DNA from: an uncultured archaeon
GTDB taxonomy: Archaea; Asgardarchaeota; Heimdallarchaeia; Heimdallarchaeales; Heimdallarchaeaceae
Direction of reading: 5' to 3'
NCBI GenBank assembly: GCA_964534625.1
Contig: CAZHRF010000005.1
Span: 1 to 64,000 of the forward strand
DNA: 64,000 nucleotides
A program made the translations under genes and the position numbers. Of this stretch, positions 1 to 64,000 are shown piece by piece (the stretch's first letter is position 1; every line of letters begins with the position of its first letter). Below the pieces are notes generated by a model. That model did not search any database. It saw only the letters and a program-made list of their open reading frames with translations, and had not been told where the DNA came from.

Positions 1-1079
1 ATATTCTAACGACACACGATAAGATTACATTCATTCAGTTACACGCCATTCAAAAAACCCTACACAATATACCTAACATTGAATGTAAGGATTTGTCAGA
101 CCACTTTATAATCCCCGGTTTAATTGACCCTCACGTACATTTAACGGGAGGGGGAGGGGAGGATGGCCCTAAAAGTCGCGCACCTGAAGCTAGAATTGAC
201 GAATTATTAAGTGCTGGTATCACTACTGCTATTGGTGTTTTAGGTACTGACAGCATTTCTCGCAGTCTTGAAAATTTACTGTTTAAGGTAAAATCCCTTA
301 ATAGTCAAGGATTAACTGCTTTTATGTACACAGGCGCATATCGTGTACCCCCTCCTACTTTGACTGACTCTATTATGCGTGATATTTCTTTAATCCAAGA
401 GGTTATTGGACTTAAAACAGCTCTTTCTGATCATCGTAGTAGTCATATAACTTATGCTGAATTGGTTCGTTTAGCTAGTGATACACGGATAGGAGGAATG
501 ATATCAGGTAAAGCCGGTCTTGTTCATATCCACATGGGCAGTGAGGCATCTAAGATGGACTTATTATGGGATGTTCTTGACAATACAGATATCCCTATAA
601 CCCAGTTTTTGCCTACTCACATGAACCGAACTGATGAACTTCTTGATGAAGGTAAAAAGTGGTTAAAGAAAGGCGGTTGGATTGACTTAACTGCCTCAAA
701 AAGGTTACCTAAAGCGATAGCTGAATTGCGTGAAGAACGGGTACCCCTTAATGTTACAATTTCTTCTGACGCGTATGGTAGTGCCCCAAAATTCAACGAA
801 AATGGTTCGTTCATGGGTATGACTATCGCCAAACCAACAAGTGTTTTTGAAGTAATTAAAGCCCTTTATTTCGAATTCAATTGGAAATTGGAAGAAATTA
901 TTCCTCTCTTTACTGAAAATCCTGCCAAGGTGTTAGGTCTTTCTAAAAAAGGTAAAATTGAGGTTGGGTATGATGCTGATTTCCTTGTTTTAAACAACGA
1001 TTTAGAGTTACGATATGTTATCAGTAGAGGGAAGGTCCTCAAATCTCCCGATTGGCTTTTTAAGGGCTATTTTAGTTAA
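1..1079 (+). CDS. iadA: Isoaspartyl dipeptidase (beta-aspartyl peptidase), 5'-partial
   Basis: PGLIDPHVHLTGGGGE, KTALSDHRSS, HIHMG, PTHMNR and SSD amidohydrolase motifs. The frame is open from position 3 (ILTTHDKI...), so the true start lies upstream of the window rather than at 93. Confidence 0.9.
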   Translation, partial: ILTTHDKITFIQLHAIQKTLHNIPNIECKDLSDHFIIPGLIDPHVHLTGGGGEDGPKSRAPEARIDELLSAGITTAIGVLGTDSISRSLENLLFKVKSLNSQGLTAFMYTGAYRVPPPTLTDSIMRDISLIQEVIGLKTALSDHRSSHITYAELVRLASDTRIGGMISGKAGLVHIHMGSEASKMDLLWDVLDNTDIPITQFLPTHMNRTDELLDEGKKWLKKGGWIDLTASKRLPKAIAELREERVPLNVTISSDAYGSAPKFNENGSFMGMTIAKPTSVFEVIKALYFEFNWKLEEIIPLFTENPAKVLGLSKKGKIEVGYDADFLVLNNDLELRYVISRGKVLKSPDWLFKGYFS

Positions 1080-2052
1080 TATCTGCTACTATTATTATTT
1101 CTTCTTTTTTTCTCTTCTTTTGTTTCTTCAAATAAGGTGATGCTGACGTTAACGCTATTCCTGCTAGCATTATTATTGCATAGACTATCGATGTTACTGA
1201 AGGTATTTGTCCTAACACAATAATTCCCAATATTGTTGCCCCTATTGGTTCTCCCACTATTGCTACTCCCACTATAAATGCTGGTAATCTTCTCATTGAA
1301 TAATTATAGGTTGCATGCCCCACTAGCGATGGTCCTATCGCCAATAATCCAAATAACAAAAATAGTAATGATGAATGATTGATTAATTCATACCCACGGA
1401 TCAGATTGTAGATCAATAATGATATACCCGAGATAAGGTTTACTAACCCAAAGTATGGCCACAAAGGTGAGTCTATCAGTATTTTTTTTCCTATGAGAAA
1501 ATAGAATGTTACAGCCAATGCACCTATAACAGCCAGAACTATACCCACCAGCGGATTCGTTGCTGTTACTCCTTCTTCTGATTTTGCAAAAGCCAATAAT
1601 ATTCCCCCTCCAACTGTTATTATTATTCCTACTATTCCTATCCAGTTTACTTTTTCCTTAAAGAACACAAATCCAAAAATCGCTAGAAATATAGGTACGG
1701 TATCTACCATTGTTGTTGATATGGCAACAGACACATATTCTAATGATACAAACCATGTTGCAAAATGGACAGCCAATAATACTCCTGCTAGAATTATCCA
1801 GTGATATTTTTTAATTGTTGATCGTTTTTTTATCCAACCGATATCTTTCTTACCCAGAGAGATTAATAACGCCCCCATTCCCGCAAATAGTGTTCTATAC
1901 ATTGCTGTTACTTCTGATCTCACATTAGCTTGTTGAAGTTTGACCACAATTACTGCAGCAAATGATACGGCTATAATAGCTAAAGCTAAAAGCAAATAGG
2001 GAAGTAGGGTAATCCACTTTTTTTCTTCTTTCTCTGTTTGTTGCTCTGTCAT
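1072..2052 (-). CDS. DMT/EamA family transporter
   Basis: About 10 hydrophobic segments; LAVHFATWFVSL and GEPIGATILG motifs of two EamA repeats. Confidence 0.85.
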   Translation of the reverse strand: MTEQQTEKEEKKWITLLPYLLLALAIIAVSFAAVIVVKLQQANVRSEVTAMYRTLFAGMGALLISLGKKDIGWIKKRSTIKKYHWIILAGVLLAVHFATWFVSLEYVSVAISTTMVDTVPIFLAIFGFVFFKEKVNWIGIVGIIITVGGGILLAFAKSEEGVTATNPLVGIVLAVIGALAVTFYFLIGKKILIDSPLWPYFGLVNLISGISLLIYNLIRGYELINHSSLLFLLFGLLAIGPSLVGHATYNYSMRRLPAFIVGVAIVGEPIGATILGIIVLGQIPSVTSIVYAIIMLAGIALTSASPYLKKQKKRKKEEIIIVADIN

Positions 2053-2133
2053 TTTACCAGCACCTATTTTTACGCTCGTTTTTGTAATATTTTATTTAGT
2101 TTTGTTTCTAATTAACATGGTTTTCCAGTAGTT

Positions 2134-3381
2134 CTATGCACCATACTTGGGCATACGTCTCATCTCATTTAACAATATGTTTAGGAGATATTTGCCTTTA
2201 ATTCTACTTAGTCCACCATCGTATGCATATCGTTCTCCAAACTTTTTCACTCCATCAGCTATACAATCTTTTGAATAGATTAGAACAGGCAAAGGATCTG
2301 CAGAGTGATCTTTGAATGAACAAGGGGTACTATGGTCACCAGTTATCATTATCACCACATCCTCCCCACAATTTTCTGGTAGGCATATTTCCAATGCTTC
2401 ATCTACCTTTTCTATGAACATTTTTTTACCGATAGCATTTCCATCATGTCCATAATTATCTGTTCCTTTTAGATGCAGAAACACAAAATCGTAGGTTTTC
2501 AGTGCTTTTTTTGCTGTTTCTATTTTCTTTTTGATGTTTGTATTCGTCGCTCCAGTAAATTCTATATCTTCTATCACGTCCATCTCTAACATCCTAGCTA
2601 CACCTTTATAGAGTCCCCCTCCTGCTATACATACTGACTTTAATCCATGTTCTTTCTCAAAATTGGGCATTTTTGGTACTTTTCCCGCCCCTCTTATCAA
2701 TAAATAATTAGCGGGGAGTAATCCTTGTTCTTTTCTTTCTTTATTGAATGGATGATTGTTCAATAATTCATGTGCTTTCTTTGCAAACTTCGTTAGTATA
2801 TCTGCTGTTTTTTTTGCTTCAAATGTTTGTTTCTTTACTTTAAAGGCATACGGTTTTTTTCCTTCTTTCTTTGGATCATTTCCTGTTACATCGTGTGATA
2901 ATCCTTGTCCTCTTAGTACCATTGCGGCTCTATGTTCCACCCCATCTTCGAATATTACTTGTACTCCATCTATTTCTATTTTTTCAAATAGTTTAGCTAA
3001 TTCTTTTGTTCCTTCTTTTATTCTTCCTGCCCTTCTATCTTTTACATATCCGTCTTCATCTATTGTTGCAAAATTTACTCTAAAAGCCACATCTCCTTCT
3101 TTTACTTTTAGTCCCACTCCTGATGCTTCAAAAGGCCCTCTTCCCGTATAATATTCAAATGGGTCTACTCCAAATAATGCCATGTGTGCTGTATCGCTTC
3201 CAGGTGTTACGCCTGGCGCTATTGTGTCCATTAATCCCGTTAATCCTTTTTCAACCAATTTATCCATATTGGATGTTTTTGCTGCTTCTAATGGTGTTTG
3301 ATTGTTTAAATCTGGATGGGGTCTGTCTCCTAGTCCATCCATTATGACAAATAGTAATTTCATATATACCAAAAACAGCAT
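2134..3381 (-). CDS. apgM: 2,3-bisphosphoglycerate-independent phosphoglycerate mutase, archaeal type
   Basis: MDGLGDRP, TPGSDTAH, DRRAGRI, HLKGTDNYGHDG and TGDHSTP motifs; likely start at the internal MKLLF. Confidence 0.93.
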   Translation of the reverse strand: MLFLVYMKLLFVIMDGLGDRPHPDLNNQTPLEAAKTSNMDKLVEKGLTGLMDTIAPGVTPGSDTAHMALFGVDPFEYYTGRGPFEASGVGLKVKEGDVAFRVNFATIDEDGYVKDRRAGRIKEGTKELAKLFEKIEIDGVQVIFEDGVEHRAAMVLRGQGLSHDVTGNDPKKEGKKPYAFKVKKQTFEAKKTADILTKFAKKAHELLNNHPFNKERKEQGLLPANYLLIRGAGKVPKMPNFEKEHGLKSVCIAGGGLYKGVARMLEMDVIEDIEFTGATNTNIKKKIETAKKALKTYDFVFLHLKGTDNYGHDGNAIGKKMFIEKVDEALEICLPENCGEDVVIMITGDHSTPCSFKDHSADPLPVLIYSKDCIADGVKKFGERYAYDGGLSRIKGKYLLNILLNEMRRMPKYGA

Positions 3382-3496
3382 ACCAACAAAAATCTTTTCT
3401 ATCCACCATTTTTTAATTGAGTTGAAGTATGTTTAACTATCCCTTGTTTTTTCTATTTCATCGTAGACTTTTTAAGTTACTATGTCTGCCAATGGT

Positions 3497-3586
3497 TTGA
3501 GGACAAATGAAAGGTGAGTGTGTTCCGAACCTATAAACATATCTTTTCTTCTTATGCAAGGTTAGGCCATTTCACTCTGTCGTCAA
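3497..3586 (+). promoter_or_regulatory. Putative structured 5' leader of proS
   Basis: TTGA-G-GACA-AA-TGAAA-GG pairs with CC-A-TTTCA-CTC-TGTC-G-TCAA; inner AACCT/AGGTT stem; TATA-like TTTTTAAG about 25 nt upstream. Confidence 0.4.
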
Positions 3587-3622
3587 TAATTTATTCTACT
3601 AACACTATTCAAGGGATTCATA

Positions 3623-5059
3623 ATGTCAGTTTTTACAAAAAATAAAGATGAAGATTTTATGGCGTGGTATTTAGAGATTGTTCGCCGCTCTCAAATCGTC
3701 GATACCCGTACAGACGTGAAAGGATGTAATGTCCTCATGGCTAATGGTTATGATATCTGGGAACGGATGAAGAATATTTTAGATCAGAAATTTTTAGACA
3801 CTAATCACAAAAATATGTATTTTCCCCTTTTAATTCCTGAGCATTTCCTTACTGCTGAATCAGAGCATTTTGAAGGATTTGTTCCTGAAGTTGGTTGGGT
3901 TACCCAAGTAGGTGATAAACCTTTAGAGGAAAAATATGCTCTTCGTCCTACTTCTGAGACTATCATGTATCATATGTATTCTCAATGGGTTCGCGCCTAT
4001 ACCGATTTACCTCTCAAAGTTAACCAATGGTGTAATATTATCCGTATTGATACTAAGGATACAAAACCCTTACTTCGTGACCGTGAGTTTCAGTGGACAG
4101 AAGTTCATACTGCTCATGAAACACCCGAAGAGGCCGAAAATCAAGTTAAAGAATCAATGGACATCTATGGTTCTTTCTTTGATGAGTGTTGTTTACCTTA
4201 TTTTGTCTTTAAACGCCCTAAACACGATACTTTTCCTGGTGCAGATTATTCTGTAGCCTACGATTGTACCTTACCTGATGGTAAAACTCTTCAAATTGGT
4301 ACCACTCACAATCTTTCTCAAGGTTTCAGTAAAGTATTTCATATACGCTTTCAGAAAGCAGATGGTTCCCATGATCATGTATACCAGACTTGCTATGGCC
4401 TTTCTACTCGTGTCATTGCAGCTGTAATTGGTGTTCATGGTGATAATAATGGGTTAGTTTTACCTCCCTATTTAGCTCCTACTCAAGTTGTAATTATTCC
4501 TATTATTTTCAAAGGTAAAGAGGAGATGGTTGATGAAGGTGCCAAAGAGATACTCCAGTTAATCAAAGACTCTGGTTTACGAGTACGCTATGATAATAGT
4601 GACAAAACAGCTGGTTGGAAGTTTAATGAATATGAACTACTTGGAGTACCTATCCGTGTTGAAGTAGGTCCTCGTGATATTAAAAAGGGCGGCGCTATGT
4701 TAGTACGCCGAGATACAGGGGATAAAACTTTTGTTGAAAAAGATAAAATTGTTTCTACAATTACCAACTTGTTTGATGACATCACTTTAAACTTACAAGC
4801 TAACGCCAAGGAGTTATTAGATCACTCTTTATCTGAAGCTACTACTTGGGATGATCTTACAGAAATCTTTAATCGTGATAAACCTGGAGTCGTCCGAACA
4901 AATTGGTGTGGAGACATTGTTTGTTCTGATAAAATTAAGGATGGCTTAAAAGCTAATATTCTTGGAACAAAATACAATGAAGAAGAAGAACCTTTTGCTC
5001 CTTGTTCTGTTTGTCAAGAAGAAGCTAAATATGTTGTATATATTGCTAAAACCTATTAA
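3623..5059 (+). CDS. proS: Proline--tRNA ligase, archaeal/eukaryotic type
   Basis: ALRPTSET, QWCNIIR, REFQWTEVHTAH and QTCYGLSTR motifs; anticodon-binding domain; Cys-rich C-terminus ending AKTY. Confidence 0.97.
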   Translation: MSVFTKNKDEDFMAWYLEIVRRSQIVDTRTDVKGCNVLMANGYDIWERMKNILDQKFLDTNHKNMYFPLLIPEHFLTAESEHFEGFVPEVGWVTQVGDKPLEEKYALRPTSETIMYHMYSQWVRAYTDLPLKVNQWCNIIRIDTKDTKPLLRDREFQWTEVHTAHETPEEAENQVKESMDIYGSFFDECCLPYFVFKRPKHDTFPGADYSVAYDCTLPDGKTLQIGTTHNLSQGFSKVFHIRFQKADGSHDHVYQTCYGLSTRVIAAVIGVHGDNNGLVLPPYLAPTQVVIIPIIFKGKEEMVDEGAKEILQLIKDSGLRVRYDNSDKTAGWKFNEYELLGVPIRVEVGPRDIKKGGAMLVRRDTGDKTFVEKDKIVSTITNLFDDITLNLQANAKELLDHSLSEATTWDDLTEIFNRDKPGVVRTNWCGDIVCSDKIKDGLKANILGTKYNEEEEPFAPCSVCQEEAKYVVYIAKTY

Positions 5060-5166
5060 TGTGGTTGTTTTCTCCTTTTTATTTTTTTTTGTTTATATTT
5101 CTTCATCAAATGCAAAGCTTTTTTATGCTAATAAAACTAAGTAATCTGTAATTAGTTTAATTCAAG

Positions 5167-5568
5167 TTGATTCCTATGTCAGTTAATTTATCATCTGAAA
5201 TCAAAAGACAATTAGTACGCATACTAAAGCAGATTTCACAAGGATGTGAACTCGAAGCTTTAGCTGTCATTAATTCTGAAGGTCTAAAAGTAGCCTTTTT
5301 TGCTGAAAAAGGAACAGACCCTGATCTGTTAGCGGCTGTTTCTTCTGCCATAACAAGTACTGGAAGAATGGTCACCTCACAACTAGAACATGGAAAATTA
5401 GAACAAATGTTAGTCAGAGGAAAAGAAGGTTTTACCATTCTCTCAGATGTTGGTGAATACATTCTTATTGGGGCCTCTCATGATCTACATAATGTTGGTC
5501 TCGCTATACAAGTTATTAAAAGGTATACCTCTGATGTGCGAGAGATTTTAGCAAAGTCAGTAGGATAA
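5167..5568 (+). CDS. Roadblock/LC7 domain protein
   Basis: AVINSEGL...LLAAVSSAI...LEHGKLEQMLVRGKEG pattern; about 130 aa. Confidence 0.88.
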   Translation: MIPMSVNLSSEIKRQLVRILKQISQGCELEALAVINSEGLKVAFFAEKGTDPDLLAAVSSAITSTGRMVTSQLEHGKLEQMLVRGKEGFTILSDVGEYILIGASHDLHNVGLAIQVIKRYTSDVREILAKSVG

Positions 5569-5671
5569 AACTTTTTTCAATTTTTTTGTGTTAGCTTGGG
5601 TGTTCACATTATTGACACACACCATACTTTATATAGTTAATAAACGTTAGCACTATTTGGTGATATAAATC

Positions 5672-6496
5672 ATGTCAAGTGTCACAACTTTAAAAGATGG
5701 AAGTACGTCCCCCATTAGTTTTACATATTTGAGGAAATTCAATTTAGTTATGGGAATTCTCCATTTTATTCAAGGAATTACAATGTTTATCTTGGGGTTC
5801 TCAGTAGATCTATTCAGAGAGTTCTCAGTACCAATTATTACTACATATAACGAGATCTATGTGGAAAATGGTCAAGTTGGTAGCAGATTAGCGACAGTAG
5901 AGCTTTTTGAGTTTAGTGCAGTAGGTCCCACGGTTGGTTCTTTTCTTTTATTATCAGCCATAGCTCATTTACTTATAGCAGGACCTTTGTACAACTATTA
6001 TGTTGAAAATCTAGAGAAAAAAATGAATCCTATCCGATGGTTCGAATATGCAGTATCTAGCAGTATTATGGTCAGTTTTATAGCCCTATTCTTTGGGGTA
6101 AGAGATATCATGGTACTTGGCTTAATGTTTGGCGTTAATGCATTAATGAATTTGTTTGGACATGTGATGGAAGTACATAACCAAACTACTGAAAAAACCA
6201 ATTGGTTGTCTTATATTTATGGCTGGATTGCGGGTATGATGCCTTGGGTAGTTTTGGGAATTCTCTTTGGTATTAATGCAGCTGATGCGGAAACCATGCC
6301 TTGGTTTGTGCCTGTCATATTCTTTGTCCAGTTTATACTATTCATGTCATTTGCCTTTAACATGTTACTTCAATATAAGCAAGTTGGACCTTGGAAAGAT
6401 TATCTTTTTGGAGAACAGGTATATCAAATTTTAAGTTTGGTAGCTAAAACGCTTTTGGCGTGGTTGGTCTTTGCCGGTGTTTTACAGCCTATGTAA
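5672..6496 (+). CDS. Heliorhodopsin
   Basis: LRKFNLVMGILHFIQG, NPIRWFEYAVSSSIM and retinal-binding YQILSLVAK motifs; 7 TM segments; GGTGA RBS upstream. Confidence 0.95.
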   Translation: MSSVTTLKDGSTSPISFTYLRKFNLVMGILHFIQGITMFILGFSVDLFREFSVPIITTYNEIYVENGQVGSRLATVELFEFSAVGPTVGSFLLLSAIAHLLIAGPLYNYYVENLEKKMNPIRWFEYAVSSSIMVSFIALFFGVRDIMVLGLMFGVNALMNLFGHVMEVHNQTTEKTNWLSYIYGWIAGMMPWVVLGILFGINAADAETMPWFVPVIFFVQFILFMSFAFNMLLQYKQVGPWKDYLFGEQVYQILSLVAKTLLAWLVFAGVLQPM

Positions 6497-6646
6497 CAAA
6501 TAAACAATGTTACTTTTTTTATTTTTATTCTTATCGTTAGATTATAATTGTTAAGCGATAGTAAGAAAACTTAATCTTTTAGCTTGCCATATTTATTATG
6601 AAAAAACCAGTAAACCTGAGCATTAAAAAGATAGTTATGAAATATC

Positions 6647-7384
6647 TTATCGCTTCATAGCTTTTACTTTAAGTTCTTTAGGCATCTTTTCAATTGCATA
6701 ACGGAGGGATAACCTGGGCATTCTTTCTTTATTTTTCATTACGTAATTGAACACCGCTTCTTGGAAGTGTTTTGATCCTTCTTTTAACATCCACCCATAT
6801 CCCTTTACAACATATTTCTCTGTATCATTCAATAATGAATCTGCTACCTCAAAACATTGCTGTTTAAATTTTCCTCTTCGAAGTCCATAAATTAGCGAAA
6901 CAGCTGATGCTCTTCTGACCCAAACAATAGGCGATTTACTCCATTGTTGTGCCACTGTCGTATATTCAGGAAACGTATAAAGAAAGTATCCTAATGCATG
7001 AGTACACAAATCGTCCGTACTTCCCCATCCGGTCACATATGTCTTCAGCCATCTCTCTAGTATTTTGAAATGCTTCTTTCCATATTGTTTTTTTACTCTA
7101 AAAAACCATTGAAAGGCTATAATGCGTAATTCGCTTATGTTTCTTTCCAATAATCTTTCACAAAATATAGCTATATCATCAATATCAGTAATTCCTGTTT
7201 TTTTGAGTTTATTGAAATACAGTTTGCCTATATCCCTTACTACTGGCGTTTTTACCCCATAATATGTAATGCTTTTTTTTTCTCTTTCTTCTATTTTTCC
7301 AATTTTTTTTTCATCTGCTTCTTTTAGAATTGTATTTTCTATTTCAACTGTTAAAGCATAAGGATCCTCGGATATATTTTTCAC
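6647..7384 (-). CDS. AlkD-like DNA alkylation repair protein
   Basis: YGVKTP, WGSTDDLC, WVRRAS, KGYGWMLKE and LRYAIEKM HEAT-like motifs. Confidence 0.88.
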   Translation of the reverse strand: MKNISEDPYALTVEIENTILKEADEKKIGKIEEREKKSITYYGVKTPVVRDIGKLYFNKLKKTGITDIDDIAIFCERLLERNISELRIIAFQWFFRVKKQYGKKHFKILERWLKTYVTGWGSTDDLCTHALGYFLYTFPEYTTVAQQWSKSPIVWVRRASAVSLIYGLRRGKFKQQCFEVADSLLNDTEKYVVKGYGWMLKEGSKHFQEAVFNYVMKNKERMPRLSLRYAIEKMPKELKVKAMKR

Positions 7385-7424
7385 TTTTTATTCCCCTTTT
7401 CTTCTCTTTTTTCGCTGTTTTGTT

Positions 7425-9407
7425 TTATGCATTCCTTATCTGGTATAGAAGATACCCCATCATTTTTCTTGCATGGTTCCAAAATAGTTTATCTTCTATT
7501 AATCCCTCATCGTTTACCCAGAACCCTTCTTCTTTAAGCAAAGTTTGTGAATTAAGCGCTTCTGTCATCAATTCGTGTGCTGTCTTTTCTTTATTTAGAT
7601 AGTCTTGAGCCAGAGTACTGTTAAAATCATTTTCTTCCAAAAACTCATACCATTCTATAGCCTCAGTTACACCAAAATCTCCTTGCCAAGTATATCCGGG
7701 TATGGCTTTTTCTATATCGTAGATATATTCTACTTTTCTTCCTTCACCCCCCTCTGCAATACCATATATGGGTAAGTTAGTCTCTAACTCATATAATCTC
7801 GCATAACCTTGTGTACTTATACCATTAGTCTGTATCGTCTGTATCGTAGTAGAATGTTTTAACCAGTTTACTGCTTCTTCTACTGGTGTCATCCACCCTC
7901 TATCTTGAGTTCTCAAAAACATTTCAGATAATATCCATATAGCATCTACTGTATCTTCTACTGAAAAACTTGGTGGTTCAAATGGTCTTCCCCATGCTGG
8001 TTTTCCTTCTAAAGAGTATTGTTGTGCCCATCCTTGTTGTAATGGTGCGCCTTCTTCACCTTGATAATCTATAAGAAACTCAGCTGCTCTTCTAGCAGCT
8101 CTCAGATACCTTTCTTCACCCAAAATATCATACGCTTTTAAATATAGAAAGAATGTGTTTTTCATGCAACCATTTTTCAATGTAACATATGAGGGATAGG
8201 TATTGTCTGGATAATTGGATTTTTGTATCCAGCCACCTAAAGATGTTCTCATCTCATTTATTGCTTTCATTCCTTGATTAATTGCTGTTAAAAACGCAAC
8301 TTCGTGTGTCAGATTGTACATATCTAAAAGAAAACTTAAACATGATTGCATAGTGTTGCCATCTAGGATAGCTGAACGTCGATAATTGGCGGGATGAGGG
8401 TCATAGGGAGTCATATCTGGATACAACATGCCATCATAATAAAACCCTCCAGTACGAGAATCTTGAACCTTAATAAGAGCCTTGGCTGTTTCAAACGCCA
8501 CTCCCAAATAATCTGGATTCGGTTCTACTAACATGTACATATCCAAAAATACCTTTGCTATATTTGGTGTGCTCATTTGTAAACTAAACTCAAACGGATG
8601 GTAAGGAGATGATAAGCCTTTATGTCCATAGTAAGAAGATCCATCGGGTTGAACGTACATAGAAAAACCCCCTTGCCACGTTCTAGTTATAGACCATAAA
8701 GCAAATTCTAAAGACGTTAATAATTCTTGATTAATAGCTGTTTCATTATCTAATAAGGTATTATAATGAGAACCTTCTGGGAGTTGATAAGCTGGATCAT
8801 AGAACCCAATTGGCTGGTCATGAGGATGATATGACGTTACTAACCCAAAAATTAGAAAGATGAATCCTACTAAAAAGATAAAAATGAATGCATTAAATTT
8901 GATAAAAAAGCCTTTTTTTATATTATACGTTCGTTTTTCTAGTATTCTGTGTGTCAAAAACGGTATTAGAATTAAAGGAAAAAGAATAAGGACTGATGAA
9001 GTTAAGCCAGTAAAAAATTTCAATCCCAAAGAATAAACGGGATAAAACATTGTATCCCAAAAATTTGGATGTAAAAGTATTTCCAGAAACCCAAACATAA
9101 AAGAAAATATACCCAAAAGTAAAAACAATCCCAAAAAAACGTATAAAAGTGTAATATATTGTTCTCTTGAAAGAGAAAATAAAGAGGTCTGTGATTTGAA
9201 TAAAAAGTATTGATGTAAGCCAAATAGTAAAAGTAAAAGACCAAAGGCAAATAAGCTGATTGTAAGACTATAAGGTACAGTATAATAAGTAAATGAGCTT
9301 TTATCGAGTAAAGAATACATGATTGTAAAAAATATAGCTGAACCGATAAAGAGAGCACTAAAGAAGGCGAATATTGCAAAGTTAATGAAAGAGTTGTCAG
9401 ATGTCAA
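7425..9407 (-). CDS. Membrane-anchored PL10 (PelA-type) pectate lyase-like protein
   Basis: About 5 N-terminal TM helices, then GGWIQ and GWAQQY...PAWGRPFEPPS and ARLYELETNLPIY segments resembling PL10. Confidence 0.65.
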   Translation of the reverse strand: MTSDNSFINFAIFAFFSALFIGSAIFFTIMYSLLDKSSFTYYTVPYSLTISLFAFGLLLLLFGLHQYFLFKSQTSLFSLSREQYITLLYVFLGLFLLLGIFSFMFGFLEILLHPNFWDTMFYPVYSLGLKFFTGLTSSVLILFPLILIPFLTHRILEKRTYNIKKGFFIKFNAFIFIFLVGFIFLIFGLVTSYHPHDQPIGFYDPAYQLPEGSHYNTLLDNETAINQELLTSLEFALWSITRTWQGGFSMYVQPDGSSYYGHKGLSSPYHPFEFSLQMSTPNIAKVFLDMYMLVEPNPDYLGVAFETAKALIKVQDSRTGGFYYDGMLYPDMTPYDPHPANYRRSAILDGNTMQSCLSFLLDMYNLTHEVAFLTAINQGMKAINEMRTSLGGWIQKSNYPDNTYPSYVTLKNGCMKNTFFLYLKAYDILGEERYLRAARRAAEFLIDYQGEEGAPLQQGWAQQYSLEGKPAWGRPFEPPSFSVEDTVDAIWILSEMFLRTQDRGWMTPVEEAVNWLKHSTTIQTIQTNGISTQGYARLYELETNLPIYGIAEGGEGRKVEYIYDIEKAIPGYTWQGDFGVTEAIEWYEFLEENDFNSTLAQDYLNKEKTAHELMTEALNSQTLLKEEGFWVNDEGLIEDKLFWNHARKMMGYLLYQIRNA

Positions 9408-9518
9408 GCAGAAATAAATGGAGATTAAAGAGTTTTAAGGATTATTGTCAATAGTATACTAACAATTCTAACACTAGCATTTAGTTGTTAAGTGAATAAA
9501 AATGAAAAATGAATAGTT

Positions 9519-12086
9519 CTACTCCTCTTTCTTTGATAGTGCCTCAAGTTCATCTATACGCGCTGAAAGTTTTTTCAAGGTGTTTTTCATTTCATCAAAC
9601 TCTTTACGTAAAGATTTAAGCTCTTCTTCTTTCTTTTCGCTTGTTCTTAATTTTTTTAGTAGTTTGTCAATATGGGGATAGATTTGCTTGGGTAAACGAG
9701 TTTTGAACCCTTCAATTGCTGAAGTAGCACGCTTAGTTTTGAGTTTTACAAGTGCTCTTACTACACCTAAACAAACAGAAACATGTTTATCTTGTTTTAA
9801 GAGTGCAATGAATTCATCAATAACTTTAGCTTTAAGAGGTTTATCCGCCCACAGAGAAGCCTCACCCAAAGCCGTGACAATAGAATTACGAACATATTTG
9901 GATTTTATGCCATAGGGGAGTAGATCAAGCAGATGACTAATTGCTTTCTCTTTTCTAGTCTTACCTAGAGCTTGAAATAGTCCAGCTTCGATAATTTGTT
10001 TATAGTCATGAGGAATAGTATAGTTGAGGAGATAGTTTAAAGCCTCGTGTGTTCTTTGAGAACCTATAACTTGTAAAGCACTAGAAAAAGCTAGATATAG
10101 AACTTCTTCTCTATTCAAGATTTTCTTCATTGCATCAAAAACCGAAGGATTGCGGGTAGATTCAAGATCGGAAATTAAACTCTGTAAAACCGTAGGATCA
10201 CTTTCAGTCTCTAAGATAGTGAGTAGAAACTCAATACCTTTAAATGAAGGAGACTTGGCTAATGCTTTTCCATACTCAATTTTTAATCCCCGATGGAGTT
10301 CTGAAGAATAAGCATCAAAAATGGCCTGTAAACCTTTGAGTTTTCCTTCTTTTGAGATTTCCTTGGCTGCACGAATTTTGGCGATATAATTGACAGTTTT
10401 GAGCTGGTTGATTAATAAATCTGTTCCAGGGTTAAACGAAAGAGAACAAAGTAGTTTATAATCTGGATCAATGGTGATAACGTCAGGTTTGGTATTACAA
10501 GCGAAATAAAAAGTATGTTCTTCATCTTTGACCTTAAATGTCTTATGGAGGATCGAACTGTCATTTATTTGGAAAGAGACTTCCAAAGGAAACTCAAACA
10601 ATTTAATACCCTTGTTGTCATCTTTTTGATTTTGTTTGATTTTAAGAGAGCCCATCTTGATGGTTTTATCATAATTAAATGAACATTCAAGTTTTGGATA
10701 ACCAGGACTATAAAACCATTGATCAAAAAATTTGTTTAAATCCAAACCTGAGTGATGTTCAAGTTTACGTTGGAAATCTATGGTCTCAACAACTTTACCT
10801 TTAAAGGTACTAAGATAATCAATTGTTGCATCCCAGAAAAATGACTCGCCAACAATATGTCTGAGCATATGAAGCCTCCACGCTCCACCAGGATACGTAT
10901 GAGAATCATACATGGACCAACTAGTATCATATTCATTAGTTACAATTGGACGGGCGTATTTGCCATCTGATTCGTTTTTATAACTTTTAGCATCACCATA
11001 TAGATCATACATAGCATCCTCCATAGTGCCGTTTTCTTCAAGATAAACGACTTCCATATATACTGCCCAGCTCTCTTTAAGCCATGTATGAGCAAACTCT
11101 TTTATGACAACCATATCACCAAACCAAGAATGAGCCATTTCGTGAACATTCACTCCATCAATACGATGTGCTAACTCTTTATACAAAATATCATCTAAAA
11201 TAGCAAAATCGTTCCATGTAACAAGAGTGATGTTTTCCATAGCCCCACTATATTCTGCTGTGGTAATCTGATAATACTTCTCCCATTCAAGGGGTACCTT
11301 CAATTTTTTGTAAAACCATTTTAGCATAGCAGGTGTCCTATCAAAAGATCGTTTAAGATCTTCAGGAGTATATTTGCTTGAACTATAATATTCAACAGGA
11401 ATATTTCCCGCTCCTACATCTACAGTTTCATCCGTATACTTTACAAATTCACCAATTGCTATGGTAATTAAGTAACTTGGACAAGGAAACTTTTCTTCCC
11501 AATGAACTGTTTTAGTTCCATCTGTATGGCATTGTTCATCAATAAATGCACCATTAGCTAAAATTGTATAGTTGCTTTTAGCTGTAATAAAAAAATCAAG
11601 GGTACAACGAACAGCAGGATGATCAAGAGAGGGTAACCAATAACGCGCCCGTTCAGATTCTAGATCCATTACGACATATTTTGGTGCATTAGGATATTTT
11701 GCATCAGGATAACTAAAATACAATCCAGCAATGGGTTCGATTAATGTGTAAGCTATACGTACAAGTCGTTTTTCAGCCTTAGAAAAAGGTTTAGACCACT
11801 GAAGGATAATTTTACTTCCATCATAATCCCAGGTAATCTCGTTATCATCAACGTCAAAGATTTCTTTTATCTGAATATCTTCAGCATTAAATACGATAGA
11901 ATCTGCACCTTCAACATTAGCTTTGATTTTAGTAGTAACAAATCCTTCAACAGTCTTAGTAGAAAGAGAGAATTTTAACCTAATTAATTGGTGTATAGGT
12001 TCAAGTTTAAGATGGGGAGGATAGTTTTTCTTTCCATATAAAGAAAACCCATTCTTTCTGAGGTTTAAAGTGTTAATTCTTTCCAT
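9519..12086 (-). CDS. M1 family aminopeptidase with C-terminal HEAT repeats and coiled coil
   Basis: GAMEN and HEMAH-x18-E zinc motifs; YPGGAWRLHMLR; helical repeat C-terminus. Confidence 0.92.
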   Translation of the reverse strand: MERINTLNLRKNGFSLYGKKNYPPHLKLEPIHQLIRLKFSLSTKTVEGFVTTKIKANVEGADSIVFNAEDIQIKEIFDVDDNEITWDYDGSKIILQWSKPFSKAEKRLVRIAYTLIEPIAGLYFSYPDAKYPNAPKYVVMDLESERARYWLPSLDHPAVRCTLDFFITAKSNYTILANGAFIDEQCHTDGTKTVHWEEKFPCPSYLITIAIGEFVKYTDETVDVGAGNIPVEYYSSSKYTPEDLKRSFDRTPAMLKWFYKKLKVPLEWEKYYQITTAEYSGAMENITLVTWNDFAILDDILYKELAHRIDGVNVHEMAHSWFGDMVVIKEFAHTWLKESWAVYMEVVYLEENGTMEDAMYDLYGDAKSYKNESDGKYARPIVTNEYDTSWSMYDSHTYPGGAWRLHMLRHIVGESFFWDATIDYLSTFKGKVVETIDFQRKLEHHSGLDLNKFFDQWFYSPGYPKLECSFNYDKTIKMGSLKIKQNQKDDNKGIKLFEFPLEVSFQINDSSILHKTFKVKDEEHTFYFACNTKPDVITIDPDYKLLCSLSFNPGTDLLINQLKTVNYIAKIRAAKEISKEGKLKGLQAIFDAYSSELHRGLKIEYGKALAKSPSFKGIEFLLTILETESDPTVLQSLISDLESTRNPSVFDAMKKILNREEVLYLAFSSALQVIGSQRTHEALNYLLNYTIPHDYKQIIEAGLFQALGKTRKEKAISHLLDLLPYGIKSKYVRNSIVTALGEASLWADKPLKAKVIDEFIALLKQDKHVSVCLGVVRALVKLKTKRATSAIEGFKTRLPKQIYPHIDKLLKKLRTSEKKEEELKSLRKEFDEMKNTLKKLSARIDELEALSKKEE

Positions 12087-12664
12087 AATAGAATCATAAA
12101 AAAAATTTCATTAGCCTATTTAAAGTATAGCAAAGGAGAAGCAATGGTTTATTATATTAAATAATAACAATGATTCTAGAAAAACTCAAGAAGAAGAAAC
12201 AGACAGTTTCTTTTGCTCTAGTAACACATAAATCTACATGTATAATGAGGTATCACATAGAGATATAAACAGACAAATATATCTTTATTTTATTAGGCTA
12301 TACCATATATAGTATGCTATATCGTTGAATATGAAATTTAAAAATAGACAAGTCATATTACCATTTAGATATGATTTAGGCGGTTTGTTTTTATTTTGTA
12401 TATGTCTATTAAATCCTCGGTATCACCACACCTATTAAATTATCAGTTATATTTTTAGATAAATATTATGTCAAATGACAATAGTAAATATTAGAAAACA
12501 ACAATAAAATACACACCATTTAATAATCGTTTCGGTAGTACTAAAGCTTGCTGAGCTAAAACTAACAAAAACTTTAATTAATAGGAAATTATTACCAATT
12601 ACATAGTAAAACACATTTGTTTATTTGTGTATTTCTATAAATTGTAGAAAAATAGGTGAAAACA

Positions 12665-13804
12665 TTGAGTGATGAAGTTATTAGTAACAAACCACTTGTA
12701 ATAGACAATGGCACTGGTTTTACCAAGAACGGCTTTGCGGGAGAAGATCAACCTCGATCTGTCTTTCCTACAATTATTGGATACCCTAAGTATCAAATAA
12801 TTATGACTGATGTCGAGCATTATGTCCGCGAGTACTATATTGGTGAAGAAGCTCTTAATCTTAGAGGTGTTCTTAAACTCGTTTATCCTATTGAGCACGG
12901 TCAAATTCTTGACTGGGATGCAATGGAACGAATTTGGCACTATTCATTTTATAATGATTTACGTGTCAATCCTAACGAGCATCCTGTTCTCCTTACGGAA
13001 CCTCCTCTCAATAAGAATTCCAACAAAGAAAAAATGGCTGAACTAATGTTCGAAACTTTCAACGTTCCCGCCATGTATATTTCCATGCAAGCTATCCTTT
13101 CTCTTTATGCTTCTGGTCGTACTACGGGTATTGTTGTTGACGCTGGTGATGGTGTTACTCACATTGTCCCCGTTTACGAAGGTTTCGCTATTAGTCATGC
13201 TATTCATCGTGCTGATATCGGTGGTCGAGACTTAACCGATTATCTCCGTCGTTTATTAAGACAGCGAGGTTACTCTTTAACCAGTAGTGCTGAGCGAGAG
13301 ATTGTTCGTGATCTTAAGGAACGTCTTTGTTATATTGCTCTTGATCCTGAGAAGGAACTCAAGTTAGCTGAGAAAGTTTCAGGTATGGTTAAATCTTACA
13401 CGCTTCCTGATGGTGAGACTCTCTCTATTGGTGCTGAGCGTTTTATGGCCCCTGAACTTCTTTTCAACCCAAGTGTTACTGGTTCTGAGGAATTACCTTT
13501 AGACGAACAAATTTACAATGCTATTCAAGCTTGTGATGTTGATCTCCGTCGAGATCTCTACAGCAATATTGTTCTTTCTGGTGGTAGCACTATGTTTCCC
13601 GGTCTTAAGGAAAGATTACACAAGGAGCTTACTGAGCTTGTTCCTGAGACCATGGAGATTAAGATTATTGCTCCTCCCGAACGAAGATATTCTGTTTGGA
13701 TTGGAGGATCTATCCTCAGCAGTCTTAAAACATTCAGTAAACTTTGGGTTACTCGTAAAGAGTACAAAGAAACTGGTCCAACAGCAGTTTACCGCTGCAT
13801 ATAA
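12665..13804 (+). CDS. Asgard actin (Lokiactin-like)
   Basis: [44 protein letters not shown] and [18 protein letters not shown] motifs. Start placed at TTG 12665 because the GTG at 12656 lies inside the AGGTGA RBS. Confidence 0.97.
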
Positions 13805-13814
13805 TATTAAACTA

Positions 13815-13845
13815 TTTCTTTCTTTTTTTTATTTCTTAATTTTTA
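13815..13845 (+). terminator. Oligo-T terminator-like tract after actin
   Basis: TTTCTTTCTTTTTTTTATTTC immediately after the stop codon, typical of archaeal intrinsic terminators. Confidence 0.5.
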
Positions 13846-13945
13846 CTCATGATTATTCTGGTTATATTTCACCCATTTCACCTTTTACTTCTCCCTTTTT
13901 TTCTCTATTCACAACTTTTTTTATTGCTCTTTTTTACGTCTTTTT

Positions 13946-14476
13946 ATGTCCTATAAGGCATCACTTACTACTATTGGAGCTATTATTGAGCGAGCCAACG
14001 ACCCATCTAGACCCATACTTGTTCAAACCCGATGGAAGCAAGAAGGTAATAAAACGAATGGACTATTAGAAATCCCCGCTGGTCATATCAATCCAGGTGA
14101 ACATCCCTTTCATGCCCTTCGTCGTGAAGTTCGTGAAGAATGTGGTCTCCACATTTCTCGCATTTGGCCTTAGAATGAATTGCTTCTTTCTCATCCTCTT
14201 TATGATAGTTTAGCTTGGACCCCCTTTTGCATTGAATCTTGTGTTTCCTGTACTCGAATTGAGTTAGTTTTTCTTTGCAAGGGTTCTGGTGATTTGCTTT
14301 CTGAAGGTCTTTTTGATGCCAAACATGCTCATTGGATGCCTTTTTCTGATTTTAGAGCCAGTCTTTTTCACTCTCCCGAAAAATGGTTTCCCTTTCACCT
14401 TTCTGCTCTACATAAATATACTTTAGCCAGACACAATGACTCTCTTTGGAGTTCTTCCATTCCATTATATTTTTAG
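13946..14476 (+). pseudogene. Nudix hydrolase interrupted by one in-frame TAG (14171-14173)
   Basis: Intact Nudix box GHINPGEHPFHALRREVREECGL. ORFs 13946 and 14180 share a frame (CCT TAG AAT GAA TTG), and the second half continues the fold (PFC...VFLC...HW). Confidence 0.8.
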
Positions 14477-14638
14477 GTTCTATGTCTTATTTCTGCTTTC
14501 TCAAGTATTTCTTTTTTCTTCTTCTCTCAAAGATTTTTCTCTTATCTCCCTATTAATTTTTTACATAGTATCTAATATGCAAACATTTATTTTATTTCTT
14601 TTCCAGCATTTTTTAACAAATATTAGAGGATTATATAT

Positions 14639-14986
14639 ATGTCTGCTCCCAATTATACTCCAGAACAACAACAAGAAATTCAGCGATATAGTCAATATAT
14701 TCAACAACTTGAAATTCTTCGTTCTCAGATTCAACAACTTGAAATCGAGAAACGAGAAATCTTAAATGGCCAAAAAGAGACAAAAGATTTAAATGAATCA
14801 GCTCAAATTTTCCGTTCTGCAGGTAATCTTCTCTATGAAACGGATCTTGAATCTGTTGGAAAGTATCTTGAAGAGAGAAAAGAGAAGGTAGAAGTTCGTT
14901 TGGAGTCTTTACGAAGTCGTGAAAAAAAACTTATTTCCAAAGTAGAAAACATCCAAAAGAAATTCCAGCCTAGTTCGCCTAGTTAA
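14639..14986 (+). CDS. pfdB: Prefoldin beta subunit
   Basis: Coiled coil - IFRSAGNLLYE hairpin - coiled coil, 115 aa; lies before DUF3194-like and DHH genes as in other archaea. Confidence 0.88.
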   Translation: MSAPNYTPEQQQEIQRYSQYIQQLEILRSQIQQLEIEKREILNGQKETKDLNESAQIFRSAGNLLYETDLESVGKYLEERKEKVEVRLESLRSREKKLISKVENIQKKFQPSSPS

Positions 14987-15014
14987 TTTTTATTACTTTG
15001 TCTTAAGGTCTTGG

Positions 15015-15335
15015 TTGGTGAAACTTATGGATAATGACATCACAGAAATAGGTTTAGATAAATTATCTGATACTGAATTGGAGGAAATAGCTTCTTCGCT
15101 CCATTCTCATCTACTTCAATATTTAGAAGGTGCCCCCGAGTGGTCACTCTTTACAGGTTTTCATATTGTTATATCTTTAACCTATGATGAAGTACTTACT
15201 TTTACCTTAGATATCGAAACACCTAATACTCTCACCACCGAACAATCTTCTAAAGTTCATTCAGAACTTCAAACTCTTGCTGAACAATACTTAAAGGACG
15301 AACTACTTTGTCATCAAAAGACTTTCTCACAATAA
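15015..15335 (+). CDS. DUF3194-like small protein
   Basis: IGLDKLSDTELEEI start, size and position after pfdB. Confidence 0.5.
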   Translation: MVKLMDNDITEIGLDKLSDTELEEIASSLHSHLLQYLEGAPEWSLFTGFHIVISLTYDEVLTFTLDIETPNTLTTEQSSKVHSELQTLAEQYLKDELLCHQKTFSQ

Positions 15336-16330
15336 TTGATCACCTTCGGACAAAAAAATGCTCCAATATAGGTATCTTCGTTCATCAGAATGCTGATCCT
15401 GATGCTATCACTAGTTCTGTCAGTTTGAAACATCTTTTACTTTCTTATATCCCTTCCCTTTCTATTACTTTATTTGCTTCCTCCATTAACAATTTATGTG
15501 AACCGCTTATCGACTTCCTTGGAGAACAATTTCTTTCTTCCTTTATTGATATCAGTCTCGATGCTGTTTTTTTTTGTGACTTTAACAATTTAGGACAGTT
15601 AGGCGATTTTGACACCACTCCTTTTCTGTCTCATGACTTTCCTGTTTTTATTATTGATCACCATTCCTTTCACGATTATATCCATAAAGCCACTATTGCT
15701 ATTGTTCGAAATAGTAACTCTGCTGCTGAAATTATGACTGAATTATATCTTGAGACTGGTCAACCTTTAGAAGCTGATATTGCCACTGGATTACTCACCG
15801 GTATCTTATTTGATAGCCGGCGATTTATCTATACCTCTCGTTCAACTTTTGCCATTGTTGACTTTCTTATTAACACTGGTGGTGACTATGAAAAAGCCCT
15901 TTCTTTTCTGCGTACAAAAATCAGTTTTTCAGAGCGGGTTGCCAAACTCAAAGGTGTTAAACGTGCTTTAATTCAGCTTGGAAAGAATGAAGAAATCATA
16001 ACCATTGCGCACATTGGATCATACGAATCCTCAGTTGCTAGATCACTCATGTATTTAGGTGCGAGTTTTGCTATTGTCATTGCAAAAATTTCTTCTGATA
16101 ACTTTCGCATTAGTTTAAGATGTACAAAAGAATTTGCAAAAAACCATAATTTACACTTAGGTGAATTAGCAAACGCTATTGCTAAAAGCTATTCAGGTAC
16201 AGGAGGCGGGCACATAACAGCTGCTGGACTGAATATAACTGCCGATTCCTCGTTTCCTAACGACATGGAACAATTAAAACATCTTTTACTAAACATGTTT
16301 TTAGAGAAAATTACTCCATACCACGATTAA
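15308..16330 (+). CDS. DHH family phosphoesterase
   Basis: HQNADPDA, IIDHH and GGGHITAAG motifs. Confidence 0.92.
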   Translation: MSSKDFLTIIDHLRTKKCSNIGIFVHQNADPDAITSSVSLKHLLLSYIPSLSITLFASSINNLCEPLIDFLGEQFLSSFIDISLDAVFFCDFNNLGQLGDFDTTPFLSHDFPVFIIDHHSFHDYIHKATIAIVRNSNSAAEIMTELYLETGQPLEADIATGLLTGILFDSRRFIYTSRSTFAIVDFLINTGGDYEKALSFLRTKISFSERVAKLKGVKRALIQLGKNEEIITIAHIGSYESSVARSLMYLGASFAIVIAKISSDNFRISLRCTKEFAKNHNLHLGELANAIAKSYSGTGGGHITAAGLNITADSSFPNDMEQLKHLLLNMFLEKITPYHD

Positions 16331-16343
16331 AAGAGGAATATTT

Positions 16344-17849
16344 ATGTTTAATGAGTTGGTAATTGACAATATCTCTTTCAAGTATTATTTCAGAGACTTT
16401 CTTTCACTCAATCAAATTAATCTTCAAATTAAAAAGGGCGAATTTATTATCATAACCGGTCCAAGTGGGTCAGGTAAATCCAGCCTTTGTTATGCTTTAA
16501 CTGGCCTTATCCCTCACTTTTATAGTGGAGATTTTTCAGGTTCTGTTTCATTTGACGAAACCATTATTTCGGAGTTAAGTCCTTCTCAAATCTCCCAATA
16601 TATAGGCTATATTCCCCAAAGAGTTGGTTCAGCTTTAGCTACTCCATACACCTTCACAGAACTCTCTTTTCCCTTAGAATGCCAAGATTACTCCAAGAAG
16701 GAAATACTTCAAAAAGTTTTTTCAACAGTTGAAAAATTAGGTTTACAGAAATTTTTATCTCGAGAGGTTAATACTCTTTCTGAAGGTGAAAAGCAAAAGG
16801 TTATTTTAGGTTCTGTATTAGTGCATAATCCGCCCATCATCGTTGCTGATGAACCTTTAGCTAATTTAGATGTACCAAATCAACATATGGTTCTAAGTCT
16901 TTTTCAATATTTATCACGTTTAAACAAGACCATTATTATTTTTACTCATAATTATCACAATTATTTACATTTGGCAACACGATTTATAGAGTTAAAAAAA
17001 GGACAGATAAAACAAGATTACATCCCAGATACAAAAACCAATAATTCATTCCAGATTTATAATGAAGACTATACTTTAACAGGATCTGATCCCAAGAAGA
17101 AAGATAGAACAAATACAAGAGTTAACCCAGATACTAGCTTTTTGCAGATACAAGCACTCTCTTTCAATCATTCTAATAATTTCTTTCTCAATGAACTATC
17201 CCATTCATTTCCCAAAGGGTCGATTATAGGATTAGTAGGGGAGAATGGTAGCGGAAAAACAACTCTTTTAGAGCTGATTAGTGGATTATGTAAACCCAAA
17301 GAAGGCAGAATACTTCTTAATCACACCAATATGATGGACTTATCATGGAAGGAACGTGCAGAAGTTTTTGGATTTGTTCCACAAACACCAGAAAATCATT
17401 TTTTTGAAGATACAGTAAAAAACGAGATTAAACTAATCTCCGATAATATTAAACATCCATATAGTGAAGCAGATATAGAAGATCATTTGCGTAAAGCAGC
17501 ACTTGAAAATTTTGGTGGTTATTCGCCTTATTCTTTATCTGAAGGAGAAAAAAGGCGTTTAGCATACATTTCTGCTACTTTTCATGGTCCTTCTGTAATT
17601 TTATTAGATGAAATTACTAATGGATTAGATTTTACTAACCTTCGTTGGTTGAAAAGGGAATTAATAAAGCAGAAAAAAAAGGATAAATTGATTCTTATTG
17701 CATCCCATGATTGGAAATTTATAGCTGAAATTACTGATGAGATATTACTTCTAGATAAAGGTCAATTATTTCATTTATCACATACGCAATTCAAACAATA
17801 CATTGATAATCAAATCTTACGTTACAATCATTTTATGGGGGTAGATTAG
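16344..17849 (+). CDS. ECF transporter ATPase with two fused NBDs
   Basis: Two Walker A motifs (GPSGSGKS, GENGSGKT), two LSEGEK signatures and two Walker B motifs. Confidence 0.9.
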   Translation: MFNELVIDNISFKYYFRDFLSLNQINLQIKKGEFIIITGPSGSGKSSLCYALTGLIPHFYSGDFSGSVSFDETIISELSPSQISQYIGYIPQRVGSALATPYTFTELSFPLECQDYSKKEILQKVFSTVEKLGLQKFLSREVNTLSEGEKQKVILGSVLVHNPPIIVADEPLANLDVPNQHMVLSLFQYLSRLNKTIIIFTHNYHNYLHLATRFIELKKGQIKQDYIPDTKTNNSFQIYNEDYTLTGSDPKKKDRTNTRVNPDTSFLQIQALSFNHSNNFFLNELSHSFPKGSIIGLVGENGSGKTTLLELISGLCKPKEGRILLNHTNMMDLSWKERAEVFGFVPQTPENHFFEDTVKNEIKLISDNIKHPYSEADIEDHLRKAALENFGGYSPYSLSEGEKRRLAYISATFHGPSVILLDEITNGLDFTNLRWLKRELIKQKKKDKLILIASHDWKFIAEITDEILLLDKGQLFHLSHTQFKQYIDNQILRYNHFMGVD

Positions 17850-18599
17850 ATGGAAGCCAATACCCATTTTGATAAATTAGATGAACTGATACAATCATTG
17901 TTTCCTAGTATTCTTGCTCCTCTCACAAAAATAATCTGTTTATTTTCCTATTTATTCATAATTTTTTATTCAAGTAACTTTTTCTTGCATCTCTCATCTC
18001 TTATTATTTCTATCATTTTTTGTTTTCTTCTGCTTATTAACTTTGAAGTTAGTTTACGCTTTATGTTTACGTCTTTAGCATTCACATCTTTATTCTCTGC
18101 TGGTTTAATCTGGTTTTCTACTCTATTTATGGAGATATCGGAACCATTTCACCTTTTTATTCGAGTCGAAAATAGATTCATTTCTTCTTTATATCTCTTC
18201 ACTTGGTTCTTTTCTAGTGTTAGTTCTTATGAGCTATTTTTAACCTTTAACCGTCTTCGCTTTCCACCCGCCCTTACTTGGCTTATTATTACCATTTATC
18301 AGTTTATTCCCACCCTATCTAAAGAAATATCAACTATCAACAATGTAAGAAAACTAAAAGGACTTACTGCAAAACCATGGAAAATAAAAGAGTATAGTAG
18401 AATTATAAAAAAGACTTTAAAACCAATGATTATTGTATCTGTTAATCAAGGCATAGAACATGCCCAAATGCTCTTACTGAAAGGTTTTACGCTAGGTAGG
18501 CGTATGGAACAAGTTATACAAATAAAAATGAGATATTATGATTATATTATATCAATTGTATCTTTTTTTATGATTGTCTTAACTATGTTCTTTTTGTGA
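17850..18599 (+). CDS. ECF transporter transmembrane component T
   Basis: Hydrophobic N-terminus; QFIPTL, RKLKG and LLKGF coupling-helix-like motifs; directly abuts the ATPase gene. Confidence 0.8.
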   Translation: MEANTHFDKLDELIQSLFPSILAPLTKIICLFSYLFIIFYSSNFFLHLSSLIISIIFCFLLLINFEVSLRFMFTSLAFTSLFSAGLIWFSTLFMEISEPFHLFIRVENRFISSLYLFTWFFSSVSSYELFLTFNRLRFPPALTWLIITIYQFIPTLSKEISTINNVRKLKGLTAKPWKIKEYSRIIKKTLKPMIIVSVNQGIEHAQMLLLKGFTLGRRMEQVIQIKMRYYDYIISIVSFFMIVLTMFFL

Positions 18600-19247
18600 A
18601 TAAGCTTGTAATAATCTCTCTATTTCGCTAGTTATCTCATAATGAACTTCTTGAATTTCTTTTCCACTATTTATTGTCGTAAATAATTGTGGAAATTTTT
18701 TCGATAACTGCTTAAATATTTCATCTACTTTCTGTAATGTTTCTCTTTTCTCAAAAGAATTTGCCCCATTTAATCTGCCATTATTGATTCTTTTTAATGC
18801 TTCCTCAACATCAATATCTAGCAATAATACTTTATCGGGAGGGAATACAACAGCCATATTTTTTTCCAGTATATACTTCCAGTCCAGTCCGTTTGCTCCT
18901 TGATATGCTACAGAAGAAAAATAGTATCGATCAGATATCACAATCGTTCCTTTTTCCAGTTCGGGAACAACCTCTTCCTTTACGTGTAATTTTCTATCTT
19001 CTAAAAATAACTTAAATTCTTCCTGAACGGGAAGTCTTTCAGTTAGCGTAAAACTTTTTCGTATCTTTTTACCATATTCTGACCAATTTGTTGGTTCTGT
19101 TGTATATACTGCGTTATAACCTTTTGAACACAAATATTTCACTAGTTTTTTTGCATGAGTTGTCTTTCCTACCCCATCAATTCCTTCAAAGACGATAAAA
19201 AGCCCAGACTTTAGTTTACGACCCATGTCTTTAGGATTAAACAACAT
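18579..19247 (-). CDS. tmk: Thymidylate kinase
   Basis: FIVFEGIDGVGKTT, TEPT and SDRYYFSSVAYQG motifs. Confidence 0.96.
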   Translation of the reverse strand: MLFNPKDMGRKLKSGLFIVFEGIDGVGKTTHAKKLVKYLCSKGYNAVYTTEPTNWSEYGKKIRKSFTLTERLPVQEEFKLFLEDRKLHVKEEVVPELEKGTIVISDRYYFSSVAYQGANGLDWKYILEKNMAVVFPPDKVLLLDIDVEEALKRINNGRLNGANSFEKRETLQKVDEIFKQLSKKFPQLFTTINSGKEIQEVHYEITSEIERLLQAYSQKEHS

Positions 19248-19285
19248 AATAAAACGCTTACGATTTGTCCTTCAAAATATTTGTT

Positions 19286-19963
19286 TCACTTTTCTACTGG
19301 TACTATCATAACTCCACAGTTTGGACACTTTCTTTTTTTTGGTACAACTTCTTTGTAACAATTCCAACAAACAATTTCTTCATTTTGTTTTTCTATCTTT
19401 TCTGACTCATCTTGAACCATTTCATGTATTATAGTTATAAGTTCTTCACTCTTTTCATCTTGATTCTTCCGTATGAAATCAGACAAAAGATTACTTCCAA
19501 AATAATATATTAAAAAAATTATAATCAATCCTGCAAATCCTAAAGCTATTGCTTCATAAGATCTAAAAATCAGATATAATATGCCTAAAATCACTAATGT
19601 AATAGAACCAAATATTAATGCAATCCACCTCATTCTCCAGAACATGTTCCATATTGAACCTCCTCCAGCTCTTTGTTGACTCTCTATTTTCCTTCTTCCC
19701 TTTTCAATAATTTCATCAAGTGAAAATCTTTCTATATTAAATATTTTAACCATACATTTATTTCCTGTACGATCTTTCTTTAGTTCTACTATCATCTCCC
19801 AAGAGTAAAATCCTTTTTGTACAGAGATTTTAGGTTTATCTCTATTTTCTGATTCAAGTACTTTAACAGAGTAGCCATTCTGTCTCAAATAAATTACAAT
19901 GTTTTTTAGTAAATTTTCTATCTTTGATTCTGAGCAATGCACTTCAACTGTTCTTAGGGACAT
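19286..19963 (-). CDS. Hypothetical two-TM membrane protein with C-terminal zinc ribbon
   Basis: Two hydrophobic helices; CWNC...CPNCG. Confidence 0.7.
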   Translation of the reverse strand: MSLRTVEVHCSESKIENLLKNIVIYLRQNGYSVKVLESENRDKPKISVQKGFYSWEMIVELKKDRTGNKCMVKIFNIERFSLDEIIEKGRRKIESQQRAGGGSIWNMFWRMRWIALIFGSITLVILGILYLIFRSYEAIALGFAGLIIIFLIYYFGSNLLSDFIRKNQDEKSEELITIIHEMVQDESEKIEKQNEEIVCWNCYKEVVPKKRKCPNCGVMIVPVEK

Positions 19964-20035
19964 AAGTTGTCTATGTAATTCATACTCCAGCGTATATTAA
20001 TCTTTTCTCCTCTCAAATCGTTCTTTTTCAGTTTT

Positions 20036-21706
20036 TTATTGTTTATAATGATTTACGATAGGAAACTTTCTTCCACTTCCAAACGCTTTTCTAGTAATTT
20101 TGATAGTCGGTGGTGCTTGCCATCTTTTATATTCTGCCAATTGAATTAATCTATAGACCCGTTTAACTTCTTCTTCTGGATATCCTTTCTTAACTAATTC
20201 TTTTACAGATTTCCCATTTTCGATTATTTCATCAACTAGGGGACTAACTATTTCAAAATTGAAAGGGTCATATTGATTTTCCTTCAATTCAGCTGAAGGT
20301 AATTTCTTGAATACTCTTTTTGGAATAATCTCTTTTCCTTCTTTTTCATTTACCCATTCACATAGTGCATATACGTCAAGTTTATTTACATCACCTATAA
20401 CTCCCAATCCTCCTGTTAAATCCCCATATAGAGTGCAATAGCCTAGTGCCAGTTCAGTTTTATTTCCTGTATTCAATACCAATATACCTAGATCTCTTAA
20501 TCGGTTTGAAAAATCCATTAGACAATTTCCGCGTATTCTGGGTTGAATGTTCTCATCAGCTACAGGATCATCTCTTTTTTTATCAGTACCATAATATGTT
20601 CTTACAAAATCTAATGGTATTTCTAGTGTTTTGTCATAAGCTTCCATTACTTTTTGAATACTAAATGAGGTATATACTATCCCTAGGTTAGTTGCGAGGG
20701 TTTTCGCATCATCTCTACTATGATCACTTGAATATTGTGATGGCATATACAGTCCTATAACATTTTCTTTCCCTAGTGCGTCAACAGCAATACAGGCAAC
20801 TAAAGAAGAGTCAATTCCTCCACTTAATCCCATTATGGCACGTTTGAATCCAGTTTTCCTAAAATATTCTTGTAAGCCAAATACAAGAGCATTATATTTT
20901 TCTTGTTTATCTGATTGTTCTTCAAATTCTATTTCTTTTCCTTTCCATTTCCCACTTCCAATCTTTAAAATAATAAAATCCTCTTCAAATTGTTTTCCAT
21001 ATACAATTAATTTTCCTTCAGAATCTACAACTAAACTTTGCCCATCAAAAACAAGTTCATCTTGTCCTCCAACCAGATTGACATAAACCATAGGGATGTG
21101 GTTTTTAACTGCCTTTTTCTTCAATAAGTTTAATCTTTCTTCTCCCTTATTGGCAGAATATGGTGAAGCTGAGATGTTTACAACTAACTCTGCTCCTTTT
21201 TCAACTAATAAATCTGTAACTTTAATATCATAATTTTCATCCCATAAATCTTCACATATTTCTACGCCTAATTTTAAGGTCTCATTATTAATACTTATTT
21301 CGACAGGTTCAATATCATCTTTTGTTCCTGCTTTAAAATACCGTTCCTCATCAAAAACATCATATGTTGGTAATAGTGTTTTATACACTTTTTTTTTCAA
21401 TATACCGCATTCATATATTGCTGCTGCATTGTAAACATTTCCTTTTGAATCATAATCAATAAATCCTAAAATCACAATTATATCTTTAAATTGCTTAAGT
21501 GCATCTTCCATGATTTTTTTGTTCTCTTTAACGAATACAGGTAGTGTTAACAAATCTTGGGGTGGGTAGCCAGTAATAACCCCTTCTGGAAAAATTATTA
21601 TATCGGCTTGTTTGCCTCGTGCTTTATTAATATAATGAACTATCCGGTCTATATTTCCCTCCAAATCGCCTACAATCGGATTCGTTTGTGCAATTACTAA
21701 TCTCAT
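20036..21706 (-). CDS. nadE: Glutamine-dependent NAD+ synthetase
   Basis: Nitrilase-fold N-domain (FPE, K, ICEDLW) plus GLSGGIDS, ENIQPRIR, TGNKTE and PSAEL motifs. Confidence 0.96.
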   Translation of the reverse strand: MRLVIAQTNPIVGDLEGNIDRIVHYINKARGKQADIIIFPEGVITGYPPQDLLTLPVFVKENKKIMEDALKQFKDIIVILGFIDYDSKGNVYNAAAIYECGILKKKVYKTLLPTYDVFDEERYFKAGTKDDIEPVEISINNETLKLGVEICEDLWDENYDIKVTDLLVEKGAELVVNISASPYSANKGEERLNLLKKKAVKNHIPMVYVNLVGGQDELVFDGQSLVVDSEGKLIVYGKQFEEDFIILKIGSGKWKGKEIEFEEQSDKQEKYNALVFGLQEYFRKTGFKRAIMGLSGGIDSSLVACIAVDALGKENVIGLYMPSQYSSDHSRDDAKTLATNLGIVYTSFSIQKVMEAYDKTLEIPLDFVRTYYGTDKKRDDPVADENIQPRIRGNCLMDFSNRLRDLGILVLNTGNKTELALGYCTLYGDLTGGLGVIGDVNKLDVYALCEWVNEKEGKEIIPKRVFKKLPSAELKENQYDPFNFEIVSPLVDEIIENGKSVKELVKKGYPEEEVKRVYRLIQLAEYKRWQAPPTIKITRKAFGSGRKFPIVNHYKQ

Positions 21707-21804
21707 TTTACATTCCTTAAAATAATGAATAGGGACATATCTAAAAAGATTCTATTTAGGGGAATTTTTTGCCCATATTTAAAAAATTGTATTGAATACC
21801 ACAG

Positions 21805-22734
21805 TCAATCATCTAGTATTGTTTTTCTTCTCAATTTTTCTGATATTTTCTTTATCATATCATCTAATTTCTCGTTGTTCTTTTTTTCCTCTAACGGGAA
21901 TAGGATATATTCATCTTCTATATAAACGGCCATATTTTCAGGTAACAAAAAGATCCATTCTTTCAGTTCTTTTTCATCATCAAATTTTAATCTCAGCGCT
22001 AATTCTTTTAATGATATCTTCGTATGCCTTTTTATTACTCTTTTTAGATTTTCCACTCTCTTATCTGCTAATTTCATCAATTCAATTTGTGTTTGCACTT
22101 TTGGTATTCTTTCATATGCACTCTCTACTAAATCTGACCCCGGATAAATTTCTTTTACTTTCTCAAGTAATTCCAAAGTTTCCTCTAGTTTAAATCCATC
22201 CAATAAGGAATGGCTTTTTTCTACTAATGCTTGCGCTTCTCTTTTCAGTGCTTGTTGTTCTTTAAGATATAATTGTGAGATTAATGCTGCTACTTCAGAA
22301 TTCTGTCTATCATTTTTCAATAAGTTCTGTAATATGCTTCTTGCTTCTTTTAATTCTCCCTTTTGCATATTTTCTTCTGCTTTTGCCAATTGTTGTCTAT
22401 ATACTCTTCTCGCTCTCCTGTTTTTTACGTCTTTTAATTTTTCCATTCCTTTTTGTATTTTATAACTTCGGGGAGACAACTCTAAAGCTTCGTCAAATAT
22501 CTTTTGAGCTGCTTCTATTTCCTCTTTTTCTAATAATTCATCTGCTTTTTCTAATAAATTCGTAAGCTCTTCTTCTCTTTTTTTTTCAATGTAATAGGGT
22601 AATCTTCTTAACACGATTTGGGCACGTTCATAATCCAGTATTAAAACTAGTGCTTTATCTAAGCATTCTTTTCCTTCAGCTGTTTCTAATCCTTGTAAGT
22701 GCTTTAGACCTTGATCTATTAATTCATCGACCAT
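21805..22734 (-). CDS. TPR-repeat protein with C-terminal winged-helix (PCI-like) segment; 5' end disrupted
   Basis: Repeated A..F..AL.L.P helices; KISLKELALRLKF...EWI C-terminus. The start ATG lies inside a 7-nt tandem repeat. Confidence 0.7.
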   Translation of the reverse strand: MVDELIDQGLKHLQGLETAEGKECLDKALVLILDYERAQIVLRRLPYYIEKKREEELTNLLEKADELLEKEEIEAAQKIFDEALELSPRSYKIQKGMEKLKDVKNRRARRVYRQQLAKAEENMQKGELKEARSILQNLLKNDRQNSEVAALISQLYLKEQQALKREAQALVEKSHSLLDGFKLEETLELLEKVKEIYPGSDLVESAYERIPKVQTQIELMKLADKRVENLKRVIKRHTKISLKELALRLKFDDEKELKEWIFLLPENMAVYIEDEYILFPLEEKKNNEKLDDMIKKISEKLRRKTILDD

Positions 22735-22746
22735 CGACCATCGACC
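22725..22746. repeat. Tandem repeat (CATCGAC)x3
   Basis: CATCGAC CATCGAC CATCGAC C read directly from the sequence. Confidence 0.95.
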
Positions 22747-22898
22747 TGGTTTTGGATAGTTTGTTCTTCTAATTCCATGGTGCTCTTAATTGCTTGTTGT
22801 ACTTCTTGATGTCCATTAACGATTTTTAATGCGTTTCTAAAATGTTGGATTACTTATTCTACACAAGTTTTATCAGTTGTAATTTCTATCCTTATTTA

Positions 22899-23855
22899 AT
22901 GATTGAGAACGTATTACAAGCTTATTATAGATCAAAGGACATTGCAAATCACACCCCCATATTTACTTCTACTACAGCTAACAAAATGATTGATGGCGAA
23001 TTATTTTTTAAATGTGAGAATTTTCAAAAAATTGGTGCTTTCAAATTCAGGGGAGCTTATAATGCTGTTTCGCTCCTTTCAAGGGAAGAAAAAGCCAAAG
23101 GGGTTATCACCCATTCTTCAGGAAATCACGCTCAAGCCTTATCACTTGCTTCAAAAATAGCTGGTGTGAAAGCCACTATTGTCATGCCCGAAAATGCACC
23201 CAAAGTAAAAGTTGAAGCCACTCGTGGATATGGAGCAAAAATAGTCAAATGTGGTTCTCATCCAAATGATAGAGAAGAAACAACAAAAAGATTAATAGAA
23301 AAACACAATTATACCCTGATTCATCCTTCTGATAATCTCAATGTTATATATGGACAAGGGACAGCAGCTTTAGAATTATTTAACACAATACCTCACTTGG
23401 ATTATCTTCTTACTCCTGTGGGAGGTGGTGGTTTGTTAAGTGGAAGCGCAATTACTTCCAAACACATATCTCCCTCAACAAAGGTAATAGGAGTTGAACC
23501 TTTCAATGCTGACGATGCCTATCACTCATTCAAAACGGGTGAAATCCACCCATCTGTTAATCCAAATACTATTGCTGATGGTTTACGTACTTCATTAGGA
23601 CCTAATACCTTTAACATTATCACTAAATATGTTGATGATATTATCAGAGTTACAGAAGAAGAAATTATCCAAGCCATGCAATTTCTATGGGAAAGAATGA
23701 AAATTGTGGTTGAGCCCTCGGGTGCTGTTCCTTTCGCTGGTGTATTAAGCTCGAAATTGAAGCTTCAGAACAAGCGTGTGGGTATTATACTTTCAGGAGG
23801 AAACATTGATTTAACACGGTTTTTTGAAATACTTAAAGATACAATTGAGAGATAA
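22899..23855 (+). CDS. PLP-dependent serine/threonine dehydratase or serine racemase family protein
   Basis: FKCENFQKIGAFKFRGA, SSGNHAQ, PVGGGGL, TIADGL, EPSGA and SGGN motifs; MIENV (22899) is the more likely start than 22842. Confidence 0.92.
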   Translation: MIENVLQAYYRSKDIANHTPIFTSTTANKMIDGELFFKCENFQKIGAFKFRGAYNAVSLLSREEKAKGVITHSSGNHAQALSLASKIAGVKATIVMPENAPKVKVEATRGYGAKIVKCGSHPNDREETTKRLIEKHNYTLIHPSDNLNVIYGQGTAALELFNTIPHLDYLLTPVGGGGLLSGSAITSKHISPSTKVIGVEPFNADDAYHSFKTGEIHPSVNPNTIADGLRTSLGPNTFNIITKYVDDIIRVTEEEIIQAMQFLWERMKIVVEPSGAVPFAGVLSSKLKLQNKRVGIILSGGNIDLTRFFEILKDTIER

Positions 23856-23884
23856 CACAGGTAATTTATTAAAACCTAGAAACA

Positions 23885-24017
23885 CCGGAGGTAGGTGTAA
23901 CAGCACTGAAACCTCAGTCTTCTTTGCTTTGTTCTCCTTTTGTCACGTATCCAGTTGGGTGATGTGATACACTGGCGGGTTTGGATTGGGTAAAGTACCC
24001 AAAAGGATCATGGTCAT
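23885..24017 (+). ncRNA. Short copy of the unknown structured RNA element (3' domain of 56168-56638)
   Basis: 23929-23980 is 47/52 identical to 56541-56592, with flanking AGGTGTAACA and AAAGTACCCAAAAG also shared. Confidence 0.6.
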
Positions 24018-24072
24018 ATCTAATCTTCATTAATTATTGTCAAACATTAATTTAAATCCTTGTAAATACATA

Positions 24073-25224
24073 TTATTCCATTCTATAAGTCTCTATAATG
24101 GTATCTATTAAGATATTTGAATACTCTATTAACTCATCAACTTCAACATACTCATCCGTAACATGCAGCTTATCTAACCTTCCAGGACCAAAAATAATAA
24201 ATGGGGTATTATACTTTGGTATCAATATTGCCCCATCTGTTCCATATGGCACCCCAATAATTTTTAATTCATCTTTTTCCTTTATTTTCTGTTTTAAGTT
24301 AGTATAAAACCTATGTTCTTCATTTAGTTCTAAGGCTGGCGTATCATGTAAGAGGACAATTTCAGCTTTTGCTTTTTCTTTTCTATTGAAGTCATCAATA
24401 ATTACTTCAATTTCCTTTTTCAATTTCTTTGGTTGAACACCAGGTACTAACCTAAAATCGCACGTAAACTCACAATATTCTGGCACAACATTAGGAGCCG
24501 TTCCTCCGTCTATTTTTCCTATATTCAAAGTCGAATAATCTAGTAGCTCATGTTTTTCTTTTGGTACTACCTTCTTTATTTCTGTTATTAGTTTTACTGC
24601 ACCTTCAATAGCATTAATTCCCAAGTGAGGTTTAGATCCATGAGCAGATTTTCCATTCACTTTTACTTGTACCCAATACACACCTTTTTCTGCTGTTGCT
24701 AAGCTTAATTCTGTAGGTTCTCCAATAACAACAAAATCGGTATTGTCCATTACATTTTGCTTCATACTTGCTTTTGCCCCTCCCATTCCTACTTCCTCAT
24801 CACTTGTAACTAGCAGCTTTATTGTGTGCGTTAACGTGATATTTTTCTCCTTTAATTTCTTCAGTATGGCAACAAAACAAGCAATAGCACCTTTCATATC
24901 TGTTGCTCCTCGACCATATATTTTTCCTTCTTCCTCTTTAGCTGAAAATGGTGGGTGAACCCATTTACTTTGATTTCCCTCAGGTACAACATCAATATGT
25001 CCCGTTAGTATTAAGTTATTTTTAGGTTGACCATATCTAGCTATGATATTTGCTTTATTATCTTCATAATTTTGTATTTTGACTTCAATTCCCACTTCAC
25101 GCAACAATGTTGTTATATAATTAATTGCTTCAATAGTATGACCTGGTGGATTTACTGTTTTAAAATTGATTAACTTCTGTAAAATAGGTACTACATCATC
25201 TTTTTTTATGAATAATTCTTCCAT
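24073..25224 (-). CDS. M20 family metallopeptidase (ArgE/DapE-like)
   Basis: GHIDVVP, GRGATDMKG, DEEVG, GEPT, GKSAHGS and HVTDEYV motifs. Confidence 0.92.
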   Translation of the reverse strand: MEELFIKKDDVVPILQKLINFKTVNPPGHTIEAINYITTLLREVGIEVKIQNYEDNKANIIARYGQPKNNLILTGHIDVVPEGNQSKWVHPPFSAKEEEGKIYGRGATDMKGAIACFVAILKKLKEKNITLTHTIKLLVTSDEEVGMGGAKASMKQNVMDNTDFVVIGEPTELSLATAEKGVYWVQVKVNGKSAHGSKPHLGINAIEGAVKLITEIKKVVPKEKHELLDYSTLNIGKIDGGTAPNVVPEYCEFTCDFRLVPGVQPKKLKKEIEVIIDDFNRKEKAKAEIVLLHDTPALELNEEHRFYTNLKQKIKEKDELKIIGVPYGTDGAILIPKYNTPFIIFGPGRLDKLHVTDEYVEVDELIEYSNILIDTIIETYRME

Positions 25225-25299
25225 ACTTAAAAGTTAGTTACTTACCTTTTGAATTTTTTCTCCAAAAAATAGTGATAAGTTAAATAAAGCCCAAACAGA

Positions 25300-26094
25300 T
25301 TATTCTTTCTTTACTTCTACTTCTAGCGGTTCTAATCTGCCTATTTCTAATCTAATTTTGTCTCCTACTTTTACTGGTCCTACTCCAGCTGGAGTACCTG
25401 TTGCCACTATATCTCCTACTTCTAATGTCATAATTCTAGTTATATATTCTAGCAACTGAGCTGAATTAAAGATCATCAAACTGATATTACCATCTTGTTT
25501 TAGCTCATCATTCAAAAATGTTTGAATTTTTACATTAGATGGCAAAGTACCCATTTCTATCCACGGTCCTAATGGTCCAAAGGTGTCAAATCCCTTCCCT
25601 CTTGTCCACAATTTATCGCTTTTTTGTATATCTCTTGCTGTCATATCTAGAAACCCAGTATAACCGTAAAAATCTTGAGGATTCTTTACGATTGTTTCAG
25701 CTTTAATCTTTCTCATTGGCCGTTTTATTACTAAAGCTAGTTCTCCTTCATAATCAACATGCTTCGATAGATCAGGATAAACCACCTTTCCTTTTGTCGG
25801 TACTAAACAGCTAGGTGGTTTAAAGAACAGTATTGGTTCATTCGGTGCTTTGTTTCCCAATTCTTTTGCATGTTCAACATAATTCCGTCCCACACATACA
25901 ATCTTTGACGGTTTTACTGGAAAAAGGATTTTTACTTTATTTGCATCAATCCCTACTGAATCCATATCATATTCTGCAGCTTTTTCTTGTAATACTTCAT
26001 TTATTGGATGAAAAATTTCGTAAACTTTCTTTTCATCTTTGTCATATAGAACAGGAAATACTCTTTTATCATAAGAAACTCTTCCAATTAACAT
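25300..26094 (-). CDS. Fumarylacetoacetate hydrolase family protein
   Basis: KIVCVGRNYVEHAKE, DYEGEL, DMTARD, GKGFDTF and TGTPAGVG motifs. Confidence 0.94.
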   Translation of the reverse strand: MLIGRVSYDKRVFPVLYDKDEKKVYEIFHPINEVLQEKAAEYDMDSVGIDANKVKILFPVKPSKIVCVGRNYVEHAKELGNKAPNEPILFFKPPSCLVPTKGKVVYPDLSKHVDYEGELALVIKRPMRKIKAETIVKNPQDFYGYTGFLDMTARDIQKSDKLWTRGKGFDTFGPLGPWIEMGTLPSNVKIQTFLNDELKQDGNISLMIFNSAQLLEYITRIMTLEVGDIVATGTPAGVGPVKVGDKIRLEIGRLEPLEVEVKKE

Positions 26095-26100
26095 TATTTT

Positions 26101-27654
26101 TCACTTTTTTAATACTGGTTTTATTCTATTTTTTTCTATAAATAGTTTATAATTCACGGGTCTTACCAACATGTAAATTGTCATGCCAAGTCCAATTAAA
26201 CTTGTGGCTATAAAAAACGTTACCTCATACGCATAACCATCTACATATTCATCTGGACTAAGGCTAAGAATTAATCGGGATATAGTTTCAGATTTAAAGA
26301 CTATACTCCATCCAGTAATAATAATTATAATTACTCCCACTATATACGAATATACCTTTTTGACATTTAATAATATATGTCTTTGTGCTAATAGATAAAT
26401 AGTTAGTCCTAAAATTATCATCCCTATTGATACATATGCCATAATAGTAGATATATTTGGTTGTACGATTGCATCAGCAACTGGTCCTGTTATTAGTGTA
26501 CCCCCAAGTCCCCAGGACAAATAAAATGTTGCATTGTAATATCCCATCATTTTTCCACGTATTTTGAGAGGTACAATTTTATTTACCATAGCATATGATG
26601 TAGTTTGAATAAAAACTCTTGAACTGCCTAATAGAGCCATATAAACAAAAACAAATGCCACATGTGGCATAAAGGGGAGAGATAGTGTTGCTACAAATAT
26701 CATCAAAAATCCGATTAGTAGTATATTATGATCGCCAAATTCAGTTGTAAAATAACCTATTACTAATCCTGCAATTATCATCGCCACACTACTCGTATTG
26801 CGCATTTGGGCTATTATCTGATCAGAAGCACCAAACACATAGGGTAATCTAACATATATCTGTAGCATTTGATTAATAGAATTTCCACCGATGTTAACAA
26901 TAGCTAAGACAACCAATAACCAGACAAGCAATTTCCAGTCCCATTCAACAACTTTTCTTGGTTTTATACTTAAATCATCTTTAGTTTCTTCAATTGGTGA
27001 AAATAATGAAGTTGGTCCAAGTCCACTTTCCACTTCTTCTGGTTTTTTTTCCATATCAGCATACGACTCTGGTATTAAGAAAAGAGCAAATATGCTTAAT
27101 AGCATAATTCCTGATGAAACATAAAACAAAGTTCCATTCCAAAAACCAGCTCCACCATCATAAAGAAATCCTCCCGTCGTTACACCCAAAATGTTTCCAA
27201 TACCACCTATAAACTGTAATCTTCCCATAATTGTACTTCTCTCTTTTTCAGTGGTCAAATCAGCTATTAATGTCGTCCAACCCAAGTTACTAGCACTCCA
27301 TCCTGCTTCAACTACTGTAAAACCAATTATAATTGTATAGGCAGCTCGGATTAAACTATTCTGACCTACATCCTTATGGATTAGATACACAACTAAGTAA
27401 CCGATAGCAGCGTAAATCTCTCCGAAAATAATTAATGAACGTCTTTTGAGAAATTTATCAGATATACGCCCCCATATTACAGTTTGCGCAGTTATATTTG
27501 CTATCATGGGTAATGTAGCATATAAGGTCATTACGGTGTTGCTTACACCCAAATACTCTTTCAAATAAATAGACAAAAACAAATAAAAAAGGCCACGACG
27601 AAACATTGCCATAATTTGAAATGTTGATAAACTTATAAAGTGCTTATTATCCAT
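26101..27654 (-). CDS. MFS transporter
   Basis: WGRISDKFLKRR motif A; 12 or more TM segments with extra C-terminal helices. Confidence 0.85.
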   Translation of the reverse strand: MDNKHFISLSTFQIMAMFRRGLFYLFLSIYLKEYLGVSNTVMTLYATLPMIANITAQTVIWGRISDKFLKRRSLIIFGEIYAAIGYLVVYLIHKDVGQNSLIRAAYTIIIGFTVVEAGWSASNLGWTTLIADLTTEKERSTIMGRLQFIGGIGNILGVTTGGFLYDGGAGFWNGTLFYVSSGIMLLSIFALFLIPESYADMEKKPEEVESGLGPTSLFSPIEETKDDLSIKPRKVVEWDWKLLVWLLVVLAIVNIGGNSINQMLQIYVRLPYVFGASDQIIAQMRNTSSVAMIIAGLVIGYFTTEFGDHNILLIGFLMIFVATLSLPFMPHVAFVFVYMALLGSSRVFIQTTSYAMVNKIVPLKIRGKMMGYYNATFYLSWGLGGTLITGPVADAIVQPNISTIMAYVSIGMIILGLTIYLLAQRHILLNVKKVYSYIVGVIIIIITGWSIVFKSETISRLILSLSPDEYVDGYAYEVTFFIATSLIGLGMTIYMLVRPVNYKLFIEKNRIKPVLKK

Positions 27655-27837
27655 TGGGTCTTCATCTCGTTTTCAAGCGGTTGTTTCTGTTTCCAAGATT
27701 TTTGTAACGAGTTATTAACTTTTTGTTCACACAATAATTAAAGTCAAACCGACACATTAAGTGTATTATACGAATATATTCACTACTTCTAAAAAAAACT
27801 TATTGAAAAAAGTTCTATTTAAAAATGTAATTACTAA

Positions 27838-28149
27838 TTAGCCATCTTTGTCATCATAAAAATCATAATTTTCTGCTTCAACGTCAATAACATAATCTTC
27901 TACTTTTTTTTCAATGAGAAGCTTTTGTTTATTTTTACTTTTACTTTTGTTTTTTAATTCTTTCTTAATACTTATGTGTTCTTCCCAATATTCAGAATAG
28001 TCTAACTCTTGATCTAAAAAGTCATACTCTGTTATACTCTCTTCTCCTAATTGAGCGTCATTTTTGTATAAATCTACCCATTTTTCTTCTTTTAAATCAT
28101 CAGTCCAGAGATTTGATGATTTACTTTTACTTCTTTTTGAAGGACTCAT
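27838..28149 (-). CDS. Hypothetical small charged protein
   Basis: ORF with a GAGGT RBS-like sequence upstream; alternating basic and acidic blocks; no recognisable motif. Confidence 0.5.
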   Translation of the reverse strand: MSPSKRSKSKSSNLWTDDLKEEKWVDLYKNDAQLGEESITEYDFLDQELDYSEYWEEHISIKKELKNKSKSKNKQKLLIEKKVEDYVIDVEAENYDFYDDKDG

Positions 28150-28448
28150 TTTTAGCTTCTATTACCTCACTATTTAATAGAAAAAAGTTTCATTTAGAAA
28201 CATTTTATTCTAAAAATGGAAAGTCGCTCGAGTCTTTTAAATATTCCTATTTTTCCTTTTTCTCTTATTCTTCGCTTTATCATTCATTTTCCAAATCAAC
28301 ACATTTTTATAGGACTCGCTTCATTCCCTATTTGAGGAAAAATGATAGGTGAATGCGAAACACTTCTATTGTAGTATATTTATTATATTATGTGTTAGTA
28401 TCGCTCCTATCCTTGTAAAATCCTACAACTATTTTTGGGTGAGTATAT

Positions 28449-30368
28449 ATGATTAAAGTTGAATTACCAGATGGTAGTGTACTAGAAATTAAAAAACGAA
28501 GTACTGTTTTTGATGTAGCTGAAAAAATCGGTCCTGGGTTAGCTAAAGCTGCCCTTGCAGGTAAAGTGAACCAAAAACTAGTCGATATATCTTATGAACT
28601 TAAAGAAAACTGTGAGCTAGAAATTATTACTGAACGTTCTGATGAAGCACTTGATCTTTTGAATCATAGTGCTGCACATATCTTAGCTGATGCAGTTGTT
28701 GATCTCTTTCCTAATGCCAAACCCACAATAGGACCAGCTATAGAACCAGTTGGTTTTTATTATGATTTTTATGTGGATAAACCTTTCACTCAAGAGGATT
28801 TAGAAGAGATAGAGCGACGAATGAAAGAAATTATTGAAGAAGAGAGTAAATTTGTTAGACAAGAAATGCCTATCGAAGAAGCTAAAGAATACTATAGACA
28901 AGAAGAAGAGAATAAATTTAAAATAGAACTTCTGGAAGAATTTGAGGATCAAAAGGTTTCATTCTATACTCATGGGGAAAGCGATTTTAAAGATCTTTGT
29001 CGGGGTCCACATCTTCCATCAACTGGTCATGTAAAAGCTGTTAAAGTGCTTAACACTTCTTCTGCTTTCTGGAGAGGGGATGCTAAATCAGAGAGTTTAC
29101 AACGTATTTATGGTGTAGCATTCTTTTCTAAAAAAGAGTTAAGAAAACATCTTAACATGTTAAAAGAAGCAAAGAGACGAGACCACAGAGTACTAGGACC
29201 ACAATTAGATTTATTTGATACTGCTGACGAATATGGACCAGGAATGCCATTATACTATCCAAAAGGTACTGTCTTATGGAACGTAATGGAAGAATTCTGG
29301 AAAAAAGAACATAAAAATGCCAATTATGAGATAGTCAAAACCCCTCATTTATTTAAGGAGAGTGTTTGGCAGACCTCAGGACATGTTGAATATTTCCTCG
29401 AAAACATGTTTCCTGTTGATATGCAAGGAGAAAAATGGTATGTAAAACCAATGAATTGTCCTGGACATATGATGATTTACAATCGTTCTTCTCATTCATA
29501 TAGAGAATTACCACTAAGGTATGCTGAATATGGCACTGTATATCGATACGAAATGTCTGGTGTTTTACATGGGTTGTTGAGAGTAAGAGGATTTACCCAA
29601 GATGATGCCCATTTATTTATGTTACCTGAACAATTAGAAGATGAGATAGTAGGTGTAATTCAGATGGTTGAAAAATTCTACAAGACCTATGGTTTTGATG
29701 AATGGGAGTATTTCATTAGTACCAAACCAGAGAAAGCCATTGGAGAACAACAAGGATGGGATCATGCCATCAACGCCTTACGTAATGCTCTGAAAAGGAT
29801 AGGAAAAGATTTCAAGGTAAAAGAAGGAGAAGGGGCATTCTATGGCCCTAAAATAGATGTAGACGTAAAAGACGCTATTGGGCGTAGATGGCAATTAGCG
29901 ACCATACAAGTTGATTTCAATCTACCAGAAAGATTTGATATTACTTATGTGGGAGAAGACGGACAAAAACACAAACCTTTTGTTATTCATAGAGTCATAT
30001 ACGGTGCTGTTGACAGGTTCTTAGCAATTTTGATTGAACACTACGCAGGTAAATTACCAATCTGGCTTAGTCCAGTACAAGCAGTATTAATACCAGTTAC
30101 CGACAGAAATATAGAATACGCTGATAAAGTACGGGAACAACTTGAAGAAGCAGGAATTCGTGCTGATGTTGACAATAGCGCTGAACGTATGGAATATAAA
30201 ATTCGCCAAGCTCAGTTGAAAAAGATCCCCTATATGTTAACAGTTGGAGACAAAGAAGTCGAGAAAGGAACAATTGCTGTACGCACACGAGATGGTGAAG
30301 TTGAGTTTGGTGTAGAAATCTCGGAGTTCATTAAAGAAGTGAAGAATGCTATTAAGAAGTATAAATAA
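28449..30368 (+). CDS. thrS: Threonine--tRNA ligase, bacterial/eukaryotic architecture (TGS + SAD editing domain)
   Basis: TGS start VELPDGS; HSAAH and DLCRGPH editing motifs; KPMNCPGH, LLRVRGFTQDDAH and AFYGPKID. Confidence 0.97.
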   Translation: MIKVELPDGSVLEIKKRSTVFDVAEKIGPGLAKAALAGKVNQKLVDISYELKENCELEIITERSDEALDLLNHSAAHILADAVVDLFPNAKPTIGPAIEPVGFYYDFYVDKPFTQEDLEEIERRMKEIIEEESKFVRQEMPIEEAKEYYRQEEENKFKIELLEEFEDQKVSFYTHGESDFKDLCRGPHLPSTGHVKAVKVLNTSSAFWRGDAKSESLQRIYGVAFFSKKELRKHLNMLKEAKRRDHRVLGPQLDLFDTADEYGPGMPLYYPKGTVLWNVMEEFWKKEHKNANYEIVKTPHLFKESVWQTSGHVEYFLENMFPVDMQGEKWYVKPMNCPGHMMIYNRSSHSYRELPLRYAEYGTVYRYEMSGVLHGLLRVRGFTQDDAHLFMLPEQLEDEIVGVIQMVEKFYKTYGFDEWEYFISTKPEKAIGEQQGWDHAINALRNALKRIGKDFKVKEGEGAFYGPKIDVDVKDAIGRRWQLATIQVDFNLPERFDITYVGEDGQKHKPFVIHRVIYGAVDRFLAILIEHYAGKLPIWLSPVQAVLIPVTDRNIEYADKVREQLEEAGIRADVDNSAERMEYKIRQAQLKKIPYMLTVGDKEVEKGTIAVRTRDGEVEFGVEISEFIKEVKNAIKKYK

Positions 30369-30517
30369 TGTCCTTTTTCTTATCTTTTTTTAAAGGTCAA
30401 TGCCTAGAACATTGTTATCATAATAGTTTTATTTCGATTTTTTTATCCAGAAGGAAAACAGTATACATTAAATAATAGTATAAAATTAAAATAAGATTAA
30501 ATGAGAATGAATAAAAA

Positions 30518-31222
30518 TTAGAGTTTAGCTTGTAATCGTTGAAATTCTTCTTCAATATGTGCTATTTTTATCCCTAAGCTATCCATAAGAACAAAACACC
30601 AGCCTAAAAACAAGTGCACAAAACCTTTGGCTCCAGCATCCACTACGCCCCTTTCTTTTAATACAGGCAATAGGTTCGGTGTATTTTCTAGTGAAACAAG
30701 AGCTGTATTATATGTTTCAATAATCATTTCTTCCCAGTCTCCTCCTTTTTGTGCAATTTCTTTTGCCTTATCAGCTGTTTCTCGTATTACTGTCAACATC
30801 GTACCTTCTTGGGGGTTCATTACAGCTTCATATGATTCTTCACAACCAGTCTGTAATGCTTGTGCAAATTGTTCAATTCCTATTTCTTCATGTTTTTGAA
30901 CTTCTTCACTAAAGCCATAGAAAAATTGAGAGATAATAACACCAGAATTTCCTTTTGCACCAATGAACGATCCTTTTGTTATCAATTCAGCAGTTTCTTG
31001 AAGAGAAGAAGGATCTGAAGATTCAAATTGTTCAATTACTGTCCGAATTGTAAGATATAAATTAACACCAGTATCACCATCAGGCACTGGGAAAACATTA
31101 ATAGCATTTATTTCTTCTTTTGTCCTTTCTAAATTGTCAGCTGCACTAATCATCATTTTTTTCAAAGTTGTTCCATCTATTGTTGTCCTTCCGTACATAT
31201 CTTCACCCAACTTTATTTTCAA
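30518..31222 (-). CDS. Stand-alone DAK2 domain protein (FakA/YloV N-terminal type)
   Basis: INAINVFPVPDGDTGVN, GAKGNSGVIISQ, EGTMLTV and GVVDAGAKG motifs. Confidence 0.88.
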   Translation of the reverse strand: MKIKLGEDMYGRTTIDGTTLKKMMISAADNLERTKEEINAINVFPVPDGDTGVNLYLTIRTVIEQFESSDPSSLQETAELITKGSFIGAKGNSGVIISQFFYGFSEEVQKHEEIGIEQFAQALQTGCEESYEAVMNPQEGTMLTVIRETADKAKEIAQKGGDWEEMIIETYNTALVSLENTPNLLPVLKERGVVDAGAKGFVHLFLGWCFVLMDSLGIKIAHIEEEFQRLQAKL

Positions 31223-31485
31223 TTTTATCTTCCTAAAGAGCTATATATATTTTACTTGTTTATATTTCCATATAATATTCTATGGAGACGAGAGCTTTTA
31301 TATATGATAACTTTTGCTCATGCTTATCTTAAACTTTGCATTTATAAATCTACGCGTATTTCTTATTATATCGCCATATAATATTGATCTAGACTTATTC
31401 ACCATTAGTATATAAGAATGAATCTTTATTAATTACACATATTTCATGAAGAGGTTTTATTTTGTTTATAAACTAATTTGCTGAT

Positions 31486-31710
31486 TTATTCAGTCATTCC
31501 AGGACAAAAGCACACTTCAGTCTGTTCTCTAATAAAAGTATTTAGACCATTTTTTTTTCATTCTTTTTAGATTCTCAACAGTCTGATGATGATTTTTATT
31601 TCCATCATTTGCAAAATCAATTAAATTTCTTCAAGGAAATTCTACGCATTCAAAACAATACTTTATTTTTCGTTTCTGAGCGCATAATCTGAACATACAT
31701 CCATTCTGGA
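31486..31710 (-). pseudogene. DUF3795-like Cys-rich gene remnant
   Basis: Minus strand reads CMFRLCAQKRKIKYCFECVEFP*RNLIDFANDG...HHQTVENLKRMKK, then a frameshift in an A9 run before GLNTFIREQTEVCFCPG; stops upstream. Confidence 0.65.
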
Positions 31711-31791
31711 CTTGTCATTACCATTTCTCATAGAAAACATATTTATTTTACTATTTAAAACTTAAAGAAAAAAGAGAGGAATAAATTTTTC

Positions 31792-34731
31792 TCATTCTAA
31801 CAACAATGCGGGTTTCATTGGTCTTGCTTTATTGGCTTTCTTTTTAGGGTCATAGATTTCTTTATCATCTGCCATATGAATCTTTATTTTGGTTCCACCA
31901 TATTTTTTGCTAATATAGTTCATATACCCCTCCACAGCTTCTTTCTGTTTCTGTGGAGCTATCATTTGTATTTTAAAGATTGAAGGATCTTTCATCATTT
32001 GTTTTGCTTCATTTGCTATTTCAGCCATATGTTTTTGTAATTCACCATCTTTTTTTGCTGCCCCCATCAATTTACCTATATTAACAGCTTCTTCTTTGAA
32101 CATTTCCTTTACTTTTTCATATAGATGGTTCTTCCATTTACTATTAATATAGATATGAATCTTTTTTGGTTTAGAATCTACCAATTTTACAATTTGATCA
32201 ATATCTTCTACTAAATTATCAATAAATTTTGATTGTCTTGCATGCAGTCTGTCTTGTTCTGTCAATTCTTTAACTTGCATTTTTCTTATAGAGATAAAAG
32301 GATCGCCACCTATTCTCTCATTTATTTCATCAGCAATGTGAGGAATAACTGGTGACATTACATCAATTATTTTTTCTATTGTTTTTCTTATCACTGTATC
32401 CTTTTCATCATTTTTTATCAATTTTGAAACTTTTGCATATTTATCCAACACTCTAAGATTGGCATAGAAACCATCTAGAATGTAATCACGGGCATTATAT
32501 TCACCCATATACTTAATAGCTTGAATTACATTTGATTTTACTGTAGATAATGTTACTTTTGATACAAAAGAATATTCATCTATATTTTTCTCTTTTGTAC
32601 TTACAGCTATTTTTGCATAGTTCCAGAATTTTTTTAATTGTTGTTTAGCGAAATTTACTTCTTTTTCTCTCCAATCCACTACACTATCAGCAGAAGCAAC
32701 AGAAGCCAAATGTAACCTCGTTAAATCTACGCTGTATTTTTCTGGAATTTGAGCCAGAGGTATAACATTACCTTTACTCTTTCCCATTTTTTGTCCTTCT
32801 CTAATTAATAGTTCATTCAATGAAAATGCTTTAACCCAATATTTTTCAGGGAAGATAGCTGCATGATGATAGATTGTAAAGGATAAATGATTTGATAGAT
32901 GAGCGACTGCTGTATGCCTTACATCATTAGGATACCAATAATCGAATTCTTTTCTCATCTGCTTTAGTACATCAATTGGTATAGAGGTTTTTTCACTAAC
33001 AGTTCCCATATCACCTTTGTCTAAGAAAACATAATTGTAGAACTCAGGTAATAATTGTTCTGCTTTGATATCATTTTGTTTTATTTGTTTAATTATTGTA
33101 TAAAAAGCCATATAGATAACGGAATCACTTAAGGATTCGATTATCCATCCTTTTCCCTTAGTAATTGGAAATTCTGTTCCCAATCCTCTTTTTCTTACAC
33201 ATGGCCTTTTGTCTAACCAATCCAACGTATTTTCAAAGCTTTGCCTGTATTTATTCGGAATAATATCCATAGTTTTTAGCGCTTTTTTTGCTAGTTCATT
33301 CCATTCTTCATTACCATAGTTTAAGAAGTATTGATCTTCAATCACAGCCACAATTATTTTGGTTCCACATCTACAGTATGCAACTTGTGAAACTTCATAA
33401 ATACTGGTTCCGCGATTTTGTTTTTGTAATTCTTTAGAAACAATATCTTTTGCTTTATCAACTCTTGTGCCTTTAAATTTGCCAGTATTATCTTTCATTA
33501 TACCAGAGTAATATTCAGCCTTGTATATTGTCTGTGTTGCTTCAGTTAGTTTTTCTTTATCATCTTGACTAGTTACCCCTAGTTTGTCACATATTTCAAC
33601 AGCGGGCCATTTTCCATATCCCCCAACCTTTATCATTGAAATCGGTTCTATGCCCTTCAACCTTTCTTTGTCCAATCCATATTCTTTGATTCTTTTTTCA
33701 TCTTTCTGCAAATCAACTAAAGCAGCATAATCGTAAGGTGCATGAGCAGGAACACTATAGACGATCCCTGTGGCATGCTTTGTATCAACAAATTTAGCAG
33801 GATAAATGGGGAGCTTTTCCCCCGTAATTGGTACCTCAACTGTTTGATCTATCAATTTTTCGCCTTTAAAACTGGAAATAATATCTATTTCATGATTTTG
33901 TTCTTTTAATTTATCTATTGAATCAGATGAAACGATCCATTTTTCGCCATCTATTTTAATCTTTGAATGACTAGCGGAAGGGTTAATCCAGATGTTTGTT
34001 GCACCAAAGATAGTTTCTGGTCTTAAAGTAGCTGCTACCATATAGGTTTCATCATCGAATTTATATTTAATCCCTACAAACTCACTTACTTCTGTTTTAT
34101 CTTCATCTCCCCCTTGAATATCATCCTCACCAACAGCGTTTCTGCAGTTTTTACAGTATAAAATAGGATATGTTCCTTTTACAATGTACCCTTTATCATT
34201 TAATAGTCTATATTGCCATTCTATGAATGTATTATATTCAGGATCGCCTGTTGTAAATTCTCTCGTAAAATCGATTGAGAAACCCATTCTCTGGAAATCC
34301 TCTTTTAATTTGCTTGCAAAGTAATGTGCAACATTCAGTGGATTTTCAAACGATTTCAATATTTCATTTATTTTATCTGAATCAGTCTCATAAATTTCCA
34401 AATATTCTCTGTATTTCTTGATCTCTTTTTTATTATTTTCGCGTATTTTTGATGATACAGAGAGAATTGGTGTACCAGTAATATGATAGGCCATGGGAAA
34501 AAATACATTATAACCTAATTTTCTTTTATACCTTGCAAATAAATCACCTAGATTATAAGTTCTACAATGACCAATGTGTAAAGGACCACTCGCATAAGGG
34601 TAAGGAATTGTTAAATACCATTTCTCTTTATTTTCATGTATTTTTCCCTCAAATACTCTTTCTGTTTGCCATTTTTTCTGCCATTTGCTTTCTATCTTAT
34701 GTAATTCATCTAAAAACGTCTCTGTTCCCAT
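31792..34731 (-). CDS. leuS: Leucine--tRNA ligase, archaeal/eukaryotic type
   Basis: YPYASGPLHIGH, ATLRPETIFG, SVPAHAPYDY, IESLSDSVIY and KMGKSKGN motifs. Confidence 0.97.
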   Translation of the reverse strand: MGTETFLDELHKIESKWQKKWQTERVFEGKIHENKEKWYLTIPYPYASGPLHIGHCRTYNLGDLFARYKRKLGYNVFFPMAYHITGTPILSVSSKIRENNKKEIKKYREYLEIYETDSDKINEILKSFENPLNVAHYFASKLKEDFQRMGFSIDFTREFTTGDPEYNTFIEWQYRLLNDKGYIVKGTYPILYCKNCRNAVGEDDIQGGDEDKTEVSEFVGIKYKFDDETYMVAATLRPETIFGATNIWINPSASHSKIKIDGEKWIVSSDSIDKLKEQNHEIDIISSFKGEKLIDQTVEVPITGEKLPIYPAKFVDTKHATGIVYSVPAHAPYDYAALVDLQKDEKRIKEYGLDKERLKGIEPISMIKVGGYGKWPAVEICDKLGVTSQDDKEKLTEATQTIYKAEYYSGIMKDNTGKFKGTRVDKAKDIVSKELQKQNRGTSIYEVSQVAYCRCGTKIIVAVIEDQYFLNYGNEEWNELAKKALKTMDIIPNKYRQSFENTLDWLDKRPCVRKRGLGTEFPITKGKGWIIESLSDSVIYMAFYTIIKQIKQNDIKAEQLLPEFYNYVFLDKGDMGTVSEKTSIPIDVLKQMRKEFDYWYPNDVRHTAVAHLSNHLSFTIYHHAAIFPEKYWVKAFSLNELLIREGQKMGKSKGNVIPLAQIPEKYSVDLTRLHLASVASADSVVDWREKEVNFAKQQLKKFWNYAKIAVSTKEKNIDEYSFVSKVTLSTVKSNVIQAIKYMGEYNARDYILDGFYANLRVLDKYAKVSKLIKNDEKDTVIRKTIEKIIDVMSPVIPHIADEINERIGGDPFISIRKMQVKELTEQDRLHARQSKFIDNLVEDIDQIVKLVDSKPKKIHIYINSKWKNHLYEKVKEMFKEEAVNIGKLMGAAKKDGELQKHMAEIANEAKQMMKDPSIFKIQMIAPQKQKEAVEGYMNYISKKYGGTKIKIHMADDKEIYDPKKKANKARPMKPALLLE

Positions 34732-35109
34732 TTTTTACACCTAAATATTTTGATAAATACCTTTTCTCATGTATGTCTAATACTCTGCTCAATTCTTGAA
34801 CAAAACTAGTATAACAAAAACTTTTGCTCTTGGTCAAAAAGCTAGTATTTTTACATTTATAAAGTACTAAAATCTGGAAATCACTAAAAGTAGTTTTTTT
34901 ATCTCTTCTGAAGAAGAACACATTCACCATTCATTGCGATTTCCTCATATTTATTTGACTGTTTGCATTTTTAACTCTATCGACTTTAGTCATAATAAAT
35001 TTTAGCATGATAAAACTAGCTGACAATGAAATACAATTTGTGGTTATACCAACTTATTTTTAAAGAGAGTTTTGAGATATTACTCACTAATAATTGAGAT
35101 TGATTTTTC

Positions 35110-35928
35110 ATGCAAACAAATATGAAAACTGAAGAAGATAAGAAAATTGAAGACACGTTATCTCATATCAAATACAAACTAGCTGTTTTATCTGGTAAAG
35201 GCGGTACAGGTAAGACAACTGTTGCAGTTAATTTAGCCCAAACCTTAGCTGATAAAGGATATAAAGTGGGCATATTAGACGCCGATATTACGGGACCTAA
35301 TGTCCCATTAATGTTTGGTGTTGAATTCGAACAGTTAACCAGCGAGGATAACAAAATAAAACCTATTGAAATTGGGAACTTAAAAATTGTTTCTATGGAG
35401 CTATTACTTGAAAACAAAAGGAAAGCCATTATTTGGAGAGGTCCCTTAAAGATTAAAGCGTTAAAGCAATTTATTGGAGATGTAGCGTGGGGTGAACTTG
35501 ATTATCTTATTGTTGATCTTCCTCCTGGTAGTAGCGATGAACCTCTCTCAATTGTACAGATTATCAAAGATTTAGATGGTATGGTAATTGTTACGACTCC
35601 ACAACAAGTATCGCTATTAGATGTAGGAAAATCTATTGACTTTGCAAATGCAACTAAAGTTCCAATATTAGGAATAATCGAAAATATGTCAGGTTTCGCT
35701 TGTCCTCATTGTGGCGAAGTAACTAACATTTTCCGTAAAGGAGGAGGCCAGGAAATAGCTGAAGAATTAAATTTGACATTTCTTGGAGCCATTCCCCTTA
35801 TCCCTAGTATCTGTGAATCTGGTGATGAAGGAAAACCAGCTGTTAAATCCAACGATAAAGTAAAAAAAGTGTTTTCTGATATTACTGATCAGCTTATTAC
35901 AAAAGTAAAGAAAGAAGTAACAGAATAA
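35110..35928 (+). CDS. Mrp/NBP35 (ApbC) Fe-S cluster carrier ATPase
   Basis: SGKGGTGKTT, IWRGP, DLPPG, TTPQ and ENMSGFACPHC motifs. Confidence 0.94.
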   Translation: MQTNMKTEEDKKIEDTLSHIKYKLAVLSGKGGTGKTTVAVNLAQTLADKGYKVGILDADITGPNVPLMFGVEFEQLTSEDNKIKPIEIGNLKIVSMELLLENKRKAIIWRGPLKIKALKQFIGDVAWGELDYLIVDLPPGSSDEPLSIVQIIKDLDGMVIVTTPQQVSLLDVGKSIDFANATKVPILGIIENMSGFACPHCGEVTNIFRKGGGQEIAEELNLTFLGAIPLIPSICESGDEGKPAVKSNDKVKKVFSDITDQLITKVKKEVTE

Positions 35929-35942
35929 TATTTAACTTCAAA

Positions 35943-36449
35943 TTAACTTTCTTTTTCTTGTTCTATTAATTTCTTTTTTGTTTTTCTTCCATTTCGTCCT
36001 GAATAATTTCCCATATTGCCATTAGATAAAATTACTCTATGACATGGAATTATTGGTGCAAAACGGTTTTTAGCCATTACATTTCCAACAAATCTGGCAG
36101 CACCAGGAAAACCAGCTTTTTTGGCAAGTTCTCCATAACTTATAAGCTGACCCGGAGGTACAGTTAGTAGGGTTTCCAACACTTGTTGCTCTTTTCCAGA
36201 GTATTCTCGGAAATCAAATACAATATCTAGTATATCAAAACAAGTTCCTTCTACAATATTCCTTATTGTCTGAATCACAATATTTTCATTATTCTCTTCT
36301 ATCTCCATATTTCCTTTGTATTGTTTCATCAGATAGGCTACAAGTTCTTTCTTCGTCTCAAACAAAAAACTTGTTGAATATAATTTGCCTTCCTCGGTGA
36401 ATAAAGCACCATACCATTGATTTTCTCCTTCACCAATTACCATTTTCAT
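35943..36449 (-). CDS. ogt: Methylated-DNA--protein-cysteine methyltransferase
   Basis: SYGELA, AARFVG and IPCHRV active-site motifs. Confidence 0.93.
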   Translation of the reverse strand: MKMVIGEGENQWYGALFTEEGKLYSTSFLFETKKELVAYLMKQYKGNMEIEENNENIVIQTIRNIVEGTCFDILDIVFDFREYSGKEQQVLETLLTVPPGQLISYGELAKKAGFPGAARFVGNVMAKNRFAPIIPCHRVILSNGNMGNYSGRNGRKTKKKLIEQEKES

Positions 36450-36516
36450 AGTTATATATTTAGTTCAAACCTTTATATACTTTGATTTTATTGGAAGTCT
36501 TGAAAAAAAGTTTCAG

Positions 36517-37566
36517 GTGTATTCATTGTATAATCTCGAAAAACTGCATCAATATTTATATGAAAATTTCAAAAAATATTTCTCCGAATGGCAGAACCTG
36601 AAGATAACAGATCTAGAAGATATCACTTCTGGATGGGAAGCAGATCTTTTTTCATTTCAGTTAGAATATGAGATTAATGGAAATTTGACTATCAAGGATT
36701 TTGTCTTACGAATACATTCTGGGACTATAGCGTCTAATAAAACAGAACGAGAATATTTCATTTTACAGAAACTAATTGAAGTAAATTTTTTTGTTCCTAA
36801 AGTGTTTTTTATGGATTTAAACCTAGGGAAAAATAAATCAGGTTTTGTTATGGAAAAAATAATGGGAGAAAATATGGGACTACTAATACTTGCCTTTAAT
36901 AGTGAAGAACAAAAAAATCAACTTCTTAAACTTTTCATTAAAATTTTTACTCAATTGCACAAATTAAACTGGGAAATAGCAGTTAAAGATACTAATCTAT
37001 ATGAAAATGCACCTATAACTTATTTTATCGAAAAAAAAATTGATACATATCAAAACCAAATCACCAGATATAACCTACATGAATTAATCCCCATAATTTC
37101 TTGGTTAAAAGAGAATATGCCAGAAGATTTAGAAATACATCTAGCAATTAATCATAATGATTTTCACCCGCATAATATTCTTTTAACAAACGACAATAAA
37201 TTGTTCATAATAGATTGGACAGCCTACCAAATAAATGACTATAGATTTGATCTTGCATGGACATTAGTCCTTTTTTATGGTTTCATGGGACAAAGCCATC
37301 GAGATTTAATACTTAAGATGTATAAAAAAAATAGTCAAAAAGATATTTCGCATATTGAATATTTTGAAGTTTTTGCAATCCTTAGACGATTAAGTGATAT
37401 ATTAATGGTACTTACAAAAGCATCGCAAACCATCGGTTTAAGAGAAAATTCTCGAGAGAAGATATTAGAATCAAAAAATCATATTTTCAAGCTTCTTGAA
37501 TTGCTTGAAAAGAGAACGGAGTCAAAATACGATGAACTAAGAACATTAATTGATAGCTTAGTTTAA
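36517..37566 (+). CDS. Aminoglycoside phosphotransferase (APH)/kinase-like protein
   Basis: HNDFHPHNIL, IIDW and DLAW motifs. Confidence 0.85.
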   Translation: MYSLYNLEKLHQYLYENFKKYFSEWQNLKITDLEDITSGWEADLFSFQLEYEINGNLTIKDFVLRIHSGTIASNKTEREYFILQKLIEVNFFVPKVFFMDLNLGKNKSGFVMEKIMGENMGLLILAFNSEEQKNQLLKLFIKIFTQLHKLNWEIAVKDTNLYENAPITYFIEKKIDTYQNQITRYNLHELIPIISWLKENMPEDLEIHLAINHNDFHPHNILLTNDNKLFIIDWTAYQINDYRFDLAWTLVLFYGFMGQSHRDLILKMYKKNSQKDISHIEYFEVFAILRRLSDILMVLTKASQTIGLRENSREKILESKNHIFKLLELLEKRTESKYDELRTLIDSLV

Positions 37567-37646
37567 TTATTGATGGTAATAGTTTTTACTAAATGGTCAG
37601 TTGTGTCCATTATATTAATATGGGGTGACCAATCAATTGAATACTG

Positions 37647-40600
37647 GTGCTTATTATGACAAAAGAAAAAGGAACAATAAAAAAATATAACCCATCGATG
37701 GCAAAAGAAGTAGCAGAGATGTTCAACACGTTTCATGAACTATGGCCAGGTGGTTTTGGGGGCGGCACACCTTATGATGAACAACGGGTCAGAGATTGGT
37801 TAGATAATTCTACTGCCATTGCTGATTTAATTGCACTTGATGCGGAAGGTACACCTGTAGGGTATTGTGGTCTTTATCCTCATTGGAAAGAATCAAATGT
37901 TGCATATATCAATATAATTGGCGTTACACCGAGTGTTTTAGGTAAAAAGTTTGGTAAGCGATTACTACTTAAGGCATTAGAAGTGGCCAAAGAGAAGGGT
38001 ATATACAGAGTTGATCTACACACGTGGAGCGGTAACATGAAGGCAGTTCCTCTCTACAAAAAAGTGGGATTATTCTGGGTTCCAGATACAAGTGTGTATA
38101 TGCAAGATTACATTCCTGGTTTACTGAATATTAGTTTTGCCCGAAAATGGTTTGACAAGCATCCCGACTGGTATGGATGTTTTGAAAGAGAGCTAAAACA
38201 ACAACCAGATGCAGATAAAGTTGACAATATGCAAATATACCAATATAAATTTACACGAGAAGATGATTTATTGATCGCTGAAGTAGATAGGTATGGGTTT
38301 GGTTTTTGTGGCTTTAGCAGAAAATTAGATGGCAAAACAGTACTTGCTAGGACTAAATTAGAGGATCATCACATTCATATAGGAATTGAAAATTCTCTTA
38401 CCATTAGTTTACTTAATGAATCAGGCAATGATGTAAATATTTCTTTAGATATTAAACCATTCAAAGGCTTAAAATTTACTGAATCATTTCCACAGACTGT
38501 TTTTTTACAAAACGGCGAAAGTATAGAGATTACAAGAAAGTTTATTGTTAACAAGTCTGCTAAACTTTTTGAAGGAGATCAAAACCAAAATGAAAAGATA
38601 ACAACGAGAATATCGTTTGATAACGAAAACATCCAATTGATAACTAGTGGTAAGATACAATCTGCAGTAGAGATTAGTTTTGATAAAGATGTCCAAATCC
38701 TTCCTAGAATTAATGATGAAACAACAATAATAGATTTTAACTTAATCAATCATACTACCCTTTCTCTAGGGGTTAAAGTAGACACGTTTCTAGAAGGAGT
38801 AGACAACAGCTATCAAAGTATGAATATTTCCTTGAAGCCTAAGGCGAGAACAAGTATACAAGTTCCTTTTCCTTTTTCCTTCAATTCAAGTAAAACAAAA
38901 GTTATGCTTCACGCTATTCCCTTTATTAAAAGTAAAGGCCCTGAACTTATACAGTTGCCCAAATATGTTCACCCAATTGTACCTAATATAAGAGGACTTA
39001 TTGAATTCATGAAAAAGGATAAAAAGATAATCGTCGTTACTGATCTTTTAGCTATTACTGCCCACTTAGAAGGTGGAAATACAATAATAAAAAACAAACA
39101 AGGAGATGGTCATACAAAAGTTATTCGTTTTGAAGCAGGTCCCCCATATGGTATAAATCTCGATCGTTCTCTATTATACGATTATTCAATAAAAGATTCT
39201 AAAGATTCTCTTGAACTAATACTATTTGCTAATAGTTTACATATTCATGGATTGGAAATCGCCCATCATATTAAAGTCCAAGCAAGCGTTCCTGAGGTAG
39301 AGTACTGGATCACTTATACAAACATGCGCACTACTAACATCATTGCAACTGCTAGAACACACACGGGATGGCAGGGTATTCGTTTTTCTGCTTTTGATAG
39401 CATTAGTAAATCTTATACCCCGCTTTGCAATAAGATTGTAGAAAGTTCTCCAAACACAAAAATGATTAGCGGAAATTATATTTCTCAAGATCCTGAAGAG
39501 TGGAAAGAAACTTGGACCGCAGAAGAACGCTATTTTGATGGTTCATTTAATGCTTGGATTTGGAAACCAGATAATGTTAGTAAAATATCAGTGACAAATG
39601 GTACATTGAATCAATTAGAATCAGATTCTGTTGAACTAAAACCCGGTCAGAGCTATCAACCAGTCCATCTCTGGTATTTAACTGACCAAACATCAATCTA
39701 TTCTATAAGAGAACGATGGAATCAAATTTTTGGATATAAAACTTATGAGAGTATAAAAGACATAACAGATAGTATAGTTAAACCTCTTGAAATAACTTTG
39801 AAAGATGATAATCTGGTAGAAAGTGGTAAAAGGTGTGAAAAAAGAGTTCAATTAAGCATTATTTCTGACTATCCTCTTCAAGGTACACTATCTTTAAATG
39901 TACCATTAAACTGGCAAGCGTTTTTTAAACAGGATAATGAATTGCAAAAAGAGATATCAATTGAATCTATGCTAACAGATAAAGTGCTGAATGTGAATGT
40001 CATCATTGATGTCCCAAAAAATGTTTCAAGTACTGTTGAAATACTCAAAATTATCTTTAATGGAGAGTTTTGTGAAGAATTTAAGATTGGTCTAATAGTT
40101 TATTCATCTGGTAAAATAAATATTAAGGAAGAAAAGCTTGAAAATGCACCTGTGCATTATATTGATAACGGACAAATACGTTTCTTCACTTCAAAATTAG
40201 GGGGAATACTATTTAGGTTAGAAAATAAACTCGGTCAAACATTTTTACAAGATAATTTTCCGGATTTTATCCCAAAACTTATGCTACAATATAATATAGG
40301 TGGTATTCAGCCTTATTTTATCTCTCCTTCGAGCAATAATCCCTTTGGTGAACCTGAAGATATGAACGTAGAACTAATCGAAATTGGACAATGGAAAGGT
40401 GTAAAGTTTTCTACTAGGATTGAAAAACAAGAAATACTAAAAGATCAAGAATATACCATATCTTACTTGACTTTACCAAATTCAAATGTTATCAAAATAA
40501 TTGCTGAACACTTCAATCCAAAAAAGAAAACCATTGAATCGAGTATCGTTCTTAACTCTGATATTGCTATTAATAACAAAACAGATAACATCAAAACAAT

Positions 40601-40892
40601 AATTCCAGAGAAAAATGATTTGTTCATTCGCAATCCAAGTGAGAAACAATATATTAGTCAATTGATACCTAAAAATGCATGGGTAAGATTCGAAAATGGA
40701 AGCCAATCATATTCCATTGTTGTATCAAGCAGCACTTGGGGAGGTGTGTCTGCATTTGATCTGGGAATGCTAATATCAGGATGGTTAATTTCTGTACAAA
40801 AAACAAACCCTAGAGAAAGAAAAAAACTTGAATTTTATGTTGTAGTAGATGAAAGTATAGACGTTGTAAAAAGACTTCAAACTCTACTATAA
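37647..40892 (+). CDS. Large protein with N-terminal GNAT acetyltransferase and long beta-rich C-terminal region
   Basis: LGKKFGKRLL (motif A) and NMKAVPLYKKVG (motif B); the remaining ~900 aa are unassigned. Confidence 0.75.
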   Translation: MLIMTKEKGTIKKYNPSMAKEVAEMFNTFHELWPGGFGGGTPYDEQRVRDWLDNSTAIADLIALDAEGTPVGYCGLYPHWKESNVAYINIIGVTPSVLGKKFGKRLLLKALEVAKEKGIYRVDLHTWSGNMKAVPLYKKVGLFWVPDTSVYMQDYIPGLLNISFARKWFDKHPDWYGCFERELKQQPDADKVDNMQIYQYKFTREDDLLIAEVDRYGFGFCGFSRKLDGKTVLARTKLEDHHIHIGIENSLTISLLNESGNDVNISLDIKPFKGLKFTESFPQTVFLQNGESIEITRKFIVNKSAKLFEGDQNQNEKITTRISFDNENIQLITSGKIQSAVEISFDKDVQILPRINDETTIIDFNLINHTTLSLGVKVDTFLEGVDNSYQSMNISLKPKARTSIQVPFPFSFNSSKTKVMLHAIPFIKSKGPELIQLPKYVHPIVPNIRGLIEFMKKDKKIIVVTDLLAITAHLEGGNTIIKNKQGDGHTKVIRFEAGPPYGINLDRSLLYDYSIKDSKDSLELILFANSLHIHGLEIAHHIKVQASVPEVEYWITYTNMRTTNIIATARTHTGWQGIRFSAFDSISKSYTPLCNKIVESSPNTKMISGNYISQDPEEWKETWTAEERYFDGSFNAWIWKPDNVSKISVTNGTLNQLESDSVELKPGQSYQPVHLWYLTDQTSIYSIRERWNQIFGYKTYESIKDITDSIVKPLEITLKDDNLVESGKRCEKRVQLSIISDYPLQGTLSLNVPLNWQAFFKQDNELQKEISIESMLTDKVLNVNVIIDVPKNVSSTVEILKIIFNGEFCEEFKIGLIVYSSGKINIKEEKLENAPVHYIDNGQIRFFTSKLGGILFRLENKLGQTFLQDNFPDFIPKLMLQYNIGGIQPYFISPSSNNPFGEPEDMNVELIEIGQWKGVKFSTRIEKQEILKDQEYTISYLTLPNSNVIKIIAEHFNPKKKTIESSIVLNSDIAINNKTDNIKTIIPEKNDLFIRNPSEKQYISQLIPKNAWVRFENGSQSYSIVVSSSTWGGVSAFDLGMLISGWLISVQKTNPRERKKLEFYVVVDESIDVVKRLQTLL

Positions 40893-40898
40893 TATTTT

Positions 40899-41774
40899 TT
40901 ACATTTCAAATTGCAATTTTGTTCCTACTAAACAAGGTTTCACCTTATTTTCACCAAATCTATCTTTAAAATATTTTATTGTGTTTTTTCCACTACAATG
41001 ATTAAAGTATAAATCAGGCAAACCATATTTTTCTTCCAACACGTTACCTACTTCCTTTAGATCTTCATCTTTAAAATTTCTCATGTGTGTTCCTCCTAGA
41101 ATTGCAATTAGTTTCTTACCTCCACTTATCTCTGATACTTTTTTCAAGGTATTAAGGAGCCCTGAATGACAACATCCACACACAACCACTAAACCATTCT
41201 TTGTTTCAATAATTAGGGAAAGATCATCTCTTAACGGATCTTTTTCCCAGTTTTTGTTCTGTTTGTGTTGTAATCTATTGCTCGTACCAGTCTTAAATGG
41301 CCTTTCTGTTATCTCGCCTGTAGAACAGATGGCTGAAGTTATATTATAGTCACTGTGTGTAAAATTGAAATTTAAACGCTCTTTTTCTCTCTTATTTAAT
41401 TTTGGAAAACCTATATTAACCCTAAATGTGAGGATTAATTTTAGGATTACAGCTTTCTTCGTCTCTAAAGCATCAGGGTGACAAATTACAGAGAGTATCT
41501 TTTTACCTCTTTCTTTTAATAAAGCACGGATTCCGCCCGTGTGATCATAATGTCCATGGGATAAAACTAATGTATCAATCTTATTTACATCAATATCTAA
41601 TATTTTCATATTATTTATTACATGTTCTCCCTTCCATCCTGCATCGAATAATAGTTTTACATCTTCCGTTTCAATATAAAATGCTTGTCCATGCCCCCCC
41701 TTTAATCCTTTACCACCAATCGAATTATTGTTGTAAACATTTGTTATTCTTATACTCATTATCTTCAAACCCAA
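40899..41774 (-). CDS. MBL-fold metallo-hydrolase
   Basis: LFDAG, SHGHYDHTGG, GCCHSG, GGTH and HCSG motifs. Confidence 0.9.
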   Translation of the reverse strand: MGLKIMSIRITNVYNNNSIGGKGLKGGHGQAFYIETEDVKLLFDAGWKGEHVINNMKILDIDVNKIDTLVLSHGHYDHTGGIRALLKERGKKILSVICHPDALETKKAVILKLILTFRVNIGFPKLNKREKERLNFNFTHSDYNITSAICSTGEITERPFKTGTSNRLQHKQNKNWEKDPLRDDLSLIIETKNGLVVVCGCCHSGLLNTLKKVSEISGGKKLIAILGGTHMRNFKDEDLKEVGNVLEEKYGLPDLYFNHCSGKNTIKYFKDRFGENKVKPCLVGTKLQFEM

Positions 41775-41929
41775 TTATTTTTCACAATTATCAATTTTTT
41801 GTACCTTTCTACTTTTCAAGCTCTTTTCCAAACTATTGGACAATCAGTATAATACCCAAACATTTTTATATTACTACTATATTGTTAGTATTGAACTAAA
41901 GGTATATTACCCAAAATGGAGGATTAAAA

Positions 41930-42583
41930 ATGTTTAGACGTAAGAAAGACAATAATGACGAAGACTTCCCATTTAATAGCAAACAGTTTAGATCTGTTAG
42001 ATTCTACACTAATATTAATGGTGAAGAAAAACAATATGGTTACGATTATACCCGCGATGAGGACGGTAAAGAAGAATACAAAGAAATTGGCGACCCACAA
42101 TCTTTCGATTTACAAGGAGAGATTAGAGATCGTATAATGAACTTTGATAAACAATTTAATGACTCTTCATTTACTAACCCATTCGAAAAAATTGTGCAAG
42201 CATTTCCTAACATGAATGAATTATTTGGAATGCTGCAAGGTTCAAGAGATGTACCAGTATTAGAACACCCTAAAAAAGAGACCAGTGGGATTGAACAATC
42301 CGATGTTCCTTATGATATTCAAATTGATGAAAACAACAAGGAAATGTTTGTTATTGTTGAACTCCCCGGTTTCAAAAAGAAAGACCTTCAACTCACACTA
42401 AATACCAAAGGATTGAGGATTAAAGGTTCTAATATGAAAAAGGATGTAGATACATTAATTCCTTTGAACTATAATATAGATAAAGAAAAAGTAAAAGCAA
42501 CCATGAAACATGGTATTTTAGAGGTGAAAATCCAGTATAAAGGAAAGATTTCAGACAATGGTTCTGAAATTCCTATAAACTAG
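41930..42583 (+). CDS. Hsp20/alpha-crystallin small heat shock protein
   Basis: ELPGFKKKDL and ATMKHGILEV motifs; lies upstream of cdc48. Confidence 0.9.
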   Translation: MFRRKKDNNDEDFPFNSKQFRSVRFYTNINGEEKQYGYDYTRDEDGKEEYKEIGDPQSFDLQGEIRDRIMNFDKQFNDSSFTNPFEKIVQAFPNMNELFGMLQGSRDVPVLEHPKKETSGIEQSDVPYDIQIDENNKEMFVIVELPGFKKKDLQLTLNTKGLRIKGSNMKKDVDTLIPLNYNIDKEKVKATMKHGILEVKIQYKGKISDNGSEIPIN

Positions 42584-42634
42584 GAATAGTTCTTTCCTTT
42601 ATTTTAATTTTATTTTTTAGTTAGGTGAATTATT

Positions 42635-44860
42635 ATGAGTGATAAAAATATTAAACAAAAAATACTTAGAGTTAAAGAAGCATTACAACGAGATGTTGGA
42701 AGGGGAATTGTACGATTATCCCAAGACATTGCCGATGAATTAAATATCGGTACAGGCGACGTTGTAGAAATTGAAGCTCAAAAAAAGACATACGCTAGAG
42801 CTTGGAGGGGTATTCCCGAAGATTTTGGGAGACAGGTTATACGTCTTGATCGTATGATAAGAACTAATGCAGGGGTTGGTTTAGATGATAAAGTTACTGT
42901 CAGTAAAGCTGAAGCAAAATCAGCACGTAAAATAGTTTTTGCGTTCACTGAGAGGGCACAAGTCCGTGGTATTGAACCATGGCTCAAAAAAACATTAGAA
43001 GATCGTGTTCTTACAGTTGGAGACATTATTCCCATATCTGTTGGTATGGGACGTCGGCTCTATATTGGTGTTGCATCTTTCACTCCTGCTTCAGATGCAG
43101 TAATTTTAACTAATGAAACCAATATTCAAATTAGCGACAAACCGCTTGAAGCCATACAAACTCTTGATGCTCAACGAATAAGTTACGAAGACATTGGTGG
43201 ACTACATGAAGAGATTCAAAAAGTTAGAGAAATGATTGAACTTCCCATGCGTCATCCTGAACTTTTCAAGCGTTTAGGTATTGAACCACCAAAAGGAGTA
43301 CTTCTCTATGGACCACCAGGAACAGGTAAGACTTTACTTGCCAAAGCTGTTGCAAGTGAAACAGAAGCTAGTTTTTACAATTTATCGGGTCCTGAAATCA
43401 TGAGTAAATTCTACGGAGAATCAGAGCAGAAACTTAGGGATTTATTCAAAGAAGCACAACAAAATGCACCTTCTATTATCTTTATCGACGAGATAGATTC
43501 AATTGCACCCAAACGAGAACAAGTTACTGGAGAAGTCGAACGAAGAGTTGTAGCACAACTTTTGGCTTTAATGGATGGGCTTGAATCACGTGGTCAAGTA
43601 ATAGTTATAGGAGCAACTAATAGACAAAATGCTATTGATCCGGCATTAAGACGCCCAGGACGTTTTGATCGAGAGATAGAAATTGGTATTCCTGATCGTA
43701 GTGGAAGATATGAAATTTTACTCATTCACACTCGTGGTATGCCTTTAACTGATGATGTTAATCTGGATAAACTTGCTGATAGAACTCATGGCTTTGTTGG
43801 TGCAGATTTGGCTTCACTTGTGAAAGAATCAGCCATGCAAGCATTACGTAGAGTTCTTCCAGAAATAAGTTTAGAAGATGAACAGATACCCATGGAGATA
43901 TTGGAAAAAATAGATGTCATCAATGACGACTTTTCTGAAGCTCTTAAAAACATTGAACCTTCAGCTCTGAGAGAGGTATTTGTTGAAGTGCCTAATATCA
44001 GATGGGAAGATGTTGGAGGTTTGGATGAGATCAAGAATGAAATGCGTAGAGTTGTTGAATGGCCATTAAAGTACGGTGAGTTATATCGAACAATGAAAGC
44101 TGAATCTCCAAAAGGAATTTTACTTTATGGACCACCAGGTACAGGTAAAACACTCATTGCTAAAGCAGTAGCCAACGAATCGGAATCAAACTTCATCAGC
44201 ATTAAAGGTCCTGAAGTCTTATCAAAATGGGTAGGAGAGAGTGAAAGAGCTATTCGTGAAATCTTTAGAAAAGCTCGGCAGGCTTCACCTTGTGTGATAT
44301 TCCTTGACGAAATCGACTCAATAACACCCATTAGAGGCCGACAGACAGACTCTGGAGCAACAGAAAGAGTCATTAGTCAATTACTAACCGAGATAGATGG
44401 ACTTGAAGAACTACGCGGTGTGACAGTTATAGCAGCCACTAACAGGCCAGATATGGTTGATCCTGCACTATTGAGACCAGGTAGATTTGATAGATTAGTT
44501 AGAGTAACTGAACCAGACTTCAAGGCAAGGAATGAAATATTTAAGATACATCTTCGTGATGTTCCTCTTGCTGAAGATGTCAATATAGAAGACCTTTCCA
44601 GAGAAACCGAAGGTTTCAGTGGTGCAGACATTGCTTCTATCTGTAGCGAAGCAAAACTCATTGCAATTAAGAATTATGTACTAAAACACGAGTCTGAACT
44701 TGAAGAAGGAAAGGGTTTGAAAGAGGGTTTTGATCTTAAGATAACAAAAGAAATTTTAAACGAAGCGCTAGATCAAACAAAACCCACCAAGGAGCGTTCA
44801 GTAGCTGTAGGAAAAGACTTGAGAAAAGAGGAAGATAAGAAGGATATGGGATTCATTTAA
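42635..44860 (+). CDS. cdc48: CDC48/VCP (p97) AAA+ ATPase
   Basis: N-domain plus two AAA modules (GPPGTGKT x2, IDEID/LDEID, RPGRFDR x2). Confidence 0.97.
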
Positions 44861-44897
44861 TCTCCCATCCACTTCTTTTGAAGCGAGGAAAATATAA

Positions 44898-45653
44898 ATG
44901 AATACGACGAAGGAGAATGAAACCAATATGAATAACAATAATGAGAAAAATTTGGATGCAGATGCTTTACTCGATATACTCGCCAACAACACTAGACGTA
45001 AGATACTCCAACTCTTGGCTGCAGAAGAACTATATCCTTTTCAGATTTCAAGAATTTTAGATATCTCTCCTAGGATAATTGGTAAATATATAAACGAACT
45101 GGAATCACTTGGTTTAGTAAACACTTTTGAACGTGCAAGTTCAAAAGGTCCAGCAAGAAAATATGCTAAATTAAACAAATCTTTTTCATTAATCATAGAT
45201 ATTGGTTCGAATAATTTTCAATGGAAAGTCATCAAAGTTGGTGAGCCAGTAGATAGTCAGAGAGATCTAATGGAAAAACAACCAGAGATTACAGACAAAA
45301 TTAGAGAAGAAATTTATTTATTAAAAAATCAGATAACAGAGAAAGCCAAAAAGATCCGTTCAATTGAAGAAAAACGGAAGGAATTAATAGAGGAAATCAA
45401 CGAATGTTTTAGCTACATTAATGAAATCATTGATAATACAATACTAAATTATCAAGAGCGTACTATAGTTCGAACTTTATTAAAAGAAATCATTCGTAAC
45501 GAACAGCAAGAATGGATACCATTATCACAATTAGCTGAAACCTTACGTATGTGGCGAGGAGAACTTAAAGAAAGGTTGCTTACAATAGCTGAAACAACGA
45601 AATTCATCAAAATGAAGAAACATAAATCAGGAGAACTTTTGGTTTCTATCTAA
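44898..45653 (+). CDS. ArsR-type HTH transcriptional regulator with coiled coil
   Basis: LDILANNTRRKILQLL...LESLGLV...GPARKY. Confidence 0.85.
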   Translation: MNTTKENETNMNNNNEKNLDADALLDILANNTRRKILQLLAAEELYPFQISRILDISPRIIGKYINELESLGLVNTFERASSKGPARKYAKLNKSFSLIIDIGSNNFQWKVIKVGEPVDSQRDLMEKQPEITDKIREEIYLLKNQITEKAKKIRSIEEKRKELIEEINECFSYINEIIDNTILNYQERTIVRTLLKEIIRNEQQEWIPLSQLAETLRMWRGELKERLLTIAETTKFIKMKKHKSGELLVSI

Positions 45654-45683
45654 TCTTTTATATTATCACTTTTTTCCTTTTTT

Positions 45684-47036
45684 TTGATGACCTTGAGTTC
45701 ATGGGATACAATATTACATATTGGATTTGATGACACAGACTCGTTGGAAGGTCAATGTACAACATACTTGGCAACTCTCATTATAGAAGAGATTGCAGAT
45801 ATGGTTATTTTTTTGGACTATCCAAAATTAATACGGAATAACCCTAATATTCCTTGGAAAACAAGAGGGAATGCAGCAATTAGTTTAAAATTAGGCGTAA
45901 AACAAAATCATATACAAAAGATAATAGAAATTTCCAAACAGAAAATACTTAAAAACCATAAGACAGGACCAAATACTAATCCAGGATTAGTATATTTTAC
46001 TGGAGATATCCCCGATGCTGTCAAGGTATTTAGTAAAAAGACTCTTGTCAAACTTGTGAGTATCTCGGAAGCTGATTATTTATGTAATAAATACAACATA
46101 AAATATTTTACGATTGGAAATGGGAGAGGCATAATAGGTGCCTTATCAGCTATTGGTAATACGCTTAATCCAAAATATGAAGACTTTACTTATGAAATTT
46201 TAACATACAGAATCCCTCAATATCGAGGATCTCAAAGAAATGTAGTTGAAACATCAATAAAAAAAATGGATAAACTATTGTCCCCTAAAGTTTTCAATAA
46301 TATAGATGAATATAGTGGAAAAAGTATTATTGCTCCTGCAGGGAAAGATCCCGTATTATATGGGGTTAGGGGAGAAACACCAAATATATTGTTACATGCT
46401 TTAAACATGGTCAAAGTCAAAGAACCTATAGAGAGGTATTGTATTTTTCGAACAAATCAAGGTACAGATCAACATTTCAAATATGCCAATACAGAACTTA
46501 AAAATTATAATGTTTTCAAAGGGAATGTCACTATTAATTCAAAGGGGAATATAATTGAAGGAGGACATGTTTTCTTAATTGGAATAACGAACAGTAATAA
46601 GCGGATAATAGATCTTTCTGCATTTGAACCCACAAAAGATTTTCGTAAGCCACTATTACATCTCATAAAGGGAGACAAAATTGAAGCTTATGGTGGCGTT
46701 AAGTATATAGAAGATAAAAACCGATATGCGGTACAATTAGAGAAATGTATCATATTATCACTTGTTGATAAATATAAAGAGAAAGCACCAATATGCCCAA
46801 AATGCCAAAAACGCATGACAAGCAATGGATATAAAAAAGGATATAAATGTCGAAAATGTGGATATAAAGATCGGAATTTATCAAAAGAGAGAATAAAATT
46901 ACAAAGAAAAGACAACACAGGTCTCTACATACCCCCAGCAGGAGCACAAAGACATTTAGTTAAACCCCATAGAAGATATAGCTTACCTCAAAAAAATGAA
47001 ATTAAATTAATTAAAAATTGGTGGAAAATATATTAA
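45684..47036 (+). CDS. tiaS: tRNA(Ile2) agmatinylcytidine synthase
   Basis: IGFDDTDS..GQCTTY, NPNIPWKTRGNA, GRGIIGALSAIG, TNQGTDQH and C-terminal zinc ribbon. Confidence 0.95.
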   Translation: MMTLSSWDTILHIGFDDTDSLEGQCTTYLATLIIEEIADMVIFLDYPKLIRNNPNIPWKTRGNAAISLKLGVKQNHIQKIIEISKQKILKNHKTGPNTNPGLVYFTGDIPDAVKVFSKKTLVKLVSISEADYLCNKYNIKYFTIGNGRGIIGALSAIGNTLNPKYEDFTYEILTYRIPQYRGSQRNVVETSIKKMDKLLSPKVFNNIDEYSGKSIIAPAGKDPVLYGVRGETPNILLHALNMVKVKEPIERYCIFRTNQGTDQHFKYANTELKNYNVFKGNVTINSKGNIIEGGHVFLIGITNSNKRIIDLSAFEPTKDFRKPLLHLIKGDKIEAYGGVKYIEDKNRYAVQLEKCIILSLVDKYKEKAPICPKCQKRMTSNGYKKGYKCRKCGYKDRNLSKERIKLQRKDNTGLYIPPAGAQRHLVKPHRRYSLPQKNEIKLIKNWWKIY

Positions 47037-47065
47037 AAGAATAGGGATAGAAGATTGTTTTATCT

Positions 47066-48874
47066 TTACATTCCCCAATATGGCCAGACGTGCTCTCTTT
47101 TTATTTTGATCAATTCATCTAAAACCTCAAGTTGATCCATGCTAAGACTATTTTTATGTTCTTTTGATAATAATTTTGCATGATTGGAAGGTATATCAAC
47201 ATATAATACATCTCCTTCATGTATTTGTCTTCCTACTGTTGGTCCTTGAATTGAGATGGCGATTTGTCTTCCTTTTTTGGCTTCATCTAAAGTCTCATTC
47301 TGATCTTGTATTTGTCTAATATACCCTACCCTTCTATTATTCTCAGTAACTAATCTAACCCCAGGTTTAATACTACCAGCTAACACTTCTATTCCAACAA
47401 CAGCTGGTTTTGATTTTCTAAAGGTATGATGGGGTAATAGTTCTAATTTTCCAGGCATAGTTATATCTTTCATGGATTCAACTTTTGCTGCCGCTTCCAT
47501 ATCTAATTTCCATCGCTCATATTCTTCAATTAGATTATAGATCACATTACCTTCAAACACCTTAATCCCATTTACTATAATTTCTTCTTTAGCATCAGGT
47601 AAAATATCCACATTAAATGCTAAAATTGCTCCTAGTTCTGGAGCTTTTTCAGCAACCACTGTTGCATCAATAACATCTTTTTTTGTTACTTCACCCACAT
47701 CAGCTTTTTGGATTGGTATATTTTTAGCTCTTAACATATCAACAATTGCTTCCAACGTTCCTAATGTATCTACTTTAACAGTGACCCCATTAGATTTTGT
47801 TTCAATTCTGAATTGTTGTAATTCTTCAGAGACTAAATCCAGTGTTTCTTGTTCTTTTCCTTCTGGAGCAACACGAACGGGAGCCCCCGAGAGTGAATCA
47901 TCCAAACCAGGAGCACTAATTTTTACACCAGCTGACGCAAATACTGAATCTACAGGTTTAAAACGGTCTCTTGGATCACGGATTTCATCTAAGTCTTTAG
48001 GTTGGAGTAGTGCGCGTATTTTAACTAATTGAGGTTTGTCTCTACCCCCGACAACAATTTTATCTGTTTTCTTTATGACACCATCATATAAAATTACATC
48101 AATAGTTGTACCAAGACCAGGTGTTTCTTTTACTTCTAATACAGTTCCCGAACCAGGACCCACACTATATTCAAGCTTCTCCATCATGTACTGTTGTGTT
48201 AAGCCAGCCAGAACTAAAAAGAGATCTGCGATACCTTCTCCTGTTTCAGCACTTGTAGGTATAATTGCAATGTTTTTCCTGAAATCTTTAACCTTGTCAT
48301 ATCGAAATGCCTCCATACGCAATTCTGATAGTTCGCCCATTATTTCATAGATTCTGTTATCCATATCTGCTCTTGCTTTGGATATCTGCTTCGAATAACT
48401 TTCGATAAATGTGGCATTTTGTTGTGGTTTCCACGCAGAAATACGATCTATTTTATTTGCTGCTATAATGAATGGCACTTTTCGAGCCCTTAAAATATCC
48501 ATAGATTCATAAGTTTGGGCTTGGAATCCACGTGTCACATCTACTACTAAAATTGCAATATCAGCGACAGATGCACCCCGTTTTCTAAGATTAGTGAAAA
48601 CTTGATGACCAGGTGTATCTACAATCAATATCCCCGGCAGATTTAACTTAATTTTAGATGTTTTCATCAAATCTCCACAAACTTTTTGTATCGTCTCGGT
48701 AGGGAAAAAACTGGCGCCTACATGTTGAGTAATTCCTGCTGCTTCACGTAATTGTACTACCGTGCCACGTACTTTATCTAGTAAGCTTGTCTTACCCGAA
48801 TCTACATGCCCTAAAATGACAGCTATTGGGCTTCGAATTCTTTTCCCCGTTTTTTCATCAACTACTTTTGACAT
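47066..48874 (-). CDS. infB: Translation initiation factor aIF5B (IF-2)
   Basis: LGHVDSGKT, GITQHVGA, DTPGH and NKID motifs. Confidence 0.97.
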   Translation of the reverse strand: MSKVVDEKTGKRIRSPIAVILGHVDSGKTSLLDKVRGTVVQLREAAGITQHVGASFFPTETIQKVCGDLMKTSKIKLNLPGILIVDTPGHQVFTNLRKRGASVADIAILVVDVTRGFQAQTYESMDILRARKVPFIIAANKIDRISAWKPQQNATFIESYSKQISKARADMDNRIYEIMGELSELRMEAFRYDKVKDFRKNIAIIPTSAETGEGIADLFLVLAGLTQQYMMEKLEYSVGPGSGTVLEVKETPGLGTTIDVILYDGVIKKTDKIVVGGRDKPQLVKIRALLQPKDLDEIRDPRDRFKPVDSVFASAGVKISAPGLDDSLSGAPVRVAPEGKEQETLDLVSEELQQFRIETKSNGVTVKVDTLGTLEAIVDMLRAKNIPIQKADVGEVTKKDVIDATVVAEKAPELGAILAFNVDILPDAKEEIIVNGIKVFEGNVIYNLIEEYERWKLDMEAAAKVESMKDITMPGKLELLPHHTFRKSKPAVVGIEVLAGSIKPGVRLVTENNRRVGYIRQIQDQNETLDEAKKGRQIAISIQGPTVGRQIHEGDVLYVDIPSNHAKLLSKEHKNSLSMDQLEVLDELIKIKREHVWPYWGM

Positions 48875-49010
48875 ATCGATACCTACTTTTCAATGAAGAA
48901 ATAAAGTGAACATAAGGAATGTTTTCTTTGCCTTCATACAATAAAGCTAAAATCCATAATAAAAATAAATTGGTTACAAACAAATAATACTAAAAATAAA
49001 AAAGATGAAA

Positions 49011-49469
49011 TTACCCATATATCCACTTTTCATCTACTCTGACATAATCAATTAATTCATCTTTTGTAAAATAAATAGCTGCTTCTTTTTTAGCATTTTC
49101 AGGCGAATCTGCAGCATGTATGATATTTTTTCCTATTTCCAAAGCATAATCTCCTCGAATTGTGCCAGGCAACGCATTTATTGGATTTGTACTACCTATA
49201 AGTTTTCTAGTGATCTTTACAGATTCCTTACCTTTAACTATCATTGCCACGACTGCTCCTGAAGTAATATATTCCAGAAGTCCCTCATAAAATGATTTTC
49301 CTTTGTGCACAGCATAATGCTGTTTCGCTTGTTCTTTTGTTACTTTTAACAATTTCATCGCAATTATCTTAAGGCCCACTTCTTCAAGTCTAGAAATGAT
49401 CTCGCCTACTAAATTCCTTTGCACTCCGTCTGGTTTAATCATAATAAATTCTTCTTGCATATATATCAC
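49011..49469 (-). CDS. ndk: Nucleoside diphosphate kinase
   Basis: IKPDGVQR, PGTIRGD and NIIHAADS motifs. Confidence 0.97.
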   Translation of the reverse strand: MIYMQEEFIMIKPDGVQRNLVGEIISRLEEVGLKIIAMKLLKVTKEQAKQHYAVHKGKSFYEGLLEYITSGAVVAMIVKGKESVKITRKLIGSTNPINALPGTIRGDYALEIGKNIIHAADSPENAKKEAAIYFTKDELIDYVRVDEKWIYG

Positions 49470-49661
49470 CTTTTGAAACCAAAAAGAATATGTATATTAA
49501 AAATTGATTGGTTCTTGAAAAGTTGGTAATTCCAAAAAAACCTGTTTTTAATGACTATTTAAGTCGCAAAAACTGTCAAATTCTTTATGAAAATATCACC
49601 AAGTTCATCAACATAAAAATAATTAGATAAAAAGAAAAGTTAAAAGAAAAGTTAAATTAAG

Positions 49662-49850
49662 TTAGAGAATCTTTTTCTCGTATTTCTTTGTCCATTTGAG
49701 CTTTTTGGGATCACTTTTATGCTTTAGTGATTTTGTTTGGCATTTAGCGCTACAGAAAAATAAGACCGAACCAGTTTTTTGTACATACATCATACCAAAA
49801 CCTGGCTGAACCTCTTTACCACAATATGAACATTCATTTGTTTTAGGCAT
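49662..49850 (-). CDS. rpl24e: 50S ribosomal protein L24e
   Basis: CSYCG...PGFGMMYV...FCSAKC...KWT. Confidence 0.95.
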   Translation of the reverse strand: MPKTNECSYCGKEVQPGFGMMYVQKTGSVLFFCSAKCQTKSLKHKSDPKKLKWTKKYEKKIL

Positions 49851-49863
49851 TTTTTATCATCTC

Positions 49864-50085
49864 TTATCTTTTTCTGATTTTACGGGCTTCGCGCTCTGTT
49901 TCCCTTAGCATCAATATGTCCCCTTTTCTAACGGGTCCTTTAAGGTTTCGTGTAATAATACGATTTTTGTCCCGCCCTTCAAGAATTTTTACACGTGCTT
50001 GACAAACCTCACCAACACTTCCTGTTCTTGCTAGAACTTGTATAACTTCAGCGGGGGTTCCTTGATCATCATTTTGAGCGCTCAT
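49864..50085 (-). CDS. rps28e: 30S ribosomal protein S28e
   Basis: RTGSVGE...[23 protein letters not shown]. Confidence 0.97.
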
Positions 50086-50095
50086 TTTTTACACC

Positions 50096-50461
50096 TTATT
50101 TTTTGAGTTCATTGACTTTCTTTGTCAGACCTTCTAGGGCATTTTTTGCTTCTCCTGCGTCAACAATAGCTACTGAAGAAGCGCCCACAGAAAGATTTGC
50201 GGATTTACCTAGGTCATCTCTGGTGGCCACATACGTATAAGGAATCTTTTTCTCTTCACACAACAATGGTAGATGCATGACTATTTCGGGGGGAGAAACA
50301 TCCTCTGCTATGAACACCATTTGTGCATTTTGTCTTTCAATAGACTTTGTAACTTCATTAGTACCCTTTCGTATTTTACCACTTTTTGATGCTGACTCTA
50401 GAATATTCAAAGATTCAGCTACAATTTCTGGACTTAAATCAAATTTTTTATACATTGCCAT
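50096..50461 (-). CDS. rpl7ae: 50S ribosomal protein L7Ae
   Basis: GKIRKGTNEVTKSIER and AEDVSPPEIVMHLPLLCEEK motifs. Confidence 0.97.
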   Translation of the reverse strand: MAMYKKFDLSPEIVAESLNILESASKSGKIRKGTNEVTKSIERQNAQMVFIAEDVSPPEIVMHLPLLCEEKKIPYTYVATRDDLGKSANLSVGASSVAIVDAGEAKNALEGLTKKVNELKK

Positions 50462-50469
50462 TTTATATC

Positions 50470-50523
50470 ACCTCTGATATAATGCAACTCAAGTAAGTGG
50501 AATTGATTATATCTTCATTAGGT
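50470..50523 (-). promoter_or_regulatory. K-turn leader overlapping the rpl7ae Shine-Dalgarno
   Basis: mRNA reads ACC-UAAU-GA-A-GAUAUAAU...AUUAUAUC-A-GA-GGU: an 8-bp stem, tandem G.A pairs, a bulge and a C-stem formed by GAGGUGAU. Confidence 0.7.
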
Positions 50524-50563
50524 CATTTAGTTAAGGAACAAAAATAGAAGTGGTTTAAAAGAG

Positions 50564-51367
50564 TTAGGATTCGGTACACGATTGAATTAGTGTACAGATT
50601 GTTTCTTTACCTTCATTAATGCTCTTAATTCGCTTTGAAATCCTTCCATTTAATATATAAATTTTATCTACAAAATTTATCATTTCTTTTATTTGTTGTA
50701 ATTTTCCAATCATTTGTCCTGTAACATCTACTTTCTTTGTTTCTCCAGTATTTTCTGGTTTCCAACCCATTATTTCCTCTTTATTCATTAGAGGTATAAC
50801 GTCGAGAGTTCCTTCTTTAGTTTTTCTTAAAATCCCATCAACATCCGTTAGAAAGAGCACACGATTAACACTTAGATTTTTTGCTAACTCGCCTATAAGT
50901 TTATCACCACTTAAAATGGTAAAATGTTTTTTTTCATCAAAACTAACATCACCAGATAATACTGGAACCAGGTTTAGATTTAAAGCATGTTTTATCGCAC
51001 TAAGATTGCAGGTTATGCTCTGTTCGATATCATTTGTCACACATATGGCACTTGTTTGAAATCCCATACCTCTTATATCTAGTTTTCTCATCATTTTTAT
51101 GATTATGTTAGTTAAATCATTCATGTCTTGTCTTATTTGCAATAACCCGTCTATTTGGCCCTCGTTTTTATAACCATACTTGATTGAATAACGTTCAGCT
51201 AGGATATGTCCATACGAACCTGCACCATGTATCAATATATAGGGATTTTTCCACTCTTTTAATACTTTTAAAAGATCTATGAGACTTTTTTCATTCAGTT
51301 TTTTGTATGTGGTTTTATCTGTTATAACAGAACCACCTATTTTTATTATATCAATTCCTTGTTTCAT
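50564..51367 (-). CDS. ipk: Isopentenyl phosphate kinase
   Basis: KIGGSVITDK, HGAGSYGH, SGD, DVDG and DVTGQM motifs; lies next to mvk. Confidence 0.92.
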   Translation of the reverse strand: MKQGIDIIKIGGSVITDKTTYKKLNEKSLIDLLKVLKEWKNPYILIHGAGSYGHILAERYSIKYGYKNEGQIDGLLQIRQDMNDLTNIIIKMMRKLDIRGMGFQTSAICVTNDIEQSITCNLSAIKHALNLNLVPVLSGDVSFDEKKHFTILSGDKLIGELAKNLSVNRVLFLTDVDGILRKTKEGTLDVIPLMNKEEIMGWKPENTGETKKVDVTGQMIGKLQQIKEMINFVDKIYILNGRISKRIKSINEGKETICTLIQSCTES

Positions 51368-52319
51368 TTTTTAACCCCACGGTTGATACTTTAGTGATAA
51401 ATGCATCAAAACTTTTGTTATTTAATCGATTTACTGTTTGTTTTGCAGTGTCTTGATCATCAAAAAGTCCTATAAGACAGCCACCACCACCAGCTCCAGT
51501 TAATTTATAACCTAAAGTCTCATTTTCATTAAGTTCTGTGACAATATGATCCAATTTTTCATGTCCTACACCCAATTTATTTAGTAAAACATGATTTTGT
51601 TTCATTAGATTACCTAGTTGCTCTAAATCCCCCCGTATTAAACTCTTTTCTCCTTGTTTGGTTATTATGGATATTTTTTTGAAGATCTCCTCAACTGCTT
51701 TTGTTTTTCTTTCATAAAATGTTCTTACTTTATTTACCATTTCGATAGTCCTTCTTGGTACTTTAGTATCAATAACAACCACATATGCTTTATCCAGATT
51801 AACATTTAGACGCTCAATTTCTCCTTGTTCAAATCTTATTCCCCCGCCATAAGTTGCCAAAGTATTATCAATACCAGATGGAGTTCCATGGTGAATTTTT
51901 TCTATTTCATAGGCAAGATTATTGATGGCTTTTTGTGTCAACTTTCTTCCATTATACTCTGAAATTGTTTTTAAAAAAGATACTGCTACTGCTGCACTTG
52001 AACCTAGTCCAGCTCCAACAGGTAATGATGATCGTATGCTAATCTCTACAAAACTACTTAAATCACCTAAAACTTGCTTTTCCCTATTCATTATCGCCAC
52101 CAATGAATAAAAAGGATTTGCTGGTTCTATTTTACTTCCTATTTGGAAGTATGTGTCTCCGTACAAATTTGGTGATTTAATATATATCCCTTTTTTATTG
52201 GTTTCTTTAATTTCTGTTCTAACTCTTCTATTAATTGCAATAGCTATAGCTGGATAACCATAGACTACAGCGTGTTCTCCAAAAAGAATGATTTTTCCAG
52301 GTGCAGAATAAGATATCAA
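51351..52319 (-). CDS. mvk: Mevalonate kinase
   Basis: APGKIILFGEHAVVYG, PVGAGLGSSAA, HGTPSGID and KLTGAGGGG motifs. Confidence 0.96.
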   Translation of the reverse strand: MISYSAPGKIILFGEHAVVYGYPAIAIAINRRVRTEIKETNKKGIYIKSPNLYGDTYFQIGSKIEPANPFYSLVAIMNREKQVLGDLSSFVEISIRSSLPVGAGLGSSAAVAVSFLKTISEYNGRKLTQKAINNLAYEIEKIHHGTPSGIDNTLATYGGGIRFEQGEIERLNVNLDKAYVVVIDTKVPRRTIEMVNKVRTFYERKTKAVEEIFKKISIITKQGEKSLIRGDLEQLGNLMKQNHVLLNKLGVGHEKLDHIVTELNENETLGYKLTGAGGGGCLIGLFDDQDTAKQTVNRLNNKSFDAFITKVSTVGLKNETRN

Positions 52320-52385
52320 CTATATCTCCATAATTATAGAAAAAAAGTTCAGATAATAATCTTTTGCAAGAGTATTATTAATGTT

Positions 52386-53030
52386 TTAATCGTCTCTTAG
52401 TAGTTTAAAGGCGAAATCATCTGGTGTTGCTTGAAATTCTTCTGTTTCTCCCAGTTCTCCTCTTTCTCTTAATATCTCTCTTGTTAAGAGGTAATATAGC
52501 ATTGCTAATGATTTTCTACCTTTATTATTAACGGGTATAACAAAATCTACATTAGATTTAATATTATCAGTATCACACAGAGCCACCACAGAAACTCCTT
52601 TTGTCTTTGCTTCGGTTAATGCTTGTTTATCTGCTCTTGGATCAGTTAATACAGCTACTTTCGGTTCTATATAACCTGAATATGCTGGATTACTCAGTGT
52701 TCCAGGTATAAATCGTCCGGGAAATACTTTAAAACCGCAGAAACGAGCCATCTTTGTTGCAGGAACGCTTGCATATTGACGTGTTGCAAATATTGCTACT
52801 TGGGATGGATCAAAACGAGCTAAAAACTTTGCTGCAATCCTTATTCTCTCATCTGTATTATTAACATCCAAAACATAAATTCCGTCTTGTCGTACTCTAT
52901 ACGTGTGTTTTTTCATACTTTTCGTACATACTAAAGTACCAATATGGATACCACTAAAAAGATACTCTTCGCGTTGGACTAGTAATAAAGCTTCTTCTCC
53001 TTCTTGAGTTTCAATTTCTTCTTCAGACAT
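52386..53030 (-). CDS. rps2: 30S ribosomal protein S2
   Basis: GIHIGT, GRFIPGTLSN, ALCDTDN and PVNNKGRKSLA motifs. Confidence 0.97.
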   Translation of the reverse strand: MSEEEIETQEGEEALLLVQREEYLFSGIHIGTLVCTKSMKKHTYRVRQDGIYVLDVNNTDERIRIAAKFLARFDPSQVAIFATRQYASVPATKMARFCGFKVFPGRFIPGTLSNPAYSGYIEPKVAVLTDPRADKQALTEAKTKGVSVVALCDTDNIKSNVDFVIPVNNKGRKSLAMLYYLLTREILRERGELGETEEFQATPDDFAFKLLRDD

Positions 53031-53107
53031 ATTCTAAGCCTCTTTTTCTGCGCAGTGAGTTTTTCTTTATTTTTAATAAAAACTTTCTGTTCAGTTACAA
53101 GTGTTTA

Positions 53108-53308
53108 TTATGAAAATGATAATATCTCATCAACTAGGTCAATATGAGAGATTAACATTCGTCGGCAACACCAACGTTTGATACTGAGATCATCTAAAAC
53201 AGCTTTTGGGTCTTCACCGTTATTAGTTCTTTCTTGAAAGTCATCCCATTTATCAGCAATTAATTTACCACATGTGAAACATCTAATCGGGATTTGAATA
53301 ATTACCAC
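53108..53308 (-). CDS. rpo10: RNA polymerase subunit N (Rpo10)
   Basis: [10 protein letters not shown]...[11 protein letters not shown]. Confidence 0.97.
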
Positions 53309-53364
53309 CTAATCAAACACTCATGAAACATAATTTAACTATTATGGTCGCTGTTTTTTTCAAA

Positions 53365-54585
53365 TCAAAATCCCCAATCTCTCGAAAGCTTAAAACCTCT
53401 GAATAGATTAAACAAACCTAGTGGATCTTTTATAAGTTTAAACCGTCTAAACAATTTGAATAAAATGGATATAGTTTGCAATCCACTTATACGATTAATA
53501 TATAAACCATCCAGTAGAGAACCCAGTACATCTAAATATTCATTACTACGAGAATAAAAAAACTCATGGCACTTTAAAATATTCTTATTAGAAAATGAAT
53601 AGTTCAACAGATTGTTTTTGTATAAATTAGACAAATCTTTTTTATTGTTTTTATGAGATAGTAAAGATTGAACAGCTGTTTTTCCACTTAACATGGCCAT
53701 TCGAATGCCACCATAAAATAATGGGTTTACAAAACCCCCAGTATCTCCCAGTAATAAAACAGACTGATCGCCCAATTTCATGTTATAATAACCTTTCATA
53801 GGTATTCTTCCTCCAATGGTTTTCTTTATTGTTCCTTTGAGTGGTATATTTTTTGATTTAATAAAGGCCTCTAAACGACTTTTAACCCCATTTGCAGTAG
53901 TAACTATACCGATATTTGATTCATTATCTCTAGGAAAAATCCAAAAATAGCCATAAGGACATTTTTGTTTGTCAAAATAAAATTCTATTGTATCCGCATA
54001 TTCACCTATCAGTTTGTATTCATATCCTTTAATATATGGATTAGGTGGTGAAAAACCTAATTTCGAGCTAATTAAACCCCTAGATCCTTCCGCAATAAAT
54101 AAATAATTACAAGTGTAATTTTCTGTTTTATTTTCATTTGTTTTCAAAACTATACCATTTTTTGTTCGTGCCGCATCAATGATTTTTTTATGGATTATTT
54201 TATCAGAAATACTTCCTCTTTCAGCTAAAAACTGATCAAATTTATCTCTGTGTACCATGTAGGCTGCAACATCGCCATAAATAGTATAATGTAAAAAATG
54301 AATTTTTGTATAAGAATGCTTTTTAATTATAAACGGATAATCCTTTCCTTTTATAGGAATAGAAAAATCAGTGAAAATATGCTCACTTATTCCCTCTCCA
54401 CACTGAATTGGTTCCCCAATTGTGTTATTTTTTTCAAATAAAACAAAATCTATGTTATTTTTTTCAAGTTCATATGCAGCGGTTAAACCAGCTGGCCCTC
54501 CACCAATAATAATCACTTCATATTTCATGTTATAAATTAAAGCAAGGTTATTCAAAAACATTTCATGTTGATCTCTAATTTTCAA
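53365..54585 (-). CDS. Geranylgeranyl reductase family flavoprotein
   Basis: IIGGGPAG, CGEG, YGYFWIFP and GDTGGFVNPLFYGGI motifs; true start probably MKYEV. Confidence 0.85.
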   Translation of the reverse strand: MKIRDQHEMFLNNLALIYNMKYEVIIIGGGPAGLTAAYELEKNNIDFVLFEKNNTIGEPIQCGEGISEHIFTDFSIPIKGKDYPFIIKKHSYTKIHFLHYTIYGDVAAYMVHRDKFDQFLAERGSISDKIIHKKIIDAARTKNGIVLKTNENKTENYTCNYLFIAEGSRGLISSKLGFSPPNPYIKGYEYKLIGEYADTIEFYFDKQKCPYGYFWIFPRDNESNIGIVTTANGVKSRLEAFIKSKNIPLKGTIKKTIGGRIPMKGYYNMKLGDQSVLLLGDTGGFVNPLFYGGIRMAMLSGKTAVQSLLSHKNNKKDLSNLYKNNLLNYSFSNKNILKCHEFFYSRSNEYLDVLGSLLDGLYINRISGLQTISILFKLFRRFKLIKDPLGLFNLFRGFKLSRDWGF

Positions 54586-54629
54586 ATTAACGTTAAAATC
54601 AAAAAAAGAGGGTAAAAAAAAGTAGCAAA

Positions 54630-56018
54630 TTAGCTGTTAATATCATCTCTTATCAAATCACCCAATTGTTTAATACCATCTTCTATTTGTTTAACATTGG
54701 GTGCCGAATAATTAATGCGCATAGTATTGACTTCAGGTTTTCCTGGTTCTAGGGAAGACGTACCCATGTTATAACTCTCAGATCTATCAGGTAAAGGATA
54801 AAAGGCAGCTCCGGGCACATATAATATTGAATTTGGGATTGCAACTTCTTCTAAAAATGTGGTAGCATTGAATTTTTTGTCTTTTAATTCAGCCCACACA
54901 AAAAAGCCGCCTCGAGGTTTCGTATAATTACATGTATCATCCATATGCTCTTGGATTGCCCCCAACATAGCTTCTGCTCTTTTTCTATATACGCTTCTTA
55001 CTTTTTTAAGAGACTTGTCCATATAGCGCGTATAATAGATATCCAGTATTTTCTGATTTAATGATGGCGTACATAGGTCCAGATATCCTTTTGCTTTTGC
55101 CATCTCATTAAATATAGGCGGGGGTACAATGGTATAACCCATACGCAATACTGCTGCTTCTTTGCTTGAAGACGAAAGGAAACAAACAAATTCATTTTCC
55201 TTATCTAAATGTTTTATGGGGGGAATCTTATCACCGCTAAAGTACATCTCTTTATATGCAGCATCTTCGACAATCAACACACCTTCTGCCACACATATGT
55301 CAAATATGGTTTTTCTACGCGATTCTGGTAACATCGTTCCTTTAGGATTATCAGAATCTGGTACAATATACAACAGTTTTGGTACTTTTCCGTATTTTGT
55401 TTTACATGCGCGTATCGCGCCTTCTAGAGACTCTGGTATGACCCCATCAAAATCAGTTTCAACTGTGATAATCTTTGCACCCAATTTTTGCGCAGGACCT
55501 AAGAAACCCAAATAACAGGGAGCAGGAGAGAGAATTATATCTCCAGGATTTAATAGCGTGTCAAGTAAAAGATAAATTGATTGCTGACTACCTGTTGTAA
55601 TCATGACATTTTGCCACCCTGTTTCTAAGTCCAAATAATCAAGCTTATCTCGACGTATCATACGCTCGGTTAAGGTCTTACGTAACGATTCTAAACCGGT
55701 TGTGGGTCCATAATTCATATTCGGGTAAACGTTCTCATGACCCCGTCCAGCACTAATTTCTTCTTCGAAATTTTTACCTAATTCTTTAAGGATCTCAGCA
55801 AATGCATTAAGTGGTAAAGCCGCAGGCATTCCACCCCCAAAAGAATATTTAACTTTAACAGTTAATAAACGCCTTATTTCGCTTTCTTTGATGAACTTTG
55901 TCCATCCAGCGAACTCATATTCATAATTAGACATAATAATACACCTATTATTGGTTGTATAATGTTTTTTTTTTACTCTTTTTAGACATTTTCCTCTCAT
56001 CATAAAATTCGATATCAT
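54630..56018 (-). CDS. PLP-dependent aminotransferase class I (ARO8/LysN-like)
   Basis: SFGGGMP, TTGSQQ, NPKG, EDAAY, SSSK...RMGY and PRGGFFVW motifs; true start probably MSNYE. Confidence 0.88.
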   Translation of the reverse strand: MISNFMMRGKCLKRVKKKHYTTNNRCIIMSNYEYEFAGWTKFIKESEIRRLLTVKVKYSFGGGMPAALPLNAFAEILKELGKNFEEEISAGRGHENVYPNMNYGPTTGLESLRKTLTERMIRRDKLDYLDLETGWQNVMITTGSQQSIYLLLDTLLNPGDIILSPAPCYLGFLGPAQKLGAKIITVETDFDGVIPESLEGAIRACKTKYGKVPKLLYIVPDSDNPKGTMLPESRRKTIFDICVAEGVLIVEDAAYKEMYFSGDKIPPIKHLDKENEFVCFLSSSSKEAAVLRMGYTIVPPPIFNEMAKAKGYLDLCTPSLNQKILDIYYTRYMDKSLKKVRSVYRKRAEAMLGAIQEHMDDTCNYTKPRGGFFVWAELKDKKFNATTFLEEVAIPNSILYVPGAAFYPLPDRSESYNMGTSSLEPGKPEVNTMRINYSAPNVKQIEDGIKQLGDLIRDDINS

Positions 56019-56167
56019 TAAATAAGATATTTAAGTAAATATTTACCAAACTTTATTCTGTACTTGATTTTATTAAGTGCTAGCAAAATCAATGTCGATA
56101 GTTTTTTCACAAAAGTTTTGTTCCCGCTTGAATCATTAGTTCTCTCAGTCATTTACAAAAAAGAAGA

Positions 56168-56638
56168 TATGGTGACCACGTGAAAATGCAGAAAAAGTTC
56201 ATATGACTCCTCATCGAACTTTTCTTGTTCCATTAGAGACTTGCATAGTCAAACCTATTACGACCTTGCTCTTTTCCGTTCTTTCACTGTACTCGGCCAA
56301 TGGTCGCAGTACCAGACAGTCAACTCGTCAACTCCTTAACGTGGAATGACAGTTGCTATCATCCCGGAGGTGGTGGGGTTCTTCAGGAGCCCCGATGAAA
56401 CCCTTGAGGGCCACAAATGAGTCCCGGGAAGAATGTCGCGATGATCCCTCACACTGGCGCTAATCTTGTAGATTGCTGGTGTAATCTTGACACTTATCGC
56501 TCCCAGGTGTAACAACACTGGATACCTTGGTATCCTTGTGTTGTTCTCCTTTTGTCATGTGTCCAGTTGGGTGAGGTGATATACTTGCGGGTAACCGTGG
56601 GTCACTTACCCAAAAGTACCCAAAAGAACTCATAGCAT
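56168..56638 (+). ncRNA. Unknown large structured non-coding RNA candidate
   Basis: GC-rich island (56341-56400 has 33/60 G+C) with at least 8 helices and no credible ORF; partial second copy at 23885-24017. Strand inferred from G.U pairs and is uncertain. Confidence 0.65.
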
Positions 56639-56742
56639 CTGTCTATTGAATATTTTGAATTATTGAAAACGACAGAAAATATTTTTAAATCAACAATGTA
56701 TAATAGATACTAGTTATCATAAACAAAAAGAGTGAATATAAA

Positions 56743-56913
56743 ATGATGATCGTACAATCTAAAGTCAGGGAATATGTAAAGGAACAAGGGGATTTCAAAG
56801 TTGCTAGTGACTTTTTACAAGCGTTGGATCAACAGTTGTCGACAATTATAAAACAAGCATGTGAAAGAGCTAAATTGAACGGGAGAAAAACTGTTTCTGC
56901 CAGAGATGTGTAA
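56743..56913 (+). CDS. Short histone-fold protein (56 aa), missed by the ORF track
   Basis: MMIVQSKVREYVKEQGDFKVASDFLQALDQQLSTIIKQACERAKLNGRKTVSARDV, with the RKTV..RD histone motif and a truncated alpha3 helix. Confidence 0.92.
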   Translation: MMIVQSKVREYVKEQGDFKVASDFLQALDQQLSTIIKQACERAKLNGRKTVSARDV

Positions 56914-57003
56914 TTGATTTTTCCCCCCTAATAAAGCCAATCGATTTTTTTCTTTTTTATTTCTACTTGTAATAGGTAGTAGAATACAGAAGCATAACAT
57001 TTA

Positions 57004-57642
57004 TCAGAATGTAAAACCCTCATCGTCTTCCTCCTTTATATAATCACTTAAAGACAGTTCATAACGGTGGGTTATGTGCATATAAGTCCATTTACCTATT
57101 ACTTCTATTATTATATAATAATCGGGATTTTCTAAGTCTACTGTACCACTTTTGATTTCATTCGCTGCAGCAGTAATGATTTCCTCTGATGATAATTCAA
57201 CATGTCTTTTTCTTATAGCAATTCTCCATTTATCTTTTTCGGTGATTCTTTCACTATACTCTTTTGTAATTTCACTGATTGTATCTAAATCAGTTTTTAC
57301 TCTATAACTAATTGGTATAATCTTTAATGTATATCTTAAAAGAGGAGGATCGGATTTGATTAATTCTTCCAAAGCAGTTAGAATTTTATCAGGATCTTCA
57401 TTAAATTTTGCTATTGATAGACCAGATATGGTTTTAATTGGAGCAACTCTTACCTCAGTACAATCAAGGTATTCAGTTAAAACATAGTACATTTCGCTCG
57501 AGGCGTTTCTTTCACATGTTCGAGCACTGGAAATTATAAAACCATTGTATTTTTGTTTCATATGTATCATTATGTATTGAGGATAGTTTAATGTTTTGTT
57601 TTGATGATAGTTAACTTTTGTCCCCAGAAAAACTTGTAACAA
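57004..57642 (-). CDS. THUMP domain RNA-binding protein
   Basis: RYTLKIIPI, WRIAIRKR and VDLENPDYYIIIEVIG motifs; true start probably downstream (MKQKY). Confidence 0.85.
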   Translation of the reverse strand: MLQVFLGTKVNYHQNKTLNYPQYIMIHMKQKYNGFIISSARTCERNASSEMYYVLTEYLDCTEVRVAPIKTISGLSIAKFNEDPDKILTALEELIKSDPPLLRYTLKIIPISYRVKTDLDTISEITKEYSERITEKDKWRIAIRKRHVELSSEEIITAAANEIKSGTVDLENPDYYIIIEVIGKWTYMHITHRYELSLSDYIKEEDDEGFTF

Positions 57643-58477
57643 CTATTTTTGTTAGTCTTTTTACTATCACCGCTAGAAATGATACGCCAAAAAGCAAGTA
57701 TAAACCTCCATCAAACAAAAGAAAAACAGTCAACCAATATATAGATGATACTATCCATTTTGTTGCAGATAAATTACGCAATAAATAAGGTATTCGAATA
57801 AGTAAAGTTGCTCCTACAATATATAATAACGGAGAAAGAGCAATAGAGACTAATTTGGTTCTTAATGTTACTTTTGTATGCCATGTAGGTATCTCTGGAT
57901 TAAATTTATCACTCTCTCGTTCATATTTCAATAGAAGAATTGGGAACCAAGAGTTTCGTTTTACTTCTTTATCTTGTCTAACTGTTTTAAAATCGAATCC
58001 ATGTTTTTCAAATCGTTCAATAAGGGTATAGGCCATATCAAAATCAACTTTAAGATCAAAATGTGTTAATTTCTGTGGACGAAACCTCACAATATACTCT
58101 TGATCTTGTACTAAAAGGTACAAGCCTAGAACATCCTTGAAACACCATTGAGTTAATCGATTTGCTTCTTTAAATATCAATTTTTCTGAGTCAAAATCGA
58201 CTACAATCTCTCCTTTAACAAGGGTATAAATCAACAATAGCAAAATAGAATTTAAAACTCCAAAATAAAACCATAAAGAAATTCCAAAAAGTGTTCCTAT
58301 GTACACTTCATTTCTTGGAGGTATATAATAAATTAGAGCGACTAGTAAAACTAAAACAATTATAATGTCCCCTCTTGCCCTTTCTTTTTGCTTTAGTTTG
58401 CTAGTTGAGAGACCACTTGACATTGGTTGTTGAATATTACTTGATTTCGAAATTATAATACTTTCGAAACAACCCAT
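57611..58477 (-). CDS. Hypothetical membrane protein
   Basis: Two pairs of TM helices flanking a soluble segment. Confidence 0.6.
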   Translation of the reverse strand: MGCFESIIISKSSNIQQPMSSGLSTSKLKQKERARGDIIIVLVLLVALIYYIPPRNEVYIGTLFGISLWFYFGVLNSILLLLIYTLVKGEIVVDFDSEKLIFKEANRLTQWCFKDVLGLYLLVQDQEYIVRFRPQKLTHFDLKVDFDMAYTLIERFEKHGFDFKTVRQDKEVKRNSWFPILLLKYERESDKFNPEIPTWHTKVTLRTKLVSIALSPLLYIVGATLLIRIPYLLRNLSATKWIVSSIYWLTVFLLFDGGLYLLFGVSFLAVIVKRLTKIVVTSFSGDKS

Positions 58478-58556
58478 TTTTTTTATAAAGTGAGTAGATG
58501 ATATCCGATTAGAAGAGAAATCCTTTTATTACAACGTTCACTTCGCGTAAACATGG

Positions 58557-59852
58557 GTGGATATTTTGGACAGATCCAATATAGAAGAATATCAATGGTA
58601 TAGACTTGATAACGCTGCAACAGTTTTTTCATTTGTTATGTCCAAAAGGAGAACATCATTATTTCGTATATCCGTTACTCTTAACGAACGGATCAAGGTA
58701 AGCATCCTTCAAAAAGCATTAGATAGGATAATAGAACGATTCCCCTATTATCAGGTCTATTTAAGACCAGGAATTTTCTGGTACTACTGGGAACAAGCAG
58801 AAAATAAACCTAAAATATCAAAAGAGGTTCGGAATCCCAATCAATGGTTACCTTTGAAACAAAAGGGAGTTTTTCCTTTCAGAGTAATAGCGTATAATAC
58901 TCGAATTGCAGTAGAATTTTCACATATAATAACTGATGGAACAGGCGCTTTAACGTTTTTGAAAGCTCTAGTATCAGATTATCTATTCTTACTAGGTATA
59001 GTTGCAGAAGATTATGGGGATATTCCTAGACCAGGACAGATACCAAATGAAGAAGAATATGAAGATGCTTTCAAGCGATATTATAAAAAAGCTCCATATC
59101 CTAAAATCCCCAAAAAAGCCTTTCATCCACCTTATGACATATTAGAGAAAGGAATATTTCACGTAATAACGGGTATTGTATCAGTAAAAGAGATACTAGA
59201 AGTTTCAAGAAACCACAATGTATCTCTAACAGAATATCTTACAGCAGTATATATTCATAGTTTATTAGGAAGTTATAATGACCTTCCAGAAAACGAACGG
59301 AAAAAAAAGAATAAACCAATTAATATTATGGTACCAATTAATTTACGAAATATGTATCCTTCCAAAACGATGCGAAATTTTTCTTTATTCGTAACACCAG
59401 GAATAGATCCAAGGTTGGGTGAATATACCTTTGATGAAATCCTAATGAATGTCCATCATTATTTGAGAGTTGAAATCAATGAAAAATTCATCAATCAACA
59501 GATAGCTCGCAATGTAAGAGGTGAATTAAACCCAATCTTACGGTCATTACCTTTGTTTATAAAAATACTTGGGGGATTAATACTTTACAATGGATTAGGG
59601 GAAAATCTTTATTCGGGAGTAGTTACAAATTTAGGAAGAATAACAATGCCTGAGCCATTAAATGACTATATTAAAAGATTTGAGTTTGTTCCAGCACCAA
59701 GTCCAGCAACAAAAACAGGTTGTGCCCTAGTGAGTTATAAAGACAGACTATATATTAACTTTGGAAGAATAGTCAAAGAAGCTGATATTGAGAGACGTTT
59801 TTTCCAAAAATTAGTAGAAGACGGAATAAAAGTAAAGATAGAAACAAACTAA
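58557..59852 (+). CDS. CoA-dependent acyltransferase (alcohol acetyltransferase/condensation-like)
   Basis: WYRLDNAA, catalytic HIITDGTG (HxxxDG), PINLRNMYPSKTMRNF and TNLG motifs. Confidence 0.82.
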   Translation: MDILDRSNIEEYQWYRLDNAATVFSFVMSKRRTSLFRISVTLNERIKVSILQKALDRIIERFPYYQVYLRPGIFWYYWEQAENKPKISKEVRNPNQWLPLKQKGVFPFRVIAYNTRIAVEFSHIITDGTGALTFLKALVSDYLFLLGIVAEDYGDIPRPGQIPNEEEYEDAFKRYYKKAPYPKIPKKAFHPPYDILEKGIFHVITGIVSVKEILEVSRNHNVSLTEYLTAVYIHSLLGSYNDLPENERKKKNKPINIMVPINLRNMYPSKTMRNFSLFVTPGIDPRLGEYTFDEILMNVHHYLRVEINEKFINQQIARNVRGELNPILRSLPLFIKILGGLILYNGLGENLYSGVVTNLGRITMPEPLNDYIKRFEFVPAPSPATKTGCALVSYKDRLYINFGRIVKEADIERRFFQKLVEDGIKVKIETN

Positions 59853-59889
59853 TAAAGGAGTAAAATATCATAACATAGAGGAAATAATA

Positions 59890-60618
59890 ATGCCATTTTG
59901 TAAGAAATGCGGAGTGGAAGTAGAAGAGAGACATGAAACATGTCCATTATGTGGGGAAAAAATTAATGGAAAGATAGGAGAGGAGGATCTAGAAAACAGA
60001 AAGTATCCTAGACAAGAACCTACAGAGGGTAAAAAGTTCAAAAAACTGAGTCCAGAGATACAAAGAAAAATCATATGGGAAATAGTAAGTATAGCATTAA
60101 CGGTTCCATTAATTTTAATATTAATTATTAACTTTATATTAAGTAGGACTGTAGACTGGGGATTATACCCAATTACTACAATAGTTTATATTTGGTTAGC
60201 TATATCTTTTCCACTACGATTTTTAAAAAAACCTTTATTGATCGTGGGAGTAGAAATAATCTCACTTGTAGGCTTTTTAGCCATTATAGATTTGATAGAT
60301 GGCACATTCAGTTGGTTTCAGTATTTAGCGCTACCTATAACATTCACTATCATCATAATCACAGGGATAGTAGTATTACTCTCATTCAAATCTAAAAGAA
60401 AGGGAGCCAATATTGCGGCATTTATACTGTTTGGAGTATCTCTTTTATGTATTGGATTAGATCTTATAATAATAAATTATGTTAAAGAAGTAGTGATACT
60501 AATCCCCACATGGTCTATATTTGTATCTTTAGCCTTAATACCAATAGGGTTGTTTTTGCTTTATATTCATTACAGATTATCAGAAGTTGTAGACATAAAA
60601 AGAAAAGTACAATTATGA
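59890..60618 (+). CDS. Zinc-ribbon membrane protein (DUF6320-like)
   Basis: MPFCKKCGV...CPLCG followed by about 6 TM segments; stop codon supplied by the adjacent mobile element. Confidence 0.75.
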   Translation: MPFCKKCGVEVEERHETCPLCGEKINGKIGEEDLENRKYPRQEPTEGKKFKKLSPEIQRKIIWEIVSIALTVPLILILIINFILSRTVDWGLYPITTIVYIWLAISFPLRFLKKPLLIVGVEIISLVGFLAIIDLIDGTFSWFQYLALPITFTIIIITGIVVLLSFKSKRKGANIAAFILFGVSLLCIGLDLIIINYVKEVVILIPTWSIFVSLALIPIGLFLLYIHYRLSEVVDIKRKVQL

Positions 60619-61009
60619 ACTACCACTGCCTACAGGCAGATGGTTTCTTGCTTCAACGAAGTGGCCTCAAAATGAGGGCTGAACTCTTCTCCACAAGCGT
60701 CGTCTATAGGTCCCGTTGTTCCGACGGTACATGGCTCTAGTACACACAACGTACCGACTCTACATCGGAAGTCCTCAATACCTTACTTAGGTAGATACGT
60801 ATACCCATTATCGTTGTTTAATGTGTAGCTCTATCTTCTACTTCCATCTTTTTCTTTTTGTCTCGTACCACTCTTGGTTTTCGAGATGGCACCAAAGCAA
60901 GTACACAAAGACAGCATACTTACAAAATGTTTGTATGCTAAAACTGACTTTTGTTTTTTCTTCTTTTCATCCTCGCCCTCAAGGACGGGGTTTTCAAGAA
61001 GACGTTCAC
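60615..61009 (-). mobile_element. Non-autonomous IS200/IS605-family element (PATE/MITE) with TnpB omegaRNA-like right end
   Basis: Minus strand: left hairpin GAAAACCCCGTCCTTGAGGGCGAGGATG; right end GTACCGTCGGAAC...CGCTTGTGGAGA...TCGTTGAAGCAAGAAACCATCTGCCTGTAGGCAGTGGTAGTTCA(T). TTTAT precedes the left end. No tnpA or tnpB ORF. Confidence 0.82.
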
Positions 61010-61180
61010 ATAAAAATAAAAAAGAACACAAAAACAATCATCTAAAATAAACTACAAGAAGAAATACGTAACGAAACAAAGATTTAAAAGAAGAAAGGTC
61101 AAGAGATAATTGCGCATAAAAACCTAAGGTAAAGGTTAAATGTCCCTATTCGTGTTTAATGCGCAGGTAGCAGAAATAAT

Positions 61181-61259
61181 AGCGAGGTAGGCTAGCATGG
61201 ACAGGCCGCAGGGCTCATAACCCTGAGATCGGGTAGTTCAAATCTCCCCCTCGCTACCA
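61181..61259 (+). tRNA. tRNA-Met(CAT), initiator
   Basis: Acceptor stem AGCGAGG/CCTCGCT (A1-U72); anticodon arm CAGGG-CTCATAA-CCCTG with three G-C pairs; TTCAAAT loop; encoded CCA. Confidence 0.96.
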
Positions 61260-61639
61260 TTTTTTAAAATCTAATTATAAATACTTTAAATCAATTAATG
61301 TGCTCATATTGCGAATTAAGTAAAAAAGAGGAGAATAATTGTTTATTTTCCGAATAAATCTTGAATTATCTCTGAGGATAGTTCTATTGTTTCACCAAAT
61401 TCCATTGATGCACTTCTTTTACAAGTATATTTTGCAAATTAAATTCTGGTATATTAAGATAGCAAGGTAAGAATCAGATCTGTACATATGGTTCTTACTT
61501 CAACAATCATTATGTTTAGTGCGCAAATCTATCTGCAGTAATAGAAATATAGAATTCGTGGTGAAGTGTAAATTTTACAATAATTCGGAAGACTAATGTT
61601 TAAAATAGATTTAAATATAGCTAAAACCCTTCTAATTTC

Positions 61640-62605
61640 ATGGGATCATCAATTGTCATTGAAACTACAAACCTTTGTCGCAATTATGATACACGTATGG
61701 TTGTATACCGTTTATCCATACAAATTCCAACAGGTGTTGTATTTGGTTTACTAGGCCCAAATGGTGCGGGAAAGTCAACTACCATCAAAATGATAACTGG
61801 TCGTATTCGCCCAACATCTGGTCATGTTCGTGTCTTTGGTCTTAATCCTTGGAAGCAACGAGTTAAAATCAATCAGCGCCTAGGTTATCTTCCTGAAAAT
61901 CCTTACTATTACAATGAAATGGATGTTTTTTCTTACTGCACTTTTAATGCAAAATTATACGGTATGAAAGCAAATCAAGCCAAATTAAAGACTAGGACAG
62001 TTTTAGACCGTTTGGGATTGGGTCGTCTGGAAACACACAAAGTCGGTAAGCTTTCTCAAGGTCAGAAACAGCGACTTGGGTTTGCTTGTGCCATTCTTAA
62101 TGATCCTGATCTTCTTATTTTAGATGAACCCACAGCTAATCTTGATCCTGAAGGGCGAGTTTATGTGTTAAATCTCATCAAGACCCTACGTCAAGAAGAT
62201 AAAACCATCCTCATTAGCAGTCACATACTGCCCGAAATCGAACGTATTTGCGATTATATTGGTATAATGTCGGATGGTCGGCTTTTGGCAAGTGAAAAAA
62301 CGACTGATCTAACCAGAAACGTGTTTGATAACGAATTTAAGATTATCACATCAAATCCAGATCTTGTTGAACAAAAACTACATGATTGGGCATTTATTAA
62401 ACGAGTTATTCGGGATGACGATATACTCATTGTTGAAGTAGAATATGCGTCTTTACCTGATTTATGGTCATCTGTTCCAAGATTTTGCACTGAAAATAAT
62501 ATCAACTTGAAAACACTGGCTCCTGTTCGTGATCCCTTAGAGAAAGTATTTCTTTCTCTTGTTAATCCAAAACAAAAAGAGAAAATAGGTGAAATTAATG
62601 GATAA
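61640..62605 (+). CDS. ABC-2 type transporter ATP-binding protein
   Basis: GPNGAGKST, LSQGQKQR, LDEPTANLDP and SSH motifs. Confidence 0.94.
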   Translation: MGSSIVIETTNLCRNYDTRMVVYRLSIQIPTGVVFGLLGPNGAGKSTTIKMITGRIRPTSGHVRVFGLNPWKQRVKINQRLGYLPENPYYYNEMDVFSYCTFNAKLYGMKANQAKLKTRTVLDRLGLGRLETHKVGKLSQGQKQRLGFACAILNDPDLLILDEPTANLDPEGRVYVLNLIKTLRQEDKTILISSHILPEIERICDYIGIMSDGRLLASEKTTDLTRNVFDNEFKIITSNPDLVEQKLHDWAFIKRVIRDDDILIVEVEYASLPDLWSSVPRFCTENNINLKTLAPVRDPLEKVFLSLVNPKQKEKIGEING

Positions 62606-63458
62606 TTTTAACAAAAATTCGTTTTTTAGGTCGTTTCAAAAAACAATTAGAGGTTCGCGACTTTTTATAATAGTAACTCATACATATAAACAAATCCTCC
62701 GAAACAAGCGCTTTTTTATCGTTCTTATTTACTTTCTTTTACCTATTTTAGGCAACTTTCTTAATTTTTTAATCGCCCCTTCAAATTTTTATTCTGGGAA
62801 AGCTTATGCTGTTTATCGCATTCATCAAACGCTCTACTCTACAATGAACGATTGGTGGTTATCAATTTTTGGTCAGATGTTTATTATTCTTCTAACTAGT
62901 GATCTTATCGCAAGTGAGTTTGAGAGAGGTACTATACTAGTTTTGAAATCCCGATCAGTTAGTGATTCAGACATCTTTTTTGGGAAACTAATAGGTGTTT
63001 CACTCATTATTCTTTCACTTATTTTGCCTGGTGCCCTACTTATCTACATTGCCCAAGCTTCCGTGTTTGCACCAAATGATTTTTGGTGGGTTTTTTTGCA
63101 TTCTCTTGATGAGCTCATTGTTTCAACTCTTGTTCTTTTTTTAGTTATGCTCATGATGCTTTCTATTTCCTTTCTTTTTTCAACAATATTCAATAAGTCT
63201 TTACAGGCTACACTCGTCTCACTTTTGGTAATCTTTTCGGTTCAATTTATTTCATTAATTTTTTCTCTTTCGGATAGTATAATAAGTAAAGTCAATTTCC
63301 TTTATTATCTTAATTTATTTTTAGACCCTATCTTCTACAATTTAAGTCTATCAAACAGTTCTAATACAATAATTGGTTCTCTTCTCGGTTTTATTGCTAT
63401 TATTATTCTTTTTCTAACAGGAGGTTTTCTTATTTTCAAAAATAAAGAGATCCATTAG
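62589..63458 (+). CDS. ABC-2 type transporter permease
   Basis: IASEFERGT...IFFGK motif; about 6 TM segments; overlaps the ATPase gene. Confidence 0.88.
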   Translation: MKLMDNFNKNSFFRSFQKTIRGSRLFIIVTHTYKQILRNKRFFIVLIYFLLPILGNFLNFLIAPSNFYSGKAYAVYRIHQTLYSTMNDWWLSIFGQMFIILLTSDLIASEFERGTILVLKSRSVSDSDIFFGKLIGVSLIILSLILPGALLIYIAQASVFAPNDFWWVFLHSLDELIVSTLVLFLVMLMMLSISFLFSTIFNKSLQATLVSLLVIFSVQFISLIFSLSDSIISKVNFLYYLNLFLDPIFYNLSLSNSSNTIIGSLLGFIAIIILFLTGGFLIFKNKEIH

Positions 63459-64000
63459 TATTTCTTTTTTTCCCCAAATAACAATGAGATAACGGTAAAG
63501 CACATAATCATTATCATTACATTAGTATTATTATCCAGATAACCTGTTGAAGCAAGAAAAGCTAACCTATCAAGTTCACTTAACAAATTTACGTCTTTGA
63601 ATATTAAATATGCAAAATATGTGCTAGATAGATCATATTGTCCTTCTTCTTCGTTTTTGAATCCACCACTTGCACCTTGGAGATCAAAAATATTTTCAAC
63701 TACATTATGTTTTTTTTCAATTTCTGCATCTAACAAATTCAATACATGAATTGCATAATGGGTATCATTAATCCGTATGTTTTTTCTCATAAATGCATCA
63801 AATCCAGTCTCGTTATATCGATGTGCCTTAATGTAATTAATCGCATCAGTAGGTTTTTCAGGTTTTTGCCCCAATAATTCTAGTAATCGTATTATTTCTA
63901 TTGCCCGATAAAAAGAATCATATGTTCCATTAACATTTTGAGATTCTTTTAATGTCGTTATTAACAAGTTATATGGAAAGTTTAAAGTTATATTCAAAAT
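63455..64000 (-). CDS. Prenyltransferase/squalene-oxidase repeat protein with C-terminal TM segment, 5'-partial
   Basis: Repeats such as QGASGGF...DLSSTYFA and THYAIHVLNLL; frame open to the window edge. Confidence 0.7.
   Translation of the reverse strand: MLNITLNFPYNLLITTLKESQNVNGTYDSFYRAIEIIRLLELLGQKPEKPTDAINYIKAHRYNETGFDAFMRKNIRINDTHYAIHVLNLLDAEIEKKHNVVENIFDLQGASGGFKNEEEGQYDLSSTYFAYLIFKDVNLLSELDRLAFLASTGYLDNNTNVMIMIMCFTVISLLFGEKKKY

Follow-up and report, generated by a model that had tools for sequence, protein, structure and literature searches.

The question raised by this locus is what kind of element occupies positions 56168-56638 of the analysed window, a 64,000-nucleotide stretch of DNA from a metagenome-assembled genome (MAG) of a Heimdall-group Asgard archaeon. 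This MAG, here G000, is 89.8% complete. The stretch lies between a class I/II aminotransferase gene (54630-56018, - strand) and a 56-aa open reading frame (ORF; 56743-56913), and the original prediction read it as an undescribed class of RNA, possibly linked to that ORF, which it took for a histone gene. No Pfam family matches the 56-aa ORF at E ≤ 0.001. We conclude that window positions 56229-56633 (+ strand) are very probably a gene-less, 5'-truncated copy of a transposon that encodes only TnpB and is found in Heimdall-group Asgard archaea.

Much of what had been described from the letters of the stretch holds. It is a modestly GC-rich island (GC 0.42-0.43 versus ~0.33 around it) with no conserved ORF, and only chance ORFs of 48-60 aa are present. 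A coding interpretation of an 'MSP...' frame spanning the short subfamily of the element described below was rejected, as the frame has stops in most copies. All of the proposed stems, including that at 56461-56475, and both proposed long-range pairs are found in the sequence where they had been placed. The stretch folds better than shuffled sequences on both strands (z = -3.1 on the + strand and -3.7 on the - strand), so energy alone cannot choose between the strands.

Comparison with Rfam 15 returned no matches for the window copy, either at the gathering score or at E ≤ 10, and five full-length copies of the element were also without a relevant match. The same holds at E ≤ 10 for HEARO and the rest of the Rfam 15 covariance models, for window and full-length copies alike. 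As had been proposed, the stretch is neither RNase P nor SRP RNA, both of which are encoded elsewhere in G000 (C30:3332-3654 and C3:69568-69878, respectively), and by Rfam tRNAs and group I/II introns are also excluded. Among public sequencing runs, the locus occurs in four DNA runs of one microbial-mat study, and no RNA run is listed.

The stretch had been treated as one unit from 56168 to 56638, but 56168-56228 is part of a different repeat of ~150 bp, modX (56090-56240, + strand). This repeat adjoins the element and takes up ~60-70 nt at the start of the stretch. Copies of modX that are 70-81% identical occur in G000 at C3:89550-89690, C26:31424-31562 and C1:41029-41168, all without the downstream structured part. 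The modX sequence follows the pattern ...CTTCACAAAAGTTT...TGACCACGTGA...CCTCATCGAAC..., and its copies, at least four, are all intergenic and oriented toward the downstream gene; the copy at C1:41029-41168 sits upstream of EF-1alpha. It may be a small MITE, a promoter module or an sRNA. The left limit of the structured element is consistent with homology of the window copy to copies on contigs C1 and C94, which begins at 56227-8 (nhmmer), and its right boundary is at 56633. An 18-mer, GTACCCAAAAGAACTCAT, ends there (56616-56633) and occurs ~22 times in G000, followed by unrelated DNA in every instance.

The element is a dispersed mobile repeat with ~37 copies in G000, not the single RNA gene that had been supposed; a search of the genome against itself gave 31 matches and iterated nhmmer gave 37. 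The copies form subfamilies, namely A (the window copy), B (571 bp, for example C27:21602-22172), C (on C1 and C94) and Z (short, ~240 bp). Copies of A and B end in ...GTACCCAAAAGAACTCAT and those of C and Z in ...CTGCCTAAAAAAACTCAT, and the DNA past the terminus is unrelated. Subfamily B has the left end CATGGGTTTTTTTGGCCACTTTTGGGTAC, which is present at least 10 times. Many of the copies lie at contig ends, where a repeat that disrupts short-read assembly would be expected. For one insertion, uninterrupted paralogous sites are available for comparison, so that a version of the unoccupied site is present. The repeat of the 3' domain noted at 23.9 kb is real, and is a second, shorter 5'-truncated copy at window 23884-24006 (+ strand; 79-84% identity to 56505-56616, nhmmer E = 2e-23). 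A complete 569-bp copy occurs on metagenome contig OMKS01039176.1 (positions 1250-1818). The end of that contig (positions 1920-1981) resembles a Nextera-type sequencing adaptor, and the contig is apparently untrimmed.

This dispersal bears directly on the histone gene. A stand-alone, undescribed cellular non-coding RNA, a ribozyme or scaffold serving the adjacent histone gene, would account for a strongly conserved structure without an Rfam match. The ~37 dispersed copies have unrelated neighbours, however, none of the other copies examined lies beside a histone-like ORF, and the homologues described below are parts of tnpB transposons. No connection between the element and the 56-aa ORF was seen. 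We therefore give the original interpretation scarcely any credence, and regard the placement 5' of the histone ORF as an accident of insertion.

Truncation of the copies is mostly one-sided. Copies cut at the 5' side to 29-162 nt keep the exact right end, and left-end-only fragments are few. Solo right-end stubs of 29-38 nt stand in unique DNA at C4:111330-111367, C4:125491-125526, C49:16062-16090 and C30:40782-40813 of G000, and contain the hairpin, the repeats and AACTCAT of the right end. An exact 3' end with varied 5' cut points is what an RNA-mediated or self-splicing element might leave, for instance a retroelement of SINE type or a TnpB transposon joined to a group I intron in the manner of an IStron. 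The element's 5' and 3' ends can also pair, with G-U pairs, one copy adjoins a broken ileS-like ORF, and group I introns are known from IS607-type TnpB elements (bioRxiv 10.1101/2023.11.20.567912). This explanation is nevertheless very improbable, given that no reverse transcriptase (PF00078) was found in G000, full-length copies have no group I/II intron match in Rfam at E ≤ 10, target-site duplications and A-tails are absent, and left-end-only fragments exist too. The ileS-like ORF belongs to C27:20336-23674, which holds the sole full subfamily-B copy on one contig. To the left of this copy is an N-terminal fragment resembling ileS, and to the right a C-terminal fragment of tnpB. Such an arrangement suggests that copies have recombined or that the MAG join is chimeric, and so is not clean evidence that the element interrupted ileS.

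The origin of the repeat became apparent from related genomes. A BLAST search of the full element against 40 relatives gave a single weak match, which led to a genome of a sister genus (G001), where homology was confirmed by nhmmer (E = 1.6e-9). Exact matches of the conserved core TCAYGTNNCCAGTTGGGTGARGTGNTAYA outside its own genome numbered zero in genome contigs and one in metagenome contigs, the latter from the same species. G001 and G005 hold two forms of the element: six gene-less copies of ~355 bp, and at least six copies of ~1.77 kb in which the left ~75-90 nt and the right ~285 nt surround a single 488-aa ORF. The intact element thus comprises a left end with a TATA-like box, a sole gene for a 488-aa TnpB, and a structured region of ~290-345 nt. 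This region begins within the last codons of tnpB, with its first hairpin (P1) overlapping the ORF end, and stops at the right end, ...AACTCAT. Such a start and stop are what define a TnpB omega RNA by position. The same-strand position at the tnpB 3' end, overlapping the end of the ORF, recurs in intact elements of G001, G005, G024, G014, G043, G018 and G010. The tnpB 3' regions of the last five of these genomes match the family profile (nhmmer E = 1e-38 to 1e-82), and their terminal sequence is (A/T)AACTCAT or closely similar.

The 488-aa ORF matches Pfam PF07282 (Cas12f1-like TNB) at 2.5e-13, and its nearest solved structures are TnpB and Cas12f. In 10 TnpB homologues, D231, E390, D425 and the four cysteines of the zinc ribbon are invariant. 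From the conserved RuvC triad and zinc ribbon, the protein is predicted to be a TnpB RNA-guided nuclease. Glycine occupies the canonical RuvC-II Glu position in the homologues, and an alternative invariant Glu is found elsewhere. A rearranged RuvC-II type of TnpB has been described (PMC10691335), and the TnpB of the present family is of that type. The clade is annotated as transposase or TnpB in Heimdall-, Thor- and Lokiarchaeota, was found in 20 genomes when 47 from the order were searched, and is multi-copy in two complete Heimdallarchaeum genomes (13 and 18 matches). A copy in Ca. Heimdallarchaeum endolithica is tnpB-only, with the left end CATGAGT..., the P1 hairpin at the ORF end and the right end ...AAATCAT.

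An intact cognate tnpB was not found in the 89.8%-complete MAG. The search recovered just four fragments, of which two lie at contig ends. One contig end carries the left end and TnpB residues 5-38 (C22:45590-45836) and another TnpB residues 317-367 (C17:1-154). An intact autonomous copy is perhaps present in the organism and unassembled. The left parts of the C1 and C94 copies encode TnpB residues 415-474. The window copy likewise retains a decayed remnant of the last ~40 codons of tnpB (56229-56348, + strand), which matches residues 447-486 of TnpB P0001 by tblastn (40% identity, E = 1e-6) and is 52% identical over 25 aa to TnpB P0016. With 56229 as the 5' truncation point, the window copy therefore consists of the tnpB tail, the whole scaffold and the right end, with the left end, the promoter and the gene lost.

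A second, unrelated TnpB insertion sequence is also represented in the window. Its left end is at 60924-61016, with a GC peak at 60601-60900, and it adjoins a tRNA (61181-61256). A full copy lies at C30:32978-34400 of G000 and ends ...TAGTTCAT, and many short gene-less derivatives are scattered throughout that genome. We considered and rejected an origin of the element under study from this insertion sequence: the ends and 3' regions are unrelated, there is no nhmmer match, and the hairpins differ.

We tested the predicted fold for covariation among 13 distinct sequences, which span several genera and come from G000, G001, G005, G024, G014, G043, G018 and G010. Consensus folding with RNAalifold across all G000 subfamilies had given only 14 pairs globally, since the central part differs among subfamilies (positions 56500-56550, the middle of the element), so domains that align across lineages were tested instead. 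Five helices with 30 base pairs were included, namely the junction-closing helix, the inner helix, the 56375-56393 hairpin, the 56452-56481 helix and its inner hairpin. Across these 30 pairs and 13 sequences, 93.3% of cells pair, whereas only 33-57% do so in a control in which partners were slid by 1-3 columns. Both sides changed in 17 of the 30 pairs, compared with 8.6 +/- 1.8 in shuffles, and none of 500 shuffles reached 17. Several pairs show three different Watson-Crick types. The 13 sequences represent few clades, so independent events are fewer than cells. MAFFT columns were used with no covariance model, and a two-column register shift of three G000 rows in one hairpin lowers the paired percentage and does not raise it. 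G-U pairs occupy 28 of 389 cells; these would be A-C mismatches on the - strand and so support the + strand, in agreement with the orientation of tnpB. The large, conserved + strand RNA-type fold that had been proposed is therefore borne out by covariation and G-U pairs together.

The fold can be followed from the end of the gene to the end of the element. P1 (56289-56312, + strand; loop GCC-AAU-GG) lies within the end of the tnpB ORF in intact elements and is found in every lineage with compensatory changes (GUAC/GUAC to GUCU/AGAC; G-C to A-U). It is followed by P2 (56316-56357, + strand), a hairpin of variable length seen in the consensus fold of the G000 copies, in place of which G001 has a short GCAGA/UCUGC hairpin. 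A multi-way junction (56362-56429, + strand) is closed by 56362-67/56424-29 (TCCCGG/CCGGGA) and contains an inner helix (56370-74/56410-14) and hairpins at 56375-93 and 56401-10. In the three junction helices tested, 87%, 97% and 89% of cells pair and nine pairs changed on both sides, and the 56375-93 hairpin exists in four versions (GGGGUUC/GAGCCCC, GCUUUCC/GGAGAGC, GUCUUCC/GGAUGAC and GAGAGCC/GGUUCUC). The next domain (56438-56500, + strand) is closed by GCGAU/AUCGC, to which GGAG/CUCC corresponds in G001. It has a conserved loop, GAUGAUCCC, a helix at 56452-58/56475-81 and a hairpin at 56462-66/56470-74; in these last two helices 97% and 98% of cells pair, with both sides changed in 8 of 12 pairs. 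A long hairpin (56511-56545, + strand) is conserved in subfamilies A and B, and other hairpins are found in C/Z and in G001. The 30-nt core TCAYGTNNCCAGTTGGGTGARGTGNTAYA (56555-56585, + strand) is conserved in sequence and nearly invariant across all G000 subfamilies.

The right end (56589-56633, + strand) comprises a subterminal hairpin (TGGGT 56598-602/ACCCA 56608-12), two 10-nt repeats (T/G)TACCCAAAA and the terminal AACTCAT. The same layout is present in G001, G005, G024, G014, G018 and G010. The left and right ends are imperfect inverted repeats of each other over ~28 bp, with 10-bp-spaced repeats. These inverted repeats, the proliferation of internally deleted 355-bp and 571-bp forms and the good folding of both strands could all be explained by an ordinary MITE, in which the hairpins act as DNA only, either bound by a transposase or folded in single-stranded DNA, and there is no functional RNA. 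We consider this improbable. The covariation runs through ~200 nt of the interior, far from the ends, and the 28 G-U cells are mismatched on the other strand. Moreover, the region occupies exactly the position of a TnpB omega RNA, overlapping the ORF end, and its interior core is conserved whereas the termini vary between subfamilies.

The structured region has the position, the boundary and the covariation of an omega RNA. The window element can with good confidence be described as an orphan, PATE-like omega-RNA cassette, that is, the scaffold and right end of a tnpB transposon. An omega RNA had been named beforehand as an outcome contrary to a new RNA class, and the homologues, which sit at tnpB 3' ends and run to the right end of the transposon, lead to that outcome by position. 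Rfam holds no model that detects the scaffold. It is the best explanation with the caveat that most omega RNAs described so far are shorter than this scaffold and that no Rfam family confirms it. The original interpretation is thus partly supported: the fold is real, and the class is a different one.

We propose a mechanism that follows established TnpB biology (PMC10055086, PMC10278001). The structured region would be transcribed on the + strand, with or after tnpB, and then trimmed to an omega (right-end) RNA, the fold of which would be the scaffold bound by TnpB. In TnpB systems the guide is the DNA immediately past the right end (PMC10055086); here it would be ~16-20 nt of flank read beyond 56633. 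By this rule the putative guide flank of the window copy is 56634-56650 (+ strand), if the scaffold is transcribed as an omega RNA. Guided TnpB would cut copies of the site that lack the transposon, beside a TAM (the short motif at the target), and repair would restore the element. The name PATE has been given to elements without a gene whose omega RNAs are used in trans (PMC10055086), and the gene-less copies of the present family would depend on TnpB in trans, as proposed for PATEs. As no intact cognate tnpB was found in the MAG, the window copy may be inert. It may be functional only in trans, if it is transcribed and an intact TnpB is present in the cell, and would otherwise be a relic.

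How the family moves is a separate question. The left junction is invariably ...CAT|G, with the preceding base C in G000 or a purine in G001; the right end is TCAT, and AT is common to both junctions. One speculation is that the two ends together reflect a TAM that has CAT at its end and departs from the right-end motif at position -4. Y1 TnpA (PF01797) was not found in G000 and is present in G001 and G005. Several candidate sources of the transposase were rejected. The serine recombinases of G000 are of resolvase type and unlinked to the element, and the Cas1 genes of these genomes belong to Cas4-Cas1-Cas2 CRISPR adaptation modules. The IS607 elements of G001 and G005 have ends unrelated in sequence. 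These IS607-type elements (G001:C27:144623-148033 and G005:C184:262-3648) encode a serine-recombinase TnpA of 188 aa that has a MerR-like HTH at its N terminus, and after it a TnpB-like ORF of >480 aa. With the elements examined, no Y1 transposase, reverse transcriptase, linked serine recombinase, DDE transposase or stand-alone Cas1 was found.

A joint reading of these observations, which we consider rather unlikely, would have three parts. A kind of transposase not yet linked to TnpB would recognise the ~28-bp imperfect inverted repeats, with their two 10-bp-spaced sites, and carry out the exchange at the shared AT/CAT core; the dozens of orphan scaffolds would be live, trans-acting guide cassettes; and the left-side truncations would be a by-product of TnpB-guided cutting and repair and not of random decay.

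The analysis removes a false lead, in that the supposed new RNA class beside a histone gene is the guide-RNA scaffold of a transposon. What is gained is a set of exact boundaries and a covariation-backed fold for the omega RNA that belongs to a clade of Asgard TnpBs whose RuvC site is rearranged. The end architecture and the truncation pattern stand out as unusual. Compact archaeal TnpB/omega-RNA pairs are relevant to the mining of genome editors and to the history of TnpB and Fanzor between prokaryotes and eukaryotes.

Among known systems, the present family differs from IS200/IS605 sensu stricto, which moves by Y1 TnpA and peel-and-paste, in that asymmetric ends with like-oriented subterminal hairpins are missing. 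By its end architecture it is not a classical IS200/IS605 family, and the inverted-repeat ends, the 10-bp-spaced repeats and the AT shared by the junctions are unlike the ends of Y1 (IS605) elements. It resembles IS607 (serine-recombinase TnpA plus TnpB) in the ~10-bp-spaced repeated motifs of both ends and the AT at both junctions, but has no linked serine recombinase or group I intron signature. TnpB transposons with symmetric ends have been linked to DDE (IS630) transposases, and Cas1-linked TnpBs are known from Asgard archaea (PMC10691335). The family shares with these a tnpB between inverted terminal repeats and an Asgard host, although no DDE or Cas1 gene lies in or beside the elements examined.

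The closest likenesses are to OMEGA systems and to PATEs. As in the omega RNAs of TnpB (OMEGA; IS200/IS605-IS607 superfamily, for example ISDra2), the RNA region lies on the tnpB strand, begins inside the ORF at its 3' end and runs to the right boundary; the scaffold shows conservation and covariation, and it is paired with a protein that carries a RuvC triad and a zinc ribbon. The present scaffold differs in its length of ~290-345 nt and in the lack of a match by sequence or in Rfam, and in its TnpB the canonical RuvC-II Glu is replaced by Gly, with another invariant Glu as the alternative. Imperfect inverted repeats form the ends instead of asymmetric hairpins, and the guide role is here a predicted one. 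PATEs are gene-less IS200/IS605 derivatives, described from Haloquadratum (PMC3119063) and Geobacillus (PMC10055086), from which the family differs in its inverted-repeat ends and in that no Y1 TnpA was found in G000. In the window copy, homology stops at ~56229 against modX, so it does not have the two ends without an ORF that characterise PATEs and MITEs, and with its left end missing it is not a complete PATE. Both ends without an ORF do occur in C27:21602-22172, in the metagenome copy on OMKS01039176.1 and in six copies of G001. Like PATEs, the gene-less forms are multi-copy, non-coding derivatives that keep the ends and the omega-RNA region and would take their proteins in trans, and the 355-bp form of G001 and the 571-bp form of G000 fit this description.
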